Origin: Candidatus Latescibacterota bacterium
Lineage (GTDB): Bacteria > Latescibacterota > UBA2968
Length of the DNA stretch: 64,000 bases
Direction: 5' to 3'
Assembly (NCBI GenBank): GCA_965205975.1
Contig: OZ242195.1
Coordinates: 1,696,001 to 1,760,000 of the forward strand
Each line of letters opens with the position of its first letter. Positions within the stretch are counted from its first letter, which is position 1. This document shows positions 1 through 64,000 of the stretch, piece after piece. Position numbers and translations under genes: made by a program. The notes beneath the pieces were generated by a model. The model was not told the origin of the DNA. It did not search any database and saw only the letters and a program-made list of their open reading frames with translations.

Positions 1-1251
1 ATCTCCCCCCTCCATAAGCTGCGTTTCTCCGCGCCAGGGTCTGTCTGCGCGATGGGCGGCAATATTGACCCACCGATTCCAAAAAGGATTAAATCGCTCC
101 TCCTGCACAACCCGATACCCCTGAGGATGAAGGCGATGCCAGTGCCAGGCGGATTCCAGCGTCTCGTGTAGCGTTTCCCTCGCAACCCATCCCATATCGC
201 GCTGAATGCGACTCGCATCGGCAATAAGCGTTGCGGGATCGCCACTTCGCGGCGGTCCAATCGTTTCGGGAATTGCCTGGCCAGTCACCTCGCGCGCGAC
301 TTCCAAAATCTCACGCACACTCACGCCCTGTCCCCTACCGAGATTGTACGTCGCAGACCGCCCCCCTGCCAACAATATATCCAGGCTCTTAATATGGGCA
401 TCGGCTAATTCCACTACAGAAATATAATCTCGTACAGCCGTGCCATCGGGGGTTGCATAATCATCGCCAAATACTGTCATCTGTTCGCGCTGCCCCAAAG
501 CCACTTGCAACACAATGGGAATCAAATGCGTCTCGGGATCGTGATCTTCACCAATCAACCGCGAAGGATCGGCACCTGCGGCATTAAAATAGCGGAGAAC
601 AACATATCTTCCACCAGCCTCTCGCTCGGCATGCAGCAGTATGCGTTCATCCATCATTTTCGTAATGCCATAAACATTCGTGGGAATTTTTAGTAGAGCA
701 ATATCTTCTTCGGAGAGTTTGAAAACGATGTGTTTTTTATACCACCCCAAAAGTGTCTCAAAATCTACTGCAGCGGGCATTAACTGGCTTTTCTCAAAGC
801 CGCCATCAGCGATCCATTTCCGCTGATAATTTTCCTTCAAGGGAATGTGTTCTGCGCGGGGTTCGCCATAAGTCGCCGCCGTAGATGATTTCACAATGGG
901 CAATCCTTTGCCCACATCCAACAAATTCTGAAAAGCAATCACATTATTCTCAAAATATTTGTACGGCATATCTTGAGATTCTCCTACCAGCGTCCGAGCG
1001 GCAAAATCGATAATGCCACAAAAATCGTGACTATCAAAAACAGAAACCAGAGCACTGCGATCGAGCAAATTGACATGCTCGAAACAAAATTGCTCTGGCC
1101 CATACACCCGATCAAACAGAGTAACAACTTCCCGGTGTCCCTTTGACAGGTCATCCAGCACCACAACCCGGCGGTGATCTTCCAACAAACGCCGCACCAC
1201 GTGACTGCCAACATAGCCTGCCCCACCTGTCACCAAAACAGCATCTACCAT
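1..1251 (-). CDS. galE: UDP-glucose 4-epimerase fused in frame to a GalT-like N-terminus (partial, runs off window)
   Basis: Hand translation (absent from the ORF track because there is no stop): MVDAVLVTGGAGYVGSH...SSTAATYG...YGITK...LRYFNAAGAD...ETHLIP...RDYI...GDPATL...AWHWHRLHPQGY, then EERFNPFWNRWVNIAAHRADRPWRG with no stop down to base 1; GGAG RBS at 1257-1260. Confidence 0.9.
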   Translation of the reverse strand, partial: MVDAVLVTGGAGYVGSHVVRRLLEDHRRVVVLDDLSKGHREVVTLFDRVYGPEQFCFEHVNLLDRSALVSVFDSHDFCGIIDFAARTLVGESQDMPYKYFENNVIAFQNLLDVGKGLPIVKSSTAATYGEPRAEHIPLKENYQRKWIADGGFEKSQLMPAAVDFETLLGWYKKHIVFKLSEEDIALLKIPTNVYGITKMMDERILLHAEREAGGRYVVLRYFNAAGADPSRLIGEDHDPETHLIPIVLQVALGQREQMTVFGDDYATPDGTAVRDYISVVELADAHIKSLDILLAGGRSATYNLGRGQGVSVREILEVAREVTGQAIPETIGPPRSGDPATLIADASRIQRDMGWVARETLHETLESAWHWHRLHPQGYRVVQEERFNPFWNRWVNIAAHRADRPWRGETQLMEGGD

Positions 1252-1378
1252 ATCTGCTCCTCTACAGAATGGTGTACAACGAAAAAAAATTATCACTTTG
1301 CACACAAATATACACATTGAACAAGAAGAGACTGAACTATTTTCACAACGCGATATATACCTCGCATTTGTTTTGAAC

Positions 1379-1407
1379 TTGACATCTTGTCATAAAGGCC
1401 TTATTTT
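1379..1407 (+). promoter_or_regulatory. Sigma70-type promoter of greA
   Basis: TTGACA(1379-1384)-17 bp-TATTTT(1402-1407). Confidence 0.6.
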
Positions 1408-1456
1408 CTACATATATAGACGACACATTGCCCTTTCCTATTATGCTGTGTGCAAA

Positions 1457-1510
1457 AAAAAGTCTATCTCGAAACCCAATATCGGCTTCCGAGATAGACT
1501 TTTCATTTCA
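1457..1510 (+). terminator. Leader hairpin/terminator upstream of greA
   Basis: aaaagtctatctcg...cgagatagactttt inverted repeat followed by a T-rich tract, about 20 nt before the greA ATG. Confidence 0.65.
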
Positions 1511-1522
1511 TGGGATATTATT

Positions 1523-1996
1523 ATGAACCGCGTTTACTTAACCAAAAACGGGTATGAGAAAATTCGAACTGAGTTGATCCGTCTGCAAACCAAAGAACGA
1601 CCAACTGTCATAGCGGCGATCAAAAAGGCACGCGAGTTTGGCGATCTGAGCGAAAATGCCGAATACCACGCAGCCAAAGAACGACAGGCATTCCTCGAAA
1701 AGAAAATTGTCGAATTGCAAGAAAAACTCACGAACTCGGAAATTATCGACGAAAGCCAAATCCCCAAAGACAAAGCCTATTTGGGTGCAACGGTTAAATT
1801 ACAGGATAAAAAAAATGGCAGAGAAATGCAGTACACGCTGGTCACTGTAGATGAAGCCGATTTTGATCAGAAAAAAATATCGACAGCATCGCCCATTGGC
1901 AAAGCTCTGTTGGGAAAACGCGTTGGCGAGGTCGTCGATGTACAGGTGCCCGTTGGCATACTCACTTATGAGATTCTCGATATATCAAGAGACTGA
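1523..1996 (+). CDS. greA: Transcription elongation factor GreA
   Basis: AREFGDLSENAEYHAAKE and ISTASPIGKALLGK motifs; start set at MNRVYLT. Confidence 0.97.
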   Translation: MNRVYLTKNGYEKIRTELIRLQTKERPTVIAAIKKAREFGDLSENAEYHAAKERQAFLEKKIVELQEKLTNSEIIDESQIPKDKAYLGATVKLQDKKNGREMQYTLVTVDEADFDQKKISTASPIGKALLGKRVGEVVDVQVPVGILTYEILDISRD

Positions 1997-2034
1997 GTTT
2001 TTTTACAAATTTTTTGTCTTTCAAATCACAAATA

Positions 2035-2070
2035 AAAAGGGCAAACCGACATCTGTCGGTTTGCCCTTTT
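2035..2070. terminator. Bidirectional intrinsic terminator between greA and rplQ
   Basis: Perfect stem aaaagggcaaaccgaca/tgtcggtttgccctttt between convergent genes. Confidence 0.9.
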
Positions 2071-2085
2071 AAAATACATAGAAGG

Positions 2086-2532
2086 TCAAGCTTCTTTTTT
2101 CTTTTCTTCTCCTGCTTCCTCTTCTTCAGCAGAAGTGTCAGACTCTGTTTCCACATCATCAGTTTCGGATATTGTGCCATCGACCACCAGCTCAATCAAA
2201 CACAATTCGCTGCTATCACCTCGTCTGGGACCGAGCTTGAGAATGCGCGTATATCCGCCACTTCGATCAGCAAATGAAGGGCCAATTTCTTCAAATAACT
2301 TTGTGAGCACCACCTTATTCTGAATGCGTCGTAAGACTTGACGCCGCGCATGCAAGTCGCCACGCTTGGCAAAAGAGATCAATCGTTCAGCGACACCGCG
2401 CAATTCTTTCGCCTTTGGCAGTGTAGTACGCACCTTGCCGTTGTCAAACAGAGATGTGGCCATATTGTTGAGCATGGCTTTTTTATGGCTCGCCGTGCGA
2501 CCCAGCTTTCTGCCCCTTTTCCCGTGCCTCAT
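2086..2532 (-). CDS. rplQ: 50S ribosomal protein L17
   Basis: MRHGKRGRKLGRTASH...GGYTRILKLGPRRGD; acidic tail. Confidence 0.98.
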   Translation of the reverse strand: MRHGKRGRKLGRTASHKKAMLNNMATSLFDNGKVRTTLPKAKELRGVAERLISFAKRGDLHARRQVLRRIQNKVVLTKLFEEIGPSFADRSGGYTRILKLGPRRGDSSELCLIELVVDGTISETDDVETESDTSAEEEEAGEEKKKEA

Positions 2533-2543
2533 TGGTTTCCTCG

Positions 2544-3560
2544 TTAAAAATCGTCGTCCAAAATCGAGATGTGATCAGATTCGGCAGCGACGTCTTGATA
2601 TTTGCTTACATCAATGCCAAATGCAATGCCTAAATCTTCGAGAATAGCTGTCAATTCATTGAGCGATTTACGGCCAAAATTGCGAAATTTGAGCATTTCG
2701 TTTTCCGTTTTTTGAACGAGATCTTCAAGTGTTATAATATTGGCAGCTTTTAAGCAATTGGCCGACCGCACAGACAATTCTAACTCATCTACAGGCCTCT
2801 TGAGCAGTGTTGCAATGCGGCGCGTTTCCTCATCGACAACTTCTTCCAATTCTTCTTCTGGCTCTTCTTCAAAGTTGATAAACAACTCGAGATGATTTTT
2901 CAATATTCTCGCGGCATGAGCTACTGCATCATCGGGGCGCACAACGCTGTTTGTCCAAACAGCCAATGAAAGTTTATCGTAGTCGGTCTGCTGTCCCACT
3001 CGCGCATTATCGACTTCATAATGCACTTTGCGGATTGGGGAAAAAGCAGCATCCAGCACAATGGTCCCCATGGGCTGCTCTATCTGCTTGTTCGCCTCTG
3101 CCAGCACATAGCCCCGACCTTTTCCAACGGTGATTTCCATGTCGAGCACACCGTCTTTGTCGAGTGTCGCAATATGTAAATCGGGATTCATCACTTCGAC
3201 ATCAGCATCGACTTGCAGATCGCCAGCCTTGAGTTCTCCCGGTCCTTCTTTTTTTACATATAGCAGTTTGTCTGCATCTGTATGCACGCGCAGACAAATT
3301 TCCTTGAGATTTAGAACGATTTCCGTCACATCTTCCACGATGCCTTCAACCACGGTAAACTCGTGCTGAATCCCTTCAATTTTCACGGCCTTAATCGCAG
3401 CCCCCTCAATAGAGGAGAGCAAAACGCGGCGCAAAGCATTCCCAATTGTAGCACCAAACCCGCGCTCAAGAGGTTGAACACTAAACAGACCGTAATTGTC
3501 ACTCAGGCTTTCTTCATCGATCTGTACAAATCGAGGCATTTGAAAATTTTTTGCGTCCAT
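2544..3560 (-). CDS. rpoA: RNA polymerase alpha subunit
   Basis: PLERGFGATIGNALRRVLLSS and ELSVRSANCLK; AGGAG RBS favours the ATG at 3560 (alternative 3587). Confidence 0.98.
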   Translation of the reverse strand: MDAKNFQMPRFVQIDEESLSDNYGLFSVQPLERGFGATIGNALRRVLLSSIEGAAIKAVKIEGIQHEFTVVEGIVEDVTEIVLNLKEICLRVHTDADKLLYVKKEGPGELKAGDLQVDADVEVMNPDLHIATLDKDGVLDMEITVGKGRGYVLAEANKQIEQPMGTIVLDAAFSPIRKVHYEVDNARVGQQTDYDKLSLAVWTNSVVRPDDAVAHAARILKNHLELFINFEEEPEEELEEVVDEETRRIATLLKRPVDELELSVRSANCLKAANIITLEDLVQKTENEMLKFRNFGRKSLNELTAILEDLGIAFGIDVSKYQDVAAESDHISILDDDF

Positions 3561-3586
3561 AAACAAAAGCTCCTGGTGCGCGTCCA

Positions 3587-4216
3587 TTACTTGGAATAAA
3601 GCTCAACAATGAGCTGCTCTTCAACAGGCGTCGGTATATCATCTCGCTTTGGATATTCTACAAGCGTACCACTCAAGTTCACTTTATCTACCGAAAGCCA
3701 GGACGATTGACCTGCATCACCAGTGCGCGTGAGTGCATCGTGAATGAGTTGCATCTGGCGACTTTTTTCTCGTACCTGCACAGTATCTCCCGGCGAAACC
3801 TGAAATGAGGGAATATCTACGGTTCGTCCATTGACAGCGATGTGGCGATGTCTCACGAGTTGTCGCGCTGATTTTCGAGATGGCGCAAAACCCAAACGAT
3901 ATATCATGTTATCCAGACGACATTCGAGCATCTGCAAAAGCAACTCACCCGTCACACCCTTTCTGCGAGCGGCTTTTGAATAATACGTGCGAAACTGTTT
4001 TTCCAGTACGCCATAGATACGCTTTGTTTTTTGTTTTTCTCGGAGTTGAAGCGCGTATTCCGATGGCTTTCGACGCATATTTTGTCCATGCATGCCGGGC
4101 GCATAACTTCGTCGGTCAAATGAACATTTGTCCATTTGACACCGCGCACCTTTGAGAAACAATTTCATACCTTCTCGGCGGCACAATTTACAACTTGAGC
4201 CAGTGTATCTCGCCAT
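3587..4216 (-). CDS. rpsD: 30S ribosomal protein S4 (Zn-binding form)
   Basis: MARYTGSSCKLCRREG...QLREKQK...LIVELYSK. Confidence 0.98.
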   Translation of the reverse strand: MARYTGSSCKLCRREGMKLFLKGARCQMDKCSFDRRSYAPGMHGQNMRRKPSEYALQLREKQKTKRIYGVLEKQFRTYYSKAARRKGVTGELLLQMLECRLDNMIYRLGFAPSRKSARQLVRHRHIAVNGRTVDIPSFQVSPGDTVQVREKSRQMQLIHDALTRTGDAGQSSWLSVDKVNLSGTLVEYPKRDDIPTPVEEQLIVELYSK

Positions 4217-4239
4217 TCAATATCTCCCTGTTTTCTGTG

Positions 4240-4623
4240 TTAAACGCGACGTCGCTTAGGAGGGCGGCACCCATTGTGTGGAATTGGCGTAACATCTTTG
4301 ATCGCTGAAATTTCCAATCCAGCTCCCTGCAGCGATCGCACGGCGGCTTCTCGTCCAACGCCAGGTCCTTTGACCCAGACTTCTACCCGACGCAAACCCA
4401 TTGCCATCGCCTCTCGCGCCGCATCCGTAGCAGCCAGCTGAGCAGCATAGGGTGTACTTTTTCTCGAGCCCTTAAACCCCACTTTTCCCGTTGATGACCA
4501 GGAAATAACTCTGCCTTCACGATCACTCAGGGTGACAATAGTATTGTTAAAACTGGCATTGACGTGTGCGACGCCATGAGCTTCAACGCGTCTATTCCGT
4601 CGTCTCCCTCTTCTGACTGCCAA
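4240..4623 (-). CDS. rpsK: 30S ribosomal protein S11
   Basis: [41 protein letters not shown] start after AGGAGG. Confidence 0.97.
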
Positions 4624-4654
4624 ACGACTCCTCCTTTGATTGTCCTGCGTTTTG

Positions 4655-5029
4655 TTATACAGTTCGCCTTCGACTGCCAATACCGGGTTTCTTTCCCTTG
4701 CGCGTCCTGGCATTGGTGCGCGTCCGCTGGCCTCTCACCGGCAATCCCCGACGCCACCGCAAACCGCGATAGCATCCAATATCCATCAATCGCTTGATGT
4801 TCATTGCAACTTCGCTTCGCAGGTTTCCTTCAACCTGGTATTCGCCTTCAACAACTGAGCGCAATTTAGCGACTTCCTCATCAGTCAAAGTATCTACGCG
4901 CGTATCAGGCGAAATCTGCGTCTGTGTCAAAATTTTTTGTGACGTACTCAAACCAATGCCCAAAATATATGTCAACGCAACTTCCACGCGCTTTTCTCTG
5001 GGAATATCTACACCTGCAATTCGAGCCAT
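4655..5029 (-). CDS. rpsM: 30S ribosomal protein S13
   Basis: [10 protein letters not shown]...[17 protein letters not shown]. Confidence 0.98.
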
Positions 5030-5050
5030 GTTATTGCGTCTCCTATGAGG

Positions 5051-5167
5051 TTATCCCTGTCGCTGTTTATGTCGCGGATTGACTTTGCAAATCACGCGCA
5101 CAACACCGCGTCGGCGAATAATTTTGCAGTGATTGCAACGACGGCGAACGGATGATTGGACTTTCAT
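5051..5167 (-). CDS. rpmJ: 50S ribosomal protein L36 (Zn-ribbon form)
   Basis: Hand translation [38 protein letters not shown] (below the ORF-track cutoff). Confidence 0.97.
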
Positions 5168-5194
5168 AAATAAATCTCCAGCATTTAAAATAAA

Positions 5195-6538
5195 TCAGGC
5201 TCGGCGCCCTCGAATACGGCCTTTTTTCATAAACCCATCGTAGTGGCGCATCAACAAATGCGATTCAACCTGCTGTAAAGTATCGAGCGCCACACCGACC
5301 ATAATCAACAAACCCGTGCCGCCAAACACTTGCTCGAGACCAGGATGAACCCCCATAGAATTAATGATAAAGTATGGGCCAACGGCTATTGCAGCTAAGA
5401 AAATCGCACCCGGCATGTTGATTCGCGTAAGCACCCGGTCAATAAAGTCTGAGGTGCGTTTGCCCGGTCTGACGCCGGGAATAAATCCGCCTTGCCGTTT
5501 CATATTATCAGCCAGATCAATCGGATTAAACACAATGGCAGTATAAAAGTAGGCAAAGAAAATGACCAACAATGAGTAAATCGACCAGTAGGGCAATGAC
5601 ACCCAGGACATACTCGGCGTAAAAGCGGCCGCGAGATTTTGCATAAATTCATTATTAGGGGCAAATCCGGCCATTGTCGCAGGTAAAAACATAATGGCCT
5701 GAGCAAAAATAATAGGCATCACGCCAGAAGTATTGACTTTAAGTGGTATATGTGTGCTTTGCCCACCATATACTCGCCGCCCAACGACGCGTTTGGCGTA
5801 TTGTACCGGAATTCTACGCGTACCCTGTGTGATGAGCACCACCAGGGCGGTCAATGCAACAACGATAACTAAAACAGCTATTTCGATCAAAATTGGTTTG
5901 TCATTGGTCACAAAATCCCGATATTCCTGCCGCACGACAAAGGGCAATGCCGCAATAATGCCAATAAAAATAAGTAGCGACATCCCGTTGCCGATGCCGT
6001 GTGCATCAATCTGTTCGCCCAACCACATAATAAACACGGTTCCGGCAGTAATTGTCAATACAGTCAACAGACGGAAGCCCCATCCGGGATAGAGTACGAC
6101 CGAAAGGCCAGTTTCTGGCGACTGAAGGCTTTCCAGAAAAAAACTCACTCCCAGAGACTGCGCTGCTGCCAGTGCAACTGTGCCATACCGCGTATATTGA
6201 ATGATCTTTTTGCGCCCTGCTTCACCTTCTTTTTGCAACTTTTGGAGAGATGGCACCACAGCACCCATCAATTGAAAAATAATGGACGCACTAATATAAG
6301 GCATAATACCCAGAGCAAATACCGTTGCACGGGTAAACGCACCACCTACAAACATGTCGTAGAGGCCAAAGATCGTCTGGCTGGTGCCTGCAAAAAATTC
6401 ACCCAGAGCAACCCGATCTATTCCGGGTATGGGAATCTGCCCACCCAGGCGATAAATCGCCAGAATACCCAGCGTAAATAATACCTTATTTCGCAGTTCC
6501 GGAATCTTAAAAACGCTCTTGACGCTCTCGAGCAACAC
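5195..6538 (-). CDS. secY: Preprotein translocase SecY
   Basis: FALGIMPYISASII, GIGNGMSLLIF, GGFIPGVRPGKRT. Confidence 0.98.
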   Translation of the reverse strand: MLLESVKSVFKIPELRNKVLFTLGILAIYRLGGQIPIPGIDRVALGEFFAGTSQTIFGLYDMFVGGAFTRATVFALGIMPYISASIIFQLMGAVVPSLQKLQKEGEAGRKKIIQYTRYGTVALAAAQSLGVSFFLESLQSPETGLSVVLYPGWGFRLLTVLTITAGTVFIMWLGEQIDAHGIGNGMSLLIFIGIIAALPFVVRQEYRDFVTNDKPILIEIAVLVIVVALTALVVLITQGTRRIPVQYAKRVVGRRVYGGQSTHIPLKVNTSGVMPIIFAQAIMFLPATMAGFAPNNEFMQNLAAAFTPSMSWVSLPYWSIYSLLVIFFAYFYTAIVFNPIDLADNMKRQGGFIPGVRPGKRTSDFIDRVLTRINMPGAIFLAAIAVGPYFIINSMGVHPGLEQVFGGTGLLIMVGVALDTLQQVESHLLMRHYDGFMKKGRIRGRRA

Positions 6539-6557
6539 CGCCTCCTCTCAGCCGTGC

Positions 6558-7022
6558 TCAGTCGGTTTTGGCCGCGCCACCGATGTTGGCCTCAACTTGT
6601 CCCCCAGCTGCAAGAACTTTTTTTGCTGCTGCAGCTGATATCGCCTGAACTCGAATCTGTAATGGTGCAGAAATTTCGCCTCGCCCCAAAATCTTCACAG
6701 GGCGTTTTGTAGAGGCAATCAAACCTGCGGTTTTGAGCACTTCAGGGGTAATCTCACCCGAAAGTTCTCTTTCCGCCAGGTCGTCGAGATTTACGACCTG
6801 ATAGGTCACCCGAAAAGGATTGTTAAACCCAACTTTCGGCAAGCGCTGCTGCAGGGGCATTTGTCCCCCTTCAAACCAAATTTTGCGCTTGGATCCCGAG
6901 CGCGCCCGCTGTCCTTTGTGCCCTTTGCCCGCAGTTTTACCTGTTCCGGAGCCAGGACCAATGCCCAAACGTTTCTTCTTAAAAGTTGCCCCTTTGGGCG
7001 GAGAGAGATTCCCAAGTTTCAT
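6558..7022 (-). CDS. rplO: 50S ribosomal protein L15
   Basis: GKTAGKGHKGQRARSG, FEGGQMPL; start MKLGNL. Confidence 0.97.
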   Translation of the reverse strand: MKLGNLSPPKGATFKKKRLGIGPGSGTGKTAGKGHKGQRARSGSKRKIWFEGGQMPLQQRLPKVGFNNPFRVTYQVVNLDDLAERELSGEITPEVLKTAGLIASTKRPVKILGRGEISAPLQIRVQAISAAAAKKVLAAGGQVEANIGGAAKTD

Positions 7023-7038
7023 TATCGCATCCCGTGTT

Positions 7039-7227
7039 TCAAGTTTCTTCAACTTTGACCAGATGTGCAACAGTCGCCAGCATGCCGCGCAATTGGGGAG
7101 AATCAGCGTGTTCCACAGTGTGCCGAATGCGGCGAATTCCCAACGCATCCAGCGTCTGTTGTTGTTTTTTTTGCCGCTTAATTGCACTGCGAATTTGTGT
7201 AACCCGCAGTGTTTTTTGATCGCCCAT
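7039..7227 (-). CDS. rpmD: 50S ribosomal protein L30
   Basis: LRVTQIRSAI...TLDALGIRRI...RGML; position in spc operon. Confidence 0.96.
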   Translation of the reverse strand: MGDQKTLRVTQIRSAIKRQKKQQQTLDALGIRRIRHTVEHADSPQLRGMLATVAHLVKVEET

Positions 7228-7229
7228 CA

Positions 7230-7745
7230 CTACCCCCGTACAGAAACCAATTCGGATTCTTCTACACCGCGCAATAGCGCAAACATTCTCGCATCTTTCA
7301 ACCGCGTTAATCCCTCCATCGCGGCTTTAACGGCATTCTGGGGGTTTTGCGAACCCAATGACTTTGTCAACACATTTTGAACGCCAGCCAGTTCCAAAAC
7401 CGCACGCACACCGCCTCCTGCAATAATACCCGTGCCGGGCGCGGCGGGTTTGAGCAAAACGCGAGAAGCACCAAACTTTCCAATAATCTCGTGCGGCAAT
7501 GTACCATCAACGACTGGCACGCGCACCAGATTCTTTTTTGCCTCATCAGCAGCTTTGCGAATGGCTTCAGAGACTTCGCCGGCTTTCCCCATCCCAATGC
7601 CAACAATACCTTTTTTATCACCAATTACACAAAGCGCGTTAAAAGCAAAACGCCGTCCACCTTTGCGAACGTGAGAGACCCGCTTAATACTGTTGTTGAT
7701 GACGATTTCCGTCAGATCTAGACCCGTGGCTTCAATTCTGCCCAA
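7230..7745 (-). CDS. rpsE: 30S ribosomal protein S5
   Basis: [28 protein letters not shown]. Confidence 0.97.
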
Positions 7746-7761
7746 AATCGACTCCTTAACA

Positions 7762-8136
7762 TTAAAATTTCAATCCGCCTTCGCGTGCACCTTCTGCCAA
7801 TGCTTTGATACGGCCGTGATAGAGATAACCGGCACGGTCAAAAACAACCTGCGAAATTCCAGCTTCCTGCGCTTTTACAGCCAAAGCTTTGCCCACCTCG
7901 CGACTCCTATTGCATTTGCCTTCAACAGTTTTTAACTGATCTTGGAGTTGCGGAGTATTTGAGGATATCCCCATTAGAGAACATCCATTCACATCATCAA
8001 TCAATTGCGCCTGAATATGTTTTAGGCTCCTGAAAATCGTCAGACGCGGGCGATCAGCCGTTCCCAGAAGTCTCTTTCTTATACGCATTTGACGGCGTTT
8101 GTGCATCTTTGTCTTTTTAATTTGCTTGTCTGCCAT
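7762..8136 (-). CDS. rplR: 50S ribosomal protein L18
   Basis: [31 protein letters not shown]. Confidence 0.98.
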
Positions 8137-8152
8137 TAAACAACCTCAAAGT

Positions 8153-8719
8153 TTAAGCTACTGCGGCCTTGCCAGCCTTGCGCCTCACATATTCGCCGCT
8201 ATAGCGGATACCTTTCCCCTTATAGGGTTCGGGAGGCCGAATACTTCGGATGTTCGCCGCTGTGCGTCCCACGAGTTCTTTGTCGGCCCCACTGATCTTG
8301 ACCAGCGCTTGAGAGTTTTCTATCTCAGTGGGAGGGGCATCGATACTAAATTCAATTCCCTGAGGCGCTTCAACCGTCACTGTATGGCTGAACCCCACGT
8401 TGATGTCCAAATTCTTCCCTTTCATATCTGCGCGATATCCCACCCCAACAACTACCAGTTGCTTCTCAAAACCAGCCGAAACACCCTGAACAGCATTTGC
8501 CAATAAGGCACGCGTGAGACCCCAAATAGATTTGTGATGTCGGTCTTCGGGATCTTGTACCGTAACGGAAAGGGATTCGCCCTCTTGCACGACCTGAGTG
8601 AGCGGATGTAAAGGTACCTGTAAAGTCCCTTTAGGCCCTTTTATTTCTGCCTGTGTGTCCCCTAATTGCACATTGACGCTACCTGGAACGTCAATCGGCT
8701 GTTGACCTATTCTCGACAC
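8153..8719 (-). CDS. rplF: 50S ribosomal protein L6
   Basis: SRIGQQP...RPPEPYKGKGIRY; GTG start. Confidence 0.97.
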   Translation of the reverse strand: MSRIGQQPIDVPGSVNVQLGDTQAEIKGPKGTLQVPLHPLTQVVQEGESLSVTVQDPEDRHHKSIWGLTRALLANAVQGVSAGFEKQLVVVGVGYRADMKGKNLDINVGFSHTVTVEAPQGIEFSIDAPPTEIENSQALVKISGADKELVGRTAANIRSIRPPEPYKGKGIRYSGEYVRRKAGKAAVA

Positions 8720-8739
8720 GATGCACTCCTTCCAGACCT

Positions 8740-9135
8740 CTACCAAACACTGCAAATAACTTCACCACCAACACCTTCTCGACGCGCAGTACGATCAGTC
8801 AAAACACCTCTTGATGTCGATAAAATAGCGACACCTAATCCATTGAGTATTCGAGGAATTTCGTCTTTGCCCACATATTTCCGCAAACCGGGGCGACTTT
8901 CGCGCTTCACTCCTTGAATCGCGCTTTCCTCGTCGTGACTGTATTTGAGATAAAGGCGTAAATAACCCTGTCGGTTGTCATCAATATACGCATAATTGTG
9001 AACAAAACCGCTTTCTTTTAAAATACGGGCAATTTCGCGCTTCATCCTGGAACTCGGAATATCCACCTTGCGATGTCCAGCGCGACATGCATTTCGCACA
9101 CGCGTCAACATATCGGCTATCGGATCCGTCATCAT
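8740..9135 (-). CDS. rpsH: 30S ribosomal protein S8
   Basis: MTDPIADMLTRVRNA...GGEVICSVW. Confidence 0.98.
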   Translation of the reverse strand: MMTDPIADMLTRVRNACRAGHRKVDIPSSRMKREIARILKESGFVHNYAYIDDNRQGYLRLYLKYSHDEESAIQGVKRESRPGLRKYVGKDEIPRILNGLGVAILSTSRGVLTDRTARREGVGGEVICSVW

Positions 9136-9152
9136 GTGTGCTTCCCCCTCAA

Positions 9153-9338
9153 TTACCAACTTGCTTTTGTCACGCCGGGAATCTCACCAGCGAGGGCCAA
9201 CTCGCGAAAACATATACGGCAAATCCCAAATTTGCGCAAATAACCACGTGGCCTGCCGCACCTGTGACATCGGTTATAGCGTCGGACCGCAAATTTCTGC
9301 TTGCGCTTTGCTTTGGCAATCATAGACTTTTTAGCCAT
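9153..9338 (-). CDS. rpsN: 30S ribosomal protein S14, Zn-binding type
   Basis: 61 aa; RCHRCGRPR...ICRICFRE. Confidence 0.98.
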
Positions 9339-9369
9339 ATTGGATCTGACCTCGTGTTAATTTTTTTAT

Positions 9370-9918
9370 TTAATCTTGATTTTGAAACGGCATGCCCATT
9401 TCGTTAAGCAGTTCAAAAGCCTCTTCATCGGTAGAGGCCGTGGTGACCAGAGTCACATCAAGGCCCCGAATTTTATCGATCTGATCGTAGTCAATTTCGG
9501 GAAAAATAATCTGTTCTTGAATACCGATCGTATAGTTGCCTCGCCCATCAAATGAGCGCATTGAAAGGCCGCGAAAGTCGCGAATACGCGGCACAGAAAA
9601 ATTAAAAAACCGGTCGAGAAATTCGTACATACGAGATCTGCGAAGGGTGACAGCACAGCCAATGGGTACACCCTGTCGCAACTTAAAATTTGAAACGGCT
9701 TTTCTCGCCCTGCGAATGGAGGGGCGCTGTCCTGCAATGCGGGTCAAATCCTCAACAGCATTTTCGATGACCCTGGCATTGAGGACGGCTTCACCAACGC
9801 CCATATTTAAAACAACCTTTTCTAATTTGGGCACCTGCATGCGATTTTTATACCCAAACCGCTGGATGAGCTCAGGTACAACTTCATTTTCGTAGTATTC
9901 TTGTAATCGGGTTGCCAT
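9370..9918 (-). CDS. rplE: 50S ribosomal protein L5
   Basis: [31 protein letters not shown]. Confidence 0.98.
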
Positions 9919-9928
9919 GTCGTCCTCG

Positions 9929-10249
9929 TTATTCAACTTCGGGAATTTGCTCATCACTTTTTTTTGCAATGCGCACACGCGCTCCGTCTTCAAGGCGTTG
10001 AATGCGAATCCTGGTCCGCTCATCGGTTTGCGGATCGACGATCATGAGATTGGACACATGCAAGGGCGCTTCCTTTTCCACAATGCCGCCTTGCTGATTA
10101 TTGGGATTGGGTCGCGTATGGCGCTTGACATTGTTGATCCCTTCCACCAACACGCGTTTTTTCTTTGGCCATACATTCAAAACGCGCCCGCGTTGACCAG
10201 TATAAACACCGCTTATCACCTCAACTTGATCACCCTTGCGAATCCTCAT
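9929..10249 (-). CDS. rplX: 50S ribosomal protein L24
   Basis: [26 protein letters not shown]. Confidence 0.98.
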
Positions 10250-10272
10250 CTCAACACACTTGCCTTTCTTTT

Positions 10273-10641
10273 TTAAATCACTTCGGGCGCCAAAGATACA
10301 ATGCGCATAAATCGCCTCTCGCGCAACTCGCGAGCGACAGGTCCAAATATGCGCGTCCCTCGAAGTTCGCCTTCCTCGCTAATCAAAACAGCGGCGTTGT
10401 CATCAAATCGAATATAGGACCCATCTGCCCTTCGCGTCTCTTTCTTTGTGCGGACGATCACGGCACGAGTAACATCACCGCGCTTTACACCGCTGTTTGG
10501 CTGTGCATCTTTAACTGAAACCACAACGGTATCACCGAGTTTGGCATACTTGCGTTTGGTGCCTCCTAAAATGCGAAAACACATCACCTTTCGGGCACCT
10601 GTATTATCCGCGCAATTTAATACCGAATATTCCTGGACCAT
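10273..10641 (-). CDS. rplN: 50S ribosomal protein L14
   Basis: [27 protein letters not shown]. Confidence 0.98.
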
Positions 10642-10652
10642 GTTTTCTCCGT

Positions 10653-10913
10653 CTAATGCGCCTTTTTGATAATTTCCACCAACCGCCAGCGTTTGGTCTT
10701 ACTCAAAGGCCGCGTTTCAACAACCATCACTTCATCACCTGTTCTGGCTTCATTGCTCTCATCATGTACTGCCAATTTTGAACGTCTTTGCATAACTTTT
10801 CCATAAAGGGGGTGTGGCACCTGCCGCCGTACCTCAACGACAATTGTTTTATTAGATTTGTCGCTGACTACCAACCCTACACGTGTTTTGCGATGCCTAC
10901 GAGTTTCCACCAT
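10653..10913 (-). CDS. rpsQ: 30S ribosomal protein S17
   Basis: [22 protein letters not shown]. Confidence 0.98.
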
Positions 10914-10933
10914 ACAGCGATTCTCCTTAAAAA

Positions 10934-11146
10934 TTACGCATTGGGAAGTTCGCGAATACCCAACTCGTGTTCGCGCAACACGGTTTTTAGCCGAGCGAGA
11001 TCCCTACAAGCATCTCGAAACGCAATTGGATTATCGAGCTGACGCGTAGCCAACTGAATGCGAAGATTTACAAGTTCATCTTCCTGTTCAGCAATTCTTT
11101 CCCTTACATCGCTTGCGGTTAGATCTCGAATTTCATTCGGTTTCAT
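10934..11146 (-). CDS. rpmC: 50S ribosomal protein L29
   Basis: Position plus QLDNP...DLARLKTV. Confidence 0.95.
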
Positions 11147-11562
11147 TCGTCGTGCCCCCCGCGTTCTACAAAGCGGACTTTAATGGGCAATTTCTGGCCG
11201 GCCAATTTGATTGCGCGTTGCGCGCTTTCGCGTGGCACGCCCTCAATTTCAAACATGATCCGCCCGGGTTTGATGACTGCTACCCAGTATTCGGGATTGC
11301 CTTTGCCTTTTCCCATACGGGTCTCTGCTGGCTTAACCGTAAGGGGTTTATCTGGAAAAACGCGAATCCAAATTTTCCCACCGCGTTTCAATGATTTGGA
11401 AATTGCCACGCGGGCAGCTTCGATCTGTCTGTTGGTAATCCATCCCGGCTCAAGGGCCTGCAAACCGTATTCGCCAAAAGAAATATTAGCCCCTCGAGAG
11501 GACATACCTTTGCGACGGCCCCTCTGCTGCTTTCTCCATTTGACCCGTTTTGGCATTAACAT
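11143..11562 (-). CDS. rplP: 50S ribosomal protein L16
   Basis: [20 protein letters not shown]. Confidence 0.98.
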
Positions 11563-11584
11563 AATAGCGCTCCTATCCCTACGC

Positions 11585-12235
11585 TTAAGTTGCCAGATGG
11601 GCGTCCTGGCCCATTTTTTCCCCGTGACAGATCCAAACTTTTACCCCTACAGTACCCGAGGTTGTATAAGCAGTAGATCTGGCATAGTCTATGTCAGCGC
11701 GAAGTGTATGGAGTGGAACACGCCCTGCAGGCTCTGATTTTTCAACGCGAGACATTTCCGCTCCACCAAGACGGCCTCCACACACAACTTTAATCCCTTC
11801 AGCCCCCATGCGTACCGCCGAAGCAACGGCTTTTTTCATTGCACGGCGAAATGAGACGCGTTGCTCAAGTTGTCGGGAGATGTTATCGGCGACGAGTTGG
11901 GCGTTGAGTTCCGGTCGCTTAATTTCGTTAATGTTGATATAAATTTCTTTACCTGTCAGATGCTTTAACTCATCTCGCAATTTATCGACCTCTGCACCTT
12001 TACGCCCAATTACAATCCCAGGACGAGCAGTGTGAATCGAAATTGTCACCCGCTTAGGCGCACGCTCAATGTCTATTTGTGCGACGCTTGCTCGCTGCAG
12101 ACGGCTGGTAATATATCGTCTGAGCATGAGGTCTTCTTGAAGCAGGCTGGCAAAATCGCGATTGGCAAACCAGCGCGAGCGCCAATCTTTGACAATCCCT
12201 AACCTCACTCCGATTGGATGCGTTTTCTGGCCCAA
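11585..12235 (-). CDS. rpsC: 30S ribosomal protein S3
   Basis: [30 protein letters not shown]. Confidence 0.98.
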
Positions 12236-12244
12236 AGTGATCTC

Positions 12245-12586
12245 CTATTCCTCATCTGAAACAACCAGCGTTATGTGGCTATATCGCTTGCGAATCATGC
12301 CAGCAGCACCACGTGGCTGAGGACGCAACCGCTTTAAAGCGATACCGCCATCAACAAATGCTTCTTTCACAAAGAGCGCTTCTTCAGCCGCGGATTCTTC
12401 TTCGCGGTTGATCGCATTTGCAACCGCGGATTGCAAGGTGCGCTCTACAATACGCGCGGCCTTCTTAGGTGTAAATTGAAGGATGTGGAAAGCTTCTTCC
12501 ACATCTTTACCCCGCACGAGATCAACCACCTGTCGTACCTTGCGCGGTGAAATTCTTGAATAGCGCAATACCGCCCGAGCTTCCAT
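12245..12586 (-). CDS. rplV: 50S ribosomal protein L22
   Basis: RISPRKVRQV, SAVANA, SHIT. Confidence 0.97.
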   Translation of the reverse strand: MEARAVLRYSRISPRKVRQVVDLVRGKDVEEAFHILQFTPKKAARIVERTLQSAVANAINREEESAAEEALFVKEAFVDGGIALKRLRPQPRGAAGMIRKRYSHITLVVSDEE

Positions 12587-12608
12587 TTAAAATTCCCGTC
12601 TCAAAATA

Positions 12609-12899
12609 TCACTGTAAAGAAGTGGCGCGTTCAGTAGATCGTCCCGCACGCGCGCCCCGATGCGTGCGCGTGGGGGCAAATTCACCGAGTTTGTGTCCCA
12701 CCATGTTTTCTGTAATATAAACGGGGATAAATTTATTTCCATTGTGTACAGCCAGTGTATGGCCAACAAATTCTGGCGCGATTGTCGATCGTCTCGCCCA
12801 TGTCTGAATAACCCGCTTATTACCAGCTTTATTCATCTGCTCGATCTTTTTTATGAGACTCGGCTCAATAAAAGGCCCTTTTTTAATTGACCGTGCCAT
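12609..12899 (-). CDS. rpsS: 30S ribosomal protein S19
   Basis: [23 protein letters not shown]. Confidence 0.98.
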
Positions 12900-12915
12900 A
12901 AAATAATACTCCTGA

Positions 12916-13740
12916 TTACTTGCGCCGCTGAATGATCATTTGGTCAGATTTGTTTTTCTTTTTGCGCGTTTTATATCCTTTTGTGGGTTGCCCCCAAGGC
13001 GTCACCGGATGCCTGCCGCCTGTTGCCCGACCTTCTCCACCACCGTGAGGATGATCAATTGGGTTCATAGCAACACCACGCACTTTTGGACGTTTGCCCA
13101 ACCAGCGAGTCCGTCCCGCTTTTCCGACAACGACATTTTCATGCTCTAAATTGCCGACCTGCCCAATGGTCGCGTAACACGATATCAAGACCTGCCGACG
13201 CTCGCCAGAAGGCAGACGAAGAGTTGCAAAATTGCCTTCTTTAGCCATCACCTGAATTTCAGCACCTGCTGAGCGACCAATTTGTCCGCCTTTTCCTGGC
13301 TTGAGTTCTACATTGTGCACATTGCTACCCAAAGGAATATTCGCCAGGGGAAGCGCGTTGCCGGGGCGAATCTCTGCATCTGCACCAGATGCGACCTCAT
13401 CGCCAACACTTAAGCCAATTGGTGCCAAAATATAGCGTTTTTCACCATCGACATAATGCAAAAGTGCAATGCGTGCCGATCGATTTGGATCGTACTCAAT
13501 GCTATGCACAATTGCAGGCACACCGACTTTATCGCGCTTGAAATCAATTCGGCGATACTGGCGCCGATGCCCACCACCGCGACGACGGCTCGTGATACGC
13601 CCCCGATTATTGCGTCCCCCAGATTTTTTATTGGGTTCAACAAGTGATTTCTCAGGTGTATTTTTGGTAATTTCTTCAAAAGAAGAGACTGTCTTAAATC
13701 GCAACGAAGGCGTTAATGGGCGAAACTTTTTGACCGGCAT
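12916..13740 (-). CDS. rplB: 50S ribosomal protein L2
   Basis: [30 protein letters not shown]. Confidence 0.98.
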
Positions 13741-13745
13741 GAGAT

Positions 13746-14033
13746 TTATCCTTCAAAGAAGTCGATGCTGTATCCATCGGCAAGGGTGACAACGGCCTTT
13801 TTCCAGTTGGAACGACGGCCCTGAAACCGTCCAAGTCGTTTGATCTTACCGTGCACTGTGCTCGTATTGACCTTTACGACCTCGACCTCAAACATAGCTT
13901 CAACCGCACGCTGAATATCGACTTTGTTTGCACCGCGGAGAACTTCAAATACATATTTATTCTGGCTTTCTTGCAAATTAGAAGCCCGCTCTGTAATAAC
14001 GGGACGCCGAATAATCTGCATAGAATTTTTCAC
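13746..14033 (-). CDS. rplW: 50S ribosomal protein L23
   Basis: [23 protein letters not shown] overlap with the rplD stop. Confidence 0.96.
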
Positions 14034-14662
14034 GAGGCCCCCCACAGAGTACGAATGCGAGAAACTGCACCGCAAGTGAGAACCAGAACATCGGCATTGA
14101 CCACATCATAAGTGGAAACTTGCGAAACAGGTAATACGGAAAGTCTGGGGATATTCCGACAAGATTTGACGATATTTTCAGCAACATCATCTGTCAAGAG
14201 CAATATCTTTTGTCCCTGAATTTCAAATATTTGTGTCATTTGTGCCATTCGCTTTGTTTTGGGCTCCTCAAGCTCAAAATCTTCCAGAACAGATATAGCT
14301 TTGCCGAGTGCTTTTTGCGAAAATGCCGAGCGTATAGCCAATTTTTTGACTTTCCTGGGCACCCGTTCCCGAAAATATCTCGGTCTGGGGCCATGGGCTA
14401 CCCCACCGCCGATCAGAATAGGCGACCCAGCCGTTCCCTTACGGGCACGACCAGTACCTTTTTGTCGGTACATCTTACGTTTTGTCCGATTGACTTCTGA
14501 GCGGGTTTTGGTCGAGGCATTGCCTTGCCGCTGATTGGTCAAATACGCTTTAACAACATAATAGATTGCGTCAGCCGATGGTTCAATTCCAAAAACTGTT
14601 TCGGGTAGCTCCATCGAGCCAACTTCTTCACCTTCAAGATTGCAAACATCAACAGATGCCAT
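14030..14662 (-). CDS. rplD: 50S ribosomal protein L4
   Basis: RQGNASTKTRSEV, RQKGTGRAR, GGGVAHGPRPR. Confidence 0.98.
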   Translation of the reverse strand: MASVDVCNLEGEEVGSMELPETVFGIEPSADAIYYVVKAYLTNQRQGNASTKTRSEVNRTKRKMYRQKGTGRARKGTAGSPILIGGGVAHGPRPRYFRERVPRKVKKLAIRSAFSQKALGKAISVLEDFELEEPKTKRMAQMTQIFEIQGQKILLLTDDVAENIVKSCRNIPRLSVLPVSQVSTYDVVNADVLVLTCGAVSRIRTLWGAS

Positions 14663-14679
14663 AATAGCCTTACCTCAAA

Positions 14680-15303
14680 TCAGCTGCGTTTCTCAATAAC
14701 AACCTTAGCTCCCTTACCGCCTGGCACGGCACCTTTTAAGAGGAGCAAATTTTGATCGGTATCTACACTCACGACCTTTAAGCCCCGAACAGTTACCCGC
14801 TCGTCACCCATATGGCCTGCCATGCGCATCCCCTTAAACACCCGTGAAGGATTTGAGCTTTGACCTATTGAACCAGGCGCGCGATGCCGATCTGATTGTC
14901 CATGGGTTTTGGGGCCGCCTCTGAATCCGTGCCGCTTGACACCGCCCTGGAATCCACGACCTTTTGATCGGGCAGTAACATCGACTACCTCGCCTGCCTC
15001 AAACATGCTGACATTGAGTGTCTCGCCTATAGCATATTCGGAGACATCATCAACGCGAAATTCTGCAAGACCTCGATGGGGATTAACACCAGCCTTCTTG
15101 AAAACCCCCTGATCCGCGCGGTTTAGCCGATTGGACCGAATCTCATCATACCCAATTCTCAAAGCCAAATACCCATCCGATTCCCTATTTTTAATCTGAA
15201 CAATAGGGCACGGAACAACTTCGAAAACTGTGACAGGCACCAGCATTTCTGCGTCATCAAATGCCTGAGTCATACCGATTTTTTTTCCAATCAATCCCAG
15301 CAC
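14680..15303 (-). CDS. rplC: 50S ribosomal protein L3
   Basis: GKKIGMTQ, SKGRGFQG, HRAPGSIG, MAGHMG. Confidence 0.98.
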   Translation of the reverse strand: MLGLIGKKIGMTQAFDDAEMLVPVTVFEVVPCPIVQIKNRESDGYLALRIGYDEIRSNRLNRADQGVFKKAGVNPHRGLAEFRVDDVSEYAIGETLNVSMFEAGEVVDVTARSKGRGFQGGVKRHGFRGGPKTHGQSDRHRAPGSIGQSSNPSRVFKGMRMAGHMGDERVTVRGLKVVSVDTDQNLLLLKGAVPGGKGAKVVIEKRS

Positions 15304-15305
15304 GA

Positions 15306-15614
15306 TTACACCTTGATTTCAATATCGATACCCGCAGGTAGATCCAGTTTCATCAGGGCATCTACCGTTTGGGGTGTTGAGTTGTGAATGTCGATAAGGC
15401 GCTTGTGTACGCGCATTTCAAACTGCTCACGCGCTTTTTTATCGACATGTGGAGATCGCAATACCGTATAGAGCGAACGCCTCGTCGGCAGTGGAATGGG
15501 GCCCGATATAAGCGCCCCAGTCCGTTTTGCTGTCCGAACAATTTCTTCAGCGGAACGATCCAGTGCATTGTGGTTGTATGCTTTTAGTCTAATTCTAATT
15601 TTTTGTGCAGGCAC
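15306..15614 (-). CDS. rpsJ: 30S ribosomal protein S10
   Basis: [22 protein letters not shown]. Confidence 0.98.
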
Positions 15615-15634
15615 AAGGCTTCCCTTTGCGGTTC

Positions 15635-16828
15635 TTATTCAACAATCTCAGTAATCACACCCGAACCAATGGTTCGACCACCTTCCCGCACGGCAAATCG
15701 CAGTTCGGTTTCCATAGCGATTGGCGTAAGCAATTCCACAGACATAGTCACATTATCGCCGGGCATCACCATTTCTACGCCTTCGGGCAACTCTACCTTG
15801 CCAGTCACATCTGTTGTGCGAAAATAGAACTGGGGTTGATAACCCGTAAAGAAAGGTTTACTCCGCCCCCCCTCTTTGTCTGTCAGCACATAAACTTCGC
15901 CTTTAAACTTTTTGTGAGGTGTCACTGAGCCTGGCTTGGCAACCACCATGCCGCGTTCAATTTCATCTTTGTCAACACCGCGAAGCAACAAACCGACATT
16001 GTCACCAGCCCTGCCCTCATCGAGCAATTTGCGGAACATTTCCACACCAGTAACTGTTGTTCTGCGACTCTCGCGAATGCCCACAATCTCAACTTCTTCA
16101 CCGACATTGACTATGCCGCGTTCTATACGCCCAGTACCTACAGTACCTCGCCCAGTAATCGTAAACACATCCTCAACCGGCATCAAAAATTCTTTGTCAA
16201 TCTCGCGCACAGGCTCTGGAATATTTTCATCTACTGCTTCCATCAGTTCCCAGATACAGGCACAATCTTCGGAATCGGGATCGTCAGACTCTAAAGCTTT
16301 AAGAGCAGATCCTTGAATCACTGGCACATCATCACCGGGAAAATCGTATTGATCCAGCAACTCGCGGACTTCCAGATCGACCAGTTCGAGCAATTCTTCA
16401 TCATCGACCATATCGACTTTATTCATAAATACCACGATAGAAGGCACATTAACCTGACGTGAAAGCAGAATATGCTCACGAGTCTGAATCATGGGACCAT
16501 CTGCAGCACTAACGACCAGAATCGCGCCATCCATCTGCGCGGCCCCCGTGATCATGTTCTTCACATAGTCAGCATGCCCGGGGCAATCTACGTGGGCATA
16601 GTGCCGGTTTTCTGTCTGGTACTCAACATGCGCCGTATTAATGGTGATTCCACGCTCTTTTTCTTCGGGTGCTTTGTCAATGTCGTCAAAGGGCATAAAA
16701 TCGGCAAGACCCTTGGCTGCCAGCGTCTTGGTAATAGCGGCAGTCAGTGTGGTTTTGCCGTGATCGACATGCCCAATTGTGCCGATGTTGACATGGGGTT
16801 TGTCCCGTTCAAATTTTTCCTTCGCCAT
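15635..16828 (-). CDS. tuf: Elongation factor Tu
   Basis: [25 protein letters not shown]. Confidence 0.99.
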
Positions 16829-16874
16829 ATTTTCCTCCTAAAAAGATCGAACGAAAGTAAAAAAACGCGTTCGC

Positions 16875-18968
16875 TTAAGTTGCAAATACATTGACTGAAG
16901 AGAGAATGTCTTCAGCGATGCTCTGCGGCATTTCCTCAAATTTGGAAAATTCCATTGAATAAATCGCGCGGCCCTGTGTAATAGACCGCAACTTTGTTGC
17001 ATAACCAAACATTTCACTCAGTGGCACAGTAGCTGATATGACCTGTGCATCGGGGCGGTTGACAATGCCTACAATATGCCCTCGACGCGCATTCAAGTCA
17101 CCCATAACATCGCCCATATAGTCTTCGGGTACAACAACTTCCACATCAAAAACAGGTTCCATAAGATAAGTTTTAGCCCTTCTGGCAGCCTCTTGAAAAG
17201 CTATTGAACCTGCAATCTTAAAGGCTATTTCAGAAGAATCAACATCGTGGTAGGAACCGTCAAACAACTCGACTTTGACGTCATCTATTGGATATCCCGC
17301 TAAGACTCCTCCTGTCATCGCTTCCTGAATTCCCGCACGTACGGCAGGAATATATTCAGACGGAATTGCACCACCTGTAATTTTGTTTTCAAAAACAAGT
17401 CCCTTACCAGACTCACCGGGTTCCAGATTGATAACAACATGACCGTATTGACCACGACCACCACTTTGGCGGACAAAGCGCCCGTGAATATTTTGAACAG
17501 CGTTACGGATGGCCTCTTTGTAAGTGACCTGTGGTTTGCCAACATTGGCCTCAACCCTGAATTCGCGTTTGAGGCGATCTACAATGATCTCCAGATGCAA
17601 TTCACCCATTCCCGAAATAATGGTCTGTCCGGTGTCGGGATCAACAACTACGTGAAAAGTCGGGTCTTCTTCGGTCAACTTGCTCAATGCGACGCCAAGC
17701 TGATCCTGATCAGCCTTGGTTTTTGGCTCAATTGCCACAGAAATTACGGGCTTGGCAAACTCCATTGCTTCCAGTATCACAGGCTCTTTTTCATCGCACA
17801 GCGTCTCTCCTGTTGCCGTGTCTTTTAGCCCAACAACGGCTGCGATATCACCCGCGAACACCGCATCAATCTCTTCCCTCTTATCTGCGTGCATTTGCAA
17901 CATACGTCCGATGCGCTCGCGTTTGCCCTTGTTGGCATTGAGAACATAAGAACCTTTATTTAGCTGACCTGAATATACGCGGAAGTAAGTCAACCGCCCA
18001 ACATAAGGATCTGTCATCACCTTAAAAGCCAAAGCCGCAAAAGGTACTTCGTCGGAAACCGGACGAGAAACCCCAATGTCGAAATTTTTGAGATCGTGTC
18101 CCACAATTTCAGGCACATCATGAGGCGAGGGCAAATATGCGACAATAGCATCTAACAAACGCTGCACACCTTTATTCTTAAAAGCCGACCCACAAAGCAC
18201 AGGCACAGCAGCACTGTTGATTACAGCCTGACGCAAAGCAGATCTAATCTCATCTTCGCTGATATCTTCACCTTCGAGAAATTTTTCCATCAAGGTATCG
18301 TCAAAATCTGATACAGCTTCCAGCAATTGCTCGCGGCCTTCATAGGCGCGTTCTGCCAGATCGTTTGGAATACTACCTTCCGTAAACTTGGTGCCTAAAG
18401 AATCATCCTCGTATGTCACGAGTTTCATCCTGATCAAATCAATCAAGCCCGTAAACATCTCCCCAGCCCCCACAGGCAACTGAACGGGAACAAAATTGGA
18501 CGCCAACCTTTCACGCATCATTTCTACTACGCGGTCAAAATCGGCACCCGTGCGATCCATTTTGTTGATAAATGCAATCCGAGGGACGGAATATTTATCA
18601 GCCTGACGCCAAACAGTTTCCGATTGGGGTTCAACACCTCCAACCGCGCAAAACAGCCCTACAGCACCATCTAAAACGCGCAATGACCGTTCGACTTCGG
18701 CAGTAAAATCAACATGCCCCGGCGTATCGATAATATTGATGCGATGGTCATCCCAAAAACACGTCGTAGCCGCCGACGTAATGGTAATGCCACGCTCGCG
18801 CTCTTGAGCCATCCAGTCCATGGTGGCTGCACCATCGTGCACCTCACCCATTCTGCGCAAAATGCCCGTATAATAGAGAATGCGCTCAGTTGTGGTGGTT
18901 TTGCCTGCGTCGATATGCGCCATAATTCCGATATTTCGGGTGCGCTCTAAGTCGTATTTTTTTGCCAT
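16875..18968 (-). CDS. fusA: Elongation factor G
   Basis: [24 protein letters not shown]. Confidence 0.99.
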
Positions 18969-18977
18969 CTTATTCAC

Positions 18978-19445
18978 TTACCAGCGATAATGCGCAAATG
19001 CGCGATTAGCTTCTGCCATGCGATGCGTTTCTTCTCGTCGCTGCATTGCACGTCCTTGTCCGTTTGCTGCATCCATAAATTCACCGGCCAAACGCTGAGC
19101 CATCGTCTTTTCGCTCCGTTCTCTAGCAAATAAAATCAACCAGCGAATAGACAGCGCAAGACGTTCATCGGGACGGACTTCTTCTGGCACTTGGTAAGTC
19201 GCACCACCGACGCGGCGCGACCTCACCTTGACAACCGGTTTGACATTGTCAAGTGCTTTTTCAAAAGTCTCTAAACCGGAATTTCCACTTCGCGCTTCAA
19301 CCAGATCAAGCGCTTCGTAAAAAATTCGTTCCCCGACACTCTTTTTACCCTTGCGAAACAAGCAGTTGACAAAACGCGTCACCAACAGACTGCTGTATTT
19401 GGGATCTGAAGCCAGATGTCGTTTTTCCGCTCGCCGTTTTCGCAT
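18978..19445 (-). CDS. rpsG: 30S ribosomal protein S7
   Basis: [26 protein letters not shown]. Confidence 0.98.
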
Positions 19446-19529
19446 ATCGGGATATACCTTCTTTACAATAAGGGGGATACACCACCAAGGTGGTATCCCC
19501 CATGTTTATCGAATAATAGGCACTTGGGA

Positions 19530-19901
19530 TTAACTCGCTTTTTTTGTGCCGTATTTGGAACGACCCTGTTTGCGGTCTTCCACACCAGTTGTGTCGAGTA
19601 CGCCCCGAAGAATGTGATACCTAACCGAAGGAAGATCCTTGACGCGACCACCTCGGATGAGTACCACGGAGTGCTCCATGAGATTGTGTCCTTCACCTGG
19701 AATATAGGCTGTTACTTCAAGACCATTCGTCAACCTGACACGCGCTACTTTGCGCAGAGCTGAATTGGGCTTTTTGGGCGTTGTGGTATAGACACGTGTA
19801 CAAACACCGCGTTTTTGAGGACAGGCTCTCAGAGCGGGTGCAGAAGAACGCTTGCGCTTGGCTTTCCGCCCCTTCCGAACCAGTTGATTAATTGTGGGCA
19901 A
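19530..19901 (-). CDS. rpsL: 30S ribosomal protein S12
   Basis: [23 protein letters not shown] start after GGAGG. Confidence 0.98.
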
Positions 19902-19955
19902 CTCAACCTCCTTAATTATGGGAGACTTGTAATATACCTGGTACAATGATAGCTG

Positions 19956-22900
19956 TCAAGCATTAATTGGAGGTAAACCAATGCTTTCAGTGCTCTCTTC
20001 TGCGAGGGCTTCAAAGACCTGCGATTCTTCCACCACATCTGTATCCAAATCGCGATATTTCAAAGCACCTGTACCGGCGGGAATGAGGTGCCCGATGATC
20101 ACATTTTCCTTTAATCCCAACAGCGCGTCAACTTTACCCTGTACTGCTGCTTCGGTAAGCACGCGGGTAGTTTCCTGGAAAGACGCTGCCGAAATGAAAC
20201 TCTCGGTCAAAAGAGAGGCTCGGGTAATCCCCAACAAGACGGGATTGTTAGTTGCGGGATCGCCCCCTTCAGCGAGGACCTTTTCATTTTCCTCGAGGAA
20301 GCGGAACCGGTCAACGAGTTCGTCTTCGAGAAAATTGGTATCTCCAGGATCTGTCACCTGCACTTTCTGCAACATCTGTCGGACTATGGTTTCAATATGC
20401 TTGTCATTGATTTTCACACCCTGGAGCCGATAAACCTGCTGAATTTCGTCAAGGAGATATTCTTGAACTTTCCGGTCTCCCAGAATAGCCAGAATATCGT
20501 GTGGATTTACCGACCCCTCAGAGAGACGGTCACCAGCGGTCACATGATCACCTTCTTGCACGCGCAGATGTCGTCCGTAGGGAATGGTGTATTTTTTTTC
20601 TTCGCCCTCATCCGCCGTGACCAGGACAACACGCGAGCCTCTCACCATACCACCAAAACGCACCGAGCCGTTGATTTCTGTTACCACAGAAGCCTCTTTG
20701 GGGCGACGCGCCTCAAAAAGCTCAGCAACACGCGGCAAACCACCTGTAATATCTCGTGTTTTGCTGCGTTCTCGCGAAATTTTAGCCAGTGTATCGCCAG
20801 CTTCTACTCGATCGCCATCGCGCACCACCAGACGCGCTCCGAGAGGAATGATATAATGGCCCAGTTCTTCGCCATCTTCATCAACAACCAGAATGTGCGG
20901 AGATAAGGTGCGATCCCGGTGCTCAATCACGACCAGTCCAGCAATGCTGGTGGTTTCATCAATCTCTTCGCGATATGTCATCCCTTCTACGAGATCCACA
21001 AACTGAACCCTACCAGCTTTGGGCGATACAATCACATTATTATAGGGGTCCCATTCGTAGAGTGCCTGGTCCTCTTCCACATTTTGCCCCTCCCGCACGC
21101 GCAACACGGCTCCATGCGGGACATGGTAGTGCCCCCCTCTTACACGCCCCTGATCATCCTGTACTTCGATCTCACCATTCCGCCCGACCACAACCCACGA
21201 ATTTTCATCGCGCTGGACAGACTCGAGATGCTTAAAGATGACTTTTCCCGCACGCTTTGCACCAATCTCAGCCTGCTCGGCAATGCGGTTGGTAGTACCA
21301 CCAATATGAAAAGTGCGCAATGTCAGTTGCGTTCCCGGTTCACCCACACTCTGGGCAGCGATAACACCCACAGCCTCTCCGATATCAACAGGTAGTCCGG
21401 TGGCGGGATTGCGACCATAACAGGCCATACAGACCCCTCGCCGAGTTTCACACGTCAGTACGGACCGCACCCAGACGCCTTCAATACCTGCATCGGCAAT
21501 TTTGTCAGCCAATTCTTCATCCAATAAAACGCCTGCGTCAACAATGCGGTCACCTGTAATGGGGTCTTCCACATCCTCTAGCACTGTGCGTCCTACAATG
21601 CGGTCAGACAGCGATTCAACAACTTCTTCTCCTTCTTTCAAAGCTTCCATTTCAATGCCTAATATCGTTCCGCAATCGGCTTCAGAAATAACCACATCTT
21701 GCGACACATCCACCATGCGACGCGTCAAGTATCCCGCTTCAGCGGTCTTCAAGGCCGTATCGGCCAGACCCTTGCGACTACCGTGCGTCGAAATAAAATA
21801 CTCAAGCACGCTCAGACCTTCTTTAAGCGACGAAATAATAGGTGTTTCAATAATTTCGCCAATCGCTCCCGTCAATTTCTTTTGCGGTTTATTCATCAGC
21901 CCGCGCATACCACCGAGTTGCTTGATCTGATCGTCGTTGCCTCGCGCGCCTGAATCCTTCATAATCCAGATCGAATTGAAGCCATTTTCAGCTTTTTCAA
22001 ATGCACCAATCATGGCCTGGGCAATGTGATTAGTCGTATGCTGCCACACATCAATCACTTTGTTGTAGCGTTCGCCCTCAGTAATAGCCCCGATCGCGTG
22101 TTGTTCAATAATTTTTTCTACTTCGTCCATAGCACCGGTAATCAACTCTTCCTTTTCAGGAGGCACGACCACATCGCTCACCGCAATCGAAATACCCGAA
22201 CGCGTCGCATAATCGTATCCCAATTTCTTTAAGCCATCGAGAAAATTTGTCGTAATGCGGTTGCCATACCGACTGTGGACTTCAGAAGAAACTTTGCGGA
22301 TACCTTTGTCATCGATCAACTCATTGATAAAGGGCATCGTTTCAGGGATAATTTCATTAAAAATGACGCGCCCAACTGTAGTTATCAAAAGTTTGCCATC
22401 AATGCGAACGCGCACGGCTTCGTGCAAGCCAATGCGTTCAAAATCATACGCCATGCGAGCTTCACCGGTACTGCTAAAGGTTTTGAGGTCCTCTTCCTTA
22501 CCGTGAACAATTTTTGTCAGATAATACAGGCCCAATGCTATTTCCTGGGGTTTATCGACCACAACAGGAGACCCGTCGGCGGGTTTGAGCAAATTGTTTG
22601 AAGACAGCATCAATACTCGCGCTTCAATCTGGGCCTCAAAAGAAAGTGGCAGATGCACGGCCATTTGATCACCGTCAAAATCGGCATTAAAGGCCGCACA
22701 GACCAGAGGATGAATGCGAATGGCTTTGCCTTCCACGAGCACGGGTAAAAACGCCTGAATCCCCAGGCGATGCAATGTCGGGGCGCGATTGAGTAAAACG
22801 CAGTGATCCTGGATAATTTCTTCGAGAATATCCCATACTTCGACGCGTTCGCGTTCGACCAATTTCTTTGCACTTTTAACGGTTTGCACAAGCCCCTTTT

Positions 22901-24047
22901 CTTCGAGCCGCCGAATAATAAATGGCTTGAATAATTCCAGAGCCATATGTTTGGGCAGACCGCATTGATAAAGTCTCAAATGAGGATCAACCACAATCAC
23001 AGAACGGCCCGAATAATCGACGCGTTTACCCAAAAGATTCTGTCGGAACCGGCCTTGTTTACCCTTGAGCAGATCGGAAAGCGACTTGAGGGAACGGTTG
23101 CCATCACCGCGAACAGCACGGGACCGACGACCATTGTCAAACAGAGCATCTACAGCCTCTTGAAGCATGCGTTTTTCATTGCGTAAAATGACTTCGGGCG
23201 CTTTGATTTCAATCAGTTTTTTTAGCCGATTATTTCTATTGATCACGCGGCGGTATAAATCATTGAGGTCCGAGGTTGCAAATCGCCCTCCCTCTAAGGG
23301 TACAAGAGGACGCAAGTCGGGCGGAATGACGGGAATCACATCGAGAATCATCCAATCGGGCTGATTGTCCGATTGACGGAACGCCTCAACGACCTTGAGG
23401 CGTTTGAGCGCCTCCTGTTTGCGTTGCACCGAAGTCTCGAAACGAGCTTGCGTTCGCAGTTCTGCAGACAAATCCTCAATATCGATATCAGACAGCAGTT
23501 TCTTGATCGCACCAGCCCCCATATCCACATCAAACGAATACCCCTCGTCTTCGAGATCAATCACTTCGTCTTCTGTTAACAAATCTTTGGATTTGAGATC
23601 GGGCGCGTCGCCAGGATCAAGCACCACATACGATTCGTAGTAAATGATCCGCTCGAGATTGCGAACGGAAAGATTGAGCAAATACCCCATGCGAGATGGC
23701 AGAGACTTAAAAAACCAGATATGTGTCACCGGAACCGCCAATTCGATATGCCCCAGCCGTTCTCGTCTGACTTTCGATTGGGTCACTTCTACCCCACACC
23801 GATCACACACCACCCCCCGATATCGAATGCGCTTGTATTTACCACAATGGCACTCCCAGTCTTTAACAGGTCCAAAAATGCATTCGCAAAATAAACCATC
23901 GCGCTCGGGCTTAAAAGACCGATAATTGATGGTTTCCGGTTTGGTGACCTCGCCGCGAGACCACCCGCGGATGGTATCTGGCGAAGCCAGTTGAATGCGA
24001 ATTGAATTAAAATCTAAGGGTTGATTAGCAAAATTGGCATCGGCCAC
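19956..24047 (-). CDS. rpoC: RNA polymerase beta' subunit
   Basis: NADFDGD catalytic motif, N-terminal Zn finger, [12 protein letters not shown]. Confidence 0.99.
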
Positions 24048-24077
24048 GAGAGGACCCCCTTTTCAAATCTTATGTCG

Positions 24078-27000
24078 TCAGTCTATCTGCGCGCTTTCGA
24101 GTACCACGTCTAAACACAGGCTTTGCAATTCTTTAACCAGAACATTAAATGATTCCGGCACACCGGGTTCGGGTGGATTTTCTCCTTTTACAATGGTCTC
24201 GTAAATTTTGGATCTGCCCGCCACATCGTCGGACTTGACAGTGAGCATTTCCTGTAACATGTGTGCAGCACCATAAGCTTCGAGCGCCCAAACTTCCATT
24301 TCCCCAAAGCGCTGTCCACCAAATTGGGCTTTGCCGCCCAAAGGTTGCTGGGTGACCAGTGAATAGGGTCCAATCGAACGCGCGTGAATCTTATCACTGA
24401 CCAAATGCGATAGTTTCAACATATAAATGATACCGACCATCACTTCTTTATCAAATGGTTCCCCTGTTTTGCCATCGTAAAGGAGTGTTTTTCCGTTTTC
24501 GGGCAAACCAGCTTCTCGCAACATATCCTGGACATCGTCCATGCTCGCGCCATCAAACACAGGGGTCGCAAAGTGGAGGTCCAGTTTGTGGGCTGCCCAA
24601 CCTAAATGGGTTTCGAGGATTTGGCCAAGATTCATGCGAGAAGGTACACCGAGCGGATTCAAAACCAGGTCAATAGGTGTACCATCGGGCAAATAGGGCA
24701 TATCTTCTTCGGGCACAATAATCGAAATCACACCCTTATTGCCGTGCCTACCGGCCATTTTATCCCCTACCATCAGCTTTCTTTTTCGAGCGACATATAC
24801 CTTGACCAGTTGCACAATGCCCGGCGGGAGTTCATCTCCGCGTGCAATTTTTTCAAGCTCTCGCTCGAGTTCTTCTTCAGCCTGTTGCATCACGTAAGCC
24901 GCCAGTTCAATCAGTCGATCCACTTTTTGGGTTATCGCTGGACTATCACACCAATCCCCGTCGGGTGTTACAACGCCCAGGTCAAATTTTTCCAGCAACC
25001 TTTCATTCAGCGCCGTGCCAGCCTTTACAACCACCTTGCCGTCTTCATCGCGCAGGGTATTGACTTTGCGGTTTTTGAGAAGAGCCAAAACCTGCTGATC
25101 GCGGCTTTGTTTCAATGACTCAATCTTGTCAGAAATGCGTTTTCTGGCAGCTTCGGTCTTTCCTTTGTCTTCATTTCGCGTCTTTTCATCGCGCTCTTTA
25201 CGAGAAAAAACTTTGCGATCCATGACTACGCCATCCATTCCAGGGGGAGCTTTGAGCGATGCATCGCGCACATCGCCAGCCTTTTCGCCAAAAATCGCAC
25301 GCAACAAACGCTCTTCGGGCGACAATTCGGTTTCGCCCTTTGGGGTCACCTTCCCAACGAGAATATCACCCTGATTGACCTCTGCCCCCACGCGAATGAT
25401 GCCGTGTTCATCGAGATTGCGAACAGCCTGCTCACTCACGTTGGGAATTTCACGCGTAATTTCTTCTGTGCCGCGTTTGGTATCGCGGACCTGGAGTTCA
25501 AATTCTTCAATGCTAATTGACGTGAAAATATCCTTTTTAATGAGCCGTTCAGAAACAATAATGGCATCTTCAAAGTTGTACCCATGCCACGACATAAACG
25601 CCACGAGCACATTGGCACCCAGTGCGAGATCTCCTCTATCTGTGGCACAACCATCGGCTAATAACTGTCCCTTTTCAACTTTATCTCCAACCTGTACGGC
25701 TGGGCGCTGGTTGATACAAAAATCTTGATTGGATCGCTTGAATTTGGTCAGATCGTAAATGTCTTCATCAGACAGCGAAATGGTTTCAAGACTGCGACTT
25801 TTCCTGCGTTTAATGACAATTTTGTCAGCACTGACATACGTCACAACACCGGCGTTTTTCGCAATGATCACAGCCTTTGAATCAACGGCAACTTTGCGCT
25901 CGAGGCCCGTTCCAACACGCGGGGCGTCCGTGATTAAGAGAGGCACACCTTGCCGCTGCATATTGGACCCCATCAACGCGCGGTTGGCCTCATCGTGTTC
26001 GAGAAAAGGAATGAGTCCGGCGGCGGCACTCACAAGCTGGAAGGGTGAAACGTCCATATAGTCAATCACTTCGGGATCAACCACGGGAAAATCGCCTCGC
26101 CGCCTCGCCTGCACGACAGTATTTTGAAACTCGCCCTTATCATCAAGAGCCAGATTGGCCTGTGCAATAGTATGGCGATCTTCTTCGTCGGCAGGCAAAT
26201 ATGCAATATCCTGTGAAACTTTGCCATTTTTGACCTTCCGATAGGGCGTCTCGAGAAAGCCAAAGGGATTGACCTTGGCATACGTTGCCACAGACACAAT
26301 CAGGCCAATATTTGGGCCTTCTGGCGTTTCGATAGGACAAATGCGACCATAGTGCGTGTGATGCACATCACGCACCTCAAACCCCGCCCGATCGCGCGTT
26401 AATCCCCCAGGTCCTAATGCCGATAAACGGCGTTTGTGGGTCAATTCGTCAAGCGGATTGATTTGCTGTAAAAACTGCGACAATTGGCTGCTGCCAAAAA
26501 AGGCCTGAACCACAGTAGATACAGTCCGTGCGTTGACCAGATCGTGGGGAGTCAGTTGCTCGGAATCGCGCAAACTCATGCGTTCTCTAATCGTGCGCGC
26601 CATGCGTGCCAAACCAATACTAAATTGCTTGGAGAGCAACTCGCCTACAGAGCGCACCCGCCGATTGCCCAAATGATCGATATCATCGGTAAACCCATCC
26701 CCCATAGCCAGGATGAGTAGATAGTCAATGACTTTAATAAAGTCATCAATACACAGCATGGTGAAGTCGAGCGGAATATTATCGACCATATCCAGACGCT
26801 GGTTAATGCGATAGCGCCCGACAGTACCCAGATTATAACGCCGAGGACTGAAAAAATGTCGCTCGAGCAATCCGCGCGCAGTTTCAATATTGGGTGGATC
26901 GCCAGGGCGCAGCAGGCTATAAATCCGCGCGAGTGCTTCTTCTTCGTTATCACACGGATCTTTGTCCAGCGTATTGTTAATAATCCCGCCATCGTTTTCG

Positions 27001-27851
27001 GGATCGATATCCATCACAGTGATTTTGACGATCGCATTTTCCTTAAGGGCTAAGAGATGTTCCTCCGTCAACGTGGTATATGCTTCGACAATCACTTCTC
27101 CCGTCTTTTTATTAACCACATCTTCGGTAACAATGCAATCGACGAGTTCTTCAGTAACTCTGACTGTGGTATCACCGTGAAAAATACCCAGAATTTCCTC
27201 GGACTTGTCAAACCCCAAAGCTCTCAACAAAGTCGTAACAGGCAATTTGCGTTTGCGGTCGATATGGACGTACATAATATCGTTGATATCGAGACTAAAT
27301 TCGAGCCAGGCTCCGTTGTCGGGAATGATTCTGGCTGAAAATAAACGCTTGCCATTAGGATGAATGGAGTCGTCAAAAAATACGCCAGGAGAACGGTGTA
27401 ATTGGCTGACGATCACACGCTCTGAACCATTGATGACAAATGTACCTTCATTGGTCATCAACGGCAATTCGCCTAAAAACACTGTCTGCTCGACGATATC
27501 TTTAATGCGAAATTCGCTATTTCCCTGCTTTTCTCGGGAAACCAGACGAAGTGTCGAACGCAGAGGTACGGCATGAGTCGTACCGCGTTCGAGACATTCT
27601 TGTACATCGTATTTAGGAGTTCCAACGGAATAATCTACAAACTCTAAAGAATAGAGATTGTGGGCGTCTGTGATCGGGAAGATACCCTGGAAGACCGCCT
27701 GTAGCCCTTGCTTTTCGCGTACTACAGGCGGTGTATCCTTCTGTAAAAACCAGTCATAAGAATCGAGCTGGATATCCAGCAGATTCGGCATTTCGATTGC
27801 AGACGTGAGAGTTCCATACGATTTCCGGTCAATAAATCCTCTATCTGCCAA
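24078..27851 (-). CDS. rpoB: RNA polymerase beta subunit
   Basis: [24 protein letters not shown]. Confidence 0.99.
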
Positions 27852-27924
27852 GGGCTCACGCTCCTGTGCTGGAAGGCTAACGGTCAGTTACGGATTTGTA
27901 TTGCTGCACAAACTTACGACAACT

Positions 27925-28299
27925 CTACTTGAGTTCCACCACCGCACCGGCTTCTTCCAGTTCTGCCTTGATTTGTTCGGCTTCTTCTTTTTCCACGCCT
28001 TCTCTTACGGTGTTGGGAGCCCCATCAACCAGAGCTTTGGCTTCTTTAAGGCCCAATGAGGTAAGGCCGCGCACAACCTTGATCACCTGGATTTTTTTAT
28101 CCCCAGGAGACGACAAAACCACATCAAATTCTGTCTGCTCTTCTGCAACAGGAGCAGCATCGCCGCCACCACCGCCGGGTGCTGCAACAACAGCTGCCTG
28201 CGCAGTCACACCAAACTTTTCCTCAAGAGCTTTGACCAATTCGGCCAACTCTAGCACTGAGAGTTTTTCAATTTCGCTAATAATGGATTCAACAGCCAT
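27925..28299 (-). CDS. rplL: 50S ribosomal protein L7/L12
   Basis: [18 protein letters not shown]. Confidence 0.98.
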
Positions 28300-28344
28300 G
28301 AACATGCCTCCATCCAACAATGAATTGGGTGTGTAATAAGCGGT

Positions 28345-28878
28345 CTATTCGCCGCTTTCTTCATCTTTTTTTTCAGCAACAGCTTGAAGTGTACCAACGA
28401 GTTTTTGCAAAATACCATTCAGCGTAAAGGCGAGACCACTTATCGGACTTTGCATTGCAGATACCATCTGGCCCAGCAGAACATCGCGCGAAGGTATTTG
28501 GGCCAGCCTCTCTATCTGGTCTGCGACAAATATATCACCATCGATATACCCGGCTTTAATCGCGGGCTTGCCTTCGGTATCTTCAGCGAATTTGGACAGC
28601 AAACGGGCCGGTGCTACGGGGTCTTCATCGGCGCAAACAAGCCCAGTGGGACCGCGAAACACATCGTCGAGCCCCTCAACTCCGGCTTGTTTAAGTGCCA
28701 ATTTAGCCAACCGATTTTTTATTACGCGATAAGAAACCGATTCCTCGCGGAGTTGCTTTCGCAACAGGGTGAATGAAGGAACGTCTAACCCCGTAAAATC
28801 AGTTAGATACACCCCCTTAGCCCGTTTTAAGATATCTGTCAATTCTGCGACAGTAGCCTCTTTTTCAGCAGTTGGCAT
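28345..28878 (-). CDS. rplJ: 50S ribosomal protein L10
   Basis: LRKQLRE, VIKNRL, GPT; position before rplL. Confidence 0.97.
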
Positions 28879-28895
28879 TTCTGTACCTTCCTTGT

Positions 28896-29597
28896 TCAAT
28901 TGGCCGCCAGCGCCGTGCGGTCCAGGCGGATGCCCGGCCCCATTGTAGTAGATAATGTGACCGAGCGCATGTACTGCCCTTTTGTAGCAGCTGGACGCGC
29001 TCTAATAATTGCATCGATCAGTACCTGGGCATTTTCCCGAAGGCGCAGTGCATCAAAAGACGCTTTGCCCACAGGCGTATGCACATTGGCCGTTCTATCG
29101 ACTCGATATTCTACACGCCCCGCTTTGGCTTCCTGTACCGCACGCGCCGCATCGGGCGTCACTGTGCCACTCTTCGGATTGGGCATCAGACCTCGAGGTC
29201 CAAGAATGCGCCCCAATCGTCCGACCTGTCCCATCATGTCGGGCGTAGCAATAGCCACATCGAAATCTGTCCAGCCACCATTGATCTTTTCTACCAGGTC
29301 TTCGGCTCCTACAAAATCTGCCCCCGCCGCTTCGGCAGCAGTAGCAGGCTCCCCTTTGGCAAAAACTGCAACGCGTACGGATTTGCCCAGCCCGTGTGGC
29401 AAGACGACTGTGCCGCGCACGAGTTGATCGGCTTGCCGAGGATCAATGCCCAGCCGAAACGAAATCTCAACCGTTTCGTCAAATTTCCGAGTGGGCATTT
29501 TTTTTAAGATGTCAATGGCGTCGGCCAGATCGTAATGTGTTTGGCGGTCAAAAAGCGCAGCCGCTTGTTTATAGCGTTTGGATTGCCCTCGTGCCAT
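28896..29597 (-). CDS. rplA: 50S ribosomal protein L1
   Basis: [29 protein letters not shown]. Confidence 0.98.
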
Positions 29598-29609
29598 ACA
29601 TACCTCCGA

Positions 29610-30035
29610 TCAATTGTTGACGGTCAGGCCCATACTGCGAGCCGTCCCTGCAATCATGCGCTTGGCAGCCTCGACGCTGCCCGCGTTGAGGTCTTGAACT
29701 TTCATTTCTGCAATTTCCTGTAGTTGGGCATCGGTCACGGCCCCCACTTTGTCTCGGTTGGATTCCGGCGATCCTTTGGCAATCCCCGCTGCCCTTTTGA
29801 GCAATACGGATGCAGGTGGGCTTTTCAACACAAAAGAAAAACTCCTATCTGCGTAAACCGTGATAATCGCGGGAATGATCAAACCCTGTTTGTCCTGAGT
29901 TTGTGCATTAAAAGCTTTGCAAAACTCCATAATATTGACGCCGTGCTGTCCCAAAGCCGGACCAACCGGTGGTGTGGGAGTCGCCTGCCCAGCGGGAATT
30001 TGCAACTTGATTGTCGTGAGAATTTTTCTCGCCAT
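29610..30035 (-). CDS. rplK: 50S ribosomal protein L11
   Basis: [26 protein letters not shown]. Confidence 0.98.
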
Positions 30036-30048
30036 TGGTGCCTCTCAA

Positions 30049-30585
30049 TTATCGCGATTCGACAGCTTCTTCAACCTGCAAAACATCTAATTCTACGGGT
30101 GTGTTGCGCCCAAAGATACTAACCATTACTTTGATCTTGCTCTTTTCTGGATTGATGTCGTCAACCAGGCCAATAAAATCACTGAAAGGCCCATCTATCA
30201 CCTTGACGCGATCACCTACTTGATATGGAACATCAGAGGTTTCCTCAACGGGACGGCGCTCAATTTGCCCCAAAATGCGGTTCACCTCTTCCTCGCGCAA
30301 AGGTTGTGGTCTCCGACCCGGACCGACAAAGCTCGTCACGCCCGGCACACTGGTGACAAAATAGAGGGACTCTTTGTCCATATCCAGTTCAACCAAAAGG
30401 TAACTGGGCAAAAATTTCTTGAGGGAGGTCGTTTTCCGTCCATCCTTCATCTCGACGACTTCTTCAGTTGGCACAATCACCCGACCAATTTTGTCGCCAA
30501 CATCGATGTTTTCTTTGGCGGCCTCAATATAGCTCTTGACCTTATTTTCGTGCCCAGAATAAGTGTGGACAACGTACCATTTCAT
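30049..30585 (-). CDS. nusG: Transcription factor NusG
   Basis: MKWYVVHTYSGHE; KOW GDRVKVIDGPF...IFGRNTPVEL. Confidence 0.98.
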   Translation of the reverse strand: MKWYVVHTYSGHENKVKSYIEAAKENIDVGDKIGRVIVPTEEVVEMKDGRKTTSLKKFLPSYLLVELDMDKESLYFVTSVPGVTSFVGPGRRPQPLREEEVNRILGQIERRPVEETSDVPYQVGDRVKVIDGPFSDFIGLVDDINPEKSKIKVMVSIFGRNTPVELDVLQVEEAVESR

Positions 30586-30615
30586 CAGTCGAAGACTCCC
30601 TGACAAAAAATCCCG

Positions 30616-30801
30616 TTAAATCAGGATAAACTCCATAATACTCGCCAAAAAAGTATCTACAATATAAATGAACCCAGCCAGTGCAAGTGACAATATAAGT
30701 ACTATTGTAGTTGATGATTTGAGTTCGTCACGAGTAGGCCAGGTGACTTTTCCCATTTCAACGCGCACTTCGCTGAGAAATTGACTGATTTTGCCAAACA
30801 T
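30616..30801 (-). CDS. secE: Preprotein translocase SecE
   Basis: EMGKVTWP plus a single TM helix. Confidence 0.96.
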   Translation of the reverse strand: MFGKISQFLSEVRVEMGKVTWPTRDELKSSTTIVLILSLALAGFIYIVDTFLASIMEFILI

Positions 30802-30817
30802 AAGAAAATAAAAAAAA

Positions 30818-30893
30818 TGGCAGGCCAGGCAGGACTTGAACCCGCAACCGTCGGTTTTGGAGACCGATGCTCTACCAGTTGAGCTACTGACCT
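30818..30893 (-). tRNA. tRNA-Trp(CCA)
   Basis: AGGTCAG...TCGGTCT-CCA-AAACCGA...GTTCAAGTC...CTGGCCTGCCA, 76 nt cloverleaf. Confidence 0.97.
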
Positions 30894-30905
30894 ACCCAAA
30901 AACAA

Positions 30906-30981
<76 letters not shown>

Positions 30982-31006
30982 GTTGGGCAATCCCCACTTG
31001 AGATTC

Positions 31007-31083
31007 TGGAGCGGGAAACGGGACTCGAACCCGCGACCCTCAGCTTGGAAGGCTGACGCTCTGGCCAACTGAGCTATTCCCGC
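31007..31083 (-). tRNA. tRNA-Gly(TCC)
   Basis: GCGGGAA...TCAGCCT-TCC-AAGCTGA...TTCCCGCTCCA. Confidence 0.97.
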
Positions 31084-31159
31084 CCGACTGTGTATAAAAA
31101 ACGACCCTTTTCTACAAAAGGGACCGGTATTGCCAAAAAATATTTTTCCGAGAATTAGC

Positions 31160-31188
31160 AAGATATGAAAAAGCCCGTCTAAGGTCAA
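31160..31188 (-). promoter_or_regulatory. Promoter upstream of tRNA-Gly
   Basis: TTGACC-17 bp-TATCTT on the minus strand. Confidence 0.6.
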
Positions 31189-31301
31189 GAAAATTTTGTA
31201 TAAACCCAAACCTGTGATAGATCAAAAAAGGTGAGTCGGTATCTTGTGTAATGCGAGCTTGGCACGTTCGCATTGTTTTGGGGGGAAACAGTTGGAGTTT
31301 T

Positions 31302-31387
31302 TGGTGGGGGGTGGCGGATTCGAACCACCGAAGGCATAAGCCAGCAGATTTACAGTCTGCCCCAGTTGGCCGCTTTGGTAACCCCCC
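31302..31387 (-). tRNA. tRNA-Tyr(GTA)
   Basis: GGGGGGT...GCAGACT-GTA-AATCTGC, long variable arm, GTTCGAATC, ACCCCCCACCA. Confidence 0.96.
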
Positions 31388-31405
31388 AAATTGTACAGGC
31401 TTCAA

Positions 31406-31434
31406 AAAATACCAGAAGATATTTCGATAGTCAA
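31406..31434 (-). promoter_or_regulatory. Promoter upstream of tRNA-Tyr
   Basis: TTGACT-17 bp-TATTTT with a TG extension. Confidence 0.6.
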
Positions 31435-31458
31435 GACCAAAATCGCTCACCGCCAATT

Positions 31459-31492
31459 GCAGATTGACAAATCTGCCGACCTTTACTATTTT
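31459..31492 (+). promoter_or_regulatory. Promoter with a palindromic operator over the -35 box
   Basis: TTGACA(31464-69)-17 bp-TATTTT(31487-92); GCAGATT-gaca-AATCTGC palindrome at 31459-31476. Confidence 0.55.
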
Positions 31493-31553
31493 CCGAGTTC
31501 AATTTTCGGCAGTTAATCTTCTCTTATCGGATGCCTGTTGTGAAAGGAGCAAA

Positions 31554-32468
31554 ATGACCGACCCTATTCAAAATTATGCGCGTATCGGTATTGTTCACTT
31601 TATGGCCTATAAAGCCTGCATTGGCGGCGAAGGCCCCATTTTGGAAACCCTGGAAAAAATTGCCCTTGACCCGTATTTCCAGGTCGTAGAAGTCACCCAC
31701 ATGAAAGACCCGCAAGTGCGAGCACAAGCACGCGACTTGCTCACCGCAGCCCACATGGATGTGGCTTTTGGAGCGCAACCCATTCTGCTGGGCAATCAAC
31801 TCAATATCAATGCCCCCGATGTCGCCCACCGTCAAAGTGCTGTTGACGCCGTCAAAGCGGGGATTGACCAGGCAGAAGAACTCGGTGCCCCAGGGTGTGC
31901 CCTGCTTTCAGGCGTAGATCCGGGTCCCGAGGGCCGCGAAGAAGGTCTCGACCTGCTGGTAGATTCTTTGAGCCAGTTCTGCGAGTATGCCGGCGAAAAA
32001 AATATGGACATTGTACTTGAAACCTTTGACCGCGTACCTTACGGGAAAAATTGTATTGTGGGGCCAAACGCCCTCGCGGTTGAAATATCAAATCGCCTCA
32101 GACGTCAATATCCCAATTTTGGCCTGATGCTCGATTTGAGCCATTTCCCCCTCCAGGGTGAAGACACAGTTTACGCCATCAACATCGCTCGGGATCACAT
32201 CGTCCACATGCACGTTGGCAATTGCGTGATGTCCAACCCCAATCACCCGGCTTATGGCGATAACCACCCTCGCTTTGGCTGCGAAGATGGCGAAAACGAT
32301 GTACCCGAAGTTGTAGAATTTCTCCGCGAACTGTTCAACATCGGTTATCTCGACCCCGATAAGCGTCCCATATTGAGCTTTGAAGTCTCTCCAATGGAAG
32401 GAGAATCTTCGGAAATAATTATTGCCAATGCCAAGCGCGTACTCGACGAGGCCTGGGCGCAAGTCTAA
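31554..32468 (+). CDS. Sugar phosphate isomerase/epimerase (xylose-isomerase-like TIM barrel)
   Basis: Metal-ligand pattern LETFD / LDLSH / HMHVGN / DNHP / SFE; AGGAG RBS before MTDPIQ. Confidence 0.8.
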   Translation: MTDPIQNYARIGIVHFMAYKACIGGEGPILETLEKIALDPYFQVVEVTHMKDPQVRAQARDLLTAAHMDVAFGAQPILLGNQLNINAPDVAHRQSAVDAVKAGIDQAEELGAPGCALLSGVDPGPEGREEGLDLLVDSLSQFCEYAGEKNMDIVLETFDRVPYGKNCIVGPNALAVEISNRLRRQYPNFGLMLDLSHFPLQGEDTVYAINIARDHIVHMHVGNCVMSNPNHPAYGDNHPRFGCEDGENDVPEVVEFLRELFNIGYLDPDKRPILSFEVSPMEGESSEIIIANAKRVLDEAWAQV

Positions 32469-32483
32469 ACGCGCACCCAAACC

Positions 32484-32527
32484 AAAAAAGCCGGACTTTC
32501 CCAAAAGAGAAGGTCCGGCTATTTTTT
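32484..32527. terminator. Bidirectional terminator
   Basis: aaaaaagccggac...gtccggctattttt between convergent genes. Confidence 0.8.
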
Positions 32528-32540
32528 ACTCGCGAAATAC

Positions 32541-33299
32541 TCAATTCCAATATTCACTTTGTGCAGGAGGTCCAGATTTTAATGCCCTGTGAATCAACAC
32601 GCCCAAAACACGCGTAAAAACCACCAGTAAAAAAAAATTAAACACCGAAGTCAGCACCAACCCCACCCAGGCTAACTGTCCCAATATCAAACTGCCGAGC
32701 AGAGATATCCCAAATAGACCAAAACACGCTTGAATATAGTCGAGTCGAACAATCTGGCGCAAATCCCTCCAAACTGGCCCCGGCTCAAATACCATCCACA
32801 CACGTCCCTTAGCGGCAAATCGCGTAAATACAACAGGAAAAAAACCGTAAAAAAAGATGACCATAAGTGTAACCAACAGCAACAGAGGCCCGGTTTCTTC
32901 TACAGAACTCGGTATCAAACCCAATACCAAAATCACCATCGAAAAACTCGCAAATCCAATAACGCTATATCCCAGGACAATGAGGAACAACCAGAAGCCA
33001 GCTACTCCGTAAGCCCACCAATTGCTCCACGAAGGCAAGCTCAGTGATTCTGTACCGTTGAGCGCATCGACAAAAATCCGGTATAAGTAACCCCAGGTAA
33101 TGAGCAAAAGTCCAAAGGTTACAATTAAAAACACGATCCCTATCTCAAGCCCAATTTGCCCAGTGAGAATCAGATTCAGCACCAGTGCGAGCAGCAAATT
33201 TAATGCGCCGCCAGGGACAATTTTTTGCCACCATCCAGGCGTCTGAAACACAGTGCGGAGTGTATTAAATAAAATAATGCCAAACATAGCTTTCCACAT
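32541..33299 (-). CDS. Integral membrane protein, DUF4013-like
   Basis: Multiple TMs, GYLYRI...LPSWSNW signature; starts immediately after the metB stop. Confidence 0.65.
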   Translation of the reverse strand: MWKAMFGIILFNTLRTVFQTPGWWQKIVPGGALNLLLALVLNLILTGQIGLEIGIVFLIVTFGLLLITWGYLYRIFVDALNGTESLSLPSWSNWWAYGVAGFWLFLIVLGYSVIGFASFSMVILVLGLIPSSVEETGPLLLLVTLMVIFFYGFFPVVFTRFAAKGRVWMVFEPGPVWRDLRQIVRLDYIQACFGLFGISLLGSLILGQLAWVGLVLTSVFNFFLLVVFTRVLGVLIHRALKSGPPAQSEYWN

Positions 33300-33300
33300 G

Positions 33301-34494
33301 TCAGACTGCGTCAAGTGCCCGTCCAACATCGGCAATAATATCCTCGGCGTCTTCAATGCCCACGGCATAGCGCACCAACTCATCGGCAATGCCAATTGCC
33401 AATCGGTCTTCGCGTGCCAATTCGTAATATGAAATAGATGCAGGATGCGAAACAAGACTCTCCACACCTCCCAGGCTGGCCCCTATACACGGAATTCGCA
33501 AGCGATCAATAAAACCCAGCGTACCTGCCTCATCAGCATCTAAATCAAAACTCACCAGCCCACCAAATCCACGCATCTGCGCTTTGGCAACACCGTGGTG
33601 TGGGTGGCTTTCCAAACCGGGATAATACACGCGCTTTACCCGATCGTGCTTTTCCAAAAACCGCGCTAACATTAGCGCCGTTTCATTTTGCTTACCCATT
33701 CGCAGTGGAAAAGTCTTGATCCCCCGGATCAGCAAATAAGCGCAATGAGGATCAATCACCCCTCCCAAGATACCTCGATAGTCTCGAATCGCACCAACCA
33801 GAGGCGCGTTGCCCAGCACAGCACCAGCCATCAAATCGTTGTGCCCCCCCAAATACTTGGTCGCCGAATGAATGACCAGATCGACGCCAAATTCGAGCGG
33901 GCGCTGGTTTAAGGGCGTAGCAAATGTGCTGTCAATAATTGTCTTGACCCGATGCCTTTTTCCAATATCAACCAGTTTTTCCAGATCGATCACATTGAGA
34001 TGGGGATTTGTCGGAGATTCGGAAATAATCACGCGCGTGGTGTCCCGAATCGCACCTTCCAATTCGGCGTAATCACCCGCGTGAACAAATGTGGTTTCAA
34101 TGCTAAATTTTTTTAACACCATCTGGCAAAATTGCGCGGTTTTGCGATAGCAATCATCCATAATCACCGCGTGGTGCCCGGTTGAGAGCATGCCCAGTAG
34201 CGTAGTCGTCACAGCACTCATACCCGAGGAAAATAAAATAGCGGCCTCTGCGCCTTCCAGTTCTGCCAGCTTGGATTCTGCTGCATGCTGTGTCGGATTG
34301 CCATAGCGTCCGTAGTCAATCTGTGGGTTTTTGCCCGCCACAAATGCCTTAACAGCATGTGTATCTTCAAATACATAAGTCGATGTTTGCGCAATGGGCA
34401 CTGTCAGAGAATTTCCCCAGTGTCCCCTTTCTTCACCTGCATGTACAGCCCGTGTCCCCGAACAGGGCCCGTGCGTTTCGCACTTTTCAGACAT
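33301..34494 (-). CDS. metB: Cystathionine gamma-synthase (PLP, Cys/Met metabolism family), plant-type
   Basis: YGRYGNPT, SSGMSA, DCYRKT, ESPTNP, HSATKYLGGHND, SLGGVES; SAM riboswitch upstream. Confidence 0.85.
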   Translation of the reverse strand: MSEKCETHGPCSGTRAVHAGEERGHWGNSLTVPIAQTSTYVFEDTHAVKAFVAGKNPQIDYGRYGNPTQHAAESKLAELEGAEAAILFSSGMSAVTTTLLGMLSTGHHAVIMDDCYRKTAQFCQMVLKKFSIETTFVHAGDYAELEGAIRDTTRVIISESPTNPHLNVIDLEKLVDIGKRHRVKTIIDSTFATPLNQRPLEFGVDLVIHSATKYLGGHNDLMAGAVLGNAPLVGAIRDYRGILGGVIDPHCAYLLIRGIKTFPLRMGKQNETALMLARFLEKHDRVKRVYYPGLESHPHHGVAKAQMRGFGGLVSFDLDADEAGTLGFIDRLRIPCIGASLGGVESLVSHPASISYYELAREDRLAIGIADELVRYAVGIEDAEDIIADVGRALDAV

Positions 34495-34505
34495 GCGCCA
34501 TCTCC

Positions 34506-34533
34506 AAAAAAAGCGGAGCCACAAAAGCCCCGC
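34506..34533 (-). terminator. Second leader terminator of metB
   Basis: GCGGGGC-TTTTGTG-GCTCCGC-TTTTTTT abutting the GGAG RBS. Confidence 0.7.
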
Positions 34534-34542
34534 GCAGTACGC

Positions 34543-34571
34543 AAAAAAACCGGACTAAAAAGCCCGGTTTT
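34543..34571 (-). terminator. First leader terminator (riboswitch expression platform)
   Basis: AAAACCGGGC-TTTTTA-GTCCGGTTTTTTT. Confidence 0.8.
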
Positions 34572-34579
34572 GGGAATAA

Positions 34580-34630
34580 CTTTTTAGCGACTTGTTTAAA
34601 GTGGCTGCAATATGCCGCAAATCACCACTC
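34580..34630 (-). ncRNA. SAM-II (SAM-alpha-like) riboswitch aptamer
   Basis: GAGTGGTGATTTGCGGCATATTGCAGCCACTTTAAACAAGTCGCTAAAAAG matches the SAM-II pattern GTGGTGATTTG...TTGCAGCCAC..TAAACAAGTCGCTAAA; lies upstream of a Met synthesis gene. Confidence 0.85.
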
Positions 34631-34649
34631 GCCATAGCTGTATTTTGGG

Positions 34650-34678
34650 AATGTAACCAAAACCCTCAACCCTGTCAA
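34650..34678 (-). promoter_or_regulatory. Promoter of the metB leader
   Basis: TTGACA-17 bp-TACATT. Confidence 0.7.
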
Positions 34679-34733
34679 CTCCCGCATTGAGTATCTGATT
34701 TTATCTGCGTCCATCTGCGGATGCCTGTCAACT
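34671..34733. repeat. ATCTGCG mini-repeat element flanked by the 10-bp direct repeat cctgtcaact
   Basis: cctgtcaact at 34671-80 and 34724-33 enclosing ttatctgcgtccatctgcggatg. Confidence 0.7.
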
Positions 34734-36081
34734 ATCTGTTGGCTTCAATCCGGTCGAGAATCGCCTTTTTTACTGCATCGATTTCAGGGGGCAACACAAC
34801 GGGTTCATTGCGGTAATGCGGGCTTACCCCCCAATCCCGTAACTGATCCCGATGATATCCGAGCTTAAACTCACTAAACTTCAACCCGTGAGCCGTTGAA
34901 ATCACGATCACGCGATCGCTTTTCTGAATTACGCCCCTGTCAATCAACTTGAACAATACGGCGAAAGCCACCCCGGTGTGCGGGCATGCAAACAAGCCCG
35001 TACGGTCGGCACGCGCAGCCGCATCGGCCAATTCCTCCTCGCTGGCTTGTTCTACGACACCACCGAAGATTTTGAGCGTTTGAATCGCTTTTTCTCGACT
35101 CACCGGATTGCCGATCTGAATCGCACTGGCCAATGTCGGCTGTGCCTGAATCGGTTCAAAACTATCAAAATTCTTTTCAAAACTTCGGTAGAGAGGATTG
35201 GCCCTATCGGCCTGTGCAACCGCAATGCGCGGTAGTCGGTCAATTAGCCCAAGGGCTTCCATTTCGAGAAAGCCCTTGCCCAGCGCACTCACATTGCCCA
35301 GATTTCCGCCGGGAATCACAACCCAATCGGGCACTTCCCAATCAAATTGCTGCACCAATTCGATGCTGATTGTTTTTTGCCCCTCTACCCGCAGTGAATT
35401 CATCGAATTGGCCAAATAGATATTTTCCTCGCGGCAAATCTCCTGCACGAGCCTCATACATCCATCAAAGTCGGTCTCTAAACTCAGCACCAGCGCACCA
35501 TTGGCCAGGGGCTGCAAAAGTTGTGCAGTCGAAATCTTATCCCTCGGCAAAAAGACCACCGATTGTATGCCCGCCGCTGCACAATACGCAGCCAACGCCG
35601 CCGAGGTATCCCCAGTAGATGCACACGCAACCGCCGGAATACGCGTCCCTTCAAATAGCATCTGTTTCACCATGGATACCAGCACCGTCATGCCTAAATC
35701 TTTGAACGATCCCGTATGGCTGTTACCGCATTGCTTAACCCACAAATCCTCAACGCCAATTTCTCGCCCCAAACGCTCGGCCCAAAACAGATTACTACCC
35801 CCTTCGTACATCGACACCACATTGTTTTCGTGAACTACGGGGCAGACCAGTTCTTTTTTCCCCCATACAGAACTGCCATAAGGCCATGTGGTAGTCATAT
35901 AACGCTTATCAAATAACCCGCGCCAATAACTGCTCGACTTGCGTTTGAGCATCTCCATATCGTGCGCCACTTCGAGCAACCCTCCGCACGTTGGACACGC
36001 GTAAATCACATCCGTCAGCGCATATCGCCCTTCACACCCTTGAAAACACCGAAACCACGCATTATAAGTTGTATCGTCCAT
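34732..36081 (-). CDS. thrC: Threonine synthase, long plant-type
   Basis: [10 protein letters not shown] (PLP Lys), [40 protein letters not shown]-terminal CxxC motifs. Confidence 0.93.
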
Positions 36082-36154
36082 ATTTTCGTTACGCCTTATG
36101 ACAAAACTCAGCACAAACGCACCAAACCCGCCAACACTTCCACATATCACAGAG

Positions 36155-36415
36155 TTATTCCAATGGAGCTATTTTGCCGGGATCCTCTAAATCTTGTACT
36201 CGTTCCCAGGCTACCCGCAATTCCGCTTGATGCAAAGACGCCCAGCGAAGTACAAGCCTTTGTTCTCTTGTCGGCAAGAATCCTTTTAGTACTTCAAGAG
36301 TTTCAATTCCAATAACTGCCTGATTACCACCATACAGTGCGTGAAAATGCGCTGGTGGATGTTCTCTAAAATGAATTTGGATGATAATTCCGTAAAAGCG
36401 ACAAAGTTCAGGCAT
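36155..36415 (-). CDS. DUF4160-family protein (putative TA component)
   Basis: [12 protein letters not shown]...[10 protein letters not shown]...WA.LHQ.EL...W...KIAPL. Confidence 0.85.
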
Positions 36416-36692
36416 TCTCAATCGCAACTTGTGCGCCTGGCATCACTTCGTCCACAGACTTACCCGTGAGTTCCATATATAGCGCGTCAGAACAAATATC
36501 CAGATCATCGCCCCAAGCTATTGCATCCCCTTCTGCCACGCGCACAGTCTCAAAGAATGTGCGGTCATTCCAGGCTACAAACACGCCGCGTCCAGCCATA
36601 TCCGATAAGTCTATCTCGCCCGCGACCCCATCCGAATAGCGCACCCAAATACAGTAACCATCACGCGGTTCCACTGCAATTGGTCGTATCAT
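36408..36692 (-). CDS. DUF2442-family protein (putative antitoxin)
   Basis: VRYSDG..GEIDL...GVF...FF..VRV...IAW...DICSDALY. Confidence 0.85.
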   Translation of the reverse strand: MIRPIAVEPRDGYCIWVRYSDGVAGEIDLSDMAGRGVFVAWNDRTFFETVRVAEGDAIAWGDDLDICSDALYMELTGKSVDEVMPGAQVAIENA

Positions 36693-36763
36693 TGCACTTC
36701 TCCTTTTGTTACTGTTTCGTCTATAATTATCGCCATAATCACAGATGTATCGGCCACCATCAT
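36689..36763 (-). pseudogene. Truncated VapC (PIN) N-terminus
   Basis: MMVADTSVIMAIIIDE.. (PIN first strand, DTS), ATGA-coupled to the upstream antitoxin, stops after 24 aa. Confidence 0.7.
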
Positions 36764-37053
36764 TTCGGCAGACCCTGATCATGGTATAGCTCATCCTGCC
36801 AGACTTTGGATGGTGGATTTTCGTCGTCATACGGATGTCGAGCGCGGTTCCGACGGCCCACTTCGGTCCAATACGCCATTTCTGCCGCTATTTCCTCTGG
36901 CGTCATCTTCCGGCATACTGGAGCCGTTTGGGCTTCCAGATCGTCCAGTGCCTTATGAAGCACCTGCTCCACTGCGTCCGGACCAGCAAAGCCCAGCCGC
37001 TTTGCTAAATCAGCTATGCGAGTTTCTGTTTCCGGCTTGAGCGTTGTAGCCAT
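36760..37053 (-). CDS. VapB antitoxin, Rv0623-like
   Basis: LKPETETRIADLAKRLG N-terminus and DELYHDQGLPK C-terminus. Confidence 0.75.
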   Translation of the reverse strand: MATTLKPETETRIADLAKRLGFAGPDAVEQVLHKALDDLEAQTAPVCRKMTPEEIAAEMAYWTEVGRRNRARHPYDDENPPSKVWQDELYHDQGLPK

Positions 37054-37126
37054 GTTGTTCTCCTTGTCTCCAGAGTTGCAACAGGGTCAGTTGATCAATT
37101 CGAAAAAATAAAGCAGAGGGGAGACA

Positions 37127-37378
37127 TCACGCCAAATCCTTTTGATCAAATCTATGCCACATTTCTTTTCGGACTTCGGCTATGTCTCGATCGGTTATTG
37201 GCTTCATCTGATCCCATAAGCCTTCGGGATTTAAGAGCTTGCCTTGATCAAACTCTGACGAATCCAGTGCGTTTTCCATAGAGGCTGAACCGTCTTTCTG
37301 CATGATAATCAATTTCTCCTCATTGGCCGCTTCTTTGACCAATGCTGCAAGACAGATTTTTGCTTCTGTCTCAATATG
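37127..37378 (-). pseudogene. Chimeric antitoxin remnant (Phd-like N-part plus DIAEVRKEMW-type C-part)
   Basis: EAKICLAALVKEAANEEKLII with no clear start, joined to GLWDQM..ITDRDIAEVRKEMW. Confidence 0.55.
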
Positions 37379-37381
37379 CCT

Positions 37382-37570
37382 CTACTCGTCTGAAGTTGTG
37401 ATAGCTGTTACAACAGCCGGACGGGATGGATACTGCACATATTTACGACCAGATGATTTTTGTTTTTTCTTGATATCGCGGAATATCTCTTTGAGATCGT
37501 AGCCAAACTGAGCAGCGTGTTTGTCGCGTACTGCTCGGACTTCCGAAACAATGGGATCATTCGTCGTCAT
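37382..37570 (-). CDS. Small putative antitoxin (DPIV..VR..RD.HAA.FGYDL family)
   Basis: MTTNDPIVSEVRAVRDKHAAQFGYDLKEIFRD; a family I recall occurring downstream of PIN genes. Confidence 0.65.
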   Translation of the reverse strand: MTTNDPIVSEVRAVRDKHAAQFGYDLKEIFRDIKKKQKSSGRKYVQYPSRPAVVTAITTSDE

Positions 37571-37710
37571 GATCGCGCTCCATGAGTTCGTCAGATGTGC
37601 AGATGATCGCGGGTTCAAATCCCGCATTCCGACATACAGTTTCGATTTGTGATCGGATCGTCGCATTGGCGATATATGGACGCATCGACACTACAGATTC
37701 CTGGCACCGG
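37557..37710 (-). pseudogene. PIN toxin remnant (C-terminal part only)
   Basis: IANATIRSQIETVCRNAGFEPAIICTSDEL* resembles the PIN C-terminus HIANA...ICTPEEL; preceded only by a few codons (ESVVS) overlapping the UPF0175 stop. Confidence 0.65.
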
Positions 37711-37951
37711 AAATATCCTTTGCCAATTCTTCTGCAGTAAGATTGATAGGGGATACTTGGTAGGATTCTAAGGCATCTAAAAACACAACGCGCTCCATGC
37801 CCGCAAACCGAGCCGCCTGCCCCGATGACAAACGTCCGAGTTCAAACAGTTTGACAGCGATGAGCATTCGGCCTTGTTCGGCGAATTGTTCAGGCGTTTC
37901 ACTGAGGATTTGCAAAATGTCATCTGGACATTCAAATGTGACTTTTAACAT
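37691..37951 (-). CDS. UPF0175-family putative antitoxin
   Basis: AVKLFELGRLSSGQAARFAGMERVVFL...EELAKD. Confidence 0.85.
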   Translation of the reverse strand: MLKVTFECPDDILQILSETPEQFAEQGRMLIAVKLFELGRLSSGQAARFAGMERVVFLDALESYQVSPINLTAEELAKDISGARNL

Positions 37952-38015
37952 GCACGCCCCGTTCTATCCATAACCGAGTGGTTAGAACTGCATGATTTCC
38001 TCAATCAAGAGGAAA

Positions 38016-38432
38016 TCATGGTTCGACTCTTTGGACATGTTCAACGCGGTCAAATTCTTTATCAAAGGTATATAGTTCACTTGATCCAGCACGTTTCATT
38101 TGTATGGCAATATAGGCATCTGTAAAACTGATATTCTTTTCAGCATACAGAGAAAGTGCTTCAAGAAAGATATTTTTATCTGATATTTTGAGACTTTTGA
38201 GTTTGAGAATTGATGACATTTTGGAGGCGACATTGCTTTTTGAAAGTTTGTAGAACCGTTCTAATGTCCATACAATTTCGGCAGCCGCGAGAATTGACAA
38301 TTCTACTGTTTCCCTGCCATTTTGAATGCGTTGCATAAGCATTGAGGCTTTATCGGCCTGTTCAGGTAGATCGTTAGTGAGAAAGCGAAGTAAGATATTT
38401 GTATCGACAAATCTATGATTTGAGGGCGACAT
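38016..38432 (-). CDS. vapC: VapC PIN-domain toxin
   Basis: FVDTNILLRFL, AEIVWTL, SFTDAYI, TFDKEF; intact acidic residues. Confidence 0.9.
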   Translation of the reverse strand: MSPSNHRFVDTNILLRFLTNDLPEQADKASMLMQRIQNGRETVELSILAAAEIVWTLERFYKLSKSNVASKMSSILKLKSLKISDKNIFLEALSLYAEKNISFTDAYIAIQMKRAGSSELYTFDKEFDRVEHVQRVEP

Positions 38433-38658
38433 GTTCAGCGACCCTCTTTTCAACTTCAATTTCAATCGCATCAAAGTCCTGCGGGCCATCAACCGGAACG
38501 CTGCCTCTAAGTGCCATAACATCATCTTCAACCGGAATAAGTTCAGCGCGACCATTTTTGACGACAACAGAGACGATGGAGCCTTTATTCAGGTTGAGTT
38601 GGTTTCTCACTTCACGAGGAATAGTGATCTGTCCTCTTGATGTCACACGTACATACAT
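38413..38658 (-). CDS. vapB: AbrB/MazE-type antitoxin
   Basis: VTSRGQITIPREVRNQLNL; overlaps vapC. Confidence 0.9.
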   Translation of the reverse strand: MYVRVTSRGQITIPREVRNQLNLNKGSIVSVVVKNGRAELIPVEDDVMALRGSVPVDGPQDFDAIEIEVEKRVAEHVALKS

Positions 38659-38680
38659 GATCGTTCTCCTGTTTTTTTAA

Positions 38681-38726
38681 GTTATCTTGATAACCCAAAA
38701 ATGTCGCAATGATGTGCTTTTGTCAA
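38681..38726 (-). promoter_or_regulatory. TA-array promoter with operator palindrome
   Basis: TTGACA-17 bp-CATTTT followed by GTTATC-AA-GATAAC. Confidence 0.55.
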
Positions 38727-38758
38727 CCGCATTTCAAAATATCTCGCGGTGCATATCA

Positions 38759-40888
38759 TCAAGCATTTTCAAATAATCCCATAAGTTCTTTATCTATCAA
38801 TCCAATATCTTCTGGGAATTTATTTTTGATTATCCGAATAATTCGACCACTCTCGACATGTTCAATAAACTCTGAAACTGAGGAAAACCCTAAATCTCTC
38901 GCACATCGGGCAGAAACAGTCCCGTACGTGACTTCCAGTTTTTCAGCTATCGAATGGAAAGCCTCTGTATGACTTTTATCATTTCTCATCAGTCGAATAA
39001 CTGGTATGAGATAATCTTGAAGATGATCATAAGGACCATTACCCCCGTTGTTATCTGAGTTACCATCAATATCACCATTGTCGTCAGGTAATAGGTCAGC
39101 AGCTTGCGCTTCGCACTGCAACAGATGCATTACTTTGTTGCGTGCGCTGTTGAATATCGTCTGTTTATCAATTGGCCGATTTTCCAATTCGGTCAACTCT
39201 TTTTTCCACTCGGCCAGTTTTGACTTGAGATCATTTTCCCAATCGTTAAACATACGCCACTTCTGAAGATTGCTGGCTGGACGTTCGCCAATGGGAAGGT
39301 CTTCAAGATAGCTTTCAAATAGGTGCTCTAACTCAACCTCATTAGCCAATTCCGCCTTGCGTTGTCCAATAAGCTGATTCAGTTCATTGCGTCGCTCATC
39401 AGCAGCTCCCATAACACCCTGCCGTTCTGCTTCCAGTAACTCTTTGAGCAGAGCAGACAGGCGGTTGGAAAGATCGGCTTCAATCGGGGGGTATCCAGTC
39501 ATATCGTCCTCCGGGTCATAAGAATCAATCAATTCATCCAGTGGTTCTGTAACAGGCAAATGCGCCTGTATATGAGCATCGATATGGCACAGGTCGCACA
39601 CCAACTGATGGGCGTCTCCGCAGACGTTCTCAAATCGCCAGCGTTTCAATGACCGCCATTTGCCACAACGCCCACAGTCTTTGCCAAAAGCGTAGCCACA
39701 ATTTTGGCAATGGTGACTGGCGGCAGGAGATACAGTTTCGCATATCGGACACCAGACAACCGGTGCCTCCCCTGGAGGTTGTTCTGCACGCGGTTTCAGA
39801 GACCATACCCGTTTTTCTTCGGGCAATCCGTGCGTCACTGAATTGGCGGCCAAATCCAGAATCAAACAGTTGCTGTCTTTTGGTCGCAAACCGCGCCCTA
39901 CCATCTGCAAATACAGAGCCAAACTCATCGTAGGCCGGGCAATTGCGATGCAGGATCCGTCGGGCAAGTCAAACCCCTCGGTCGCGACAACGACATTGAC
40001 CAGCACTTTGATCGTCCCATCTCTGAAACCTTCTATCGCTTTATCCCGTTCCTCACGCTTGCTATCGCCGAGAATAACCGCAGCCGGTATGCCAGCCTCC
40101 TGAAATACGTTGGTCAAATTACGGGCGTGATTCACGGAAACGGCGTAGGCAATGGTTGACCTGCCCTCAGCATGCTTTTTCCAGAATGCCAGTACCCCTG
40201 CTGTCATCACATTCGGATGACTCTGATTCGCCTGTTCAATGCCCGATTCAGTGTAATCTCCCGTGAGGTCAATCTCGCCACCTCTGATGCGCTGTTCCAA
40301 GGGTGGGAGCAGTGTTTGGGCATCGCACAGCCACTTATCGCCCTGCAAATCGGCGACTTGCGGTCCGCAGCGCAACGTGTCAAATAGGTGGTCAAATCCC
40401 TCCTTTTTCGACAATCTCCATGGTGTAGCGGTCATCCCTAAAATGTGACCGGGCCACTGCACCATCGCACGCTCCCACCCCTCTGCTGCAGCGTGATGCG
40501 CTTCGTCAATCACCATCAAATCATCGGCGTTATACCTGTTCCAAATTTCCTTTTTGGCGGTGCGCCGCCCCACGGTCTGAGCCATCAAAATAACTGTGCC
40601 CTGACTCATCGCAGGCGCATCGGTTCCCGGCGTCCAGTTCACATCCGTCATTGCCGAAATGTGGGCATCGGTCAACATCTTGCACGTCTGATCGGCCAAT
40701 TCTTTGCGATGGGTCAGCCAAACCGCCTTGCGTCCGCCCGTGAGCCAATCAGCCAGCAGTGCCCCCGCAATAATAGTCTTGCCACCGCCAGTAGGCAACT
40801 GCATCATCACCCGCGCTTTGGCATTGGCATCTAAAGCATCTTTGACCTGCTTCAACAGGTCTTGTTGGTATGGACGCAGTTTAATCAT
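38759..40888 (-). CDS. SF2 DEAH helicase with Zn ribbons, coiled coil and C-terminal helical domain
   Basis: LRPYQ, LPTGGGKT, IDEAHH, MTATP, TEGFD, QMVGRGLR; CPIC, CQNC, CGRC, CDLC. Confidence 0.9.
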   Translation of the reverse strand: MIKLRPYQQDLLKQVKDALDANAKARVMMQLPTGGGKTIIAGALLADWLTGGRKAVWLTHRKELADQTCKMLTDAHISAMTDVNWTPGTDAPAMSQGTVILMAQTVGRRTAKKEIWNRYNADDLMVIDEAHHAAAEGWERAMVQWPGHILGMTATPWRLSKKEGFDHLFDTLRCGPQVADLQGDKWLCDAQTLLPPLEQRIRGGEIDLTGDYTESGIEQANQSHPNVMTAGVLAFWKKHAEGRSTIAYAVSVNHARNLTNVFQEAGIPAAVILGDSKREERDKAIEGFRDGTIKVLVNVVVATEGFDLPDGSCIAIARPTMSLALYLQMVGRGLRPKDSNCLILDLAANSVTHGLPEEKRVWSLKPRAEQPPGEAPVVWCPICETVSPAASHHCQNCGYAFGKDCGRCGKWRSLKRWRFENVCGDAHQLVCDLCHIDAHIQAHLPVTEPLDELIDSYDPEDDMTGYPPIEADLSNRLSALLKELLEAERQGVMGAADERRNELNQLIGQRKAELANEVELEHLFESYLEDLPIGERPASNLQKWRMFNDWENDLKSKLAEWKKELTELENRPIDKQTIFNSARNKVMHLLQCEAQAADLLPDDNGDIDGNSDNNGGNGPYDHLQDYLIPVIRLMRNDKSHTEAFHSIAEKLEVTYGTVSARCARDLGFSSVSEFIEHVESGRIIRIIKNKFPEDIGLIDKELMGLFENA

Positions 40889-40936
40889 AACGGTCTAAAT
40901 ATCTCCAGAGTTGTCACTGAGCATTCGCTTTCTACA

Positions 40937-42100
40937 TCACTCAGAGGCATTGAATACCTTCATCACTTCCCGAATATGTGGGGTCTGATCTCTATGCGGA
41001 AAGACACAAGGGCGATCAAGCAATGTCGCTTGCACGAGTTGTTCAATTTCCTCTGTGCGTCGGCAGTCCAGTGCAATAACCTTACCGAAGCAACACTTCT
41101 CGCTCAACCGTGCGGGCAACACGGCGTCATAAGGGAGCGGTGGTCCGATTTTATTTACCAACAACTCCATCGTCTGCGCGAGACGCTTTGCGATCTTCGG
41201 CTGACAGATAAAATCCGGGAAGCCAGTATCGGCCAGCGAGAAGTCCACTACGAGTACGCGAAGATAATCCAGGTTAGGTTTCCCACACTGACGTTTCTCC
41301 AACTTGTCGAGCAATTTTCGTCCCCATTCGCTCTCAGCAGTATCCTCTGGTTCGCCTATTGTAAAAAACAACTTGCTATCAGTTGATTGGGAATAACTAA
41401 AACAAACAGAACGATTTTTTGAATTATCGCAAACTTCCTGAAGCGTTGCTAAGAACCAGATTCCCTCAGTCGGACCTGCGAATTGCCGTTGATGGCCTAC
41501 CTCTGCATTCTGTAACCATTTTGCCGCTTCTGATTGCAGACGGGTAAGCCAGCGTCGAACGCTTTTTTCGTAACCAACTTCGTACGCATAAAACCCATCC
41601 ATAGCTTTTGAGGTTTTGAGTTGTAGTTCAATTTCGAATCCCCTGTCTATGTCCAGATACTTAAAAATCGAGGAGATAAGCCGCTTCATGAGTTGAAATC
41701 CAAAGAAATCAACTGGGCTATACAACTCAATGTATGCACTCAACCCACTGGCAGTCAGATCTATGTCATAGCGTTTCGACCGAGATCGTGCTGGGACCGC
41801 CCTCGCCTGCGCTTCTGGAACATTCTGGAGATGCACGAGAAGGAAAAACTCTCTCAGTGCCTGATCAAACTGGATCGGATCGGTTTGTTGCACGACTCGT
41901 TTGCCTATAGTGCCTGACGACGGCAGGTGTTTGTTCAGCAATATGAGTAATTGTTCAAGGTGTTCGTAGTGCGTATTGCCGAGCACACGGACGATCTCAA
42001 GTTCGCTTCGGCCTGAATACGGTATATTAAACACTCTGTCGATTTCAGGAAAACGCTGTATCATATCATGAACGTTTTGAGTGATTGGATAGCTTAACAT
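40937..42100 (-). CDS. Hypothetical protein, possible PD-(D/E)xK-like nuclease
   Basis: 387 aa ORF; LREFF...KRYDIDL...YIELYSP and K..Q...RVLVVD pattern. Confidence 0.5.
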   Translation of the reverse strand: MLSYPITQNVHDMIQRFPEIDRVFNIPYSGRSELEIVRVLGNTHYEHLEQLLILLNKHLPSSGTIGKRVVQQTDPIQFDQALREFFLLVHLQNVPEAQARAVPARSRSKRYDIDLTASGLSAYIELYSPVDFFGFQLMKRLISSIFKYLDIDRGFEIELQLKTSKAMDGFYAYEVGYEKSVRRWLTRLQSEAAKWLQNAEVGHQRQFAGPTEGIWFLATLQEVCDNSKNRSVCFSYSQSTDSKLFFTIGEPEDTAESEWGRKLLDKLEKRQCGKPNLDYLRVLVVDFSLADTGFPDFICQPKIAKRLAQTMELLVNKIGPPLPYDAVLPARLSEKCCFGKVIALDCRRTEEIEQLVQATLLDRPCVFPHRDQTPHIREVMKVFNASE

Positions 42101-42166
42101 TTCTTGACCTCTACGGATATAAACCTATAAATGTGAATAATTTCAGACATCACCAAAAAACGCGAT

Positions 42167-44974
42167 TTATGACCCTTCCCTGCCAAAGGCATTGACAAAG
42201 ATCAGAAAATCGCCAAATCCAATGACGCCATCTTCATCCAGATCATACTTCGCGTCATACTGCTCATCGCCGCGACTTAATCCAAACTGGCTTGCAAAGA
42301 GCAAAAAGTCACTCAAATCAACCCGCCCATCGCCATTAAAGTCAGAATTAGGAGTTTGAGGTGTAATGTATAGCGACATATCCCATAGCAGAACCGTGCC
42401 ATCTCTTGACCTCGAAGCGAGTAACATTCCATCGGGGGAAAACATTATAGAAGATACTCCTAAGTGCTCAAAAGTAGCGATGGAGCGGCCTGTCATAACA
42501 TCCCACAGTTTGACTGTATTATCCCCTGGTTCTGAAGCGAGCGTTGTACCATCAGGCGAAAATACCACAGAATTAACAGCATTAGTATGCCCCTCCAGCG
42601 CGGCGATATTGCGTCCCGTCGAAACTTCCCATAACTCAATCGATCCACTATTTCCCCCTAACGCCAGCATCGTCCCATCAGGTGAGAACTCAGGTGAAAA
42701 CACCATAGAATGATACCAATTCGTTATATTGCGACCTGTCGCAACGTCCCACAGTTTGACTTCATTACGTTCTCTTGAAGCGAGGATTGTACCATCGGGC
42801 GAAAATGCTATAGCTCTGTCACTTCCACCTAAGATTCCTTTCCCTATACGAGTTATTGCACCATCAGGTAAATGCCATGTCCTATAATCACCACTCATGA
42901 TCGTAGGCGTTCCAATCCCCATCGACAGAAAACTTAAAGAATCGAGCCCTGAAACACTCACTTCAACTCTGTTCGGACCTGGATAGCTACCAAGTGTCAG
43001 GCGACTCTCTGCTCTTCCTGCAGCATCAGTCGTTGTGTTCTCAACAGTGAATCTTCCGGCAAATCTTCCTTCGCCTGCGGCGACTGTGAACGTGACCTGT
43101 ACATCTGGTAAGGGATTATCGTACTGATCTTTCACTTCAACGACAAACGGGTTTGCCAACTCCATACCGGGCGTGCCCTGCTGATTATCACCTGAGATTT
43201 TCACAAGTGTTCGAGGACGGGGTCGTATCCACTCAGACACAGCCCACAGTTTGATCGTGCCATCTTCTGATACCGAGGCAAGCGTTGTCCCATCAGGCGA
43301 AAATGCAATAGAATACACTGAACCCGTATGGCCGGAAATAGTGGCGATATTTTTTCTTGTCCCTACGTCCCACAGCCTAACCATAGTATCCGAGGCCCCT
43401 GAAGCAAGTGTTGTGCCATCGGAAGAAAACACCACAGAAGTGACTAAACCCGTATGTCTTAATGTGGCGATATTTTTTCTTGTCCCTACGTCCCACAGTC
43501 TGACAGTACCGTCATATCTCCCTCCTGCTGAAGCGAGTGTTGTGCCATCGGGCGAAAATGCCACAGAATACACCGAACCTGTATGCCTTAAAGTGGCGAT
43601 ATTTTCTCTTGTTGCAATATTCCATAGCCTGACCGTATTATCCCATGCTCCTGAGGCAAGTATTTTGCCACTGGGAGAAAATGATACAGAAGTGACAAAA
43701 CCTGTATGACCTTCAAGAGTAGCGATATGGTACGGCGAAATTTCCGAAAGCACAAAAAACTCTCGGCTTACATTACCATAACTATCAACTGCTTCGACAA
43801 AAATCGGATGCGCCGGAGGGTCGGAAAGACTTGAAGATACAGCAGATGGAATAACGCCATCATACTCAAATTCAACTACAGCATCTTTTGCATCCAGCAA
43901 TCCACGGCACAATTTCACTTCAGAACCTCCGGCGGCGGAGTGTGGTTCTCTTGTTTTAACGAATAGAAGCACTTGATGGAGCCCATCTGGATCACTAACT
44001 TTCAGTTGAACAGAGACGCTCTTTGATCCTGCTGTATATACGGATGGCGAGATGAGTTCTATTGTCGGTCCCGGTGTCGCTTCATCTGGAATATTGAGAT
44101 TGAAGTAGGGATGTACAGCCAAAAATTCGGCAGCACACGCAGATAGAGAGTGTCGTTGACCACCACCATACGACATGATGTAATTTCCATCCCTAAAGTC
44201 GTGCGACAAGCCGAAGGCATGTCCAAGCTCGTGTGCCGCTATGTGGAAGCTAAATCCACCAGGAACTAACGCAGATCCGCTATTTCTTCCCCCACCACCG
44301 ACTCCTGCTATACGCCTGCCATTAACACTACCAATTGCATCTATACTATTGTCGATGACAACGAGGTAAACGTTATTCGCTTCGGTATCAAACACTTGTT
44401 TAACCTCGTCGTAAACAGTAGCAGGTGTGTTGTCCAGATAGTGACTGTCAGGATATTGGCCATCCAGACGATGAATTAGTGGTTCGCCTTGGGTGTCGGT
44501 CTCAAAGCGAAAGGTCTTGTAACCATATCCATGTGCCTGCATCTGCTCAGCATAAAAGGTCTGAATCTGGCGAATTGCTACTTTCATCGAATCAACCACT
44601 TCCTGACGAAACGGACGGTCATTCGGCAAGAAATAGATCATCCGCACAGTACGAGGTTCGCCGACGTTTAGATTAAGTGCGTGCTTTGTAGCGGCGTAGA
44701 TGCTATCGCGTGCTCGCATATCTTCGAGATTGAGAGGCAGGCAGAAATGCAGATTGTTCGATGGCTGTGGAGAAGCATGACCGATAGACGAGAAGCAACC
44801 ACAGATAAACGCAGATAGACACAGATAAAAGGCAAAAGGCGAAAAACAACCAACATACAGGCAGACTACTCGCATGGCTTTTGGACGGACGACGCTATAC
44901 AAGAGGTAGGGCAATGTAAATAAGCACGCGCTCAATACACTTGCAGATGAAAAACGAAGATTTGGATTTTTCAT
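42167..44974 (-). CDS. Secreted zinc metallopeptidase-WD40-Big1(invasin-like)-WD40-dockerin/EF-hand protein
   Basis: HELGHAFGLSHD, many GH..V.SV.FSPDG..LAS...D.TV.LWD repeats, KISGDNQQG, DFNGDGRVDLSDF; start uncertain. Confidence 0.85.
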   Translation of the reverse strand: MKNPNLRFSSASVLSACLFTLPYLLYSVVRPKAMRVVCLYVGCFSPFAFYLCLSAFICGCFSSIGHASPQPSNNLHFCLPLNLEDMRARDSIYAATKHALNLNVGEPRTVRMIYFLPNDRPFRQEVVDSMKVAIRQIQTFYAEQMQAHGYGYKTFRFETDTQGEPLIHRLDGQYPDSHYLDNTPATVYDEVKQVFDTEANNVYLVVIDNSIDAIGSVNGRRIAGVGGGGRNSGSALVPGGFSFHIAAHELGHAFGLSHDFRDGNYIMSYGGGQRHSLSACAAEFLAVHPYFNLNIPDEATPGPTIELISPSVYTAGSKSVSVQLKVSDPDGLHQVLLFVKTREPHSAAGGSEVKLCRGLLDAKDAVVEFEYDGVIPSAVSSSLSDPPAHPIFVEAVDSYGNVSREFFVLSEISPYHIATLEGHTGFVTSVSFSPSGKILASGAWDNTVRLWNIATRENIATLRHTGSVYSVAFSPDGTTLASAGGRYDGTVRLWDVGTRKNIATLRHTGLVTSVVFSSDGTTLASGASDTMVRLWDVGTRKNIATISGHTGSVYSIAFSPDGTTLASVSEDGTIKLWAVSEWIRPRPRTLVKISGDNQQGTPGMELANPFVVEVKDQYDNPLPDVQVTFTVAAGEGRFAGRFTVENTTTDAAGRAESRLTLGSYPGPNRVEVSVSGLDSLSFLSMGIGTPTIMSGDYRTWHLPDGAITRIGKGILGGSDRAIAFSPDGTILASRERNEVKLWDVATGRNITNWYHSMVFSPEFSPDGTMLALGGNSGSIELWEVSTGRNIAALEGHTNAVNSVVFSPDGTTLASEPGDNTVKLWDVMTGRSIATFEHLGVSSIMFSPDGMLLASRSRDGTVLLWDMSLYITPQTPNSDFNGDGRVDLSDFLLFASQFGLSRGDEQYDAKYDLDEDGVIGFGDFLIFVNAFGREGS
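43341..43498. repeat. 35-bp identical direct repeat between adjacent WD40 blades
   Basis: gtggcgatattttttcttgtccctacgtcccacag at 43341-43375 and 43464-43498. Confidence 0.9.
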
Positions 44975-45591
44975 TAGTATTGTGGTCCTTTATCCACAAA
45001 TTCCTCTTCCATGTTCTCAAATACGCGTAACCGTTTGAAGGCAGTATTCACCTTGGTTTGAAATGAAGCACGCCCCGGATTGCCCAGATCCTGATTCTCA
45101 TAAATGGCTTGCGTCACCAGGTCCACTGCGCCACAGGCCGATGTAATGGCACCACTGTAATCACCTTCAATAAGCCGAGACATTGCTCGACCAAGCTCAG
45201 TCGCAGCAGATTGTGGAATAAACTGGGCTTCTCTTGCATCGAGTTCCTGAACGGGGACGAAGTTGCCATCTATAAACTGATAACCATGACGGCCCAGAAT
45301 ATCTTGGGTGTTGGCGTCCAATTCAGAATTGTGTTCTGTAAGCCGCTCAGCCAGAATACGTAAGGCTGTCTCTTGGAAAGATTCGCTCATCTGTCCGAAC
45401 AACCGATCTACGGCTGGCATCACCTCGGCTCTACTTCCAGCACCGCCACGCGCTTCAGAGTTGGCTGTGATCTGAGAGACATTAAACCCTGCTGCAGCTA
45501 CTGTATTTCTGATATTCTGAACTGATAGATTATTGAGTTCGGAGCGAAGGGCACCGAATAGCCGTGTCTTATCTTCCTTCGATAATGGCAT
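44974..45591 (-). CDS. Hypothetical protein, abortive-infection (Abi_C-like) family, apparently C-terminally truncated
   Basis: RL..GDYSGAITSACGAVDLV..AI pattern; ends without an RN/RxxxxH-type motif; TAATG overlap with the next gene. Confidence 0.5.
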   Translation of the reverse strand: MPLSKEDKTRLFGALRSELNNLSVQNIRNTVAAAGFNVSQITANSEARGGAGSRAEVMPAVDRLFGQMSESFQETALRILAERLTEHNSELDANTQDILGRHGYQFIDGNFVPVQELDAREAQFIPQSAATELGRAMSRLIEGDYSGAITSACGAVDLVTQAIYENQDLGNPGRASFQTKVNTAFKRLRVFENMEEEFVDKGPQY

Positions 45592-45632
45592 GGGGTTCCT
45601 CCTGTAACAATTTAGATATTTGGGCAGGCGAT

Positions 45633-46235
45633 TTAAGATTGTTGCCCCATATCATCCGGATCAATGGGAGTACCATTAGACAACTTAGATTTTATTGCCA
45701 TTTCAAGATTCCAGAGCACGACGATCACCTTTCCAAATCTATCCAATATTGGGCTATCATCACCTAAAAGGGCTTTCAGTTGATCTTCAAGTGACTCAGC
45801 CTTTGACCAAAAATCCGAAATAATTTTAAGTGCTTTTTCTTCTTTTTTCTTTTCTGCCTTAGCCTGCATCTCTAATAACATTTTGAAAAGCGAGATAAGG
45901 TTTTCAACAATCACATCTCGAGATATCTTATGGCTCTCGGAACATCTATTGAGCAAACGCAAAACTCCTCTACTAATGACAAATGTTTTTCGCGTCTGTT
46001 TTGTAGAAATGACTTCTGGATTTTCTTTTGAGGTTTTGATTGCAACATCGACGAAATTTTCGTCAGAACACATGAGATCGAAAATTTCTTTGGGTTTAAG
46101 ATTATTTGTTTTAATGAGCCAATCAATTGCATTGTTACTACTATCGCTCAATTTGAATGTGGTACGCACGGACTGTTTGTCTGTCTGTGACACCCGATCC
46201 AGATTTCTAAAAACTTGATTGATCTGTTTTTCCAT
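45633..46235 (-). CDS. Hypothetical protein with two RHH-like repeats
   Basis: SVRTTFKLS...; QTRKTFVISRGVLRLLNRCSESHKISRDVIVENLI; AT-rich. Confidence 0.5.
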   Translation of the reverse strand: MEKQINQVFRNLDRVSQTDKQSVRTTFKLSDSSNNAIDWLIKTNNLKPKEIFDLMCSDENFVDVAIKTSKENPEVISTKQTRKTFVISRGVLRLLNRCSESHKISRDVIVENLISLFKMLLEMQAKAEKKKEEKALKIISDFWSKAESLEDQLKALLGDDSPILDRFGKVIVVLWNLEMAIKSKLSNGTPIDPDDMGQQS

Positions 46236-46394
46236 GATTTCTCCTTTCTGCAAAGATAAGTGAAGGACATAAGATAGATACTAAAAAATTAAAGTGTGTC
46301 AATAAAATTCTTGATGTATTTTTATATAAAATAAATTATTTCGTAATCAAAAATAAAAACCTACATCTTTTAGAATTGGTCTTTTCCCGCGGAT

Positions 46395-46432
46395 AAAAAA
46401 AATACCGCCCTCCCGATATTGGGAGAGCGGCA
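46395..46432 (-). terminator. Intrinsic terminator closing the bat-containing operon
   Basis: TGCCGCTCTCCC-AATATC-GGGAGGGCGGTA-TTTTTTTT. Confidence 0.85.
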
Positions 46433-46499
46433 CAGAATGGGCCAGTGCAAAGGAATTCTCGATAGCCCGGTCTGTTCCAGCGATCAGTCAGGCGGCGGG

Positions 46500-47132
46500 C
46501 TACCACACCTCAGGCACGCCCGCTGGCTCGTCCCAAGTCTGCTCCCTGACGATTTGTCTCAACAGCCCCTCCACAGGCATCAACGCAACATTCACCGCTG
46601 CGACTGCGGGATTCAAGATACCATCCTGATACGCCGGATGTCCCATTTTGACCATCTCGTGTTTCAAACTCCCCTTGCTCACTCTCATCCGCGTAGCCCG
46701 GGGGGACTTCGCCTTCAATATCTCAAGGGATGCATCTGCAAGACCGATACACAGGCTTTGCAAGTCTGCTTCACCCATTACTTCCTCCCAATGGGGTAAA
46801 TCGGTCAGGTCCTCATACACCGAGTTCGCAATGATGTACCGGAACCAATTCTCCCATGTCCGCTCCGCAGGCGTGTTCCAGAACCGGTCCCCAGGAATTT
46901 CGTCCTCTACGACATCGTGCTCATCTTCCTCACCAGATGCACCGAAACGCACGATGGTATAGATGATCCCGATTATGAGACTGGCAATCATAGATAGCAG
47001 GGCACCTTCAAACAGAGAGAAGGGCAGAAAAAGCGTCAAGAGCCAGCCGATCAAAAGAAAAATGCCGAGCACAAGGGCAAGGCTGATAATCACTATAATA
47101 ACCGTCAGAAGACCTGGAAGAATAGCACCCAT
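46500..47132 (-). CDS. Hypothetical membrane protein
   Basis: N-terminal hydrophobic helices then a soluble domain; AAGGA RBS. Confidence 0.7.
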   Translation of the reverse strand: MGAILPGLLTVIIVIISLALVLGIFLLIGWLLTLFLPFSLFEGALLSMIASLIIGIIYTIVRFGASGEEDEHDVVEDEIPGDRFWNTPAERTWENWFRYIIANSVYEDLTDLPHWEEVMGEADLQSLCIGLADASLEILKAKSPRATRMRVSKGSLKHEMVKMGHPAYQDGILNPAVAAVNVALMPVEGLLRQIVREQTWDEPAGVPEVW

Positions 47133-47195
47133 AACTCTATATCCTTCATCAAAACGCGTTCTAAGTCAAAAATGGTTAGAACGCCTATCGCCCTC

Positions 47196-47963
47196 TCAAA
47201 TCCGCTCCAACGCACGCGCCTCAATCCAGCCGCCGAGGCCCGATCGCAGGCGCACCAGCAACCACCCACCTTCAACGCGCTCAATCTCGACCTTGGTGCC
47301 TTCATGGAGGGTGAACACCTGTAAAAAATCGGAGCCAGGCCCGCTGCGGCCAATAGCCTCATCCACCAGAATGATAGCTTTGGGAATGCTGTGTTGATGC
47401 GCCTTAAACGCCAGCATAGTCGCACTGCCCAAAAGTCCGCCTACAAAAACCACCAGCAACCCACCCCACAGCAAACGACGGACCGGCACAAAAATCCAAC
47501 ACACCGCCACACCGCCTATCAAAAAAACAAACACACAAACCATAACTGCCAACGCGTCGAGGGTAAAAAACGCAAAAACCGCTTGCAAAAACCGCGTCAA
47601 AATATTGACGTCATCTTCGGTTTCTCGATCTATCTTCTGGGCATTGGCAAACTGCAAATTCGCCAGAACATCCCGATCGCCCGGCATCAAATTCAAAGCG
47701 CGTTCATAAGATAGAATCGCACGCCCGAGTTGCGCGTTTTTAAAATACGCATTGCCCAGATTATAATACACCTCACCATTGTTCAGCCCCTGGGCAATAA
47801 CGCGCTCATAAGCCGAAATCGCCGCATCAAAATCCCCGGCGCGATAGTATTCATTGCCCCGATTGTACAGCGCGACAAGAGCTTCTGAGGCGAATACCGC
47901 ATCCACGCCAAGTATCGCAACTGCGACAACGGGGTATAACAACCGTTCTATCACCGTCCTCAT
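47196..47963 (-). CDS. batE: BatE-like TPR/SH3 membrane protein
   Basis: YYNLGNAYFK...AILSYERAL, 2 TMs, FTLHEGTKV...GW. Confidence 0.85.
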   Translation of the reverse strand: MRTVIERLLYPVVAVAILGVDAVFASEALVALYNRGNEYYRAGDFDAAISAYERVIAQGLNNGEVYYNLGNAYFKNAQLGRAILSYERALNLMPGDRDVLANLQFANAQKIDRETEDDVNILTRFLQAVFAFFTLDALAVMVCVFVFLIGGVAVCWIFVPVRRLLWGGLLVVFVGGLLGSATMLAFKAHQHSIPKAIILVDEAIGRSGPGSDFLQVFTLHEGTKVEIERVEGGWLLVRLRSGLGGWIEARALERI

Positions 47964-47965
47964 AA

Positions 47966-49804
47966 CTAAATACACCGCTCCAGCGCACCGATCAAATCTT
48001 CGGTCTGCGCGAACAGCGCCTGCATCTGCTCAGCCGAAATCTGTCCCGGCGCAAACCGCGCCTGATCGCATTGACCAAATACGTCCTGAACGCCCGAAAT
48101 TACCTGTGCATCTACACCGTGCCCCACCAGCACAGCACCAATCTGGTCCGCCGTTAAACCCGCCGCAGCGCGATTGGTTCGATCTGCGACAAACTGCGCC
48201 AAAGACCTGTGAACTTCACCGTGAAAACCCGCGCTATCTCCCGCCTCCATTAACCCTTTCGCCTTGCCCAACCGCCGCTGTGCTTCCGAGCGCGAACGCC
48301 TTCTGCGCGCATAAGCGACATCACCTGCCAGACGCGCGCGATGACGCCGATAAGCATACGCGCCAACCACCCCCAAAAAGGGAACCAACTGCAAAAGCCA
48401 AAACCCACTGCGCTGATAGAGTAACAGACTCTGATCGACCAAATGCATTCGATCGGGCTTGATATACCGAATATCGCTGCCCAGCGCGCGCACTTCTTCA
48501 CCCCGCAACCCGTCAACTGGCTGCGGAGCCAATTCACCTGGCGTCACATGCAACGTAATGGGTTTGGTCTGTACGGTTTTATACCGCCTCTGCACAGGAT
48601 CAAAATAGGCCAGGGTAAAAGGCGGTAATATCACCTGCCCCGCTTTTTGCGGGATAGCCACATATTCAAAAGTTTTTTTTCCGCTTATACCCTGCTTTTG
48701 TGTTTCCAAATTCGTCTTGGGATCATAAAACTTAAACCGCGCCCGGTCAGGACGAATCGGCTCGCCAATCGCGTGCAAGTTTCCCGCTCCCTGTACCACC
48801 ACCTTCACAGCAACGGGATCGCCAGCTTTTACCTTACCTGGAATCGCCTCAGCGCGCATCTCAAATTGCCCAACAGCACCGCCAAACCCCTTCGGCGCAC
48901 CAGCTGGCAACGGTTTCACCTCAATTTCAATATCGCCTGACCGCACTGTCACCTGCTGCGTATCAAATGCACTGAATGGATCAAAATCGAACAGACCGCG
49001 CGACCGTCGCCCCGCAACAATTTCGCAATTCACCTCAAGTTGCTCCAGGGCGTGCTTACCCGCCGTTGTCGGAAACAGCGCCAAACGCTTGAGCAATGCC
49101 GTATTAAACGCGCGCCCATCGACAACCTCTCGCTGCATATTCAAACGCTGAGCATCAAACACAGTCTCTGCCCAAAATCCCGTAAATGTCGGCACATGGC
49201 CGTATTGCACATTTCGCAAATCATAACGCGTAAACAATTTATAGGTCACTCCCACTTGTTCCCCCACATAAACCACTCGCTTTTCGGGAATCGCCTGCAA
49301 AAACAAATTTTGTTCAATCTCCCGAATCTCTGATCCTCCCATTGACCGTCCTGTTGGTGGCGCGGGGCGCGTCTGCGGACGACCACTCCTTTTCACGACC
49401 TCAACGCGCACCTGATCAGACTGAATCGTCTTACCATCATGAGCCAACTGTGCCGGACCGAGCACATAAGTGCCTTGTCTCTGTGCGCGAAAAGAGAAAA
49501 CATACGCCGTCGTGCGCTTTGTTGTCATCTCGCCATTGACAATATTAACGGACATTGACGTAGAAGACGTACTACCCGTCAATTGCAACCCATCAGGCGT
49601 GGGAACCTGGGGCGCAGACACACTCCCCATCTGCGCAGCCTCAACCTCCACAGTAAACCGAATCAGATCGCCAACTTCTACCCGAGTGCGATCTACTGAC
49701 GCCTGCACCGTCACATCCTGTGCATCAACCCCCTGTGCCCACAACAGAGCAAACAAAACACCGCACAAAAATATCCACCTTTTCCTACCATGCATTGCCA
49801 TCAT
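47966..49804 (-). CDS. batD: BatD protein
   Basis: Signal peptide, VYVGEQ, LPAGAPKGFGGAVGQF, YFDP, SDIRYIK, ARFAP. Confidence 0.88.
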   Translation of the reverse strand: MMAMHGRKRWIFLCGVLFALLWAQGVDAQDVTVQASVDRTRVEVGDLIRFTVEVEAAQMGSVSAPQVPTPDGLQLTGSTSSTSMSVNIVNGEMTTKRTTAYVFSFRAQRQGTYVLGPAQLAHDGKTIQSDQVRVEVVKRSGRPQTRPAPPTGRSMGGSEIREIEQNLFLQAIPEKRVVYVGEQVGVTYKLFTRYDLRNVQYGHVPTFTGFWAETVFDAQRLNMQREVVDGRAFNTALLKRLALFPTTAGKHALEQLEVNCEIVAGRRSRGLFDFDPFSAFDTQQVTVRSGDIEIEVKPLPAGAPKGFGGAVGQFEMRAEAIPGKVKAGDPVAVKVVVQGAGNLHAIGEPIRPDRARFKFYDPKTNLETQKQGISGKKTFEYVAIPQKAGQVILPPFTLAYFDPVQRRYKTVQTKPITLHVTPGELAPQPVDGLRGEEVRALGSDIRYIKPDRMHLVDQSLLLYQRSGFWLLQLVPFLGVVGAYAYRRHRARLAGDVAYARRRRSRSEAQRRLGKAKGLMEAGDSAGFHGEVHRSLAQFVADRTNRAAAGLTADQIGAVLVGHGVDAQVISGVQDVFGQCDQARFAPGQISAEQMQALFAQTEDLIGALERCI

Positions 49805-50513
49805 ATCGCCTGCCCCGCAACTTCAATTTGCGTCGCTTCTGGGATTCTTCTTCTCGTGCCTTCATAGCATTGAGAATCCGCGCCGCCTCCTCGGGCGTCA
49901 TCTCTCTGGGATCGGGCTGTTGGTCCTGCTGTTGATTCTGTTGATCCTGTTGATCCTGTTGATCCTGTTGATCCTGGTCCTGATTCTGATCTTGCTGATT
50001 CTGGTCTTGATTTTGACTTTGGTCCTGCTGATCCCGATTTTGATCTTGTTCTTTATCCTGTTCATCCTGTTGATTTTTATCCTGCCTATCCTGATCCAGT
50101 TTTTCCAATGCCAATTCTAAATTAATTTTGGCGTCTATATCATCCGGTTTCAGTTCCAGCGATTTTTTATAAGCCCCCACAGCCTCCTGAAACTTCTCCT
50201 GCCGAAACAGCGCATTGCCCAAATTGTAATGTGCAGCGGCAGACATATCCGGATGAGTACCTTCTGCGGCACGTCCCATCTCCTGCAAAGCCTCGGCATA
50301 TTTGCCCTGCTTGTAGAGCGCATCACCAGCATTAAAATGCAACTCCGGTCGGGGTTGCCCCTCTTGCTGCGCTTCCAAATACCGACGCAATGCAGCTTCA
50401 TACTCCCCCTTCTCAAACAGAGCATTGCCCTCTTCATTCTTTTTTGCCACGGGATCGAGGAATGTCCACCCCAGGAATGGCACCGCCAGCAAAACATATA
50501 AAAATCGCGTCAT
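49785..50513 (-). CDS. batC: BatC-like TPR protein with Q/D-rich linker
   Basis: HYNLGNALF, DAKINLELA, QDQ repeats, EEAARILNAM. Confidence 0.85.
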   Translation of the reverse strand: MTRFLYVLLAVPFLGWTFLDPVAKKNEEGNALFEKGEYEAALRRYLEAQQEGQPRPELHFNAGDALYKQGKYAEALQEMGRAAEGTHPDMSAAAHYNLGNALFRQEKFQEAVGAYKKSLELKPDDIDAKINLELALEKLDQDRQDKNQQDEQDKEQDQNRDQQDQSQNQDQNQQDQNQDQDQQDQQDQQDQQNQQQDQQPDPREMTPEEAARILNAMKAREEESQKRRKLKLRGRRYDGNAW

Positions 50514-50523
50514 AAAAAAGCCT

Positions 50524-50620
50524 CTTTGTAGTCAGTAGCCGGTTGTCAGTCCCATCCCCCAGCCCCTTTTTATCTCAATTCATCTGCGTTCATCTGCGTC
50601 CATCTGCGGATACCTTTCGC
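50524..50620. repeat. Composite intergenic repeat element (GTCAGT part plus CATCTGCG tandem)
   Basis: gtagtcagtagccggttgtcagt...ccagccc...catctgcgttcatctgcgtccatctgcggatacctttc. Confidence 0.75.
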
Positions 50621-50621
50621 T

Positions 50622-51647
50622 TCATCCCTCAAATCGCCCGCGCCATGCTTCTTCACTGCGTCGCCGATCCGATAACAGAGCCTCGCTCACAAAACAAAAC
50701 AGCGCAAGAGCCAGCGGCCATTGAAACCTGTGAATATACTGTGCGTAACGCTGCGTCCCCAAATCGCGCTTCTCCATCTCTGAAATCCGTTCATGCACCG
50801 CCTGCAATCCAATCCCTCCGCCGCTGGCACGCACATATAAACCATCGGTCACACGCGCAATCTCCTTCAGAATTGCTTCATCCAACCGCGTCTTGACAAT
50901 CTTGCCCTCAGAATCCTTCAAATAATCTACTCTATCGCCATCGCGGATCGGAATTAACTCACCCTCCGCAGTCCCTACACCCACAGCAAAAATTCGCACA
51001 TCTTCTGCCGCTGCCGCGCGCGCTGCTGCAATGGGGTCGCCCCCATGATTTTCACCATCTGTAATCAAAATGAGCGCTTTGTATTTCCCATTGCGCGACC
51101 CAAATCCTCGAATGGCCGCGCGAATCGCTTCGGCAACTGCCGTGCCCTGCTCTGAAATCAATGTAACATCGACCTGTCCCAAAAACATCTTTGCCGCACC
51201 ATAATCCAATGTAAGCGGACAGAGTACATGGCTATACCCGGCAAAAGCTACTAAACCGATGCGGTCGCCTTCAAGGCGATCGATCAACCCCTCAATTTCA
51301 AAACGCGCGCGATCCAGCCTATTGGGCTTAATATCCTCGGCCAGCATACTCAACGACGTATCCAGAACAATTACCAGATCAACGCCACGGCGATGGATCA
51401 ATTCCAATTCGGTGCCTAACTGCGGTTGTACCAATGCCATAATCAAAAAAATGAATCCGACACACACCAGCGTGGATTTTATGCCTTGCCGCATGCGACT
51501 GACACCTGAAGCGAGTTTATCCATCAACTCGGGAGCACCAAACGCATACAGCGCCCTGCGCTTACGTCGAAATGCCCACCAATAAAAAAGCGCGAAAACC
51601 GGCACACACAAAAGAAAATAAAAAGCCTGTGGATCGCCAAATCGCAT
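50622..51647 (-). CDS. batB: BatB VWA-domain protein
   Basis: DTSLSM..EDIKPNRL, PLTLDY, ITDGENH. Confidence 0.9.
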   Translation of the reverse strand: MRFGDPQAFYFLLCVPVFALFYWWAFRRKRRALYAFGAPELMDKLASGVSRMRQGIKSTLVCVGFIFLIMALVQPQLGTELELIHRRGVDLVIVLDTSLSMLAEDIKPNRLDRARFEIEGLIDRLEGDRIGLVAFAGYSHVLCPLTLDYGAAKMFLGQVDVTLISEQGTAVAEAIRAAIRGFGSRNGKYKALILITDGENHGGDPIAAARAAAAEDVRIFAVGVGTAEGELIPIRDGDRVDYLKDSEGKIVKTRLDEAILKEIARVTDGLYVRASGGGIGLQAVHERISEMEKRDLGTQRYAQYIHRFQWPLALALFCFVSEALLSDRRRSEEAWRGRFEG

Positions 51648-52646
51648 CTAAGGCAACCTCCGAAATCGCGTATTGCCCAGCACCAATTCCAATGATAGCA
51701 ACGCCAACCCGGGATAGAGAAACAGGTGAAACAACTCGCGATAATCCACATATTCGCGCACTTTGATCTCTGTCTTTTCCATTTCGCCAATCTCCGCGTA
51801 TATCTCCTCCAGCTTTTCTTCACTCGTCGCTCTGAAATATTTCCCACCTGTTGCATCCGCTACTTTTTTAAGCGTCTCTTCGTCAATCTCAACTTTGACC
51901 GGTACAAATCGCTTACCAAAAATCCCATCAACCTCCTGCATAATCGTACCCCTGCTGCCAGCGCCAATCGCATAAATGCGAATCCCCACAGCCTCTGCTG
52001 CACGCGCTGCGGTCATCGGATCGATCTCACCGCGATTATTCTTCCCATCTGTCAATAAAATAATCACCTTACTCTTAGCCTCAGATTCTCGCAAACGATT
52101 CACCGCAGTTGCGATCCCCAAACCAATGGCAGTGCCATCCCAGTCTTTGCCGGCAATTTCAACACCATCGAGAAAACTCAAAAACACGCCGTAATCCAGG
52201 GTAAGCGGGCATTGCGTATAGGCTTCTGCGGCAAAGACCACAAGCCCCAGACGATCATTGGCACGCCCCTGTGCAAATTGCGCTACCACCTCTTTGCACA
52301 CTTCCAACCGGGTCTTGCGCTGGTCCGCCAGATCTTTGGCCTCCATACTGCTCGACACATCAATCGCCAGCGCAATATCAATACCTTGACTTAAAATTTC
52401 TCGGCCTTCGCGCCCTGACTGCGGCCGCGCCATCGCCGCGATGAGCAAAGCCAGAGCCACACAGCGAAACGCGATCAAACTATGCCGCAGTTTCAGCGAA
52501 AGGGACGGGCCAATACGCCGAAAAAGGCGCGTATCGGAAAAACGAATGCGCCCCGACTTGCGCCTTTCGCGCCCAATATAGCGATAGATGAGTACCGGAA
52601 TAAACAACAGGAGCAGCAACCACTCCGGATTGGCAAAACGCATCAC
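51648..52646 (-). CDS. batA: BatA VWA-domain protein
   Basis: DVSSSM, GTAIGLG, SKVIILLTDGKNN, GGKYFRA. Confidence 0.92.
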   Translation of the reverse strand: MMRFANPEWLLLLLFIPVLIYRYIGRERRKSGRIRFSDTRLFRRIGPSLSLKLRHSLIAFRCVALALLIAAMARPQSGREGREILSQGIDIALAIDVSSSMEAKDLADQRKTRLEVCKEVVAQFAQGRANDRLGLVVFAAEAYTQCPLTLDYGVFLSFLDGVEIAGKDWDGTAIGLGIATAVNRLRESEAKSKVIILLTDGKNNRGEIDPMTAARAAEAVGIRIYAIGAGSRGTIMQEVDGIFGKRFVPVKVEIDEETLKKVADATGGKYFRATSEEKLEEIYAEIGEMEKTEIKVREYVDYRELFHLFLYPGLALLSLELVLGNTRFRRLP

Positions 52647-53566
52647 TGGACTGTCTCCTGCGTCACAGAAGGTGTAACCAGAGTGCTCACAATGTCGCGC
52701 ACGCCATCCATCGCCTCGCGCGCCATGTAATCACGCGGTGCAAATTTGGCAAACTTGACCCGATCTGCCTCATTCAAAAAACCTTCTATAGCCATCACCA
52801 ATTGGTCGTCAAACGCCTGGGTACGCAGATCCCGCCCAATTTCAAATGTCGTGCGCTCTACCGCATGTACTGGGGTTTTTTCTTCCAAGCACCGCCTCAA
52901 AACAGCCGACAATAGAGAATAATACTGCCGGTAATTTTCCCGCTCTATCAGCCCCAACTGCCCCACTCTGTCTAATTCCTCTAACCAGTTGACAGGCGGC
53001 GGGGGCAACTCGGATCTGGGGCGACGTCTGCGTCGATAAACATACCAGACCAATCCTGCAAGCAATAGAATCATCCCGCCAACCGCCAGCCAAAACCACA
53101 CGGGAATCTGTGCGACCACAATCATCGGAGGCTTCACATCGCGAATATCCGTTGTGCCTTCTGGTCTGACACTCCGCACCAATACATCAATGGGCTGCGA
53201 CGTAATCTTTCCAGAATCTCCCTCTGCATCGACAAAATTCACGGAAACGGGTGGCACGCGAAATGCGCCCACCTGATAAATCGCCAGCACAATGTCTTGC
53301 GTTTCCCGCACCCGTCCATTTTCAAGTTGCTCTATTTCAACTTCGCCTGTGTACCGAATTTCAAATGGCTGGGGAAAATCTTTTTCGTACGCGATTTCCG
53401 CCTTATCATCAGCCCCGCGATGGATGCGCAGACGCAAAACAAAAGGGTCGCCAATTGTAATGGTATCGCGGTCAACCCCTGTCAAAAATTCTACCGCTGC
53501 ATCGGTCGGAACGGTTTGTATTCCGATCCAAACTATGACGAAAAAGAAAAAATAAATTTTACGCAT
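52643..53566 (-). CDS. Bat-operon membrane-anchored protein
   Basis: Signal peptide, ITIGDP, IRDVKPP, TM, ERTTFEI, ADRVKFAK. Confidence 0.75.
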   Translation of the reverse strand: MRKIYFFFFVIVWIGIQTVPTDAAVEFLTGVDRDTITIGDPFVLRLRIHRGADDKAEIAYEKDFPQPFEIRYTGEVEIEQLENGRVRETQDIVLAIYQVGAFRVPPVSVNFVDAEGDSGKITSQPIDVLVRSVRPEGTTDIRDVKPPMIVVAQIPVWFWLAVGGMILLLAGLVWYVYRRRRRPRSELPPPPVNWLEELDRVGQLGLIERENYRQYYSLLSAVLRRCLEEKTPVHAVERTTFEIGRDLRTQAFDDQLVMAIEGFLNEADRVKFAKFAPRDYMAREAMDGVRDIVSTLVTPSVTQETVQ

Positions 53567-53651
53567 GACGAATTTACGGAGTGGTGTACAACTGGTTCAG
53601 GCCAGTTCAATCGAGCATGACTGCGCCAGCAGTTCATCAGCGAATCTCGCA

Positions 53652-55016
53652 CTAATTTGGGGGGGCAGGGCGGGATTCGTCTATATGAAGTTGCAACCAC
53701 GACATCACCGAATACGGCAACACAACCACCTCGCGGCGCGTTTTTGCCGTGCCGTACCAAAAATTGTTGGCCTGCCCAATGATCAGTTCTTGCACCAGAG
53801 TTTCACCCCGCCACAGAGAAACCGTCAACACGGGATCATTCAGACTATCTGCGGCGGATTTATCCACTTGATCGGGAAACTCGGCAACGACCAGATTGTA
53901 AACGCGGTCAATCAAATCATCAATGTTGGCGTTCCCTTTGACAACGCGCCTATCCCCTACCACCTGCCATAAGCCATCCCCATCTTTCGCACAATTCACC
54001 ACACTGTCTCGATAGGCCAACCGCACGCGATCAACTCCTGTGCGATCAAACTCAAAAACGCGCTTATAACGCAATCGGGTCAATGGAATATCCAGAGCTT
54101 CTGCGAGCAATTGTTCGACGATAAACACCTGCGGCCGACTCATTACGCGCCCATACCACAGTTTCTGCCGATTATTGGGAACGCGCCTGCCCAACAACAG
54201 CGTATTGGGCACTTCATTATCTATTAAATGCAACACAACTTTGTAATCCGGATTGTCGAACCCGTAAGTTGTGGGATCATCCACCGCCTCTTTGTGAAAA
54301 GATGTAACGCGCTCATCTTTCAACTGTCTCAACAATGTCAAAATCTCGCGCGCATCAGCCCGCTCTTTTATCGGCTGAACGAGATGCCACTTCAACCCAT
54401 CCCGCACGACCTCATAAACACCCATAGGCGTTTGGAAATACGCTCGCGAGACCAAATCGGGATCAAAGGAAAACGCCCGCGTATCGCGCAATGCCATCAG
54501 CGGACGATTAAACCGCGCGCGATATTGTTTTTTTGTCAACACGACCTTATCCCCTCCCGACCAGGTCAGATAGCACCCCTGCTTTGAGGGAATATCATCT
54601 CCAAAAAACAACCACACGGGATCGCCTGATACCGGTTCAAATCGCACCTCAACCACGGGCGGATCCAGCCCAAAATCGGCGAGATTAGTCCCTGCGTAAT
54701 CGCCTTCATCAACCACAACACGACCGCGTTCAACAATCTGTGCGATCTCGATCATACCCTCAAATTCTATCCAATCTGCAGGTACTTCCAGCGGCGCGAT
54801 CAGCACCCACTCATTGCCGCGCTTCTCAGCGATAAAGTGCCCGTAGTCATTGGCCAATGTCAACCGCGCAACACCGTGCCGCTGAACTTCAATAAACGCA
54901 TTCTTCGCCTCAATCTCGCGTTGTTTCTCTGCCATGCGAGGACGTTCAAATAAAAAGACAAACCCCACCAGGCCCAAAAGAAAAACCGCCAAAATCGCTG
55001 TTATCTTAATACCCAC
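53652..55016 (-). CDS. DUF4340-domain protein
   Basis: N-terminal TM; repeated W.L..P..AD / FGLDPP / LRD modules; follows GldG. Confidence 0.8.
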   Translation of the reverse strand: MGIKITAILAVFLLGLVGFVFLFERPRMAEKQREIEAKNAFIEVQRHGVARLTLANDYGHFIAEKRGNEWVLIAPLEVPADWIEFEGMIEIAQIVERGRVVVDEGDYAGTNLADFGLDPPVVEVRFEPVSGDPVWLFFGDDIPSKQGCYLTWSGGDKVVLTKKQYRARFNRPLMALRDTRAFSFDPDLVSRAYFQTPMGVYEVVRDGLKWHLVQPIKERADAREILTLLRQLKDERVTSFHKEAVDDPTTYGFDNPDYKVVLHLIDNEVPNTLLLGRRVPNNRQKLWYGRVMSRPQVFIVEQLLAEALDIPLTRLRYKRVFEFDRTGVDRVRLAYRDSVVNCAKDGDGLWQVVGDRRVVKGNANIDDLIDRVYNLVVAEFPDQVDKSAADSLNDPVLTVSLWRGETLVQELIIGQANNFWYGTAKTRREVVVLPYSVMSWLQLHIDESRPAPPN

Positions 55017-55023
55017 AATTCCC

Positions 55024-55103
55024 TCAGTTGTCAGTGGTTAGTAGTCAGTGGTCAGTTACCCCACCCAACCAGCCCTTCTTCTTTCATCTGCGGACGCCTT
55101 TCA
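55024..55103. repeat. Composite intergenic repeat element, second copy
   Basis: tcagttgtcagtggttagtagtcagtggtcagtt...ccagccc...catctgcggacgcctttc. Confidence 0.75.
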
Positions 55104-55109
55104 CACTTC

Positions 55110-56498
55110 TCAACGCCTGCGCCACCAGACCAGCACCCCCGCGACAATCGGGACGCCTGGCAGCACCAGCCAATACACCCACCGAATCCAAAATTCATCG
55201 CCTGGATTCAATGTCAGCGGGCGAAAAAGCGTACTTTTGGGCCGAATCGTAATTTTATCACGCGCCCGGAGCAACCAATTCGCTGCATTCATAAACAAAT
55301 CGCCATTGCCCGCCACTTCCACAAAGCGATTGCTCGCAAAATCCGAATCGCCAAATACCACAATCCGCGCCCGCGCGCCACGCCGATCATCACCCGCCTT
55401 TGCAGCAATAGTGGCCGGGCCTTCCACGACCATCGCCAGCCACAGCGGCCCCGGGCGGTCTGCCCCCGATGTGTATTGTACCGCCTCTTTGTCTTTAGCG
55501 GAAACAGCGTCCAAATTGGTCTCGCTCCAACTATTCGGCGAAGACAGCACCAGCGAAGAAACATCGGCACCTGGCAAAGATCCCACATGTTCCATTGAGC
55601 GCACCAATGGATAAAACGTCTGCAATCCCGAGTGCTTATCCGTAATGGGATGTTTGCTGTAATGTGTCGTCACGGGAACCGAAAAATCTGCGCCCGGCAG
55701 CACCTGGCTTTTATCGACCACAAAATCATTTCGCAGGCCAATAGACCACTTGTGCAACAGCGGCTCAAGCCCCGTATCGATGAGAGGATCCAACAAAAAG
55801 AACGCCGCCCCGCCCTGATTGAGATACGTCGCTACAATATCGATCTCTGCTGGCAAAAACGGGCGTTTTGGTCCCGCGACAATCAGCGCATCACAATCTT
55901 TTGGCACGCGCTGTGATTGCGCCAGCACCAGGGATGGACGCACATCGTGGTTGCCTTCTATGAGCAACTGCTTGATCCCGGAAAATCCCTGCTCTGATCG
56001 ATCGTCGGGATGCGCCTCATTGTGTCCCCCCACAAAATATACCACCTGCCGCTCTTCGCTCATCAAACGCGCAATGCCATTAGTCAGCACTTTTTCAGAC
56101 GCTTCCTGGATCCGTTCTTCCCGATTGCCGTATTCGATCACCGAAACACCATATCGCGTCACAGTATATCGCCGGGCCTCAATCGGCTCTCTGTCGGGAT
56201 CGACAAACCGGTATGCAAAACGCCTCGAATGATAGGCGTACTGTTTGAGCAAATGCTCGTAATCGCGCTGCTCTGCTTCGCGGAAAAACGCCACCACATT
56301 GACATCTTCAGACAAATTTTCCAAAAGAGAAATCGTTTGGGGCGACAGCGTATAAAGACCGCGAGCCGTCAGGTCAAAGCGCGCGTGATACCGCGTGGTC
56401 AAAAAATTAACCACCGCCAGAATACCCAGCGTGATCAACACTGCCACAAGGGCATTAGACCCGTATTTCAATATCCGATGCGATAAAAACTTGGGCAT
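55110..56498 (-). CDS. GldG-family (ABC-type uncharacterized transport) protein
   Basis: DLTARGLYTLSPQT, VDPD, GHNE, AGP, VFGDSDF, N.DLFMNAANWL, WWRRR. Confidence 0.85.
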   Translation of the reverse strand: MPKFLSHRILKYGSNALVAVLITLGILAVVNFLTTRYHARFDLTARGLYTLSPQTISLLENLSEDVNVVAFFREAEQRDYEHLLKQYAYHSRRFAYRFVDPDREPIEARRYTVTRYGVSVIEYGNREERIQEASEKVLTNGIARLMSEERQVVYFVGGHNEAHPDDRSEQGFSGIKQLLIEGNHDVRPSLVLAQSQRVPKDCDALIVAGPKRPFLPAEIDIVATYLNQGGAAFFLLDPLIDTGLEPLLHKWSIGLRNDFVVDKSQVLPGADFSVPVTTHYSKHPITDKHSGLQTFYPLVRSMEHVGSLPGADVSSLVLSSPNSWSETNLDAVSAKDKEAVQYTSGADRPGPLWLAMVVEGPATIAAKAGDDRRGARARIVVFGDSDFASNRFVEVAGNGDLFMNAANWLLRARDKITIRPKSTLFRPLTLNPGDEFWIRWVYWLVLPGVPIVAGVLVWWRRR

Positions 56499-56509
56499 AA
56501 ATCTATCCT

Positions 56510-57631
56510 CTATTTCTCTCCTGAGTAATGGCGCACCGCATCCCAATCGAGTTCTATACCGAGCCCAGGATCTGTGGGAATGGTGAGCAATCCGTCTTCA
56601 TCCAGTACAAACTGCGTGGTGACAATATCTTCAATATAAGGCGATGGGGTAATATATTCGACCCAGCGCGCAATGGGGTGTGCGGCGGCCAGATGGAGGT
56701 CTGCGAAGAGACCAATGGCGGTGTTCCAGCCATGTGTAACGACCAGAACATTGTGGTCATACGCATACCATATCAGGCGACGCACTTCAGAAATACCTCC
56801 CACCTTCGTGACATCGGGCTGGATAATATCATACGCACCGCGCTCAATCCACGGTATAAAACTCTGGCGACGAGTAAAAACTTCTCCACCGGCAATATGG
56901 ACTGGAGAATATTCTCGCAACTTGATATGGCCTTCAATATCGTCGGGGGGGAGGGCTTCTTCAAACCAGGTGACATCGTAATCGCCGAGCATGCGCGCGG
57001 TTTCAATCGCCCATTTGTAATTATGAGGCCAAAAAGCATCGCTGCCGCCCGCATCAACCATGAGTTCCACATCGGGACCACAGGTATCCCGGGCGATTTT
57101 GATGAGGCGTTCATCCATATGGCGGTCAACGCGCCCAAAAGCACCCCAGCCGAGTTTGAGTGCCCTGAAACCGCGGTCGATCGCGTCTTGCAAAGTGTGG
57201 GGAAATATTTCGGGATCTTCAAAGAGAATTGATCCGTAGGGTTTAATTTTCTCCCGATAATACCCACCGAGCAAGCGCCCAATGGGTTGCCCAACCACTT
57301 TGCCTAAAATATCCCACAGCGCGATATCAATACCGCTAATCGCATGTGTAACTGCACCCCCGCGTCCCTGCCAGAAGGTCATCTGGTGAAGTTTTTCAGA
57401 TACGCGCTCGGGTTCCAGCGCGTTCTCTCCAATGATATTGGGGCGCAACAGTCCCATCGCACCATCGACTAATGCTTTGCTGGTAAAAACACTTCCAATA
57501 CCGTTCACACCTTCATCCGTCTGAATTTCGACCAGCGTATGCATATTTTCATCCGGCCCAGGCTCCACTGTCCAGCCCGTCATAGGCGTTTCTCCAAAAA
57601 GCGGAATCGTGCGAACACCGGTGATTTTCAT
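56510..57631 (-). CDS. Mandelate racemase/enolase superfamily enzyme (acid-sugar dehydratase-like)
   Basis: SGIDIALWDI, LMVDA, WFEE, GGE, IQPD, WVEY. Confidence 0.88.
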   Translation of the reverse strand: MKITGVRTIPLFGETPMTGWTVEPGPDENMHTLVEIQTDEGVNGIGSVFTSKALVDGAMGLLRPNIIGENALEPERVSEKLHQMTFWQGRGGAVTHAISGIDIALWDILGKVVGQPIGRLLGGYYREKIKPYGSILFEDPEIFPHTLQDAIDRGFRALKLGWGAFGRVDRHMDERLIKIARDTCGPDVELMVDAGGSDAFWPHNYKWAIETARMLGDYDVTWFEEALPPDDIEGHIKLREYSPVHIAGGEVFTRRQSFIPWIERGAYDIIQPDVTKVGGISEVRRLIWYAYDHNVLVVTHGWNTAIGLFADLHLAAAHPIARWVEYITPSPYIEDIVTTQFVLDEDGLLTIPTDPGLGIELDWDAVRHYSGEK

Positions 57632-58818
57632 ACGTACTCCTTCAAGTATTCGGCTACTGCGCGTGCCACAATAACTTCTTCGTCGGTTTGGACGATCAGC
57701 ACGGCAACCGCACTGTTAGATGCTGAGATCATCCCATCTGTGGGAGGATTGGCATTGGCGACCTCGTCGAGATAAACGCCTAAGTATTCGAGACCGTTAC
57801 AGACGCGCTGGCGCACATTTGCTCCTCGTTCGCCAATTCCCCCGGCAAAAGCAATTGCATCCAGACCGCCCAGTGCGGCGGTGCAAGCACCGATTTCTCT
57901 TTTGATCCCATAACAAAATGCCTCCAGAGCGAGACGCGCACGCACGTGCCCCTTTTGAGCGGCTTCTTCGAGATCGCGCACATCGCCGCTAATACCCGAA
58001 ATGCCGAGCAAACCGCTTTCTTCTGACAAGATGCGGCTCATCTCGCTCGTCGATAAATTTTCTCGGTCCATTATATAGGGAATAATGAACGGATCGATAG
58101 TTCCAATGCGCGTACTATTGATAATACCCGTTTGGGGCGAAAAGCCCATTGAGGTATCTATGGATTGACCGTTGCGAACCGCGCATAAAGAAGCACTCCC
58201 ACCGAGATGGCAGGATACCATGCGGAGATCCTCGCGGTTGAGTATTTGCGCCGTGCGTTGCGAAACGTAGCGATGGGACGCGCCGTGGAAACCGTATTTG
58301 CGAACCTCGTATTTTTTATACCATTCATAGGGTACGCTGTAAATATAGGCATAATCGGGTATATTGGCGTGGAAGGCAGCTTCAAAAAGTCCAATCAGAG
58401 GCAGGTTGGGAGCGCATTGTGCGAAGATGCGAATCGCCTGGATATAGGGCGGATTGTGGGCAGGCGCGAGGCTGTTGTAGTCCGCCATGCGCTGCAAAAT
58501 CTCTTCCGTAAGAAGATAAGTACCCGCTTCTCCGCGCATGTGAACAGTTTTGAATCCAACGGCATTGAGGTCAGATAAGTCAGTTAGAACGCCGGTGTGC
58601 GCATCTGTCAGACGCGCAATAACATCGCGGACAGCAGAGGGATAATCCGGCAAGTGTTGTTCAGTTTCAACAACGTATTCGCCAATCTGATGGACAACGG
58701 GTGAAGACAAATCGCCGATACGTTCGAGACGACCTTCGGCGAGCACCGCTTCACCGGTCATGTCAAACAAGCGATATTTAAATGACGTAGAGCCTGCGTT
58801 TGCAATGAGGATTTTCAT
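57628..58818 (-). CDS. ackA: Acetate/short-chain acyl kinase (microcompartment-associated type)
   Basis: NAGSTSFK, APAHNP, YGFHGASH, CHLGGSAS, MGFSPQTG, GGIGE, TDEE. Confidence 0.9.
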   Translation of the reverse strand: MKILIANAGSTSFKYRLFDMTGEAVLAEGRLERIGDLSSPVVHQIGEYVVETEQHLPDYPSAVRDVIARLTDAHTGVLTDLSDLNAVGFKTVHMRGEAGTYLLTEEILQRMADYNSLAPAHNPPYIQAIRIFAQCAPNLPLIGLFEAAFHANIPDYAYIYSVPYEWYKKYEVRKYGFHGASHRYVSQRTAQILNREDLRMVSCHLGGSASLCAVRNGQSIDTSMGFSPQTGIINSTRIGTIDPFIIPYIMDRENLSTSEMSRILSEESGLLGISGISGDVRDLEEAAQKGHVRARLALEAFCYGIKREIGACTAALGGLDAIAFAGGIGERGANVRQRVCNGLEYLGVYLDEVANANPPTDGMISASNSAVAVLIVQTDEEVIVARAVAEYLKEYV

Positions 58819-59363
58819 GTTCTAACTGTCTCAAGCCTCTGCAGGGGCTTATCGGCAATGGGCAGATGAACGAGCGATGAAGTCACAGCCAGGAGAATCG
58901 CGGCAATCCAAATCATATCGTAAGACCCCGTTGCATCATACACGCGCCCGGCCAGCCACACGCCCAAAAAACTGCCGATCTGATGACTGAAAAAAACAAT
59001 GCCATACAGCGTGGAAAGATAGCGCGAACCAATGATTACACCGAGCACAGTGTACAGACCAAGAGGCGTGCTGACAGAAGACAAAAGCAAAAAACAGACT
59101 GCATAGAGCAATGCGCCGCCAGCAACAACCCATCGCGGCCCAAAACGATCTGCAACAATACCCAAGACAGGCAAACCAAAAATGAGGTTCTGCCACGCGA
59201 TAGCCAGGCTAAAGACTTCGCGGCCAATGCCGAGGTCCTGGCTGATCGGTGACAAAAAAAGGCCAAAGGATTGGCGAATGCCCATGCTGACAAACACAAT
59301 TAGGGCACTGCAAAATATGACAATAGTCGCTTTGCGGTTGGGCACTTTCCGATCCCACCTCAT
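58815..59363 (-). pseudogene. MFS transporter with a large in-frame internal deletion
   Basis: N-terminal MGIRQSFGLF...ADRFG (about TM1-4) joined directly to the C-terminal YLSTLYGIVFFSHQIGSFLGVW.AG..YD.TGSYD; 182 aa versus about 400 expected. Confidence 0.8.
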
Positions 59364-60658
59364 CTATGAACTACTGTCCCATATTCATTGGGAATCGGCC
59401 CGTTGTATTCCCAGGTTTCCCAGGGCGTATCTCGATGCGATTCCCGAACTATGGTTCGAATTTCTGAAACAATATCTGGATATTCAGTTGCGAGATCATT
59501 TTGTTCGCCGATATCCGCTGCCAAATCGTAGAGTTCAACAACGCCTTCGGGATTGGTATGACCCTCGGGTAAATACGCTTTCCAATCGCCGATTCGAACA
59601 GCACTGACACCACGTCGCTCCCAGTAGAGAAATTCGTGCGCTTGTTGGGTATCGCGGTCCAGGAGTGCGGGCAACATAGAAATCCCATCAACCGGTTCCT
59701 CAATGGACGCATCTGCCAATTCGCAGAACGTGGGCAACATATCCTGAAAACCCGAATAATGTGTGCTCACAGTACCGGGTTGAATCGTTCCCGGCCACCG
59801 GGCGACAAAAGGCACGCGGATACCACCTTCATAGAGGCTCCCCTTTTTTGCGCGAAGGGCACCAGCCGCATCGAAGTGTTCAAGCGTATTGCCACTGCCG
59901 TGGGGACCGTTGTCGCTCGTAAAGATAACAAGCGTATTTTCGGCAATTTCGAGCGCGTCGAGCATATCCAAAAGCGTGCCAATATCGCGGTCCATACGCG
60001 TAATCATAGCCGCCTGTGTTTTCTGATTTTCTGTCCAGGGCTTGTCTTTGTAAATATCGAGAGATGGAATTTCGAATCTGGTGTGGGGAATAGTATAGGC
60101 CAAATAGAGAAAAAAAGGATTGGATTGCTGATCGCGCACAAATTGCAAAGCCTCAGCTGTGAGCAGATCGTGTGAATACGATTTGCCGTAGAGCATAATC
60201 TTCTGATCGTTGCGCCAGAGGTGCTGCGGATAATACGTGTGGGCTTCGCGCTGGCAATTGTACCCAAAAAAGTGATCAAACCCCTGATTGTTGGGATCGC
60301 CTTCCGATCCCGGATACCCCAATCCCCATTTGCCAATACAAGCAGTGGCATAACCGCTCTTTTTGAGCAATTTGGCAACCGTCTGCGTCTCCCCGGGAAT
60401 GGGCACATTGCCCTCAATCGGCAAAGCGCGATTGTCCCGCACATAACAATGCCCCGTGTGCAGACCCGTCATAAGCACACACCGCGAAGGCGCACACACC
60501 GAAGACCCGGCATAGTGATCCGTAAACCGAATACCCTCTGCTGCGATGCGGTCAATATTGGGCGTATAAATAAACTCCTGTCCAAAACAACCCAGATCGC
60601 CATAGCCGAGATCGTCTGAGAGAATGTAGATGATGTTGGGCAGAGAATTTTTAGACAT
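59360..60658 (-). CDS. Sulfatase (Cys-type), no signal peptide
   Basis: PNIIYILSDDLG, CAPSR..LMTG, GKWGLG, SDNG, LYEGGIRVP, ELYDL. Confidence 0.93.
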   Translation of the reverse strand: MSKNSLPNIIYILSDDLGYGDLGCFGQEFIYTPNIDRIAAEGIRFTDHYAGSSVCAPSRCVLMTGLHTGHCYVRDNRALPIEGNVPIPGETQTVAKLLKKSGYATACIGKWGLGYPGSEGDPNNQGFDHFFGYNCQREAHTYYPQHLWRNDQKIMLYGKSYSHDLLTAEALQFVRDQQSNPFFLYLAYTIPHTRFEIPSLDIYKDKPWTENQKTQAAMITRMDRDIGTLLDMLDALEIAENTLVIFTSDNGPHGSGNTLEHFDAAGALRAKKGSLYEGGIRVPFVARWPGTIQPGTVSTHYSGFQDMLPTFCELADASIEEPVDGISMLPALLDRDTQQAHEFLYWERRGVSAVRIGDWKAYLPEGHTNPEGVVELYDLAADIGEQNDLATEYPDIVSEIRTIVRESHRDTPWETWEYNGPIPNEYGTVVHR

Positions 60659-61082
60659 GAATTATGGCCTCATCTTGTTCTAACTGACTCAGAAACATCT
60701 GCGGTGTCATAATCTGAATACCGCGAAACGGATGAAGAACAAGCAGATCATTGTCTCCACTGATAAGGTGTGTAGCCCCACCACTAACAGCCAATTCCAG
60801 AAATTTGTTATCCTTCGGATCTCGACATTCGAGTAAGACCTCTGTCACCCGAATCCATTCAGCTTTTCCGATCAGTGCCGCGAGAAATTCTAAACGCTGG
60901 ACTTCCTTTACATATCTTTCAAATCGCTGGCGGCGCAGTACTTCATTGAGTTCGTCAACAGTTGCCTCGGAAATTAATACTTTTCCCTCATCTTGAGCAC
61001 GATCAAAAGCTCGCCGTGGAACAGAATGGGGCAAAAGCACAGCACTGACGATTACGCTCGTATCGAAAACGGCCCGTATCAC
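60651..61082 (-). CDS. PIN-domain putative toxin
   Basis: AVFDTSVIVSA, CRDPKDNKFLELA, SGDNDLL. Confidence 0.9.
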   Translation of the reverse strand: MIRAVFDTSVIVSAVLLPHSVPRRAFDRAQDEGKVLISEATVDELNEVLRRQRFERYVKEVQRLEFLAALIGKAEWIRVTEVLLECRDPKDNKFLELAVSGGATHLISGDNDLLVLHPFRGIQIMTPQMFLSQLEQDEAIIHV

Positions 61083-61297
61083 ACATCCTCCAATAAAGAT
61101 GCTAGATGTTCCGGAGTCAATCCACGAGCCTGCGCCTGTTGTCCGATTTCATCCATCACAGCTTTCAAAGATCGCCGAGGACTGAGCGTGAGGTCCTGGA
61201 GGCAAAGGCGCAAAAGGTATTGCTCTTGAGGTGACATCTCGGCATAAGCTTTTGCGACCTCTTCATCCACCTGAATCGAGATTGTTGCCGTAGCCAT
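61079..61297 (-). CDS. Putative antitoxin
   Basis: TISIQVDEEVAKAY...MDEIGQQAQARGLTPEHLASLL; GTGA-coupled to the PIN gene. Confidence 0.8.
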   Translation of the reverse strand: MATATISIQVDEEVAKAYAEMSPQEQYLLRLCLQDLTLSPRRSLKAVMDEIGQQAQARGLTPEHLASLLEDV

Positions 61298-61408
61298 ATC
61301 AATGTTCTCCTGAAATCTACCATTTTCAAGAAAGTCATAATTTAGATATATTATACACAACGCGAAATTCTGTCCATCCCGTTCATCCATATCGACGAGG
61401 AGCGAGCA

Positions 61409-61597
61409 TTGAAATCTCCAGCAGAAGAACGTTTGCGAAATCCTCCGCCAGACAGTGCCATTGCGCGAGCACGCGATTTTGGCATAGATCTCACATTGCT
61501 CATTGAACGATTGCAACTGACACCAGAAGAACGCGTGTTGCGCCTGCAACGCGAGATGTTAGCCTTTGACCAAATACGCGGTATAGTTAAAAAATAG
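61409..61597 (+). CDS. Small partner of nucleotidyltransferase (GIDLTLL...LTPEER)
   Basis: GAGGAG RBS plus TTG; 62 aa; precedes the NTase. Confidence 0.7.
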   Translation: MKSPAEERLRNPPPDSAIARARDFGIDLTLLIERLQLTPEERVLRLQREMLAFDQIRGIVKK

Positions 61598-61609
61598 GCA
61601 TAAAAGCGC

Positions 61610-62101
61610 ATGGTTAATCTAAAAAAACTTATCACTTGCCTTAAAAATAATCAGGTCGAATTTGTGATAATTGGAGGCGTAGCTGCTACTGTTCATGGTT
61701 CGGCTTATGTGACTTATGACCTCGATATTTGTTATAGCCGTGATATGCAGAATTTAGCGCGAATGGCAAAAGCACTTGCGCCATACCATCCCAGACCGAG
61801 AGATATGCCGGATGATCTGCCATTTTTTTGGGATGAAAGAACGCTACACCGCGGTTTGAATTTTACACTCAAAACAGACCTGGGTGATATAGACCTGCTG
61901 GGCGAAGTCGCGGGTATCGGCATCTTTGAACAGGTATTAGCCTCATCTATTTTAGTTCAACTTTTCGGAGTGGAATGCGCGGTACTCTCCCTCGAAGCAT
62001 TGATCAAAGCCAAACGCGCTGCTGATCGCCCCAAGGATCATCTGATTTTGCCAGAACTGGAAGCTTTACTCGAAGCCAATAACGATGCTGCCCCTCATTG
62101 A
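61610..62101 (+). CDS. Nucleotidyltransferase-fold protein (putative TA component)
   Basis: VIIGGVAA..HGS..T.DLDI, LIKAKRAADRPKD. Confidence 0.85.
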   Translation: MVNLKKLITCLKNNQVEFVIIGGVAATVHGSAYVTYDLDICYSRDMQNLARMAKALAPYHPRPRDMPDDLPFFWDERTLHRGLNFTLKTDLGDIDLLGEVAGIGIFEQVLASSILVQLFGVECAVLSLEALIKAKRAADRPKDHLILPELEALLEANNDAAPH

Positions 62102-62173
62102 GCAGGCGTCAATATCCGCTCAAGTCACATTGGACAGCTTTGCGCTGGCGGCATCGAAGGTCTCGGCAGTAGG

Positions 62174-62312
62174 TTACTGAGCCATGGTATTGATTAACGC
62201 CTGGTAGATGTTGGCCTGGGTTTCCCGCCCGTCATCCAGCCCGTTGCCGTTCAAGTCGATGAATACATACTCCGACTTCTTCCTTCCCAGATTGTATTCT
62301 TTCTTTAATCAT
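62174..62312 (-). pseudogene. Gene remnant(s) after the aldolase
   Basis: GGAG RBS plus MIKERIQSG.. stopping at 26 aa; another frame reads FIDLNGNGLDDGRE..*. Confidence 0.35.
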
Positions 62313-62322
62313 AGTGCATCTC

Positions 62323-63144
62323 CTATTTCAACTCTTCCATAACCCTGCGGGTGATTTCCGCGATAAGATCATCCTGGGAAGTTTGGGCAGAAGCTGTGCC
62401 ACCAGCGCTCAACGTGCGAATCGTGGGAATGCCACCATTGGTCTCAGGTTGCGTTGTGGGTGTATCGGGGATATCGCACGCTGGATCGGGACCGCGAAGG
62501 CCCATGCGGTTGCGAATAGCGACCAGTTTATCCACCTGTTCCGCATTGAGTTCGTTATAACCGCCGAGTTGTTGTGCCACAAAAAGTATTTTCGCAAAAT
62601 GCTCCAGTGTTTCCATCTTGTAATAGGCATTCATCACATCGGCGCCAATCGTAGTCGCACCGTGATTTTCAAGCAAATAGGCGTCGTAATCTTTGACATA
62701 TTGCTTGATCGGTTCAGATATCTCTGGTCCCCCCGGCGTACCGTATTCCACAATGGGTATAGCACCCAGCGTGATAACCACCTCGGGCAAAACACACATG
62801 GTAAGGGGAACGCCAGCCACCGCAAAACCCGTAGCAGTTGGCGGATGTGCGTGTACCACAGCGCGCACATCGGGGCGCTCGCGATAGAGAAAAATGTGCA
62901 TACCAATTTCTGACGAAGGCCGCTTTTGCCCACTCACGAGCGTGCCGTCCATGTCAGTAATACAGAGATCTTCGACCTTGAGAAATCCCTTGGACATGCC
63001 TGTAGGCGTAGTGAGAATGCGGTCTTCTTCAATTCGGCATGAAATATTGCCATCGTTAGAAGCGACAAAGCCGCGTTCGTACACGCGACGCCCGGCTTCA
63101 ACAATATCGAGTTTGGCCTGATGGAGATTCATTTTCTGTCTCAC
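62323..63144 (-). CDS. Class II aldolase (fuculose/rhamnulose-phosphate type) with C-terminal encapsulation peptide
   Basis: DGNIS, TPTGMSKG, SSEIGMH, HAHPP, ENHG; tail QDDLIAEITRRVMEELK. Confidence 0.9.
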   Translation of the reverse strand: MRQKMNLHQAKLDIVEAGRRVYERGFVASNDGNISCRIEEDRILTTPTGMSKGFLKVEDLCITDMDGTLVSGQKRPSSEIGMHIFLYRERPDVRAVVHAHPPTATGFAVAGVPLTMCVLPEVVITLGAIPIVEYGTPGGPEISEPIKQYVKDYDAYLLENHGATTIGADVMNAYYKMETLEHFAKILFVAQQLGGYNELNAEQVDKLVAIRNRMGLRGPDPACDIPDTPTTQPETNGGIPTIRTLSAGGTASAQTSQDDLIAEITRRVMEELK

Positions 63145-63413
63145 TCCTTGATATCAATATCGTCAACAACACCGACGATAACGGAACGCACCGCAGGCAA
63201 TTCCACGTTGAGAACGAGACCTGCTGCGACGCCCTGACGGATCACGAGGACAATTTCACCGCGCCCCACGCCTGTGGCATCAACTGCGAGTGCTGATGCG
63301 CCGTCATCTTTACCATTGGGCGTAATGGGCTGCACGACCATGAGTTTAGCGCTGTTGTAATCGCTGTGTTTAATAGTCGATGTGACGCTACCGAGTACGC
63401 GAGCCAGGAACAT
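63141..63413 (-). CDS. Microcompartment vertex protein (EutN/CcmL)
   Basis: MFLARVLGSVTSTIKH...AVDATGVGRGE.VL...IVGVVD. Confidence 0.92.
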   Translation of the reverse strand: MFLARVLGSVTSTIKHSDYNSAKLMVVQPITPNGKDDGASALAVDATGVGRGEIVLVIRQGVAAGLVLNVELPAVRSVIVGVVDDIDIKE

Positions 63414-63481
63414 ATAGAATTTGGGATTTGGGATTTAGCTGCTTTCTCCCCTTCTTCTATGGGGAGCCGGAGGGTAGGGCC

Positions 63482-63745
63482 TCATACATCAACCTGATCT
63501 ACAATGCCGACAACTGCCGCGTCAACCGGGCCGTATTTATCGGGCAGGGCGTTGGGAGCTTCTCGTGAACCGACCCAGTAGATGGTCTCGCCATCGCTGG
63601 CATTGACCACATCAATTGCGACAAAAGCATCTCCTGCTTTTTTGTGCTCGTGATCAATCGGTTCAACGACAAGCAGTCTAAAACCTTTGAGCGAGGCATC
63701 TTTGCGCGTCGCCCAAATTTTGCCAATGACACGGCCGAGGAACAT
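63482..63745 (-). CDS. Microcompartment vertex protein (EutN/CcmL)
   Basis: MFLGRVIGKIWATRKD...VAID...GSREA...PVDAAVVGIVD. Confidence 0.92.
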   Translation of the reverse strand: MFLGRVIGKIWATRKDASLKGFRLLVVEPIDHEHKKAGDAFVAIDVVNASDGETIYWVGSREAPNALPDKYGPVDAAVVGIVDQVDV

Positions 63746-63768
63746 TTTTACCTCGCGAGATGCGGGAC

Positions 63769-64000
63769 CTATACAATTCTGAAGTAGTCTATTAAGGCAC
63801 AGCGGCGCTGGCGGGTAAATGTGCGGGCAGACGTGCAACCTTCGCCGGTAGGTGTAGCAATAGAGAAAGACGTATAGCCTTCGCCACCTGCGCCCAATCC
63901 CGCAGATGAAGCACCGTTTTTCACAAAAATCGTACATTTACATCGGCGAGCCATAACCGTCATATTCTCGACATTCTTAGAGTGCATGACCGCTGTGTGG
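63769..64000 (-). CDS. Acylating aldehyde dehydrogenase EutE/PduP-type (C-terminal part)
   Basis: [10 protein letters not shown]...IFVKNG...[29 protein letters not shown]. Confidence 0.92.

What the first reader, a model, noticed from the sequence alone, without database searches (positions are those of the whole stretch)
34494..34678. SAM-II-like riboswitch wired for transcription termination, with tandem terminators
Seen: promoter, then a SAM-II-like aptamer, two U-tailed hairpins and metB. The aptamer 3' tail GCUAAAAAGUU is complementary over 11 bp (including G-U) to GGCUUUUUAGU in the first terminator. This gives an explicit antiterminator that would be unavailable when SAM locks the pseudoknot. 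The second terminator abuts the RBS and has no obvious partner, suggesting a second control layer. Established: SAM-II is best characterised in Proteobacteria, commonly acting on translation initiation. Inference: a transcriptional variant in a distant lineage.
Basis: partly seen in the sequence, partly recalled or inferred. Interest (0 to 1): 0.75.

Follow-up and report, generated by a model that had tools for sequence, protein, structure and literature searches.

The report
One SAM sensor, two transcription stops
An RNA matching a known class of SAM sensors sits before a likely methionine-synthesis gene of an uncultured bacterium, and its sensing strand is complementary to both of two predicted stop signals in a row, so one sensor likely gets two successive chances to shut the gene off.

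Summary
The aptamer is a SAM-II member: Rfam RF00521, 44 bits against a cut-off of 36, with covarying P1 and P2. It lies before a cystathionine gamma-synthase-like gene in a Ca. Latescibacterota genome. The 11-bp antiterminator with terminator 1 is real. The novelty claim fails: terminator-linked SAM-II was described in 2005, called its commonest predicted mode in 2007, and predicted for S. meliloti metZ. The same aptamer tail pairs with it (11 bp, one bulge). Terminators 1 and 2 rank 3rd and 6th of 608 terminator-like hairpins in the genome. Two terminators both complementary to the tail occur in 20 of 21 genus-mates and in two further genera, with weaker cases in two more. Likely mechanism: without SAM the tail blocks terminator 1, is released when that hairpin folds behind the polymerase, then blocks terminator 2; SAM frees both. 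SAM binding, termination and the hand-over are untested. My searches found no such single-aptamer serial gating in print. The scan noted single SAM-II antiterminators before on other DNA. Verdict: new variant of a known kind.

The parts
34732..36081 (-). Upstream gene: threonine synthase, plant-like
   Evidence: TIGR00260 222 bits over cut-off 167; best PDB match 1E5X, labelled chloroplastic threonine synthase 1, 554.7 bits against 183 for the next
34673..34725 (.). 53-nt polymorphic insertion between the thrC stop and the promoter, flanked by a short direct repeat and holding a dispersed repeat; not part of the switch
   Evidence: A contig of run X19 skips 53 nt here; 48 blastn-short hits in the genome, the self hit included; absent in several genus-mates such as L016, L018, L022
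34650..34678 (-). Sigma-70-type promoter (-35 at 34678-34673, -10 at 34655-34650); start site inferred near 34643
   Evidence: 10 of 12; scan not above chance; -35 seen by eye in 25 of 26 loci printed
34578..34630 (-). SAM-II aptamer core: P1 34629-34625 with 34604-34600; pseudoknot P2 34616-34607 with 34588-34578
   Evidence: RF00521 44 bits; 97.4% of 351 cells paired, 11 cells changed on both sides, 0 of 500 shuffles as high
34578..34588 (-). Switching strand: the 3' strand of P2 and predicted antiterminator strand for both T1 and T2
34543..34567 (-). Terminator-like hairpin T1 (34567-34550) and U tract (34549-34543); tail-complementary segment 34564-34554
   Evidence: not listed by the built-in scanner
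34506..34533 (-). Terminator-like hairpin T2 (34533-34513) and U tract (34512-34506); tail-complementary segment 34529-34518
34501..34505 (-). Shine-Dalgarno-like site, 6 nt of spacing before the start codon
   Evidence: sequence
33301..34494 (-). Controlled gene: Cys/Met-metabolism PLP enzyme, likely cystathionine gamma-synthase (397 aa)
   Evidence: relatives in other phyla carry SAM-I riboswitches in 11 of 60 loci scanned

Best explanation
[quoted passage not shown] Without SAM, the tail (34588-34578) would pair with the 5' arm and loop of T1 as they leave the polymerase, so the polymerase reads through. Once T1 is fully made, its own hairpin would fold behind the polymerase and release the tail. 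The tail can then pair with the 5' arm and loop of T2 and allow read-through again. With SAM bound, the tail is locked in the P2 pseudoknot, so T1, or for late binders and leaky read-through T2, would stop transcription. One aptamer would thus get two checkpoints, about 35 and 72 nt after the tail is made. SHOWN: family match, covariation of P1 and P2, two hairpins with U tracts, complementarity of the tail to both, conservation in relatives. INFERRED: SAM binding, termination, OFF logic, order of events and hand-over. Odds: transcriptional SAM OFF-switch about 0.85; both terminators gated by the tail about 0.55.
For: Family match over cut-off. All 11 tail positions lie in the P2 3' strand, and P2's outer pairs covary among 27 loci; P2 is the SAM-stabilised helix (PMC3303485, passages). 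Tail duplexes with T1 and T2 rank 3 and 6 of 608 (background mean -3.4, sd 1.4). Among 81 SAM-II hits from relatives, 73 have at least one terminator-like hairpin within 120 nt, and 63 have one whose duplex with its own tail is in the top 2% of 606 background hairpins, over spacers of 0-81 nt. Cognate tail/terminator pairs are more stable than permuted ones: -10.51 against -9.81 using the last terminator, 21 of 5000 permutations as low, n=29 genus-by-tail classes. Two hairpins in 30 of 81 hits; both in the top 2% in 23 (20 in genus g1, 2 in g9, 1 in g11). Genus g6 has a T2 of different sequence that still pairs with the tail (-10.3), with a weak T1 in 2 of 3 loci. On the enzyme tree, tandem loci fall in three separately supported clades, g1+g6, g9+g11 and g17. 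T2 sits +44 nt from the tail, close to the single tail-complementary terminator of genera g7, g8, g10 and g16 (+34 to +45). Unconstrained folds of the growing transcript give tail:T1 at 34554, T1 folded from 34551, part of the tail plus linker on T2's 5' arm around a folded T1 at 34521-34518, and T2 folded from 34515. Relatives of the gene in other phyla use SAM-I (11 of 60 loci).
Against: No binding, termination or transcript-end data; RNA-library contigs cannot show ends. At equilibrium both terminator hairpins win once fully made, so the switch must be kinetic. The folds are for one locus, cannot model the pseudoknot, and at the T2 stage break P1 with a 5'-flank helix that is not conserved, whereas probing of metX SAM-II shows P1 formed without ligand. 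T2's duplex is weaker and bulged. T1 and T2 share a core, so T2's complementarity could be inherited from a duplication. 20 of the 23 strong tandem cases are one genus. In 7 of 30 two-hairpin loci one hairpin misses the top 2% (near misses L148, L035; clear misses L032, L143, L156, and T1 of L007). One genus-mate (L002) has lost the T2 stem, and most genera have one terminator, so two are not required. Known dual or extra terminators behind riboswitches can be ligand-blind (Bc1 T2; S. meliloti metA). The background comes from one genome and a slightly stricter finder; kin are not independent in the permutation test; the deep forks of the tree are unresolved.
Confidence: 0.55

Rival explanations
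1. Only one hairpin is the real decision point. T2, at the distance used by single-terminator relatives, is the SAM-gated terminator, and T1 mainly acts as a pause or a temporary holder of the tail (or the reverse in some strains).
For: T2's position matches the single terminators of g7, g8, g10 and g16; T1 is weak in g6 (-5.9) and has a broken U tract in g9 and g11; T1 starts only 10 nt after the tail, leaving little time for SAM to bind (inference).
Against: In g1, T1 has a 7-bp stem, a 6-8 U tract and the better tail match in 21 of 21 loci; L002 keeps T1 alone.
Confidence: 0.2
2. T1 is the SAM-gated terminator, and T2 is a SAM-independent, leaky attenuator that lowers basal expression; its likeness to the tail's complement is left over from duplication of T1. 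This is closest to the first reader's 'second layer'.
For: Precedents for ligand-blind extra terminators: Bc1 T2 (PMC11218506) and S. meliloti metA (PMC9373788); T1 and T2 share a core; second hairpins without a tail match exist in L032, L143, L156.
Against: T2's stems have diverged from T1's while the tail match is kept through several loop variants in g1 and through a different sequence in g6; in g17 and L148 the second hairpin is often the better match; a constitutive -13.4 kcal/mol terminator with 7 U would nearly silence the gene (inference).
Confidence: 0.15
3. The second layer is translational: in read-through transcripts the linker between the tail and T1 pairs with the end of T2's U tract and the Shine-Dalgarno site.
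For: Such a helix appears in the unconstrained folds at 34503-34497; T2 ends one base before the Shine-Dalgarno site.
Against: The T2 hairpin does not contain the site; the linker is not conserved outside g1; no link to SAM occupancy is evident.
Confidence: 0.07
4. The aptamer does not respond to SAM in vivo, and the leader is a fixed attenuator.
For: No binding data; Bc1 is an example of a conserved riboswitch that did not respond in vivo.
Against: 26 invariant aptamer columns among 27 loci, covariation, conserved tail/terminator complementarity, and SAM-I on related genes.
Confidence: 0.03

Closest known systems
SAM-II riboswitch (Rfam RF00521 SAM_alpha; A. tumefaciens metA element, Corbino 2005, PMC1273637; S. 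meliloti metZ, Scheuer 2022, PMC9373788)
   Same: Aptamer over the family cut-off, P1 plus pseudoknot P2, promoter just before P1, intrinsic terminator between P2 and a methionine-pathway gene, predicted OFF logic.
   Different: Two terminators behind one aptamer, both complementary to the P2 3' strand; host lineage Ca. Latescibacterota. I could not see the metZ structure model (Fig. S1 not held) or Corbino's alignment files, which may show antiterminators or tandem terminators.
Bc1 c-di-GMP-I riboswitch with dual terminator (Bacillus cereus group; Liu 2024, PMC11218506)
   Same: One aptamer followed by two intrinsic terminators in one expression platform, the second near the start codon; the authors call this rarely seen.
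   Different: In Bc1, T2 stays folded with ligand and masks the response; no shared antiterminator strand is described in the parts I read. Here both hairpins match the same aptamer strand, with predicted OFF logic.
Pseudo-cooperative tandem riboswitches, including SAM-II/SAM-II and SAM-II/SAM-V (Sherlock 2022, PMC9481103)
   Same: Two successive SAM checkpoints on one leader, expected to tighten or sharpen repression.
   Different: Those use two aptamers, each with its own platform; here one aptamer would serve two terminators in turn.

Membership tests
SAM-II riboswitch (RF00521) | Covariance-model score above the gathering threshold | tested here: met
   44.0 bits against 36, whole model 1-79
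SAM-II riboswitch (RF00521) | P1 stem and P2 pseudoknot supported by covariation | tested here: met
   27 loci: P1 100% and P2 95.8% of cells paired; 4 of 13 pairs with changes on both sides; best slid control 54.4% paired. Related sequences inflate the shuffle control.
SAM-II riboswitch (RF00521) | Conserved SAM-pocket nucleotides (L1 uridines, P2b core) | tested here: met
   Match to the Rfam consensus at these places; invariant or nearly invariant in alignment A1; mapping to U10-U12, U20-U21, U44-A46 of PMC3303485 was done by eye
SAM-II riboswitch (RF00521) | Upstream of a methionine or SAM pathway gene | tested here: met
   Cys/Met PLP enzyme, best structure match cystathionine gamma-synthase; exact activity not established
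SAM-II riboswitch (RF00521) | Binds SAM and discriminates against SAH | not testable with these tools
   needs probing
SAM-V (RF01826) / SAM-II long loop (RF01726) | Covariance-model score above threshold | tested here: not met
   RF01726 20 of 44 bits; no SAM-V match at E<=5
Transcription-terminating (strand-exchange) riboswitch | Intrinsic terminator whose stem competes with an aptamer strand | tested here: met
   (sequence and computed energies only)
Transcription-terminating (strand-exchange) riboswitch | Ligand-dependent termination | not testable with these tools
   only contigs available, no RNA ends
Tandem (two-aptamer) riboswitch | Second aptamer in the leader | tested here: not met
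   one RF00521 match in the leader and in the genome; no SAM-I in the genome

The most novel reading that the evidence does not exclude
A single SAM-II aptamer controls two intrinsic terminators in series by handing its 3' strand from the first to the second during transcription. This gives tandem-riboswitch behaviour (a second chance to bind, lower leak) from one sensor, and the design arose or was kept separately in at least three Latescibacterota clades.
Probability: 0.5. Interest if true: 0.62.

Novelty: new variant of a known kind. Interest (0 to 1): 0.42.

Why it matters
Transcriptional riboswitches have only a short time to bind ligand, and known ways round this are pauses or a second aptamer. 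A second terminator blocked by the same aptamer strand would be a cheaper route. It would also be a natural case of a strand exchanged twice on one nascent RNA. The element is under 150 nt, and natural one- and two-terminator versions exist in close relatives, so it is directly testable in single-round transcription. It also gives an explicit, conserved antiterminator for SAM-II, whose transcriptional mechanism the 2007 survey called not experimentally established. The plain fact of a transcriptional SAM-II is not new.

Tried and rejected
1) Transcript ends: 7 RNA-library runs and 1 unlabelled run were laid, all as contigs. Gene-side contigs stopped at different places (34512, 34529, 34506, 34482) or ran through the leader (X1, X4, X5); no silent-stretch control was laid. 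No evidence for or against termination. 2) Further SAM-II copies in the genome behind other tail-complementary terminators: 6 other high-ranking background hairpins have no aptamer upstream by eye, and a motif scan found only this locus. 3) SAM-V, long-loop SAM-II, a second aptamer, SAM-I in the genome: none. 4) Promoter scan as evidence by itself: not above chance. 5) A 5'-flank helix seen in the folds: rejected as a conserved feature, because the flank differs among genus-mates. 6) The first permutation figure (0 of 5000, best hairpin per class) is biased by choosing the best hairpin; the last-terminator version (21 of 5000) is the one relied on. 7) Literature searches for a shared antiterminator on two terminators: 'riboswitch + tandem terminators + antiterminator' 1 paper, 'dual terminator' 3, 'two intrinsic terminators' 0, 'two terminators + expression platform' 3; only Bc1 is relevant among those opened, and three listed reviews were not opened. 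Subscription papers (for example the SAM-V discovery paper, seen only as cited in PMC9481103) were not searched. 8) Supplements: the metZ model figure and the 2005 alignments could not be read. 9) A SAM-bound versus free folding comparison across tandem loci was not obtained, so the hand-over rests on complementarity and on unconstrained folds of one locus.

Full report
Setting. The finding lies on the minus strand between a threonine synthase gene (stop at 34732; TIGR00260 over cut-off) and a 397-aa Cys/Met-metabolism PLP enzyme starting at 34494. That enzyme reaches no NCBIfam cut-off. Its best match among solved structures is a cystathionine gamma-synthase (383.5 bits, next 317). The closest public genomes with this protein (100% identity over the best segment, then 77-68%) are labelled Ca. 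Latescibacterota. Runs holding the stretch are mostly sponge metatranscriptomes.

The aptamer. Rfam places RF00521 (SAM_alpha, SAM-II) at 34638-34563, 44 bits against a cut-off of 36. SAM-II long-loop scores 20 of 44, and SAM-V is absent at E<=5. It is the only RF00521 match in the genome, and no SAM-I was found there. Relatives carry it widely: 57 of 61 genomes in the 'relatives' set and 60 of 151 in a phylum sample, with 0 of 36 in ten more distant families (incomplete genomes included, so this is 'not found', not 'absent'). An alignment of 27 hits chosen to span genera has 26 invariant columns. On it, P1 (5 pairs) and P2 (8 pairs, which I drew by hand) are 97.4% paired, with 11 cells changed on both sides; the best slid control is 54.4% paired. 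The tail 34588-34578 is the 3' strand of P2, the helix that SAM stabilises while P1 is preformed (PMC3303485, passages).

The platform. Two hairpins with 7-U tracts follow: T1 (34567-34550) and T2 (34533-34513). The built-in scanner lists only T2; my finder lists both. Among 608 terminator-like hairpins found genome-wide, T1 ranks 3rd and T2 6th for duplex energy with this tail (mean -3.4, sd 1.4). Six other high-ranking hairpins have no aptamer upstream.

Comparison across relatives. I fetched all 81 hits listed, sub-threshold ones included. 73 of 81 have at least one terminator-like hairpin within 120 nt of the tail, and 63 of 81 have one in the top 2% of the 606 background hairpins for their own tail. 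The spacer varies from 0 to 81 nt while the match is kept. The 8 without a hairpin include a contig end (L033), a second aptamer of a tandem pair (L034b), three sub-threshold g20 hits and two g10 loci, one of which shows a weak hairpin at a relaxed threshold. Where the tail changes, partners tend to follow: G-C in place of A-U at tail positions 7 and 8 in 5 and 4 of 40 rows, though these registers are chosen by the folding program. Cognate pairs beat permuted pairs (-10.51 against -9.81; 21 of 5000 permutations as low; n=29). Kin are not independent, so this is support and not a p-value.

Tandem terminators. 30 of 81 hits have two hairpins. Both are in the top 2% in 23: 20 of the 21 g1 loci, 2 in g9, 1 in g11. 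Seven are not: L148 and L035 just miss (16 and 14 of 606 background hairpins as good as their T1); L153 (T2, 37), L007 (T1, 88) and L156 (45 and 36) are weaker; L032 and L143 each have one unrelated hairpin. In g6, T2 has a different sequence and still pairs with the tail at -10.3, and a weak T1 (-5.9) is present in 2 of 3 loci. One g1 genome (L002) has lost the T2 stem. A tree of the downstream enzyme (29 of 54 usable rows; g1 and g7 thinned) puts tandem loci in three supported clades, g1+g6 (96/93), g9+g11 (98/96) and g17 (100/100), among single-terminator genera. The deep forks are open, so repeated gain and repeated loss cannot be told apart. T2's distance from the tail (+44) is close to that of the single terminator in g7, g8, g10 and g16 (+34 to +45), which argues that T2 is a regulated terminator and not an add-on.

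Folding during transcription. Unconstrained minimum-energy folds of the growing transcript (one locus) give P1 plus tail:T1 at 34554, the T1 hairpin from 34551, the 3' part of the tail and the linker on T2's 5' arm around a folded T1 at 34521-34518, and the T2 hairpin from 34515. This is the order that a hand-over needs. The limits are real. The program cannot form the pseudoknot. At the T2 stage it breaks P1 with a non-conserved 5'-flank helix. Both terminators win at equilibrium. A bound-versus-free comparison across loci was not obtained. RNA-library contigs gave no information on ends.

Mechanism. Most likely this is an OFF switch. Free tail blocks T1, is released when T1 folds behind the passing polymerase, and blocks T2. 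SAM locks the tail in P2, so transcription stops at T1, or at T2 if binding came late. I put the transcriptional OFF switch at about 0.85 and gating of both terminators at about 0.55. Rivals: one real decision point (0.2), ligand-blind T2 (0.15), translational second layer (0.07), no response (0.03). That relatives of this gene in other phyla sit behind SAM-I riboswitches (11 of 60 loci scanned out of 80 fetched; SAM-II in 2, both Latescibacterota) supports SAM as the signal.

What is known. Terminator-linked SAM-II is in print: PMC1273637 (abstract, passages, one supplement searched), PMC2258182 (passages), PMC9373788 (abstract, passages, supplement tables) and PMC9481103 (passages), which lists SAM-II with terminators in tandem two-aptamer systems. 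For one aptamer with two terminators the closest case is Bc1 (PMC11218506; abstract, outline and most of the discussion), where the authors call the layout rarely seen and T2 does not respond to ligand. Four searches found no description of one aptamer strand antiterminating two terminators. The library lacks most subscription papers, and unreadable supplements (the metZ model, the 2005 alignments) may bear on this. PMC5314783 and PMC4239095 were seen as passages only. Earlier notes of this scan report a single SAM-II antiterminator before metH (e1-5303867), SAM-II before threonine dehydrogenase (e1-9540808) and the plant-type gene pair (e1-5048234) on other DNA; they are unchecked leads, not support.

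Verdict. It is a SAM-II riboswitch in a phylum for which I found no report, with a two-terminator platform that is probably gated twice by one strand. New variant of a known kind; interest 0.42, or about 0.62 if the hand-over is shown.

Noticed in passing
L005, L006, L010 (tested); L116, L117, L139, L143, L147, L149, L150 (by N-terminal likeness only): In 10 of the 81 SAM-II hits, from 8 genera, the aptamer and a terminator precede a threonine 3-dehydrogenase-like gene. The three tested pass the NF003808 cut-off, and L005 continues into a glycine C-acetyltransferase start. This suggests SAM-repressed threonine breakdown towards glycine and one-carbon units (inference). Not in the passages of the 2014 proteobacterial regulon survey or in one paper search; the scan noted it before (e1-9540808). 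The window's genome has no close copy (best 31% identity).
   Followed up: partly
window 33301-36081 (-): Threonine synthase and the cystathionine gamma-synthase-like gene are neighbours, and both have plant-like best matches among solved structures (that 1QGN/1I41 is a plant enzyme is recalled). The riboswitch sits between them, so SAM would shut the methionine branch of a possible shared O-phosphohomoserine branch point. Lead from e1-5048234.
   Followed up: partly
window 34673-34725: A 53-nt polymorphic insertion with a short direct repeat and a roughly 20-27 nt element repeated dozens of times in the genome; it duplicates the -35 hexamer region.
   Followed up: partly
L034 (G103:C175:4777-5018): Two SAM-II aptamers in tandem, the first with a terminator and the second with a start codon 23 nt after its tail: a bi-mechanism pair of the kind described in PMC9481103.
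   Followed up: no
L155, L157, L158: Four near-identical sub-threshold SAM-II-like hits in genus g20 whose tail ends in a Shine-Dalgarno-like purine run and that lack terminators; possibly translational variants on a repeated element.
   Followed up: no
L010 versus L138, L140, L146: The terminator before the dehydrogenase gene in L010 and the first terminator before the synthase gene in g9 and g11 share the same hairpin and the same interrupted U tract, a hint that T1 was copied between the two riboswitch loci.
   Followed up: no
L046, L050, L061, L072-L074, L077, L084, L086, L087, L100: The same enzyme subfamily is under SAM-I riboswitches in Chloroflexota, a Myxococcales record and one unclassified record.
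   Followed up: no
window 34640-34654 and 34568-34577: A 10-nt direct repeat lies once over the -10 and start region and once in the linker between tail and T1; the linker copy varies among genus-mates, so probably chance.
   Followed up: no
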